Shown: positions 1 through 26,107 of the stretch, in pieces
How positions within the stretch are numbered: the first letter of the stretch is position 1
Layout: the number at the start of each line of letters is the position of its first letter
Origin: a virus
Lineage: Duplodnaviria; Caudoviricetes
IMG/VR virus record: IMGVR_UViG_3300011438_000036
Coordinates: 1-26,107 of that record
DNA: 26,107 bases
Strand: one strand, 5' to 3'
Program-made: the position numbers and the translations under genes
Notes under the pieces: model-generated
Database searches by the model: none
Seen by the model: the letters and a program-made list of their open reading frames with translations, nothing else
What the model was told of the DNA's origin: nothing

Positions 1-60
1 GAGGCGGAGGCGCAGAATTCTCGCGACGGCGCCTCGGACGACTCGCGAAAACATCAATGA
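1..60 (+). other. possible 3' end of an upstream ORF (integrase or host gene), truncated by the window
   Basis: Frame 1 is open from base 1 (EAEAQNSRDGASDDSRKHQ) to TGA at 58-60, just before the att core. Too short to identify. Confidence 0.2.
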
Positions 61-77
61 TTATCGGGGTGAAATCG

Positions 78-123
78 TGGTGCGCCCGGACCGATTCGAA
101 CGGTCGACCCCCGCCTTAGGAGG
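78..123 (-). mobile_element. attachment-site core: 3' half of a tRNA-Arg(CCU) gene
   Basis: Minus strand reads C-CTCCTAA-GGCGG-GGGTC-GACCG-TTCGAAT-CGGTC-CGGGCGC-A-CCA: anticodon loop (CCT), 3' anticodon stem, variable loop, perfect T arm, acceptor strand and CCA. The 5' anticodon stem, D arm and 5' acceptor strand are absent. Confidence 0.85.
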
Positions 124-216
124 CTCACGGGCGAGCGCGAACACCCGTCGGCTCTACGACTTACCTCTCGGCCTGCCAGATTGGATCGAGAATTCTTGGG
201 TTACACTGGCCGCCAG

Positions 217-657
217 ATGCCGCTGAGCGCGAAACACCAGCGCTTCGTTGCCGAGTTTCTCATCGACACGAACGCCACGCAAGCCGCCATCCGCGCCGGC
301 TACTCGAAGAAGACCGCCCGCGTGCAAGGCTCCCGCCTGTTGACGAAAGCTGCCGTCAAGCAGGCCGTCGCCACAGGCCAGGCGCGGATGGTCGCCCGGC
401 TCGAACAGACCGCCGATATGAAGGCCGACGAACTCGTCGCGAAGGTGTCGGCCATCGCCCGCATGAAGGTGCGGATGGGCGGCAAGGAAGTGATGCGCGC
501 GATCGAGCTGCTCATGAAGCGGTACGGACTCATCAAGGACCGCGTGTCGGTCGAGAACCCCGACGGCACGCCCCTGAACCTCTCCGGCCTCAGCGCCGAA
601 CAGATTGACCAGTTCGAGAAGCTCCTCGCGCTCGCGACGACCCCGCCGAAGGTGTGA
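217..657 (+). CDS. terS: terminase small subunit
   Basis: N-terminal LSAKHQRFVAEFLIDTNATQAAIRAGYSKKTARVQGSRLL is the typical Terminase_2 HTH signature. ATG 217 preferred to TTG 181. GTGA overlap with terL. Confidence 0.93.
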   Translation: MPLSAKHQRFVAEFLIDTNATQAAIRAGYSKKTARVQGSRLLTKAAVKQAVATGQARMVARLEQTADMKADELVAKVSAIARMKVRMGGKEVMRAIELLMKRYGLIKDRVSVENPDGTPLNLSGLSAEQIDQFEKLLALATTPPKV

Positions 658-2159
658 ACATCCTCACCATCCCGCCGGGGCTCACCCTTGAGGCGATCCG
701 CGCCGAGAAGAATCGCCGGCGCTGGCTCACCGATCCGGTCGCCTGGTGTCGCGAGCGGACCGGCGGCTACCTCTGGAGCAAGCAACGCGCGATTGTTGAG
801 AGTGTCCGGGATCGTCGCCGCACGGCCGTGCCCTCGTGCCACGACGCGGGGAAGAGCTACGTCGCCGCGCAGCTCGTCGCCTGGTGGATCGACACGCACC
901 CGCCCGGCGAGGCCCGTGTCGTCACCACGGCGCCGACCGGGCGACAGGTCCGCGCGATCCTGTGGCACGAGATCGGGCGCGTGTTCGCGAAGGCGCAGTT
1001 ACCGGGCCGCGTGAATCAGACGCAATGGTATCGCGTCGGCGCGTACGGCAAAGAGGAACTCGTCGCCTTCGGCGCGAAACCGGCCGATATGGACCCCGCC
1101 GCATTCCAAGGCGTCCATGAACGCTACGTGCTCGTCATCTTCGATGAAGCGGACGGCATCCCAAAGTCGCTCTGGGACGCGGCGGAGGGCCTCATCTCGA
1201 ACGAGGAGGCGCGCATCCTCGCGATCGGGAATCCGGTGAATCCGACGTCCGAGTTCGCGAAGGTCTGCGAGCCCGGATCGATCTGGCACACAGTGCCGAT
1301 CAACGCCTTCGAGACGCCAAACTTCACCGACGAGGCCGTCCCCGATCGGTTGCGCCCGCTACTGGTGCAGAAGGTGTGGGTCGACGAGGTCACACGCAAA
1401 TGGGGCGTGGACAATCCCCTGTATATCGCGAAGGTGCTCGGGCGCTTCCCGCCGCACGGGGGCGACAACCTCATCCCGATCGAGTGGATCCGCCAGGCGC
1501 AGGACCGCGAGATTGAGCCCGCGGAACCGAGCGAACTGGGCGTCGACGTCGGCGGCGGCAATGACAAGAGCGTCGTCGCGCATCGGCGCGGCGGGCACGT
1601 GCGCATCATCCGCAGTGACACGAATCCCGACACGATGGCTACGTGCGGGAACATCATCAAGGACCTGCGCACGACGGGCGCGCGCATCGCGCGCGTGGAC
1701 GTGATCGGGATTGGGCGCGGCGTCGTGGATCGCGCGAAGGAAATCGCCGGCGGCGACCAGTCGACCGGTGACAAGGCCACCACCGCGCGGCTCGCGAAGA
1801 AGATCGTCGGCGTGAACGTCGGCACGAAGCCGCGCGACGAAGAGCAATACATGAACCTGAAGGCCGAGGCCGCGTGGGCGCTCCGCGAGTGGTTTCAGCG
1901 CGGGCTCATCGACATCGACCCGGCCGACAAGGACCTCGCCGCGCAGCTCGTCACACTCAAGAACAAAACGACATCAACAGGCAAGAATGCGATGGTCTCG
2001 AAGGAAGAACTGAAACGCTCAGGGCTCGACAGTCCCGATCGGGCCGATGCGGTCATCCTCGCCTTCATGCCGACGATGGGCTCGGCGCCGGGCGCCATCA
2101 CCGCCGGCGCCGCGAAGCCCGACCCGATGGGCCGCGCGATGACCTCGAAGCGGTTATAA
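654..2159 (+). CDS. terL: terminase large subunit
   Basis: Walker A-like SCHDAGKS, TTAPT, Walker B VLVIFDEADG, coupling motif IGNP, nuclease motifs LGVDVGGGNDKSV and SPDRADAVILAF. Confidence 0.95.
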   Translation: MNILTIPPGLTLEAIRAEKNRRRWLTDPVAWCRERTGGYLWSKQRAIVESVRDRRRTAVPSCHDAGKSYVAAQLVAWWIDTHPPGEARVVTTAPTGRQVRAILWHEIGRVFAKAQLPGRVNQTQWYRVGAYGKEELVAFGAKPADMDPAAFQGVHERYVLVIFDEADGIPKSLWDAAEGLISNEEARILAIGNPVNPTSEFAKVCEPGSIWHTVPINAFETPNFTDEAVPDRLRPLLVQKVWVDEVTRKWGVDNPLYIAKVLGRFPPHGGDNLIPIEWIRQAQDREIEPAEPSELGVDVGGGNDKSVVAHRRGGHVRIIRSDTNPDTMATCGNIIKDLRTTGARIARVDVIGIGRGVVDRAKEIAGGDQSTGDKATTARLAKKIVGVNVGTKPRDEEQYMNLKAEAAWALREWFQRGLIDIDPADKDLAAQLVTLKNKTTSTGKNAMVSKEELKRSGLDSPDRADAVILAFMPTMGSAPGAITAGAAKPDPMGRAMTSKRL

Positions 2160-2168
2160 AATAACCGC
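2150..2168. promoter_or_regulatory. perfect 8-bp inverted repeat over the terL stop, containing a -10-like hexamer
   Basis: GCGGTTAT-AAA-ATAACCGC; TAAAAT at 2157-2162; next ATG at 2172 has no SD. Confidence 0.4.
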
Positions 2169-2171
2169 GCC

Positions 2172-2660
2172 ATGCCCGACAGCCTGCTCCGACTCACGCT
2201 GCGGCAAGACCGCGACCTCTCAAGCCTGAGCAATGACGAGCTGGCGGCGCTCCTCGACCTGGTTAAGGTCGAGTATCTGGATGTGGCATCGATCGCGCTC
2301 GATGAGACCTGCACGTCTGCGAAAGACGAGGCGGATGGCGACGCCACGATCGCCTCCGCTGGTGCGGTGATTGACGAGACGATTGCAGGTAGTGTCTCAG
2401 TTTCGATTTTGACCGCCCCGCCGGACGCCCGTCCGTCGGGTATCCTTGGTCGAGCACGTATGCCTAAGGGACCAAAGGGACAAAAACGACCGGCCGACGT
2501 CATCAAGAACGCCGTACACGTCATGCGGATCGCGACTGGCGAGATTGAGGAGCATGACACCAGAAATCAGGCGGCGCTGGCGTTGAGTAAGCTGGGGGCA
2601 TCGAAGGGCGGCACGACGACACCGAAGCCGAACTTCAATCCACCAGGCCAGGGCGCTTAA
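2172..2660 (+). CDS. inserted (moron-like) hypothetical protein, apparently chimeric; alternative start ATG 2460
   Basis: Lies between terL and portal and is visibly more A/T-rich at third codon positions. The part from 2460 (MPKGPKGQKRPADVIKNAVHVMRIATGEIEE...LGASKGG) resembles a small basic protein family I recall from mobile regions. Confidence 0.5.
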   Translation: MPDSLLRLTLRQDRDLSSLSNDELAALLDLVKVEYLDVASIALDETCTSAKDEADGDATIASAGAVIDETIAGSVSVSILTAPPDARPSGILGRARMPKGPKGQKRPADVIKNAVHVMRIATGEIEEHDTRNQAALALSKLGASKGGTTTPKPNFNPPGQGA

Positions 2661-4975
2661 TGTCGAAGCGCGGTCAGCGAGTCATCGCCGAAGCTCGACG
2701 CAGCCGTAGCGCCAAACCGATCCACCTCTCCGCGCCCAAGGGGCAGCCGCTGCTCGGCCCGGGTCTCGGCACCCTCCTCCAGCCCGGCTCGAGCACGCCG
2801 TCGGCGACCGGCGAGATCGGCGTCCCCGGCAATCTGAATCTCTCCGGCTTCCTCACGGGCGAAGACTACAACCACGATCTCGACGGCGCGCCCGCGATGG
2901 CCGTCTATGACGAGATGCGCCGGTCCGACGCGCAGGTCGCGGCCATCCTGCTGATGTGCACGCTGCGCATCAAAGCCGGTACGTGGAACATCACCCCCGC
3001 GACCGACGACGGCGAAGACCAGGCGGTCGCCGACTTCTGCAAAGCGGCGCTGCTCGACGACGAGGCGATGTCGATCCAGTGGTCCGACGTCCTCGACAAC
3101 GCGCTCCTGAAGCTGCCGTTCGGCTGCTCGGCGCACGAGAAGGTCTGGTTCGTCGACGAGACCGGCGCGCTCCGGCTGAAGAAACTGGCGCCGCGACTGC
3201 CGCGCACGTTCTATCGCTGGCTCGAGGATCCGCAGACGAACGAGCTCGCCGCGCTGCAGCAGTTCGCGCCGCGCGGCGGGTCCTACGGCTTCTTCGACAT
3301 CCCGAAGGACGCCCTCGTCCTGCACGTGCTCAATCGCGAGGGCAACAACTACTTCGGGCGCTCGATGCTGCGCGCGGCCTATCCGCACTGGTGGCGGAAG
3401 CAGCAGCTCTACAAGATCGACATGGTCAAGCACGACCGCTGGGGCGTCGGCATCCCGGTCGCGAAGCTCGACAAGGACTACAACACCAACGACACGCCGA
3501 TCGACAAGATCGAGCAGGCGCTCTCCGGGCTCCGGTCGTATGAGCGCGGGTATGTGATCGAACCGTGCGGCGTGACGATCCGGCTGCTCATCCCGGAGAG
3601 CGGCGGCAAGGGCGGGACGGACGCGCTCGGCTCGATCGAGCACCACAACATGCTCATCGCCCGGAGCGCGATCCAGGGCTTCGCCGCGCAGGGCGAGCAG
3701 GCGCACGGGTCCTTCGGCGCCGCCGCGATCACGTTCCAGGCGTTCGAAGACGCCGAGCAAGGGACGGCGCGCGAGCTCGCCTCGGAGTTCCGGATGCAGG
3801 TGCTGAAGCCGCTCTGCGAGAACAACTTCGATATGTCGGGCGGGCGGAAGACGCCGAAGCTCGAGTGCACCGGCCTCGGCAAGATCGACATCAAGGACGT
3901 CGCGCCGGCGCTCAAGTCCCTCGTCGACGCGAAGCTGCTCACGCCCGACGACACGCTCGAGGACTTCATCCGCACGGTCGGCAAGCTGCCGCCGCTGCCC
4001 GAAGAACTGCGCGGCCAGGACCGGACGCCGATGGTCGCCGTGCCGGGCAACCCCTTCGATCCGAACGCGGACCCGAACGCGGACCCAGACGACGCCCCCT
4101 CGAAGAACACGCCCGGCAAGACGCAAAAGAAGAAGCCAAAGGTCGACGCCGCGAAGGTGCGGTATAGCGAGGGCGCGCGCGCCTTCGCGCGGGAACCGAA
4201 CGACCTCGAGCGCCGCGTGTTTAATTGCCACCAGGTGCCCGACACACTCGACACCGAGAAGGCGCGCCTGACGCGTGTCGTCGCGGGCCTCCGGAAGCAA
4301 CACCTGCAGCAGCTCGCGACGTCGATCGCGAAGAAAGACGCGCGGAAGAGCACCGGCGCGTTCACGGACATCCGGCCCGACCAGATCGCGCCCGTCGGCT
4401 TGGCCGATATCACGGCCGTCATCCGCACGTCGCAGGACGTGATGGCGGACTACGGCGCCGACCAGGTGCGCGCCGAACTCCAGAAGCAAGGCCGCTTCCC
4501 CACCATCACCGCGCACACCGCAGCCGAGTCGAAGAAGACCATGAAGTCCGCGCTCACCTCGAGCGCGAAGATCACGGCCGGCAAGGTCGCGACGCAGTGG
4601 CGGGACCTGGCGCTCGAGAACGCGCTGCGCTTGCGGCGCTCCGGCCTCGTCGGCCAGGCGCTCGTCGACGCCATCATCGCGGAGCTCGACGACGACCTCG
4701 AAGTCGGGCTCGGACACGCGCTCGGCGGCGAAGTGAACGAGGCCTTCGGGCTTGGGCGCGCCGTGACCGCCGGCCAGCTCACCGACGAGATCGAGAAGGC
4801 GACGTACTCCTGCCTGCTCGACGCGAGCTCGTGCGACCCGTGCATCGCGCTCGACGGCAAGGAGTTCATCGTCGGGACGCCGGAATACGACGCGGCGATG
4901 CCGCCCTATCGGAAGTGCGACGGGCGCGACAGCTGCCGCTGCGTCTACATCTACACGCTGAAGACCACCCCGTAA
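2660..4975 (+). CDS. portal protein (DUF935/Mu gp29-like) fused to a MuF-type head morphogenesis domain
   Basis: Position after terL. Portal motifs YDEMRRSDAQV, FGCSAHEKVW, NYFGRSMLRAAY, DRWGVGIPV. Low-complexity linker, then a MuF-like end YSCLLDASSCDPCIALDG...PP...CRCVYIY. Confidence 0.85.
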   Translation: MSKRGQRVIAEARRSRSAKPIHLSAPKGQPLLGPGLGTLLQPGSSTPSATGEIGVPGNLNLSGFLTGEDYNHDLDGAPAMAVYDEMRRSDAQVAAILLMCTLRIKAGTWNITPATDDGEDQAVADFCKAALLDDEAMSIQWSDVLDNALLKLPFGCSAHEKVWFVDETGALRLKKLAPRLPRTFYRWLEDPQTNELAALQQFAPRGGSYGFFDIPKDALVLHVLNREGNNYFGRSMLRAAYPHWWRKQQLYKIDMVKHDRWGVGIPVAKLDKDYNTNDTPIDKIEQALSGLRSYERGYVIEPCGVTIRLLIPESGGKGGTDALGSIEHHNMLIARSAIQGFAAQGEQAHGSFGAAAITFQAFEDAEQGTARELASEFRMQVLKPLCENNFDMSGGRKTPKLECTGLGKIDIKDVAPALKSLVDAKLLTPDDTLEDFIRTVGKLPPLPEELRGQDRTPMVAVPGNPFDPNADPNADPDDAPSKNTPGKTQKKKPKVDAAKVRYSEGARAFAREPNDLERRVFNCHQVPDTLDTEKARLTRVVAGLRKQHLQQLATSIAKKDARKSTGAFTDIRPDQIAPVGLADITAVIRTSQDVMADYGADQVRAELQKQGRFPTITAHTAAESKKTMKSALTSSAKITAGKVATQWRDLALENALRLRRSGLVGQALVDAIIAELDDDLEVGLGHALGGEVNEAFGLGRAVTAGQLTDEIEKATYSCLLDASSCDPCIALDGKEFIVGTPEYDAAMPPYRKCDGRDSCRCVYIYTLKTTP
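4061..4084 (+). repeat. 2 x 12-bp tandem repeat in the portal-MuF linker
   Basis: CCGAACGCGGAC twice, encoding PNAD-PNAD. Confidence 0.8.
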
Positions 4976-5000
4976 CGACCTTCGACGAAAGGATCGCCCC

Positions 5001-5282
5001 GTGAGCGACGACAAGATCCAGCCGTTCAAGCCACCGCACAACAACCTGCCGATCATCGGCGTGCACTGCCACCCGCTCGGGATCGCCGTCCAAGTGCCGA
5101 TGGAGTGCCGGTGCGCGACGCCGGCGACGCCGCTCTTCATGGTGTCGCTGACACACGTCATCCAGTGCCCGAAGTGCAAGGCGAACTACCGCATTGGGAA
5201 GGTGGCGTTCGAGATCGCGACGGGCAACTGCGAAGTGCACATCGCGCGCGTCGTCGAGCAGGCGGCGCCCGGGGTCAACTGA
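5001..5282 (+). CDS. small zinc-ribbon protein
   Basis: ECRC...QCPKC cysteine pairs; AAAGGA SD before GTG; TGATG coupling to the next gene. Confidence 0.65.
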   Translation: MSDDKIQPFKPPHNNLPIIGVHCHPLGIAVQVPMECRCATPATPLFMVSLTHVIQCPKCKANYRIGKVAFEIATGNCEVHIARVVEQAAPGVN

Positions 5283-5494
5283 TGGCCACCATCAATCTCA
5301 ACGTCGGAGACAGCCACGAAGCCAACGGCGGCCAGACCCTCGTCTTCTCGTGGCGAGACCGTTTGCGCGTCCTGGTCGGTCGCAGCCTCGAGGTCCACAT
5401 TCAGCAGCGGGTCAGAATCACGGGCGTGCACCCGAACCACGGCGCGCGCATTGAGCTCGGAAAGGTCACCGTTCAGACTCAGTGGACGAAGTGA
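5282..5494 (+). CDS. hypothetical protein (70 aa, MATINLNVGD...)
   Basis: ATG overlaps the upstream stop (TGATG) and its stop overlaps the next ATG. It is the 3' part of the listed ORF 5105..5494. Confidence 0.6.
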   Translation: MATINLNVGDSHEANGGQTLVFSWRDRLRVLVGRSLEVHIQQRVRITGVHPNHGARIELGKVTVQTQWTK

Positions 5495-5715
5495 TGTCAG
5501 ACGACGAGCCAGTGGAGACCAACGGCAATCTCATCAGCCCCTACGAAGTCGCGGCCCTCTGCGGTGTCGACTACGAGACTGTGCGCAAGTGGATGGTGTC
5601 CGGCGCGCTGCCGTTCGTCGAAGTGGGCCCGCGGTTCGTCCGGCGCGTCTATCGCCGGCACGCCGAGGCCATGATTCGTCGTCCCGACGACCAGAAAAAA
5701 ACACCCGCTATCTAA
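5494..5715 (+). CDS. excisionase/MerR-like winged HTH DNA-binding protein (HTH_17-like)
   Basis: LISPYEVAALCGVDYETVRKWMVSGALPFVEVG..VRRV matches the Xis-type HTH pattern; TGATG coupling. Confidence 0.8.
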   Translation: MSDDEPVETNGNLISPYEVAALCGVDYETVRKWMVSGALPFVEVGPRFVRRVYRRHAEAMIRRPDDQKKTPAI

Positions 5716-5716
5716 T

Positions 5717-5814
5717 ATCTGTGCGCGCGCGAGCACAGATCCCGCACTTCTCCCGTCTTTCAGGAAAGACCCCCTTGCGGCCCGCACGTCGCCCCGCGCA
5801 CGCTGGCCGACGTG
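5717..5814 (+). promoter_or_regulatory. intergenic control region: two palindromes and a putative leaderless promoter for the protease-capsid operon
   Basis: ATCTGTGC-N8-GCACAGAT (5717-5740); GTCTTTC-AG-GAAAGAC (5755-5770); TTGCGG (5775)-18 nt-CACGCT (5799)-7 nt-GTG (5812). Confidence 0.45.
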
Positions 5815-6900
5815 ACGCGACCCGCGGGGTTGATTTCGCCCTTTCTCCTGCCCGTGCTCCTCAGCACGCCGGCCGAGGGCCAGGCCGCGTCGAGCTGGAA
5901 TCAGATCGCGCGCGTCGGCGCGTGGTGGGATCCGCGGTACGGTGACTTCGAGCTCTCGCGCGAGGACCTCGCGCAGATGCTCACCAACTTCAAGCACGTC
6001 TTTCCCCTGGCGCCGACCGAACTGCCGATGGACTACAACCACGGCACCTCGAAGCCGGACACGCCGGAGAAGGGCAAGGCCGCGGGCTGGTTCAAGGACA
6101 TGCAGCTCCGCGCGAACGGCGACGAGCTGTGGGCGCTCATCGAGTGGACGGCACCGGCCGCCGCGATGATCGCGAACAAGGAATACCGGTTCGTCTCGCC
6201 GACCTTCGCCTACGACTACAAGCACACGAACGGCCAGGAGCTCGGCACGACCCTCCTCGCGGCCGCGATCACGAACACGCCCGTCATCGAGGGCCAGACA
6301 CCCCTGGGCCTCACTCACCCCGGCGCGCGAGAGCGCACGCGACAGGAGATCGACATGCCGAAGCTGATCACGGTCAAGGACGTAGAGGGCAAGGACGTCA
6401 AGCTGTCGGCCGAGACCGTCGCCGAGATGGTGAAAGCGGCCGGCGTCGAGGGACAGCAGGACCTCTCGAAGCAGATCGGGGACCTGAAAATCGTCGTCGA
6501 TACCCAGGGGAAATCCATCGAGGCGATAAAAGGCGAGAACGTCGAGCTGAAGAAGCAGAACGACGCGCTCGTGCAGGCGGCGAAGACGGCCGACGCGACG
6601 GCCAAGGTCGAGAAGCTCATCCTGGCCGGCAAGGCCCTGCCCGTCGAGCGCGAGGGCCTCATCAAGCTCGCGCTCTCCAACGCGGACCTCTTCGAGGACG
6701 CGACGAAGCACCGTCCGGTGCTCGTCACCCTCAACACGGAACGCGGATCGGGCGCGCCCGGCGATGCGTCGCTGACGGGACAGCTTGAAGCGGCCATCAT
6801 CGAGGAACAGAAGCTGAACCCGAAGCTCTCCCGCGAGCAGGCGTCGACGCGCGCGCTCACGAAGAACCCGAAGCTCTACGACGAATCGGCCGCGCGATAA
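5812..6900 (+). CDS. Mu gpI-like prohead protease with C-terminal scaffold
   Basis: PMDYNH, KAAGW, LWALIEWT, EYRFVSPTF and AAAITNTP are Mu-like protease motifs, followed by a coiled-coil-rich C-terminal half. Confidence 0.9.
   Translation: MTRPAGLISPFLLPVLLSTPAEGQAASSWNQIARVGAWWDPRYGDFELSREDLAQMLTNFKHVFPLAPTELPMDYNHGTSKPDTPEKGKAAGWFKDMQLRANGDELWALIEWTAPAAAMIANKEYRFVSPTFAYDYKHTNGQELGTTLLAAAITNTPVIEGQTPLGLTHPGARERTRQEIDMPKLITVKDVEGKDVKLSAETVAEMVKAAGVEGQQDLSKQIGDLKIVVDTQGKSIEAIKGENVELKKQNDALVQAAKTADATAKVEKLILAGKALPVEREGLIKLALSNADLFEDATKHRPVLVTLNTERGSGAPGDASLTGQLEAAIIEEQKLNPKLSREQASTRALTKNPKLYDESAAR
6355..6900 (+). CDS. nested in-frame scaffolding protein (internal start)
   Basis: CAGGAG-atcgac-ATG at 6355, in frame, just after the protease domain, as in Mu I/Z. 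Confidence 0.65.
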   Translation: MPKLITVKDVEGKDVKLSAETVAEMVKAAGVEGQQDLSKQIGDLKIVVDTQGKSIEAIKGENVELKKQNDALVQAAKTADATAKVEKLILAGKALPVEREGLIKLALSNADLFEDATKHRPVLVTLNTERGSGAPGDASLTGQLEAAIIEEQKLNPKLSREQASTRALTKNPKLYDESAAR

Positions 6901-6932
6901 CCCGCGCGCCCCAACCTGCGAGGACGTGACCC

Positions 6933-7316
6933 ATGGCGTTTGAAGGCGCACTGCAAGCTCTGGTCGGTGTTTCGGCGAGCGCGGATCTCTCGGCGAAGCA
7001 GTTCCTGGTCATGAAGATCTCCGGCGTCGCGACCGTGACGGTCTGCGCCGGCGTGACCGACAAGCCGTGCGGCATTCTGCAGGACGCGCCCGCCAGTGGG
7101 TCTCCGGCGAACGTCGCCTTCTCCGGCGTCTCGAAGGCCGTCGCGGGCGGCACCGTCACCGCGGGCGACACGGTCGGCACGGACGCGAACGGCAAGGTCG
7201 TCACGTACGTGGAAGGCACCGACACGACCAAGTACCGCGTCGGCCGCGCGCTGACGAGCGGCGCCGCGAACGAGGTCATCTCGGTCCAGCTGATGCTCGG
7301 CGGCCGCCTGGCGTAA
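6933..7316 (+). CDS. capsid cement/decoration protein (DUF2190-like)
   Basis: 127-aa Gly/Ala/Val-rich protein (GILQDAPASG, AGGTVTAGDTVGTDANGK, VGRAL) between scaffold and capsid genes; GAGGA SD. Confidence 0.8.
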   Translation: MAFEGALQALVGVSASADLSAKQFLVMKISGVATVTVCAGVTDKPCGILQDAPASGSPANVAFSGVSKAVAGGTVTAGDTVGTDANGKVVTYVEGTDTTKYRVGRALTSGAANEVISVQLMLGGRLA

Positions 7317-7321
7317 TCGCC

Positions 7322-7498
7322 GTGCCGCTGGCCCGCGTGTCGTGCCCGGCGTGCGGTCGTCAAGTCTGTCGCGCGGACATCGCGACGGGCGCCGTGGAAG
7401 TGAAGTGTAGGTGCGGCGTGCTCGTGCGCCAGGACGGCGCAGAGCCCCCGCACATTGTTCGGCCCGAGTCCCTGAGACCTGCGCCGCTCTCGACGTGA
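7322..7498 (+). CDS. com: Mu Com-like zinc-finger translational regulator (58 aa)
   Basis: MPLARVSCPACGRQVCRADIATGAVEVKCRCG aligns by eye with Mu Com (IRCKNCNKLLFKAD..IEIRCPRC) and fills the gap between cement and capsid genes. It is the 3' part of listed ORF 7067..7498. Confidence 0.75.
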   Translation: MPLARVSCPACGRQVCRADIATGAVEVKCRCGVLVRQDGAEPPHIVRPESLRPAPLST

Positions 7499-7514
7499 GG
7501 AGCACAGGTCCATG
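7466..7514 (+). promoter_or_regulatory. SD-sequestering hairpin in the major capsid leader, with tandem GAG motifs
   Basis: GACCTG (7476-81) pairs with CAGGTC (7505-10) and GCTC (7486-89) with GAGC (7500-03), enclosing SD GAGGAG (7497-7502). GAGTCCC-T-GAGACC overlaps the 5' arm. Confidence 0.55.
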
Positions 7515-8471
7515 CCGCAGCCCACTCAAGGCGCCGTCCACCAAAACGTCCCCCTCGCGAACGTCTCGATCGCGTACATGCAGGACAACCGCGACTACGT
7601 CGCGACCCGCGTGTTCCCGATCGTCCCGGTCGACAAGCTGTCGAACCTGATCTACATCTTCACGAAGGGCGACTGGTTCCGCGACGAGGCGGTCAAGCGC
7701 GCACCCGCGAGTCAGTCCGCCGGCTCGGGCTACGGGGTCTCGACGACCTCGTACACGTGCGACACCTTCGCGTTCCACAAGGACGTCCCGGACGACATCC
7801 GGAAGAACGCCGACTCGGTCTTCAACATGGACCGCGAGGCGACGGAGTTCGTGACGTCGCGCCTGCTGCTCCGGCTCGAGAAGCAGTGGGTCACCGACTA
7901 CTTCACGACGTCCATCTGGGCGACCGACTCGACGCCCGCGGCGCTGTGGAGCGACTACGCCAACTCCGACCCGGTCGGCGATGTGCGGACCGCGATCCGG
8001 ACGATCAAGCTCAACACGGGCAAGACGCCGAACAAGTTCGTCCTCGGCTACGACGTGTTCATCAAGCTGGTCGACCACCCGGACATCCTCGCGCGCATCA
8101 ACGGCGGCGCGACGAACAGCCAGCCGGCGCTCGTCAACGAAGAGATGCTCGCGCGCATCTTCGGCGTCGACGAGGTCATGGTGTGCGGCGCCATCAACAA
8201 CACCGCGGCCGAAGGCGCGACGGTCGTGATGGCGTTCGTGCAGGGCAAGCACGCGCTGCTCGTGCACGTGCCGCCCGCGCCCGGACTGCTCACGCCGTCG
8301 GCCGGCTACACGTTCCTCTGGACCGGCATCTCGACGACGGGCCAGACGGTCGGCGTGCGGAAGTTTCGTATGGAAGACCTTAAGGCGGACCGCGTCGAAG
8401 GCGAGATCGCGTTCGACAACAAAGTCATGGGCACGGACCTCGGCTACTTCTTCGCGAGCGTGGTGGCGTAA
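7512..8471 (+). CDS. major capsid protein (lambda gpE-like family, HK97 fold inferred)
   Basis: 319 aa, position, strong SD and biased codons. Motifs LANVSIAY, VFPIVPV, WSDYANSDPVGD, PNKFVLG, HPDILARI, GYFFASVV. Confidence 0.92.
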   Translation: MPQPTQGAVHQNVPLANVSIAYMQDNRDYVATRVFPIVPVDKLSNLIYIFTKGDWFRDEAVKRAPASQSAGSGYGVSTTSYTCDTFAFHKDVPDDIRKNADSVFNMDREATEFVTSRLLLRLEKQWVTDYFTTSIWATDSTPAALWSDYANSDPVGDVRTAIRTIKLNTGKTPNKFVLGYDVFIKLVDHPDILARINGGATNSQPALVNEEMLARIFGVDEVMVCGAINNTAAEGATVVMAFVQGKHALLVHVPPAPGLLTPSAGYTFLWTGISTTGQTVGVRKFRMEDLKADRVEGEIAFDNKVMGTDLGYFFASVVA

Positions 8472-8707
8472 TGCCGACCTTTGTCGTCATTCGCCGCGAG
8501 TTCTCCGGCTATCAGGCGGGCCAGGTCGTCGACGCGTCGACCTGGCGCAACCTGAAAAACCTCTTGTCCTGCCGCCACGTGCGGGAGGCCACGGCCGACG
8601 AGATCGCGCAGCACGAGCTCGCGCGCGTGACCGCGCCGGAAGCGGCGCCGAAGACCGCCAGGCGACGGCGCCGCGCGGCGCCGAAGACCGCCACGATCCC
8701 GGCGTAA
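8471..8707 (+). CDS. small basic head-associated hypothetical protein
   Basis: TAATG coupling to the capsid gene; Arg-rich tail AAPKTA-RRRRR-AAPKTA. Confidence 0.65.
   Translation: MPTFVVIRREFSGYQAGQVVDASTWRNLKNLLSCRHVREATADEIAQHELARVTAPEAAPKTARRRRRAAPKTATIPA
8642..8693 (+). repeat. 19-bp direct repeat
   Basis: GCGGCGCCGAAGACCGCCA at 8642-8660 and 8675-8693. Confidence 0.8.
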
Positions 8708-8714
8708 CCACGCT

Positions 8715-9167
8715 ATGGGTCTCGGCTCCAAGAAACTCACCGCCGGCGCGAGGCGGTTCGCCGTCCTCACGCTGACCACGATCACGACGGCCGTGACCGG
8801 CGTCACGACGAACGGTGGGCCGTGGGGGGACCTGACCGACATCGTCGTCGCCACGTTTCAGGCGACGTTCACATACGGCTCGGGCGGCACGACCGCGAAG
8901 TTCTGGCTGCAGACGTCCTTCGACGCCGGCGTCACCTGGGTCGACGTCGCGAACTTCGCCTTCACCACGTCGACGGCGCGGACGATTCACAGCGTGCGCA
9001 GCGCGACGGCGGTCGCCGCGACCTACGTGGCCACCGACGGGACGCTCGCCGACAACACCATCAAGGACGGGCTGCTGGGCGACCGGCTGCGCGTGAAGTA
9101 CACGACGACCGGCACGTACGCCGGCGGCACCACGATTCAGATCGACGTCGTCACGAAGGCCTCGTAG
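8715..9167 (+). CDS. putative virion structural protein (beta-rich)
   Basis: Thr/Gly-rich, LQTSFDAGVTWVDV and RLRVKYT pattern of small beta-sandwich virion proteins; phage-like codon usage. Confidence 0.65.
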   Translation: MGLGSKKLTAGARRFAVLTLTTITTAVTGVTTNGGPWGDLTDIVVATFQATFTYGSGGTTAKFWLQTSFDAGVTWVDVANFAFTTSTARTIHSVRSATAVAATYVATDGTLADNTIKDGLLGDRLRVKYTTTGTYAGGTTIQIDVVTKAS

Positions 9168-9229
9168 GTCCTGAGCAGCTCGCTCGAGCCTTTCGGGTGG
9201 ACGAGGCGCCCGAATAAAGGAGTCCGGGA

Positions 9230-9595
9230 ATGGGAATCACCAGTAAACAGCGCGGCCGGCAGATCTTCGCGGGCGGATTCACGCCGCTCGTCACGGCCTA
9301 CGCCGCCGACGGCGCGATCGCGGCCGACACGGATCGGGTGGCGCTGATGACCAAGGCGGGCGTCGGGGCGTACACCCTGGCGGCGCCGGCGCGCGATGGC
9401 ATCCGCCTCAACATCATCAGCCGCACGGCCAACGCCCACGTCATCACGGCGACCGCGCTGGTCGACGACGGCGTGACCGGCGGCGCGAAGACCACGATGA
9501 CCTGCACGGGCGGCTTCGTGGGGAGCTCGATCGAGCTCCTCTCCTACGGCGGCAAGTGGAACGTCGTGAGCAAGAACGTGGTGGCCATCACCTAA
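9230..9595 (+). CDS. putative virion structural/decoration protein
   Basis: AAAGGAG SD; beta-rich, with YTLAAP..DG and a terminal GKWNVV pattern. Confidence 0.65.
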   Translation: MGITSKQRGRQIFAGGFTPLVTAYAADGAIAADTDRVALMTKAGVGAYTLAAPARDGIRLNIISRTANAHVITATALVDDGVTGGAKTTMTCTGGFVGSSIELLSYGGKWNVVSKNVVAIT

Positions 9596-9600
9596 CGCCG

Positions 9601-10077
9601 ATGCCGGACCACTACTGCACCATCGAGGACATCAACGGTCTGAACCCGCAGGTCCCGTTCGGGCCTGCGAGCAAGCCGTCGTCCGTCCTCGTGGAGAAGT
9701 TCATCGAGAACATTGCCGTCGAGATCGACGCGACGCTGGCCCCGATGGGTTATGTCACGCCGGTCGTCACCGGGGCGAACGCGCTGAACATCCTCCGCCT
9801 CCGGTGCGCGCAGGGGGCGCTCGGCCTGGCGATCGCGGTGCGGGAGTCCGGGGTCGCGCGTGCGAGCGAGGTTGCGAAGTCAAACCTATGGACGCAGCTG
9901 TTCGAGGCGTGGCTGAAGAAGCTGGGGAATCCCCAGGACGGGTACGAGTTGCCCGATGCGCCGCGGACGTCCGACCCGCTGCTCAAGTCCGGCGAGGACG
10001 TCTTCCGCAGCCACGTCGACAGCGACGTCGAGCGGTTTGTCACGAGCCCGGAGATCACCCGTGACCAGAGGCTCTGA
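9601..10077 (+). CDS. head-tail adaptor (Mu gp36/SPP1 gp15-like)
   Basis: N-terminal YCTIEDI, EIDATLAPMGYVTPV, position in the neck region. ATG 9601 preferred. Confidence 0.7.
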   Translation: MPDHYCTIEDINGLNPQVPFGPASKPSSVLVEKFIENIAVEIDATLAPMGYVTPVVTGANALNILRLRCAQGALGLAIAVRESGVARASEVAKSNLWTQLFEAWLKKLGNPQDGYELPDAPRTSDPLLKSGEDVFRSHVDSDVERFVTSPEITRDQRL

Positions 10078-10571
10078 TGCCGAGCGGGTCGATCGAGGCG
10101 GTCAAGGAGTCGCTGCAGCGCTGGCTCCGCTCGAGCCGGTTCGTCGATGCGATCGCCGCGGTCGATGCGCAGGCGGTCGCCGAGGGGCGGGACGACAACA
10201 CGCGCGCGACGCCCGTGCCGGACGCCGACGCCATCTTCACGACGGAGAAGCACTCGCTCGCGAAGTATCCGGCCGTCGAGCTCGTGAATGTCCGGGTCGC
10301 GTACGCGCCGGACACGGAAGCGAAGATTCGGGCGATCGAACTGGGCGTCGTCTTCTCGCAGGCGGGCGATGACGAGGCGCTCGTGACGCGCGACGTCGAG
10401 CGGCTCATCGAGGCGGCCGGCCAACTACTGCGCGGCTCGTTCCTCGACACGCGCGACGGCATCAAGCGGATCGAGCTCGCGAGCGAGGACTACAGCGAGC
10501 TCACGCCGGGTCAGGGCGGGACGTTCTTGCGCGGCGGCGAGCTGCGCCTGGCGATCGCGACGATCACGTAG
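10077..10571 (+). CDS. putative neck/tail terminator protein
   Basis: TGATG coupling, size, YPAVEL motif and position. Confidence 0.5.
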   Translation: MPSGSIEAVKESLQRWLRSSRFVDAIAAVDAQAVAEGRDDNTRATPVPDADAIFTTEKHSLAKYPAVELVNVRVAYAPDTEAKIRAIELGVVFSQAGDDEALVTRDVERLIEAAGQLLRGSFLDTRDGIKRIELASEDYSELTPGQGGTFLRGGELRLAIATIT

Positions 10572-10583
10572 GGAGATCTCGAT

Positions 10584-10937
10584 ATGGCGGTGCTGGCAGT
10601 CTCACAGATCCTGATCACCAAGATCGCGCAGACCCTCGCGGCCGCGGCGGGCGGGGGCGACAGCTTCCCGAACACCGGCAAGGAAGTCTTCGCCATTCGC
10701 AACGCCGGCAGCTCGATCACCCTCACGGCCGTCGCGAGCGGCGCGGTGTGCAACTACGGCCTCGCCGCCTCGACGGCCCATGACCAGGTGATCACGGTGC
10801 CGAACGACTCGGTCGTCTACCTCATCGGGCCGTTCCCGACGTTGCGGTTCAACGACAGCAACGGCCGGGTGCAGTTCACCTATTCCGCCGTCACGAGCGT
10901 GACGGTCGCCGTCTTCAGTTTGCCGCCGGCCGCGTAA
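10584..10937 (+). CDS. putative virion structural protein (beta-sandwich)
   Basis: GGGAG SD; GDSFPNTG, IGPFP..RFND.NG and TYSAVTSVTVAV pattern seen in small tail-region proteins. Confidence 0.65.
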   Translation: MAVLAVSQILITKIAQTLAAAAGGGDSFPNTGKEVFAIRNAGSSITLTAVASGAVCNYGLAASTAHDQVITVPNDSVVYLIGPFPTLRFNDSNGRVQFTYSAVTSVTVAVFSLPPAA

Positions 10938-10947
10938 GGAGACCCCG

Positions 10948-11364
10948 ATGCCGCGCTATCGCGTCCGTCAAGCGTTCCGTCACGAAGGCGTCGAGCTGTT
11001 GCCCGGCACCAGCGTCGATCTGCCCCGTCGCCTCGCGAATGAGTTGTCGCATCTCGTCGACGAGGTCGACCGCACGGGCAAAGTCCTCACGGGCGGCACG
11101 CCGGCGTGGACGCAGGCGCTCGATGGCGTGCGCGAGCACGAGAAGGCGTCCGTCCTCACGGACGAGCGCGTGAAGGCGGTCGCTGCCGTCCAGCGCGCGC
11201 AGCTGCTGGCCGAGGAGACCGCGGCGGACGCGAAGCAGGCGGCCGCGCAGTATCTGACGGCGCAGGCCGTCGTCGACGACATCGACCGCGCCGTCGAGGC
11301 GCTCTCTGGCCCGCCGGCAAAGCCGGTCGCCGTTCCCGCGCCGAAGTCCGGCGCCAAGGAGTAA
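10948..11364 (+). CDS. hypothetical protein with coiled-coil C-terminus
   Basis: TAAGGAG SD; N-terminal YRVRQAFRHEGVELLPG module; Ala-rich helix. Confidence 0.7.
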   Translation: MPRYRVRQAFRHEGVELLPGTSVDLPRRLANELSHLVDEVDRTGKVLTGGTPAWTQALDGVREHEKASVLTDERVKAVAAVQRAQLLAEETAADAKQAAAQYLTAQAVVDDIDRAVEALSGPPAKPVAVPAPKSGAKE

Positions 11365-11367
11365 GTC

Positions 11368-11961
11368 ATGTCTGTTGACGCCAGCAAGATCCACATGGGC
11401 CAGGCCCGCGTGTTCGTGGGCGGCACGAACCCGACGACCGGGACGCCCCCGACCCTCGCGGCGCATACCGCCGGCGTGCCGAGCGGCGCGCAGAGCGCCT
11501 TCGTCGATCTCGGCTTCACGCAGGGCGACACGACCTTCGAGATCATGGTCGAGAAGGGCCAGGTCAAAGCGGAACAGTCGCTCGCGACCGTCGCGCTCTT
11601 CACGGTCGGCGTCGCCGTGAAACTGCGCGGCACGATGCTCGAGCGCAACTACACGGCGCTCAAGCTCGCGATCGACGCGTGCATGTCGAGCGTCGACGAC
11701 GGATCGAAGACGCTCTTCTACGGCGGCGGCGGCACGGGCGTCCTCGCGCCGGCCACCCAGGGCGTGATGTTCACGGCGATTCAGCCGCAGGCCCCGACGA
11801 AGTACTTCGTCGGCGTCATCTACAAGGCCTTCACGCTGAAGGGCTTCTCGCTGACGTTCAACAAGGCGAAGGAATCCGTGATTCCGTTCGAGCTCGAGGG
11901 CATGACGGACAGCGCGCGGAACGCCGGCGACGATCTCTTCCAGTTCTTCATCGAGAAGTAA
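11368..11961 (+). CDS. major tail tube protein
   Basis: AAGGAG SD; KIHMGQARVFVG, DLGFTQG and FNKAKESVIPFELEG are typical siphovirus tube features; no sheath gene nearby. Confidence 0.8.
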   Translation: MSVDASKIHMGQARVFVGGTNPTTGTPPTLAAHTAGVPSGAQSAFVDLGFTQGDTTFEIMVEKGQVKAEQSLATVALFTVGVAVKLRGTMLERNYTALKLAIDACMSSVDDGSKTLFYGGGGTGVLAPATQGVMFTAIQPQAPTKYFVGVIYKAFTLKGFSLTFNKAKESVIPFELEGMTDSARNAGDDLFQFFIEK

Positions 11962-12513
11962 ATGGCGGGCGCGGTTGGACCTGGCACGCATGGGCTCACG
12001 TTCCGGCTGGAGATTCCCGGCGCGCAGCCGCTCGCGTTCGCCCTCTCGCGCTTCGCGCACGAGATCCAGGACTTCGTCCCGTTCTGGGAGGGCCCGTTCA
12101 AGACGCTCTGGTTCGCGAGTCGCAAGCAGGCCTTCGCGCTCGGCGGCGAGCCGGGCGGCCGGCTCTGGGCGCCGCTCTCCGACCGCTATCGCCAGTGGAA
12201 GCACCGGCACTACCCCGGCGCCGGCCCGCTCGTGCAAAGCGGACGGATGAAGGCGTCGATCACGACGCCGGACGCCTACGGATCGATCTGGCGGCCTGGC
12301 CGGCAGTCGCTCGAACTCGGATCGTACGTGCGATCCCGCGGGCTCTATCCGTATCCCGTCGCGCATCAACACGGCACCCGGCGCATGCCGGCGCGGCTGC
12401 CGCTCGCGCTCTCGCCCGGCATGGCTGGCGCGATCGCGAAGGACCTGCAGCGGCACGTCGTGCAGGCCTGGGTGAAACGGCGACGCGCGGAACGTGTCCT
12501 TAACCCGTCATGA
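11962..12513 (+). CDS. tail completion / virion morphogenesis protein (Mu gpG, P2 gpS-like)
   Basis: WAPLS, LVQSGRMKASI and YPVAHQHGTRRMPAR motifs. Confidence 0.8.
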   Translation: MAGAVGPGTHGLTFRLEIPGAQPLAFALSRFAHEIQDFVPFWEGPFKTLWFASRKQAFALGGEPGGRLWAPLSDRYRQWKHRHYPGAGPLVQSGRMKASITTPDAYGSIWRPGRQSLELGSYVRSRGLYPYPVAHQHGTRRMPARLPLALSPGMAGAIAKDLQRHVVQAWVKRRRAERVLNPS

Positions 12514-12528
12514 CCGGAGAGCTACCAG

Positions 12529-13062
12529 ATGGCCGACCCCACCGAGATCCCCCAGACCGCTGACCAGTTGCGCGCGAAGTTCGGCGCAGAGATCCTCGTC
12601 CCGCTGCCTGGTGGCGGCGCGTGGCGCTGCCGGCGGCCCGACATTAAAACGCTGCTCTTCGAGGACATCCTCTCGATGCCGGTGCTCGAGCAGGTGCTCG
12701 CGGATCTGCGCCCGCATGAGAACGGCAAGGACAAGACGCTGCAGGACCTCATCGAGGAGCCCGCGGCCGCGTCGCGCACGGGCGACTTCGTCCGGCGCTG
12801 GCTCACGCTCGCCGCGAAGAGTCCGCGCATCGTGCTCGAGGAGACGGACGCCGGGCCCGACGCGCTCTGGGTGCAGGACGTCCCGATCAATGTCCGCATG
12901 GCCATCTTTAACGCGACGTTCTGGGACGTGACGCCGGCGGCCGGGAGTGCGCCGGCGGCCGCGGCCTTTCCTAAAGGCCCCGCTGGGCCAGTTGCTGCGG
13001 GAGACGGCGCGGACGTATCACGTGCGCCCGAGCGCGCTGATGCACCTGACGGATCCCGTTGA
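12529..13062 (+). CDS. tail assembly chaperone (G-like)
   Basis: GGAG SD; lies between tube and tape measure genes; overlaps a second frame at its 3' end. Confidence 0.75.
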   Translation: MADPTEIPQTADQLRAKFGAEILVPLPGGGAWRCRRPDIKTLLFEDILSMPVLEQVLADLRPHENGKDKTLQDLIEEPAAASRTGDFVRRWLTLAAKSPRIVLEETDAGPDALWVQDVPINVRMAIFNATFWDVTPAAGSAPAAAAFPKGPAGPVAAGDGADVSRAPERADAPDGSR

Positions 13063-13201
13063 GGCACTCGACATGGATCTCGCGGCCATCGAACGCGATC
13101 GCGCGGACCGCCTCGAGGCGCGGAACGCGCTCGTCGACTTTGCGTGTGCGAGTGACGACCCGAAGACCGCGCTGCTGCTGGCGCTCCTGATTCGAGACTG
13201 A
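12968..13201 (+). CDS. T-like extension of the tail chaperone, reached by a putative +1 frameshift
   Basis: Open +1 frame FLKAPLGQLLRETARTYHVRPSAL...LLIRD ends 3 nt before the tape measure ATG and has no good start or SD. Confidence 0.65.
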   Translation, partial: FLKAPLGQLLRETARTYHVRPSALMHLTDPVEALDMDLAAIERDRADRLEARNALVDFACASDDPKTALLLALLIRD

Positions 13202-13204
13202 CCG

Positions 13205-15562
13205 ATGGGACTGACCGAAGATCTCCTGCTGCGCATCTCGGGCGAGGCGAAGGGCGCCGGCGACGCGCTCTCCGCGACGTCGAAGGGGGTGCTCGGCCTG
13301 GCCGAGGGCGCCGGCCTCGCGAATAACTCCTTCGTCAGCCTGGCCGCCGGCGTGGCGACGGGCACGATCGCCGTCGACGCGATCGGCAAGGTCGTCAATG
13401 AAGTCAAGCAGTTCGTCATCAGTTCCCTGGACGAGTGGAGCAAGCAGGAACTCGCGATCCGCCGCGTCGAGACGGCGATGGTCGCGCAGGGCACCGGGTC
13501 CAAGGCGCTGATCCGCGCCAACCTCGAGCTCGGCGAACAGTTCGCGCGCACGACCGTCTTCGCCGACGACGAGCTGCAGGCGATGACGGCCCTGCTCATC
13601 CAGGTCGGCAACGTCGGCCCGAAGGAGATGGAGAAGGCGCTGCAGGCCTCGACCGATCTCGCCGCCGGCCTCGGCGTCGATCTGCGCAGCGCGACGATGC
13701 TCGTCGCGAAGGCCTTCGAAGGCAACACCGACGCGCTCAAGCGGTACGGGATCGTCGTCGACGAGACGCAACTCAAGGCGAAGGGCGTCGCCGCCGTCCT
13801 CGAGGCGATTCAGGCGAAGTTCGGGGGCCAGGCGGCGGCCGAGGTCGACACGTACTCCGGTCGCGTGAAGCAGATCGGGAAGTCGTGGGACGAGGTCAAG
13901 GAGTCCGTCGGCGAGGGCCTCGCGCGCGCCGCCGCGCCGGGGCTGGCCCTCGCGACCGTCACCCTCGACGTGTACAACATTGCGCTGAAGAACGCCTTCC
14001 GCGAGCTCAACATGGCGCTTGATTTCTTTGAGGCCAACGAAAAAGCCAAGATCGCCGTCGTCAAATCCGCATGGCAGGACCTGCTTGCCTTGCCCGGGTT
14101 CGTGAAATACGGTCTCGGGTTCGGGCCGATGCCGGTCACGCCACAACCGGGCAAGCCGCGCCAGGGCGACATCGATCTCGCCCTCGCGGATACCCCGACC
14201 GGACCCGACAGCGTCGCGCGACTGGCCGCGGCGCGCAAGGAGCTCGATGCGCTGACGGCGTCGACGGTCGCCAAGATTAAAGCCGACCGCGAGCTCGGCG
14301 CGACCGACGACCTGCTCATGAAGACCTACGAGCTCTCGGGCGATGCCGTCCACATCCTGAACGGCTATCTGTCGGAGCGGGAGAAGAAGACGAAGGCCAC
14401 GGCGAAGGCCACGGCGAAGGCCACGGACGAGGAGAATGCGGTGCTGGTGAAGTCCAGCGCGCTGCTCCGCGACAACGCCATCAGCCTCCAGGAGTTTTTG
14501 AACACGCCGATTCGTCGCTACTTGACCGACGCCGGGGCCGCGACCGCGTCGTGGGCCGACTCGGTGCGGGTGCTCAACGGCCAGCTCGAGTACACAAACC
14601 TCTATCTCCCCGTCAGCACCACCGGCATGCAGGACTTCCTGAACACGGCCGTCAAGAACAAGGCCGCGACGGTCGATTGGGCGCAGTCGCTGGGCGGCCT
14701 GGGCGCGCAGATCGTGCAGATGTCGCAGGTCACGCGCGGCGCATTTTCGAACGTCCTCAGCGAGATCGGTCGCGGGATCACGGCGATCCAGATGTTCGAC
14801 ACCGGCATCCGCACCACGCAGAGCGCCTTCGAGGCGATGTCGCAGGCCGGAAAAATGTCGTTCTCCGGCCTGATGAGCGCCGGCACGGGGATCCTCAGCC
14901 TCTTCTCGAGCATCGTGTCGATGATTCCCGGCCAGTCGCCGGAAGTCTCGATGCAGGAAGGGCTCCTCAAACAGATCGGCATCTACGGCGGCACCGTCGA
15001 CCTGAAGGGGCTGTTCGACGTCTTCGGGAAGAGCGGCAACACGATCGGCAAGGGCGCGGGCAATGTCCAGCAAGCGAACAGCTACCTGCAGGCGCTGCTC
15101 GAGACCCTCGGCCCGAACCCGAGCGAGTTCGCGAAGATGTATGTGGCGCTCGTCCAGAACAAGATCCCGGTCGGCCTCGTGTCCGGGCACCAGGCGAAGA
15201 ATCCGAACCAGGGCGGCTGGTACGACGAGGACGAGACGCTCGAGTACTTCCGCTTCCTGCTCAAGCAGAAGGGCGTGCCTGGCTTCCGGCTCGGCGGCCT
15301 CGGCGACTTCGGTCCGGAGGGCACACTGGCGATGCTGCACGGCCGCGAGGCGAACGTGCCGCTCGACAAGCTCGGCCAGTTCATGAACGCGGCGGAGAAG
15401 GCCGCGCTCGGCCGCGAGCGCAGCGCGCCGAACATCGTCGTCCCCGTCGACGCGCGCGGGGCGCATTTCCGCGATCGCCAGTCCATCCGTGACCTGGCCG
15501 ACCTGGTCGCCGACGCGATCATGGAGCGGCAGCATCAGCTCTATCCGGTGACGGCCCGATGA
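13205..15562 (+). CDS. tail tape measure protein
   Basis: 785 aa, Ala/Gly-rich and helical; DLAAGLGVDL..A...VAKA..G...ALKRYGI core; C-terminal PGFRLGG..GTLAMLHGRE..VPL motif. Confidence 0.93.
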   Translation: MGLTEDLLLRISGEAKGAGDALSATSKGVLGLAEGAGLANNSFVSLAAGVATGTIAVDAIGKVVNEVKQFVISSLDEWSKQELAIRRVETAMVAQGTGSKALIRANLELGEQFARTTVFADDELQAMTALLIQVGNVGPKEMEKALQASTDLAAGLGVDLRSATMLVAKAFEGNTDALKRYGIVVDETQLKAKGVAAVLEAIQAKFGGQAAAEVDTYSGRVKQIGKSWDEVKESVGEGLARAAAPGLALATVTLDVYNIALKNAFRELNMALDFFEANEKAKIAVVKSAWQDLLALPGFVKYGLGFGPMPVTPQPGKPRQGDIDLALADTPTGPDSVARLAAARKELDALTASTVAKIKADRELGATDDLLMKTYELSGDAVHILNGYLSEREKKTKATAKATAKATDEENAVLVKSSALLRDNAISLQEFLNTPIRRYLTDAGAATASWADSVRVLNGQLEYTNLYLPVSTTGMQDFLNTAVKNKAATVDWAQSLGGLGAQIVQMSQVTRGAFSNVLSEIGRGITAIQMFDTGIRTTQSAFEAMSQAGKMSFSGLMSAGTGILSLFSSIVSMIPGQSPEVSMQEGLLKQIGIYGGTVDLKGLFDVFGKSGNTIGKGAGNVQQANSYLQALLETLGPNPSEFAKMYVALVQNKIPVGLVSGHQAKNPNQGGWYDEDETLEYFRFLLKQKGVPGFRLGGLGDFGPEGTLAMLHGREANVPLDKLGQFMNAAEKAALGRERSAPNIVVPVDARGAHFRDRQSIRDLADLVADAIMERQHQLYPVTAR
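14391..14426 (+). repeat. 3 x 12-bp perfect tandem repeat in the tape measure gene
   Basis: CGAAGGCCACGG three times, encoding KATA-KATA-KAT. Confidence 0.85.
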
Positions 15563-16866
15563 GCATCAGTGGATCCCAGCAAGCCTACAAGCAGGCGCGC
15601 GCGGGCCTCGCCCGGAGCGGCACGACGCGCGCGGACTACTTCACCACGCGGCACTTCATCGGCCTCATCGGCGGGACCGATCGCTCGGCCAACATCGAGA
15701 AGGGCACGTTCGCGCTGCGCGACGTCCTCAACGACCAGCCCGATACGTGCGCGATGGAAGTCTACGGGTTCACACCGACGGCTGGGCAAGCGCTCATCAT
15801 GGCCACGGGCGCGAACGACAACCGGATCTTCGGCGGGACGATCGTCTCGGTCGAGTCGCTGCCGGTCACCGCGGCCGCGCTCGAGCGGTGGCGCATCAAC
15901 GCCACGGACTACACCTGGCTCTTCAACCGCCGGCGCGTGTCGGGCCGGTTCGCCGCGCAGGCGGCCGACGTGCTCGTGCGATCCCTCGTCGCGACCTACG
16001 CGTCGACGTTCGGCGTCCGGCACGTGCAGACCGGCGCGCCGACGATCGAGGTCAGCGCGTACAGCGGCGCGCTCTTCGCGGACGTGATGACCGACCTCTG
16101 CGCGCGTGCGTCGACGTCCGCGTTGAAGTGGAGCTGGTATCTCGACGCGTATCAGGACGTCCACTTCTTCTCGTCGGAGCCGGGCGCGACGGCGCCGGCC
16201 GACATCACGACGTCGAACCTCACCTACGAGCACCTCTACTGGCGGCCGACGATCGACCAGGTGCGCACACGGGTGTACGTGCAGGGCGGCGGCGGCAGGA
16301 CGACGGCCGCCGTGGCCACGGGCGCGACGACGATCCCCGTCGACGAATGCGGCTGGTATCAGGCCGCCGGCGGCCAGGTTCTCATCGATGCGCAGGTCAT
16401 CACCTATACGGGCCGATCGGCGAGCTCCGGGCCCGGCAATTTGACCGGCGTCTCGGGCGTGTCCTTCGACATCCTGGACGGCGTCGGCGTCGACCTCTGG
16501 ATCACGGTGAACGACACGGCCGCGCAGACGGCGCTCGCGGCGCTCGAGGGCGGCGACGGCATTCGGGAAGGCTACCTGCGCAACGGCTCGCTCGGCTACG
16601 CGTCCTGCGTCGAGCTCGGCGAGCAAGAGCTCGCGCTCCGCGCCACCCCCGACAACCTCGGGACGTATGTCTCGCGCGATCGCCGGACGCACAGCGGCAA
16701 GACGATCGAGGTCCACCTGCCGGCGCGCAGCATCACGCACCAGGCGATCACGCTGCAGTCGGTGACGCGGCGCTACGAAGCGCCCGGGCACTGGGTCTTC
16801 GAGGTCTCGTTCCAGCGCGTGCAGCGCGACTTCAATAAATTCTTGAACTCGGCGGTGTCGCCATGA
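15559..16866 (+). CDS. tail tip / baseplate hub (Tal-like) protein
   Basis: ATGA coupling to the tape measure gene; IFGGTI, WYLDAYQDVHFF and VRTRVYVQG are typical hub features. Confidence 0.75.
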   Translation: MSISGSQQAYKQARAGLARSGTTRADYFTTRHFIGLIGGTDRSANIEKGTFALRDVLNDQPDTCAMEVYGFTPTAGQALIMATGANDNRIFGGTIVSVESLPVTAAALERWRINATDYTWLFNRRRVSGRFAAQAADVLVRSLVATYASTFGVRHVQTGAPTIEVSAYSGALFADVMTDLCARASTSALKWSWYLDAYQDVHFFSSEPGATAPADITTSNLTYEHLYWRPTIDQVRTRVYVQGGGGRTTAAVATGATTIPVDECGWYQAAGGQVLIDAQVITYTGRSASSGPGNLTGVSGVSFDILDGVGVDLWITVNDTAAQTALAALEGGDGIREGYLRNGSLGYASCVELGEQELALRATPDNLGTYVSRDRRTHSGKTIEVHLPARSITHQAITLQSVTRRYEAPGHWVFEVSFQRVQRDFNKFLNSAVSP

Positions 16867-17648
16867 GCTCGGCCATCACGCGCAGCACGATGACCGACGA
16901 CTCGGGCGGCGGCGTCGACGGGACGATCCTCAACAACGCCTGGCTGCAGGACATCTACGACCGCGTCGACGCGATGTTCGCGGGCGCGGGCGCCTACGCG
17001 ACGTTCACGTTTGGCGGCGGCGTCGCGATCGCCGCCGGCATCCTCACGGTGTCGAACAACTCCGCGTCGCTGGTGCGGTCGCAGTTCCTCAACCCCAACA
17101 CGGGCACCATTCAGACCGACCTTCAGATCGGCCGTGGGACCAACGCGAACGACGTGTACCTCGGGGTCAATTACAGCGGCGTCGCGAATGCCTTCATCGA
17201 TAACCGGTCGGGCGGCGCGCTGCAATTTAGGGCCAATGGCACAACGACGGTCAGCCTCGCGAGCGGTGGCGGTATAACGGTCGATGTTGGCCACATCCAG
17301 ATCGCGTCATCGTCGCAGGTGCTCAACTGGGCGAGTTCGACGAACCTATGGGCGCCGGCGGACGGCCACGTCGAGATGACCAACTTCGCCGTGACCGCGG
17401 GCGTCCGCTTCCGCTTCACGACGGACGCGCGCTTCGAAGTGCGTAACCGCGCCAACTCGGACTTTGCGGACATCTACGGGAAGGGCGCCGTCTTCAGTGG
17501 CACCCTGACTGCGAATCAAGGCCTCTTCGCGGCCGGGATCGACGTGACGGGCGGCTTCGTGTCGAACGGCAACAATGGCGAGACGTTCGGCCCCGTCGCG
17601 ATCGCGACCCTGCAGTGCGAGGGCGGCATCGTCATCGGGCACACCTAA
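16863..17648 (+). CDS. tail fibre / receptor-binding protein
   Basis: ATGA coupling; N-terminal anchor-like TDDSGGGVDGTILNNAWLQDIYD; Gly/Asn/Thr-rich beta body with a more A/T-rich middle. Confidence 0.7.
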   Translation: MSSAITRSTMTDDSGGGVDGTILNNAWLQDIYDRVDAMFAGAGAYATFTFGGGVAIAAGILTVSNNSASLVRSQFLNPNTGTIQTDLQIGRGTNANDVYLGVNYSGVANAFIDNRSGGALQFRANGTTTVSLASGGGITVDVGHIQIASSSQVLNWASSTNLWAPADGHVEMTNFAVTAGVRFRFTTDARFEVRNRANSDFADIYGKGAVFSGTLTANQGLFAAGIDVTGGFVSNGNNGETFGPVAIATLQCEGGIVIGHT

Positions 17649-17662
17649 TCGGAGACCACCAC

Positions 17663-17938
17663 ATGCCCCCGACTGTCATCACGATCGCCCTGACCGACGC
17701 CGAGATCCTCATGGCGGAGCGCGAGCGCCTCGCCGCGCCGGTCACCCTGCCGAATCTCGCGGCCTGGGTGCAGGCCGTCTTGTCGGCCGAGATCGCGCGT
17801 CTGGGCGCGCAGCAGCAGGAGGCCGACGCGGCGCTCCTCGGCGCGAAGCTCGCGAAGGCCAGCCCCGAGGTGCGCGCGGCCGTCCTCACCGAACTCGCGA
17901 AGGTCCCGCTTGCGGGAACGCGTGAGGCCAACACCTAG
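17663..17938 (+). CDS. hypothetical helical protein (possible fibre chaperone)
   Basis: GGAG SD before ATG 17663; follows the fibre gene. Confidence 0.6.
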   Translation: MPPTVITIALTDAEILMAERERLAAPVTLPNLAAWVQAVLSAEIARLGAQQQEADAALLGAKLAKASPEVRAAVLTELAKVPLAGTREANT

Positions 17939-17947
17939 AGGAGCCCT

Positions 17948-18358
17948 ATGTCTGAGCACACCCGCACCTTGAGTTTCACCACCGCGGCGCAGCGGAAGTT
18001 CTTCCCGCGGATTCATGAGGGCCTCGTCAACGGGTCGAACGTGGTCCGTAACCTCGATCTCAAGGAGAAGAACCCGAAGGCCAGCGAGGACCTCTGGGCG
18101 CGCCGCGGCCCGAGCCCGCGCATCATCCGGAAGATCAAAGCGATCGGCGTGCCGGGGAAAGAGTTCCTCGACGACGACAAGACCCTGCCGATCTACGTGC
18201 TCGAGACGCTCGGGGCGACGCTGGTGCTCACGGAGGAGGAGTTCAAGTACGCCTGCCGCTGTCTCCGATCCGCGCAGTGGAACGCCGCCGTCGAGGACGA
18301 GATCGACGACGTGATCGTCTTCTTCGAGCGGGCCGTGCCCGACCAGGTGCCGGCGTGA
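17948..18358 (+). CDS. hypothetical protein
   Basis: GAGGAG SD; GTGA overlap with the endolysin gene. Confidence 0.7.
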   Translation: MSEHTRTLSFTTAAQRKFFPRIHEGLVNGSNVVRNLDLKEKNPKASEDLWARRGPSPRIIRKIKAIGVPGKEFLDDDKTLPIYVLETLGATLVLTEEEFKYACRCLRSAQWNAAVEDEIDDVIVFFERAVPDQVPA

Positions 18359-18843
18359 CGGTCCTCGAGGCGATCGCGGATCGGATCATCGTGCGCGAGG
18401 GCGGCATCGCCGATGTGGGCGACGGCGCCGGCCTGACATCGTTCGGCCAGACGTCGGCCTGGCTCGCGCAGTATGGGCTGACGGCGCCGACGTCGGCCGC
18501 CGAAGCGCGCGCGAACTACCTGCAGGTGTGGGCCTTGACGAAGCTGTCGGGCATCGCGGCCGCGGATGACCTGCTGGCTGACGTCGTGCTCGACTTTGCC
18601 GTCAACGCCGGCGAGCGCGTGTCGATCCGGACGCTGCAGATCGTGTTGAGCCTGACGGCCGACGGCGCGTGGGGCCCGCAGACGCAGGCCGCCGTCGACG
18701 CGGCCGATCGGCGCCGCCTGGCGGCGAAGGTGCTCGCCGAGCAGGTCGCGCACTATGGCGCCGTCATCACGAAGAACCCGGCGCGGGCGAAGTTCGCCCA
18801 CGGCTGGATGAATCGCAAAGCGGAACAGATCGCGAGGCTGTAG
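18355..18843 (+). CDS. endolysin, glycoside hydrolase family 108 with PG-binding C-terminus
   Basis: IIVREGG catalytic motif, TSFGQT, DFAVNAG, ADGAWGPQT, FAHGWMNR. Start GTG 18355 is coupled to the upstream stop. Confidence 0.9.
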   Translation: MTVLEAIADRIIVREGGIADVGDGAGLTSFGQTSAWLAQYGLTAPTSAAEARANYLQVWALTKLSGIAAADDLLADVVLDFAVNAGERVSIRTLQIVLSLTADGAWGPQTQAAVDAADRRRLAAKVLAEQVAHYGAVITKNPARAKFAHGWMNRKAEQIARL

Positions 18844-18846
18844 ACG

Positions 18847-19122
18847 ATGCCTCCCTGGCTGCAGGAACTCCTGGTCGTCGCGCTGCCCATTGTGGTGAGT
18901 ACCTACGCCACCATCGCGGTGCTCGGGTCGAAGATTGACGCGCAAGGAAAGATGATCGAGCAGCTCGACGAGAAGAAGCTCGACACGTCCGTGCACGCGG
19001 TCGAGATCAAGCGGATCGACGGGCGCGTCGATGGCGCCTACGAAGAGGTCCGCCGCGAGCGCGTTCGCCTGAACAACATGCTGCTGGCCGACCGCCGACA
19101 CAACGACGAAGGACATCCCTGA
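18847..19122 (+). CDS. single-TM coiled-coil membrane protein (holin or lysis accessory)
   Basis: N-terminal hydrophobic LLVVALPIVVSTYATIAVLG followed by a charged coiled coil; lies in the lysis cassette. Confidence 0.6.
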   Translation: MPPWLQELLVVALPIVVSTYATIAVLGSKIDAQGKMIEQLDEKKLDTSVHAVEIKRIDGRVDGAYEEVRRERVRLNNMLLADRRHNDEGHP

Positions 19123-19682
19123 TGCTGGGCGCACTAAAGAAAGTGATTCCGTTCATCGCCGCGGCCCTCCCGGGCGGCGGGATCGTGCAGCAGATGGCGC
19201 TCGCCGCCGTCGGTCAGGCGCTCGGCGTGCCCGCACCGAAGGACGCCGGCGAGGCGACCGAGGCCCTGCGGAACGCCACGCCGGAGCAGTTCGCGGCACT
19301 GCAGGCCGAGGAGCACCACTTCACGCTGAGGATGGCGGCGCTGAACATCAAGAGCGTCGAGGAACTCGCGCGCATCGCGGCCGGCGATCGGGACAGCGCG
19401 CGGCAGCGTGAGATTCAGATCCGCGACAGCACGCCGCGCGTCCTCGCCTATCTCTACGCGGCCGGGTTCTTCGTGACGCTGGCCGCGCACATTACCTTCA
19501 TGACGTACATCGTCGTCGAGCACGTCCAGCTCGATACGGCCGTGCTGGCGTTGATTCTGACGCCCGTCTCGACGCTCGAGGGCGTGCTGATTGGCATGGT
19601 GCTGGGGAGCAAGGAGTACTACTTCGGCAGTTCCGCCGGCAGCAAGGGCAAGGACGACACGATCGCGAAGCTGTCGGCGTAG
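19122..19682 (+). CDS. holin-like membrane protein
   Basis: DRDSARQRE motif, two C-terminal TM segments and terminal YYFGSSAGSKGKD, typical of holin-like proteins next to GH108 lysins. Confidence 0.8.
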   Translation: MLGALKKVIPFIAAALPGGGIVQQMALAAVGQALGVPAPKDAGEATEALRNATPEQFAALQAEEHHFTLRMAALNIKSVEELARIAAGDRDSARQREIQIRDSTPRVLAYLYAAGFFVTLAAHITFMTYIVVEHVQLDTAVLALILTPVSTLEGVLIGMVLGSKEYYFGSSAGSKGKDDTIAKLSA

Positions 19683-19749
19683 AATAGGTCCCGTCGTTTC
19701 CCGCGGCCGAGGTGCGAGACACCCAGTTCCGTAGAACTGGAGTCTGCTC

Positions 19750-21363
19750 GTGATTGGCCGCACCGAGATCACGCCGCTTCCGCCGACCGCGTACAACACC
19801 CTCCCGAACCCGGCCGCCGGCGCGAGCTACGTGGATCCAGTCTTCGGCACGACGATCCGGCGGCTCACGGGCGACCGCAAGCCGGACGACATCTACGCGA
19901 GCAACATGCACTGGTCGGCCGACGGCAGCCGGTACGCGCATCTGGGATCGATCATCGACGTCGCGACCGGCAAGGTCACGCACAGCGTCCCGCTCGGCAG
20001 CAGCTCGCCGGACGCCGGCTTCGATCCCGTCGATCGAGACGTCTACTACTACCTCAGCGGCGCGACCATCAAGAAGGTCGTCCTCGGCGCGAGCGGCGCG
20101 AAGGTCGAGTCGACGTTCTACACGGCCAGCGGCGCGCTCGCCGGCTTCGGCGGCTCGGTCAACTGGTGGAGCGCGGACGGCCGCGTCTTCCTCGTCAACG
20201 TCGGCGGCACGGTGCGCGTCATCGAGAAAGCGACGCTGCAGCCCTACGCCGGCAGCATCACGGGCCTCGGCGGCGGCGGCTGGCTCGGTCTGGCGCCCTC
20301 GGGTAATCACGCGGTCGGCTACTGGGGCAACACCGGACGCGCCTGGACGATCGACCACGTCGCGAAGACGGTCGGTCCGCAGGTCCAGTTCTGGATCGGC
20401 CTCTGCGGCGATCACGCGGTCCCGATCTCCGGGTCGGACGGTAAGGACTACTGCGTCGTCATCAACTGCAACAACACCGACGGGATCTTCCGCGTGGCGG
20501 TCGACAACAACGCCGTCGGGAAGACCGAAGCGCAGCAGATGGCGCTGCCCGGCAACGTCCGGCTGATTCCCTCCGAGCCGCAATGGCAGAACGAGAAGCA
20601 CTTCTCGTCGGTGGCGCGGGGGCCGTTACAGGACTGGGCCTTCGTCTCGATGGAGTTCAAGGCCGGCGACACGTTCAACGCCACGCCGTCCGGCTGGCCC
20701 CCGTATCGACAAGAGATCGTCGGCGTCAACATTCTCACGGGCGAAGTCCGGCGCCTCGCGCACCATCGCTCGCGCTCGCTCAATGACGACTACGGCTATC
20801 AGCCGCGCGTCTCGTGCAGCTGGGGCGGCGAGGTCGTCGGCTGGGCCTCGAACTTCAATCAGGCCGGCGGCTCGGACATCTACGCAGCGATCGTCAGCGT
20901 GACGCCCACCCTGCCGCCTCCGCCGCCGTCGCCGGTCAACTGCGTCTGGAGTTCGTGGTCAGCCTGGGCGCCGGTCCCGGGCGATGTGATGCGCGAGCAG
21001 CGCACGCGCGTCGTGGCGACGCCGGCGTCGAACGGCGGCGTGCCCTGCGCGGGCGAGGCGATCGAGTTCCGCCCCGTGGCGGCGACGCCGATCGACTGCG
21101 TGCTCTCGCCGTGGACCCCGTGGAGCGCCTGGACGCCGGTCAGCGCGACGCAAGAGCAGCGCACGCGCACGCGGACGATCGTCACGGTCCCGGCCAATGG
21201 CGGCGCCGCCTGCGGGCCGCTGACGGAGACGGAGGCACGGCCGATCGTGGTCCTGCCGCCGCCGGCGCCAACGGTCCTGGCGCTTGGCACCTACATGGTC
21301 GCGGCGGGTGCCGAGGTCGCGCTCAAGGACGTCGCCGGCGTGCTGACCGTGATCGTGCGGTAA
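19750..21363 (+). CDS. beta-propeller-like protein with Pro linker and two thrombospondin type-1 (spondin-like) repeats
   Basis: TolB-like blade motifs (WSADGSRY, WSADGRVF, SWGGEVVGWASN), YVDPVFGTTIRRLT, RRLAHHRSR; PPPPPSP linker; two C-x-x-S-x-W-x-x-W...R-T-R...NGG-x-x-C units. Confidence 0.75.
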   Translation: MIGRTEITPLPPTAYNTLPNPAAGASYVDPVFGTTIRRLTGDRKPDDIYASNMHWSADGSRYAHLGSIIDVATGKVTHSVPLGSSSPDAGFDPVDRDVYYYLSGATIKKVVLGASGAKVESTFYTASGALAGFGGSVNWWSADGRVFLVNVGGTVRVIEKATLQPYAGSITGLGGGGWLGLAPSGNHAVGYWGNTGRAWTIDHVAKTVGPQVQFWIGLCGDHAVPISGSDGKDYCVVINCNNTDGIFRVAVDNNAVGKTEAQQMALPGNVRLIPSEPQWQNEKHFSSVARGPLQDWAFVSMEFKAGDTFNATPSGWPPYRQEIVGVNILTGEVRRLAHHRSRSLNDDYGYQPRVSCSWGGEVVGWASNFNQAGGSDIYAAIVSVTPTLPPPPPSPVNCVWSSWSAWAPVPGDVMREQRTRVVATPASNGGVPCAGEAIEFRPVAATPIDCVLSPWTPWSAWTPVSATQEQRTRTRTIVTVPANGGAACGPLTETEARPIVVLPPPAPTVLALGTYMVAAGAEVALKDVAGVLTVIVR

Positions 21364-21366
21364 CTC

Positions 21367-22020
21367 ATGTTCGGGATCCGGGCGTACACGAAGGGCCACG
21401 GCCTGGCGACGATCATCTTCGGGACGGCCCCGCTCGCGGGGTCGATCCTCGGAGCGATCATCACGACGGGGTCGGCGTCCTTCACCGTGTCGGGGGGACA
21501 AGAGGGCGGCGGGAACTGGCAGCAGCCGAACGCCGCGAACGGCGGCGACAACGGCGAGAACGTCTCGGCCTTCTACTGCATCGCCGCGGGTGGTGCGACC
21601 ACGTTGACCTGCAGCGTGACGATCGTCGAGGGCATCGTCTTCGAGATCGGCACGACGGGCCTCACGTTCGTCGCGAGCATCATCAACGACCAACCCGGCG
21701 CCGTCGCCCTCAACACCGGCGTCCTCAAGACCCCGCCCACCTTCGGGACCGGGTGCGCCTTCGCGCTCAATGTCTATTCCGGCGCGACGGTCCCGGCCTA
21801 CAACGCGAGCGCGTTCGTGAAGGTCGACCAGGACAGCAATAACGAGGTCGCCGAGTTCTTCTTCGCGGGCGACGTGCGCGGCCCGAACCAGGCGCTGCAG
21901 ATGACGACGTCGAACGCGCCGACCGGGCAGAGCTCCCGGATCCTGCTCTTCCAGGCGACGGACCTCACGACCGATCCCCGGCATCGCGGGCTCGCCCCGC
22001 AGCAGCGGCGGGTGGCGTAA
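21367..22020 (+). CDS. putative virion accessory protein (beta-rich)
   Basis: Tightly packed in the operon; Gly/Thr/Ala-rich with a short basic C-terminal tail. Confidence 0.6.
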   Translation: MFGIRAYTKGHGLATIIFGTAPLAGSILGAIITTGSASFTVSGGQEGGGNWQQPNAANGGDNGENVSAFYCIAAGGATTLTCSVTIVEGIVFEIGTTGLTFVASIINDQPGAVALNTGVLKTPPTFGTGCAFALNVYSGATVPAYNASAFVKVDQDSNNEVAEFFFAGDVRGPNQALQMTTSNAPTGQSSRILLFQATDLTTDPRHRGLAPQQRRVA

Positions 22021-22811
22021 ATGCTGAATACCGTCCTCACGACGACGAAGATCCAGCTCGTCACCTCGAGCACGGCCGACATCGACGTGCACGTCTCGGG
22101 CGTCGAGAACACGAACCCGGTCACGGGCGACCCGGAACAGATCAGCCAGGCCACGCAGATCACCACCGCGACGACGACGGACATCCTCGCCGTCCCCGGC
22201 GCGAGCGAGGCGCGCAATGCGAAGCTCATCAACGCCCGCAACAAGCACGCATCGAGCTCGAACGTCGTCACGCTCCAGGAGAATCGGAACGGGACGCTGA
22301 TCACGCTCGGGGCCTGCACGCTGCTCGCCGGCGAGTGGTTCACGTTCAATGAGGGCGTCTTTTTTCACTACGACGCGAACGGCGGCGTCTACGGTCAGGG
22401 CGTGCCCGCGGCGACGCAGGCCGACATGGAAGCCGGCACGTCGACGACGACGTTCGTCACGCCCGGCACGCAGCACTTTCATCCGGGTCATCCGAAGTGC
22501 TGGGGCAAGGCGACGGTGTCCGGCGGCACGCCGACGCTGCAGACGTCCTATAACGTCACCTCCATCACGGACACGGCGACGGTCAATTGACGGTCACGAT
22601 CGCAACCGACTTCTCGGGCGCGCACTACGCGATGAACGTCTCCCTCGAAGCGGCGACGACGACGCTCTCGGCGACGACGACGTCGCTCGCCTGCTTTATC
22701 CGGAACGCGACGCTCGCGGCGGGCTCCTTCATCATCCAGGCCTGCGAGTTCGACATCGGCGGCGCGACGGATCCGTCGTCGTGGCACTGGATGGGCTGTG
22801 GAGATCTGTGA
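22021..22811 (+). pseudogene. tail-fibre-like gene split into two ORFs (22021..22590 and 22587..22811) by a one-base frame change
   Basis: Contains the fibre repeat ATQADMEAGTSTTTFVTP and HPGHPKCW...SYNVTSITD. One extra G at 22581 gives the continuous motif SITDTATGQLTVTIATDF (263 aa). Confidence 0.65.
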
Positions 22812-23362
22812 TGCAACGGCCGCCGGAGGTTGCGTACATCGCGCTTCAGTTCGCCGACGACACGGTCGGCATCATGCAATTCGTCCGGGTCGAATACGCG
22901 CCCGACGGCACGATCCGTCGGCAGGCCGTCGCCGACGCGCCAGCCATCGAGCGCGAGATCGCGCGCGCGTCGTTTGATGCGTCGAAGCGCCCGATCCAAG
23001 GCTGGCAGCCGATCGCGCCGGAGACGATTCCCGCGTCGCGCGAGTATCGCGACGCCTGGATCTGGCTCGGCGGCGCGATCCGGCACGACCTCCCGAAGGC
23101 GGGCGCGATCGCGCTGGCCCGCGTGCGCGCGGCCCGGACGCAGGCCTTCGCCGATCTCGATGCGCAGTGGATGCGCGCGACCGGCCGCCAGGACACGACC
23201 ACGGCGGACGTGGTCGAGGCGCAGCGCCAGGTCCTCCGCGATCAGCCGCAGCAACTCGCGGCCGCGCTCGCGGCCGTCACCACCATCGACGAACTCACGG
23301 CCGCGGTCGCGGCCAACCGCGCGTCTCCGGGTCCGGCAATGTCGTCAAGGAGTAGATCATGA
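22811..23362 (+). CDS. tail fibre assembly chaperone-like protein
   Basis: TGATG coupling; IPASREYRDAW, VRAAR...LDAQWMRA, RQVLRDQP and TTIDEL match proteins that follow fibre genes. It is the 3' part of listed ORF 22349..23362. Confidence 0.7.
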   Translation: MQRPPEVAYIALQFADDTVGIMQFVRVEYAPDGTIRRQAVADAPAIEREIARASFDASKRPIQGWQPIAPETIPASREYRDAWIWLGGAIRHDLPKAGAIALARVRAARTQAFADLDAQWMRATGRQDTTTADVVEAQRQVLRDQPQQLAAALAAVTTIDELTAAVAANRASPGPAMSSRSRS

Positions 23363-23769
23363 GTGCATCCACGAAAGTCGCGGCGACGCGCCGTCGACGC
23401 GGCCCTCGAGGCGATCGCGCCGACGGCCGGCCCGCACCGCCCGAATCCCGCATCGATCGCTTCCAGCGGCTGCTGAAGGTCTGGCTGCCGGAACGGGCGG
23501 CGCACATCGACCGCGGCGAGTGGGGTCCCACCGGCTGCCCGTATCAGTTCCTGACGCTGCGGAACGGCCAGCAGCGCCTCGTGCTCGAGCGACACGACAT
23601 CCGACCGGTGATGGAGCAGCTCGTCGAGATGGACGACGACAGCGACGAGATGCAGGTGCTCGAGCGCATCACGGTCACCGGCACGACGCGCGACGAATTG
23701 CTGGACCGCCTCGCAGAGCGGCTGAAGGCTCACGCCCCGGCCGCGCCGGGAGAAGGACAGCAGTCATGA
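23359..23769 (+). CDS. hypothetical protein
   Basis: AAGGAG SD; ATGA overlaps at both ends. Confidence 0.65.
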   Translation: MSASTKVAATRRRRGPRGDRADGRPAPPESRIDRFQRLLKVWLPERAAHIDRGEWGPTGCPYQFLTLRNGQQRLVLERHDIRPVMEQLVEMDDDSDEMQVLERITVTGTTRDELLDRLAERLKAHAPAAPGEGQQS

Positions 23770-24512
23770 ATCAGTTCGGAGCACTCGGGCCCACGGGCGG
23801 CGTCACACTCACCACCCGCCGGAACCTCGGCGACCTCCGCGTCCTGCCGCCGCCGTCGGGCTGGCAGTGGCGGAACTGGCTGCAGTATCGCCGGCGCGAT
23901 CTGCCGAAGCTCGCGGCCGCGCGGTTTTTCGGACGTCTGCCGGGCGTCATGACGAGCGAGGCGAAGCTTTGCGGCGCCGTCTACCGCGCGAACTTCGCGA
24001 TCCTCGCGCCGTGGCAGGCGCTGAAGCTCCGCGAGCTGCTGGCGCACAACGTCAATGTCCTCGAGTTGCCACGGCACTTCGGCGGCCAGGTCACGAACTA
24101 CGGCGTCCTCTCGACGCGCGTCGTGACGACCGCCGGCGTGAACTTCATCGTCGACGCCTTCCAGAACCTGGTCGAAGTCGAGAACATGAAGTTCCACGGC
24201 TTCGGCACGGGCACGAACGCCGAGGCCGCCGGCGACACGGCGCTGCAGACCGAGCTCACGACGCAGTACGCCGTCGACAGCACGCGGCCGACGGGCACGA
24301 CGACCGAGGGCGCCAGCGCGAACATCTACCGCACGGTGGCGACGCTGTCGCCGGACTCCGGCGGCACGATCGCGATCACGGAACACGGCGTCTTCTCGGC
24401 GGCCTCGAGCACGACGCTGCTCGACCGCAGCGTCTTCTCGGCCGTGAACCTCGTCGCCGGCGCCGACTCCCTGCAGGCCACGTACGACCTCACGTTCTCG
24501 TCCGGCGGATAA
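23766..24512 (+). CDS. tail-collar/fibre-anchor-like protein (DUF3751-like)
   Basis: VVTTAGVNFI, GFGTGT..AAGDTALQTE, AITEHGVF and LLDRSVF resemble fibre-attachment domains. ATG 23766 is coupled to the upstream stop. Confidence 0.65.
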   Translation: MNQFGALGPTGGVTLTTRRNLGDLRVLPPPSGWQWRNWLQYRRRDLPKLAAARFFGRLPGVMTSEAKLCGAVYRANFAILAPWQALKLRELLAHNVNVLELPRHFGGQVTNYGVLSTRVVTTAGVNFIVDAFQNLVEVENMKFHGFGTGTNAEAAGDTALQTELTTQYAVDSTRPTGTTTEGASANIYRTVATLSPDSGGTIAITEHGVFSAASSTTLLDRSVFSAVNLVAGADSLQATYDLTFSSGG

Positions 24513-24524
24513 GCAGACGCGACG

Positions 24525-25517
24525 ATGCCGCGCTACGGGGTCATTGACGCGGAGCTCGGCCGTCGCGGTCTCGTCGATCCCGCTCTCGACCGCTTCGGCC
24601 TCATCGATCCGGACTTCCTCAGCGCCGGCGCCGGCGGGACCACGTTCACGATCACCCCGTCGGGCAGCATCGCCAGCACCGGCGCGCTCGTCCGCGTGAC
24701 GAGCAAGACGCTCACGGGCGGCGGCACGCCCGCGGGCGCACTCAGTAAGGCCGTCAGCCGCGCGATGGCCGGCACGATCGCGAACGCCGGCGCACTCACC
24801 AAGCTCGTCGCGAAGCCGCTCACCGGCGCCATCGCATCGGCCGGCGCGCTCACCACCACGAAGATCGTCCTGATGACAGTCACGGGCGCGATCGCGACGG
24901 CCGGCGCGCTCGTGCGCGCGACGTTGAAGGGGCTGAGCGGCACGGCCACGTCGGCCGGCGCGCTGCGACGGGACGACAGCAAGGCCGTATCCGGCACGCA
25001 GGCCAGCGCCGGCGCCGTCATCAAGGCGGTCAACAAGCCGATCACCGGTGCGATCGCCTCGAGCGGCGCACTGACGGCGGTCCGGACATTCCTGCGGACC
25101 TTCACCGGCACGCTCAGCACCACCGGCGCATTGGCGAAGACGCCCGCGATCGCGCGCGCGGGCACGACGAGTTCGAGCGGCACCGTCCGGAAGACGATCG
25201 CGCTGCAGCGGTCCGGCAGCGTGACGCCGGCGGGCGCGCTGCGGAATGCCGTGAGCAAGTTCTGGTCCGGCGTCATCGATCTCGTCGGCCGACTCTTCGG
25301 GATCGGCGAGCAGACCCCGACCACGCGGCCCGCGACGGCCTACGGGATCGCCGTGAGCCGCGCGAGCCAGACCGGGATCGCGGCGATCATGACGACGCAG
25401 ATCGGGACGTGTAGCGATCGCAGCAGCGCGACCGGGCGCGCGGTCGACCTGACCGACGTCGTCGGGATCGCCGGCACGCGGACATCCGTGACCGGCATGG
25501 CACAAAGGAGCGAGTAG
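24525..25517 (+). CDS. repeat-rich fibre shaft protein
   Basis: Eleven 18/20-aa repeats with consensus (T/S)G-x-x-x-x-x-GAL, flanked by 10-aa repeats. Confidence 0.75.
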   Translation: MPRYGVIDAELGRRGLVDPALDRFGLIDPDFLSAGAGGTTFTITPSGSIASTGALVRVTSKTLTGGGTPAGALSKAVSRAMAGTIANAGALTKLVAKPLTGAIASAGALTTTKIVLMTVTGAIATAGALVRATLKGLSGTATSAGALRRDDSKAVSGTQASAGAVIKAVNKPITGAIASSGALTAVRTFLRTFTGTLSTTGALAKTPAIARAGTTSSSGTVRKTIALQRSGSVTPAGALRNAVSKFWSGVIDLVGRLFGIGEQTPTTRPATAYGIAVSRASQTGIAAIMTTQIGTCSDRSSATGRAVDLTDVVGIAGTRTSVTGMAQRSE

Positions 25518-25519
25518 GT

Positions 25520-25876
25520 ATGGCGACGGCCGTCGATCCGTTCAATCAGCACTTCATCTTCCATCGCGGCGAGGACGTCCACATCCTGCTGCGGCTCGCG
25601 CCCATCGACCCGACCGATCTCCCGAACCTCTGGGAGTTCGGGTTCTGGCTGAAAGAGGACCTCGACGACGCCGACGCGGACGCCGTCCTCGATCACAATG
25701 ACATCACGATCGAGGCGGCGGCCAACGGCGACATCGACCTCGACCTCGGCGCCGAGGACACGCTGCAGACGGCGAAGACCTATCACTTCGCGCTCTGGCG
25801 GACGCACGACGGGAGCAACGCGATGCTCTCCGGCGGGACGATTCAGCTGCTGAAGTCGGCGCGCAAGGGCGCCTAG
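25520..25876 (+). CDS. small acidic beta-sandwich protein (BppU N-terminal-like fibre adaptor)
   Basis: FHRGED..., GDIDLDLGAEDT...YHFALW...GTIQL pattern; last gene of the + strand operon. Confidence 0.6.
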   Translation: MATAVDPFNQHFIFHRGEDVHILLRLAPIDPTDLPNLWEFGFWLKEDLDDADADAVLDHNDITIEAAANGDIDLDLGAEDTLQTAKTYHFALWRTHDGSNAMLSGGTIQLLKSARKGA

Positions 25877-26107
25877 GTCGGCGGCTCGGCGGGGGCGGGC
25901 GATCCCCCAGCGAGTAACTTTTGCATTTCACCAATCGCACGCGCCCAGTCGTTCGTCATGGCGATAGTGTCGAGCAATTTATGCGCGGCGGATCGGAGGG
26001 CGGCGATCTGCGCCGATTGCATCCGAAACTCCATCAACCCTTGTGGGATGCGCTCGGCTTCTAACGCGCGCTCGCGGAGTGGCTTCGTCCGGCGCACGGC
26101 CTCATCC
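25873..26107 (-). CDS. hypothetical protein, convergent, possibly truncated by the window edge
   Basis: Frame stays open from the window end through GTG 26097 to TAG 25873; lower GC than the structural genes. Confidence 0.45.
   Translation of the reverse strand, partial: DEAVRRTKPLRERALEAERIPQGLMEFRMQSAQIAALRSAAHKLLDTIAMTNDWARAIGEMQKLLAGGSPAPAEPPT

Follow-up and report, generated by a model that had tools for sequence, protein, structure and literature searches.

A Com-like gene and a predicted ribosome-site switch ahead of the major capsid gene in a GC-rich virus fragment

The DNA analyzed here (the window) comes from an uncultured phage and is a fragment of 26,107 nt, or 26 kb, with 68% GC and an estimated completeness of 34%. 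Between a head cement gene and the major capsid gene it carries a short ORF for a Com-like zinc-ribbon protein. Most likely this protein binds a small hairpin and thereby makes the capsid ribosome site accessible, which would put positive feedback on a late transcript that both genes share. In this mechanism the zinc-ribbon protein would recognize, within its own message, the CC-N2-GAG hairpin at 7468-7478; capture of the hairpin would open the overlapping stem, expose the capsid ribosome site and turn capsid translation on, and ribosomes finishing com at 7498 probably help to open the stem. Because com lies on the same transcript, capsid synthesis would be off at low transcription and released once late transcription is strong. 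The ORF, its distant similarity to Com, the motif and a 3-base overlap between hairpin and stem are observed; that the two folds exclude each other is computed. New here is that other relatives fill the com slot with an unclassified small helical protein, which has its own repeat leader and its own occluding stem. Since a tiny unrelated protein occupies the same slot in some relatives, the amount of capsid is probably controlled by protein-RNA switches that can be swapped. Com is known as a single case, regulating a toxic accessory gene in Mu; were capsid synthesis under its control, it would be a general late-gene switch for the timing and amount of the most abundant virion protein.

The locus and its Com-like protein

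Genes for terminase, a Mu-type portal, a Mu-like protease, cement protein, major capsid protein, tail and lysis are present in the window, and the features of the locus are listed in Table 1. The com-like GTG (7322), which has no obvious Shine-Dalgarno sequence (SD), follows the cement TAA by 5 nt, and the TGA of the ORF (7496-7498) overlaps the capsid SD GAGGAG (7497-7502), ahead of the capsid ATG at 7512. Relatives of the 7512..8471 product in cultured phages are also annotated as major capsid proteins. In a base-by-base check the ORF, the CxxC and CxC pairs, the TGA/SD overlap, the stem arms and the GAG boxes were all found where the first-pass annotation had placed them. Neither a promoter nor a fitting terminator was found at 4500-14000, and no Rfam family matched anywhere in the window. 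An RNA-library contig over 7435-7791 was set aside because contigs show neither transcription nor start sites.

Table 1. Features of the cement-com-capsid locus and of the helical-protein ORFs
Feature	Position	Strand	Basis
Head cement/decoration-type gene	6933..7316	+	Pfam Phage_cement_2, E 1.7e-7
Com-like zinc ribbon, 58 aa	7322..7498	+	Profile scores, Cys pattern
Single upstream GAG-N2-CC box	7442..7448	+	Sequence
Predicted Com operator	7466..7479	+	Motif from PMC6483171; fold
Predicted translation-inhibition stem over SD GAGGAG (7497-7502)	7476..7510	+	Minimum-energy and centroid fold
Major capsid protein, predicted target	7512..8471	+	PHROG 1005 major head protein, E 5e-87
Helical-protein ORFs	L094:3749-3898, L164:1675-1788, L290:3769-3915; family also L349-L428

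Elsewhere in the window, the portal-protease interval (5001-5715) holds a Cys-rich ORF (5001-5282) with weak zinc-ribbon matches and an excisionase-like HTH gene (5482-5715). At 9168-9229 a GC-rich leader forms two small stem-loops before the SD of ORF 9230, and a Com-type site is absent from it. After the lysis genes, a 537-aa protein (19750-21363) bears C-terminal thrombospondin type 1 (spondin-like) repeats (PF19028, E 1.8e-10), which are unusual in phage.

The com-like ORF comprises 58 codons, with CxxC at residues 8-11 and CxC at residues 29-31 (Cys 8, 11, 29 and 31); the zinc-ribbon part spans residues 1-39, and the C-terminal tail is encoded by the sequence of the RNA switch. An N-terminal CCCC finger (zinc binding putative), a length of about 60 aa and a disordered tail are traits of Com found in this protein. 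The claimed resemblance to Com is borne out by custom profiles and not by Pfam: the best of four Pfam matches was Zn_ribbon_Com (PF10122), at 14.2 bits (E 0.03) versus a cut-off of 22.9 and so below the gathering threshold, and the best PHROG match, a 'translational regulator' family, was also sub-threshold (E 0.074). On a profile of 12 other Com-like proteins the ORF scored 15.5 bits, whereas 1000 shuffles with the Cys fixed reached 8.8 at most. With a profile of 89 distinct IMG/VR Com-like sequences, gathered by a pattern containing E[IV]KC and hence biased toward the window protein, the score was 24.9 bits, against a maximum of 11.6 in such shuffles (none of 2000 as high) and 9.0 for the next unrelated segment of the window. 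The CxC second knuckle occurs in 2 of these 89 sequences, and RQV stands where Coms keep basic-Leu-Leu after CxxC. An Atlas feature match (0.92) to a cluster that is 73% PF10122 was treated as a lead only. An AlphaFold model built from five sequences showed a four-strand ribbon over residues 1-42 (pLDDT 75).

Two SNPs in the ORF, at 7357 and 7360 in contigs of two other studies, are both synonymous third-position changes, and GC in the finger codons is 0.85 at third versus 0.59 at second positions. Homologue searches with the ORF found no close homologues; a phmmer search of 1.84 billion representatives matched three repeat-rich Cys proteins, which were rejected as homologues. Foldseek against BFVD gave no match at E<=0.001, and structure and PDB sequence searches returned generic zinc ribbons only. 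From these sequence data we read the ORF as a real, divergent Com-like gene outside formal Pfam membership.

Predicted operator hairpin and occluding stem

In the Mu mom work (PMC6483171), SELEX with Mu Com yielded a bipartite GAG(N)2CC motif, in agreement with the site preference that the first-pass annotation had given, and the CC(N)2-3GAG bound by Com lies in a C-G-closed loop that adjoins and partly overlaps the mom inhibition stem. The hairpins studied there had 6-nt loops, and Com binding is reported as the activator of mom. In the window, the boxes lie at 7442 and 7466-7479 as claimed, but the second box of the latter is GAGACC, that is GAG-N1-CC, so that 7466-7479 reads as a symmetric GAG-N1-CC-N2-GAG-N1-CC. 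The predicted operator consists of GA, then a 3-bp stem (7468-7470/7476-7478) closed by C-G around a 5-nt loop (7471-7475) that ends in GA (CC-N2-GAG). The C-G-closed CC(N)2-3GAG hairpin loop is thus found at 7468-7478, with a loop of 5 nt versus 6. A paired-hairpin scan of the window returned it as the only Com-type site within a leader; a window-wide Com regulon was rejected, the other four of the five paired sites being intragenic or on the minus strand. The GAG-N2-CC box at 7442-7448 is outside any Com-type hairpin, was missed by that scan and is a possible second, weaker site, as judged from its sequence. Of 5000 shuffles, 0.6% had three GAG-N1-2-CC boxes within 7409-7511; a paired Com-type hairpin is expected by chance at 0.5-0.8% per leader (4000 leader shuffles).

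The arms of the occluding stem are GACCTG (7476-7481) with CAGGTC (7505-7510) and GCTC (7486-7489) with GAGC (7500-7503). The hairpin proposed to hide the SD came out as the minimum-energy fold in each of the four windows tried; only in the 46-nt window, however, was its z-score notable (-2.31), the longer windows giving unremarkable values (0.61, -0.64 and -1.08). Opening positions -15 to +3 at the capsid start costs 14.5 kcal/mol, the highest of 24 starts tested in the window and rank 6 of 221 distinct capsid-family leaders, window included, among the matches listed; with a longer fold window the capsid leader ranks 12th overall and 8th of 57 GC-rich leaders among the same matches. A translation-inhibition stem over the start signals of the target, with an adjoining operator, is thereby present as a prediction.

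The 3' strand of the operator hairpin (7476-7478) forms the first three bases of the inhibitory arm, and hairpin and stem are predicted by folding to be mutually exclusive. The probability of the operator hairpin was 0.0001-0.016 in unconstrained folds and 0.78-0.98 with the ribosome site held open. In four fold windows, forcing it made the ribosome site 2.4-5.4 kcal/mol cheaper to open; a cost of 7.5-9.9 kcal/mol remains, so binding alone may not free the site fully. The lack of a close homologue means that there is no covariation for the window stem. Pooled com sites had Watson-Crick pairs in 45 of 97 cells (mean 31.7 and maximum 47 in 5000 shuffles), with related rows included. The Mu-like geometry that had been proposed gains support from these computations and from one independent locus, described below.

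Capsid relatives and com at other virion genes

Viral, metagenome and genome collections supplied the capsid loci (the best 80 of 566, 550, 87 and 456 confirmed matches). Together with the window these came to 303, of which 285 had a start that could be called; 221 were distinct and had 400 nt of upstream sequence. A single-protein viral scan with the window capsid found no relatives. Among the matches listed, the cement-com-capsid layout recurred in one of 220 relatives, L096, which is the same phage as L258 and has a complete 69-kb genome (G706); its capsid is 54.5% identical to that of the window. The Com of L096 is recognized by Pfam (Com, E 8e-4) and PHROG (gpCom, 8e-6), no second Com-like gene occurs in G706 beyond the one at the capsid, and a homologue search with the L096 ORF found none. 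A stem of its own buries the capsid SD (z -2.5), and the com-like ORF runs through it. The locus differs in sequence from the window; its 5' arm reads GAG-N-CC-GAG without the spaced hairpin form, and its alternative hairpin forms poorly even with an open ribosome site (P 0.01-0.21). In a quick tree of 53 capsids the window, on a long branch, and L096 fell in different supported clades amid relatives without an insert, which suggests from sequence that their lineages gained com separately. A pattern combining operator and capsid start matched 34 loci, of which 33 were non-capsid and the remaining one (L258) was L096 again.

Among the matches listed, a cement gene was detected in 170 relatives, and 75% of these have no inserted gene and a gap of at most 29 nt. 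Com-type hairpins were not enriched across capsid leaders (2 of 221 listed versus 1.7 expected). In L302 (2935-3000) a very stable stem (z -4.5) buries the capsid SD, and the 5' arm of this stem contains a Com-type hairpin that differs from the window's in two stem pairs; com is absent from the 5.9-kb fragment, and given the lack of enrichment this site may be due to chance. No com was found near L302, L287, L008 or L298, on fragments only 9-16% complete. Rfam returned nothing but one tmRNA on 20 related loci, and in runs with small shares there was no divergent cover of the switch. About 30 freshwater relatives (L014, L030, L052, L117, L337 and some 25 more) carry a compact Com-like subfamily, PRCWRC...C.RCKA, which closes the structural block 2.6-4.3 kb after the capsid start; several of these genes are followed by GTG-type rather than GAG-type boxes, perhaps reflecting altered specificity.

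Between cement and capsid, five of the 221 loci among the matches listed (L094, L164, L290, L327 and L115) have instead a 38-50-aa ORF with an amphipathic LIRLAKG...W pattern, also seen in L292 and L305, for which no Pfam or PHROG family matched. Downstream of it, L094, L164 and L290 have a leader with repeats and a strong stem over the SD, with opening-cost ranks of 1, 2 and 4 of 221 among the matches listed and z-scores of -2.3 to -3.3; in these three the ORF ends about 85-125 nt short of the capsid start and upstream of the stem. Four capsid-slot members have no leader, so the helical cassette is not always complete. L290 shares a three-member capsid clade with the com-bearing L096 in the quick tree. 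Median opening cost was 16.2 kcal/mol in five leaders with a small gene plus leader and 5.1 in 214 without, a post hoc grouping. In the best 80 of 91 loci from a viral scan for this family, at least two copies of C(T/A)CGC follow 37 of 65 distinct helical ORFs listed and precede 8 (5.6 in shuffles); the helical ORF usually has such repeats and an SD-burying or terminator-like stem after it. The gene after the helical ORF had a median opening cost of 14.6 kcal/mol in 61 loci listed, not GC-matched, and 29 of the 31 annotated downstream proteins from these 61 were major head or tail proteins. We infer RNA binding by the helical protein from the layout alone, and with its repeat leader it is a candidate second protein-RNA switch. 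An Atlas match to Med26 (0.87) is below lead level and was rejected.

For com itself, a codon pattern gave the best 120 of about 170 viral loci, 101 of them distinct with an open finger. The downstream gene was taken as the longest ORF starting within 450 nt, which 87 loci had and which was annotated for 68 of them, the other 19 having short flanks; the 68 include relatives of one another, and any small gene lying in between was passed over. Among these 68 listed loci, com preceded 26 methyltransferase or Mom genes, 24 head, packaging or tail genes (four of them major head), nine other or unknown genes and nine without a match. The first-pass annotation had the switch rewired here to capsid synthesis: the downstream gene is indeed the major capsid gene, but 'here' understates the spread, with com before virion genes at 24 of the 68 loci listed. 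Com-type hairpins lay downstream of 45 and upstream of 11 of 95 com loci listed (1.9 in shuffles), and the strict form 27 downstream and 9 upstream (0.7 in shuffles); L506 has the same one-base-spacer form as the window. By eye, many com hairpins overlap terminator-like stems and some overlap SD stems. Genome surveys with PF10122 had low yields (0/5, 1/401 and 2/301). In L242, L243, L283, L434, L464 and L471, tandem GAG..CC boxes come after com and make up the 5' arm of a terminator-like stem, which precedes scaffold, head or tail genes and is a candidate antitermination form.

Alternative explanations and known systems

The main rival is translational coupling, by which ribosomes ending at the TGA at 7496-7498 would melt the stem and re-initiate at 7512, the protein sequence being irrelevant. 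A stop codon inside the stem and over the SD, an ORF that starts 5 nt after the cement stop without an obvious SD, and an L096 ORF that likewise crosses its stem are what one would expect from it. Mu com also traverses the mom stem, however, and yet Com binding is the activator reported in PMC6483171; moreover, coupling leaves the operator match unexplained, most cement-bearing relatives listed (75% of 170, above) have no inserted gene, and the small ORFs of L094, L164 and L290 end upstream of their stems. We consider coupling on its own unlikely. Less probable still is a decayed or unrelated zinc-ribbon ORF next to a chance hairpin in 68% GC sequence. It fits the sub-threshold family scores, the generic zinc ribbons from fold and PDB searches, the weak fold z-scores and a layout found in one of 220 relatives listed, but it is at odds with SNPs that are synonymous only (2/2), with the codon-position GC of the finger, and with the joint occurrence of protein, motif and overlap, repeated in L096.

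A protein that binds and represses, or one whose main targets lie in the two thirds of the genome that the contig lacks while the stem tunes capsid level, seems the most improbable of the three. The contig is only 34% complete, and many com loci use terminator-like rather than SD stems; but with the operator reaching into the 5' arm, binding is predicted to destabilize the stem, and complete G706 has its sole Com-like gene at the capsid. Profiles for Mom and methylases (phrog_1384, 67 and 56) found nothing in G000 (34% complete) or in G706 (complete), so that no mom-like gene was found in the complete relative, but the claimed absence cannot be shown for the 34%-complete contig.

Activation by the Com-like protein remains the preferred reading, and the window system would work like Com/mom yet is not a com-mom operon. 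Shared with Mu are the small four-Cys finger with a disordered tail, the placement of the switch inside the com coding region and the C-G-closed CC-N2-3-GAG loop (PMC6483171) adjoining or overlapping a translation-inhibition stem. In contrast to Mu, the target is the major capsid gene and not a DNA-modification gene, the protein falls under the PF10122 cut-off and has a CxC second knuckle, the operator has one-base spacers, a 3-bp stem and a 5-nt loop, and the com stop overlaps the target SD. Operator and stem share three bases and exclude each other in the window, whereas in the Mu fold forcing the hairpin shifts the opening cost by less than 1 kcal/mol. The com-methyltransferase cassettes of B3, SuMu, Phipami28 and Mcat1 likewise have com directly before the regulated gene and tandem GAG..CC boxes, but their target is accessory, whereas that of the window is an essential high-copy virion gene. 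In the cultured Clostridium phages vB_CpeS_BG3P (L280:2501-2715) and LPCPA58 (L281:2501-2699), a com-like ORF, unannotated in the records, GAG boxes and a long, strong SD-burying stem precede the tape-measure gene, a tail gene rather than a head gene; no paper on this cassette was found. These cassettes offer a tractable test system, and the 190-bp cassette of the window is directly testable in a reporter.

More generally, we tentatively propose that interchangeable plug-in cassettes (a tiny RNA-binding protein, an operator and a ribosome-site or terminator stem) put positive feedback on the most abundant virion genes, with Com as one type and the unrelated helical protein of about 35 aa with C(T/A)CGC leaders as a second in the same cement-capsid slot; this would be a widespread, undescribed layer of late-gene control. 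Capsid gating by Com, if it occurs, could bear on the order of assembly and on the concealment of capsid from host sensors, and two unrelated protein-RNA pairs in one slot would give small, orthogonal translational activators. A published survey of RNAs associated with com and of small helical proteins that partner them may exist; it was not found in the open-access literature. In that literature, subscription journals not being covered, only the Mu mom work (PMC6483171) was relevant. This paper places the mom start at a GUG within the inhibition stem; in L279 (704-734), the RefSeq ATG of Mu mom (704) is 30 nt upstream of an in-frame GTG inside that stem.
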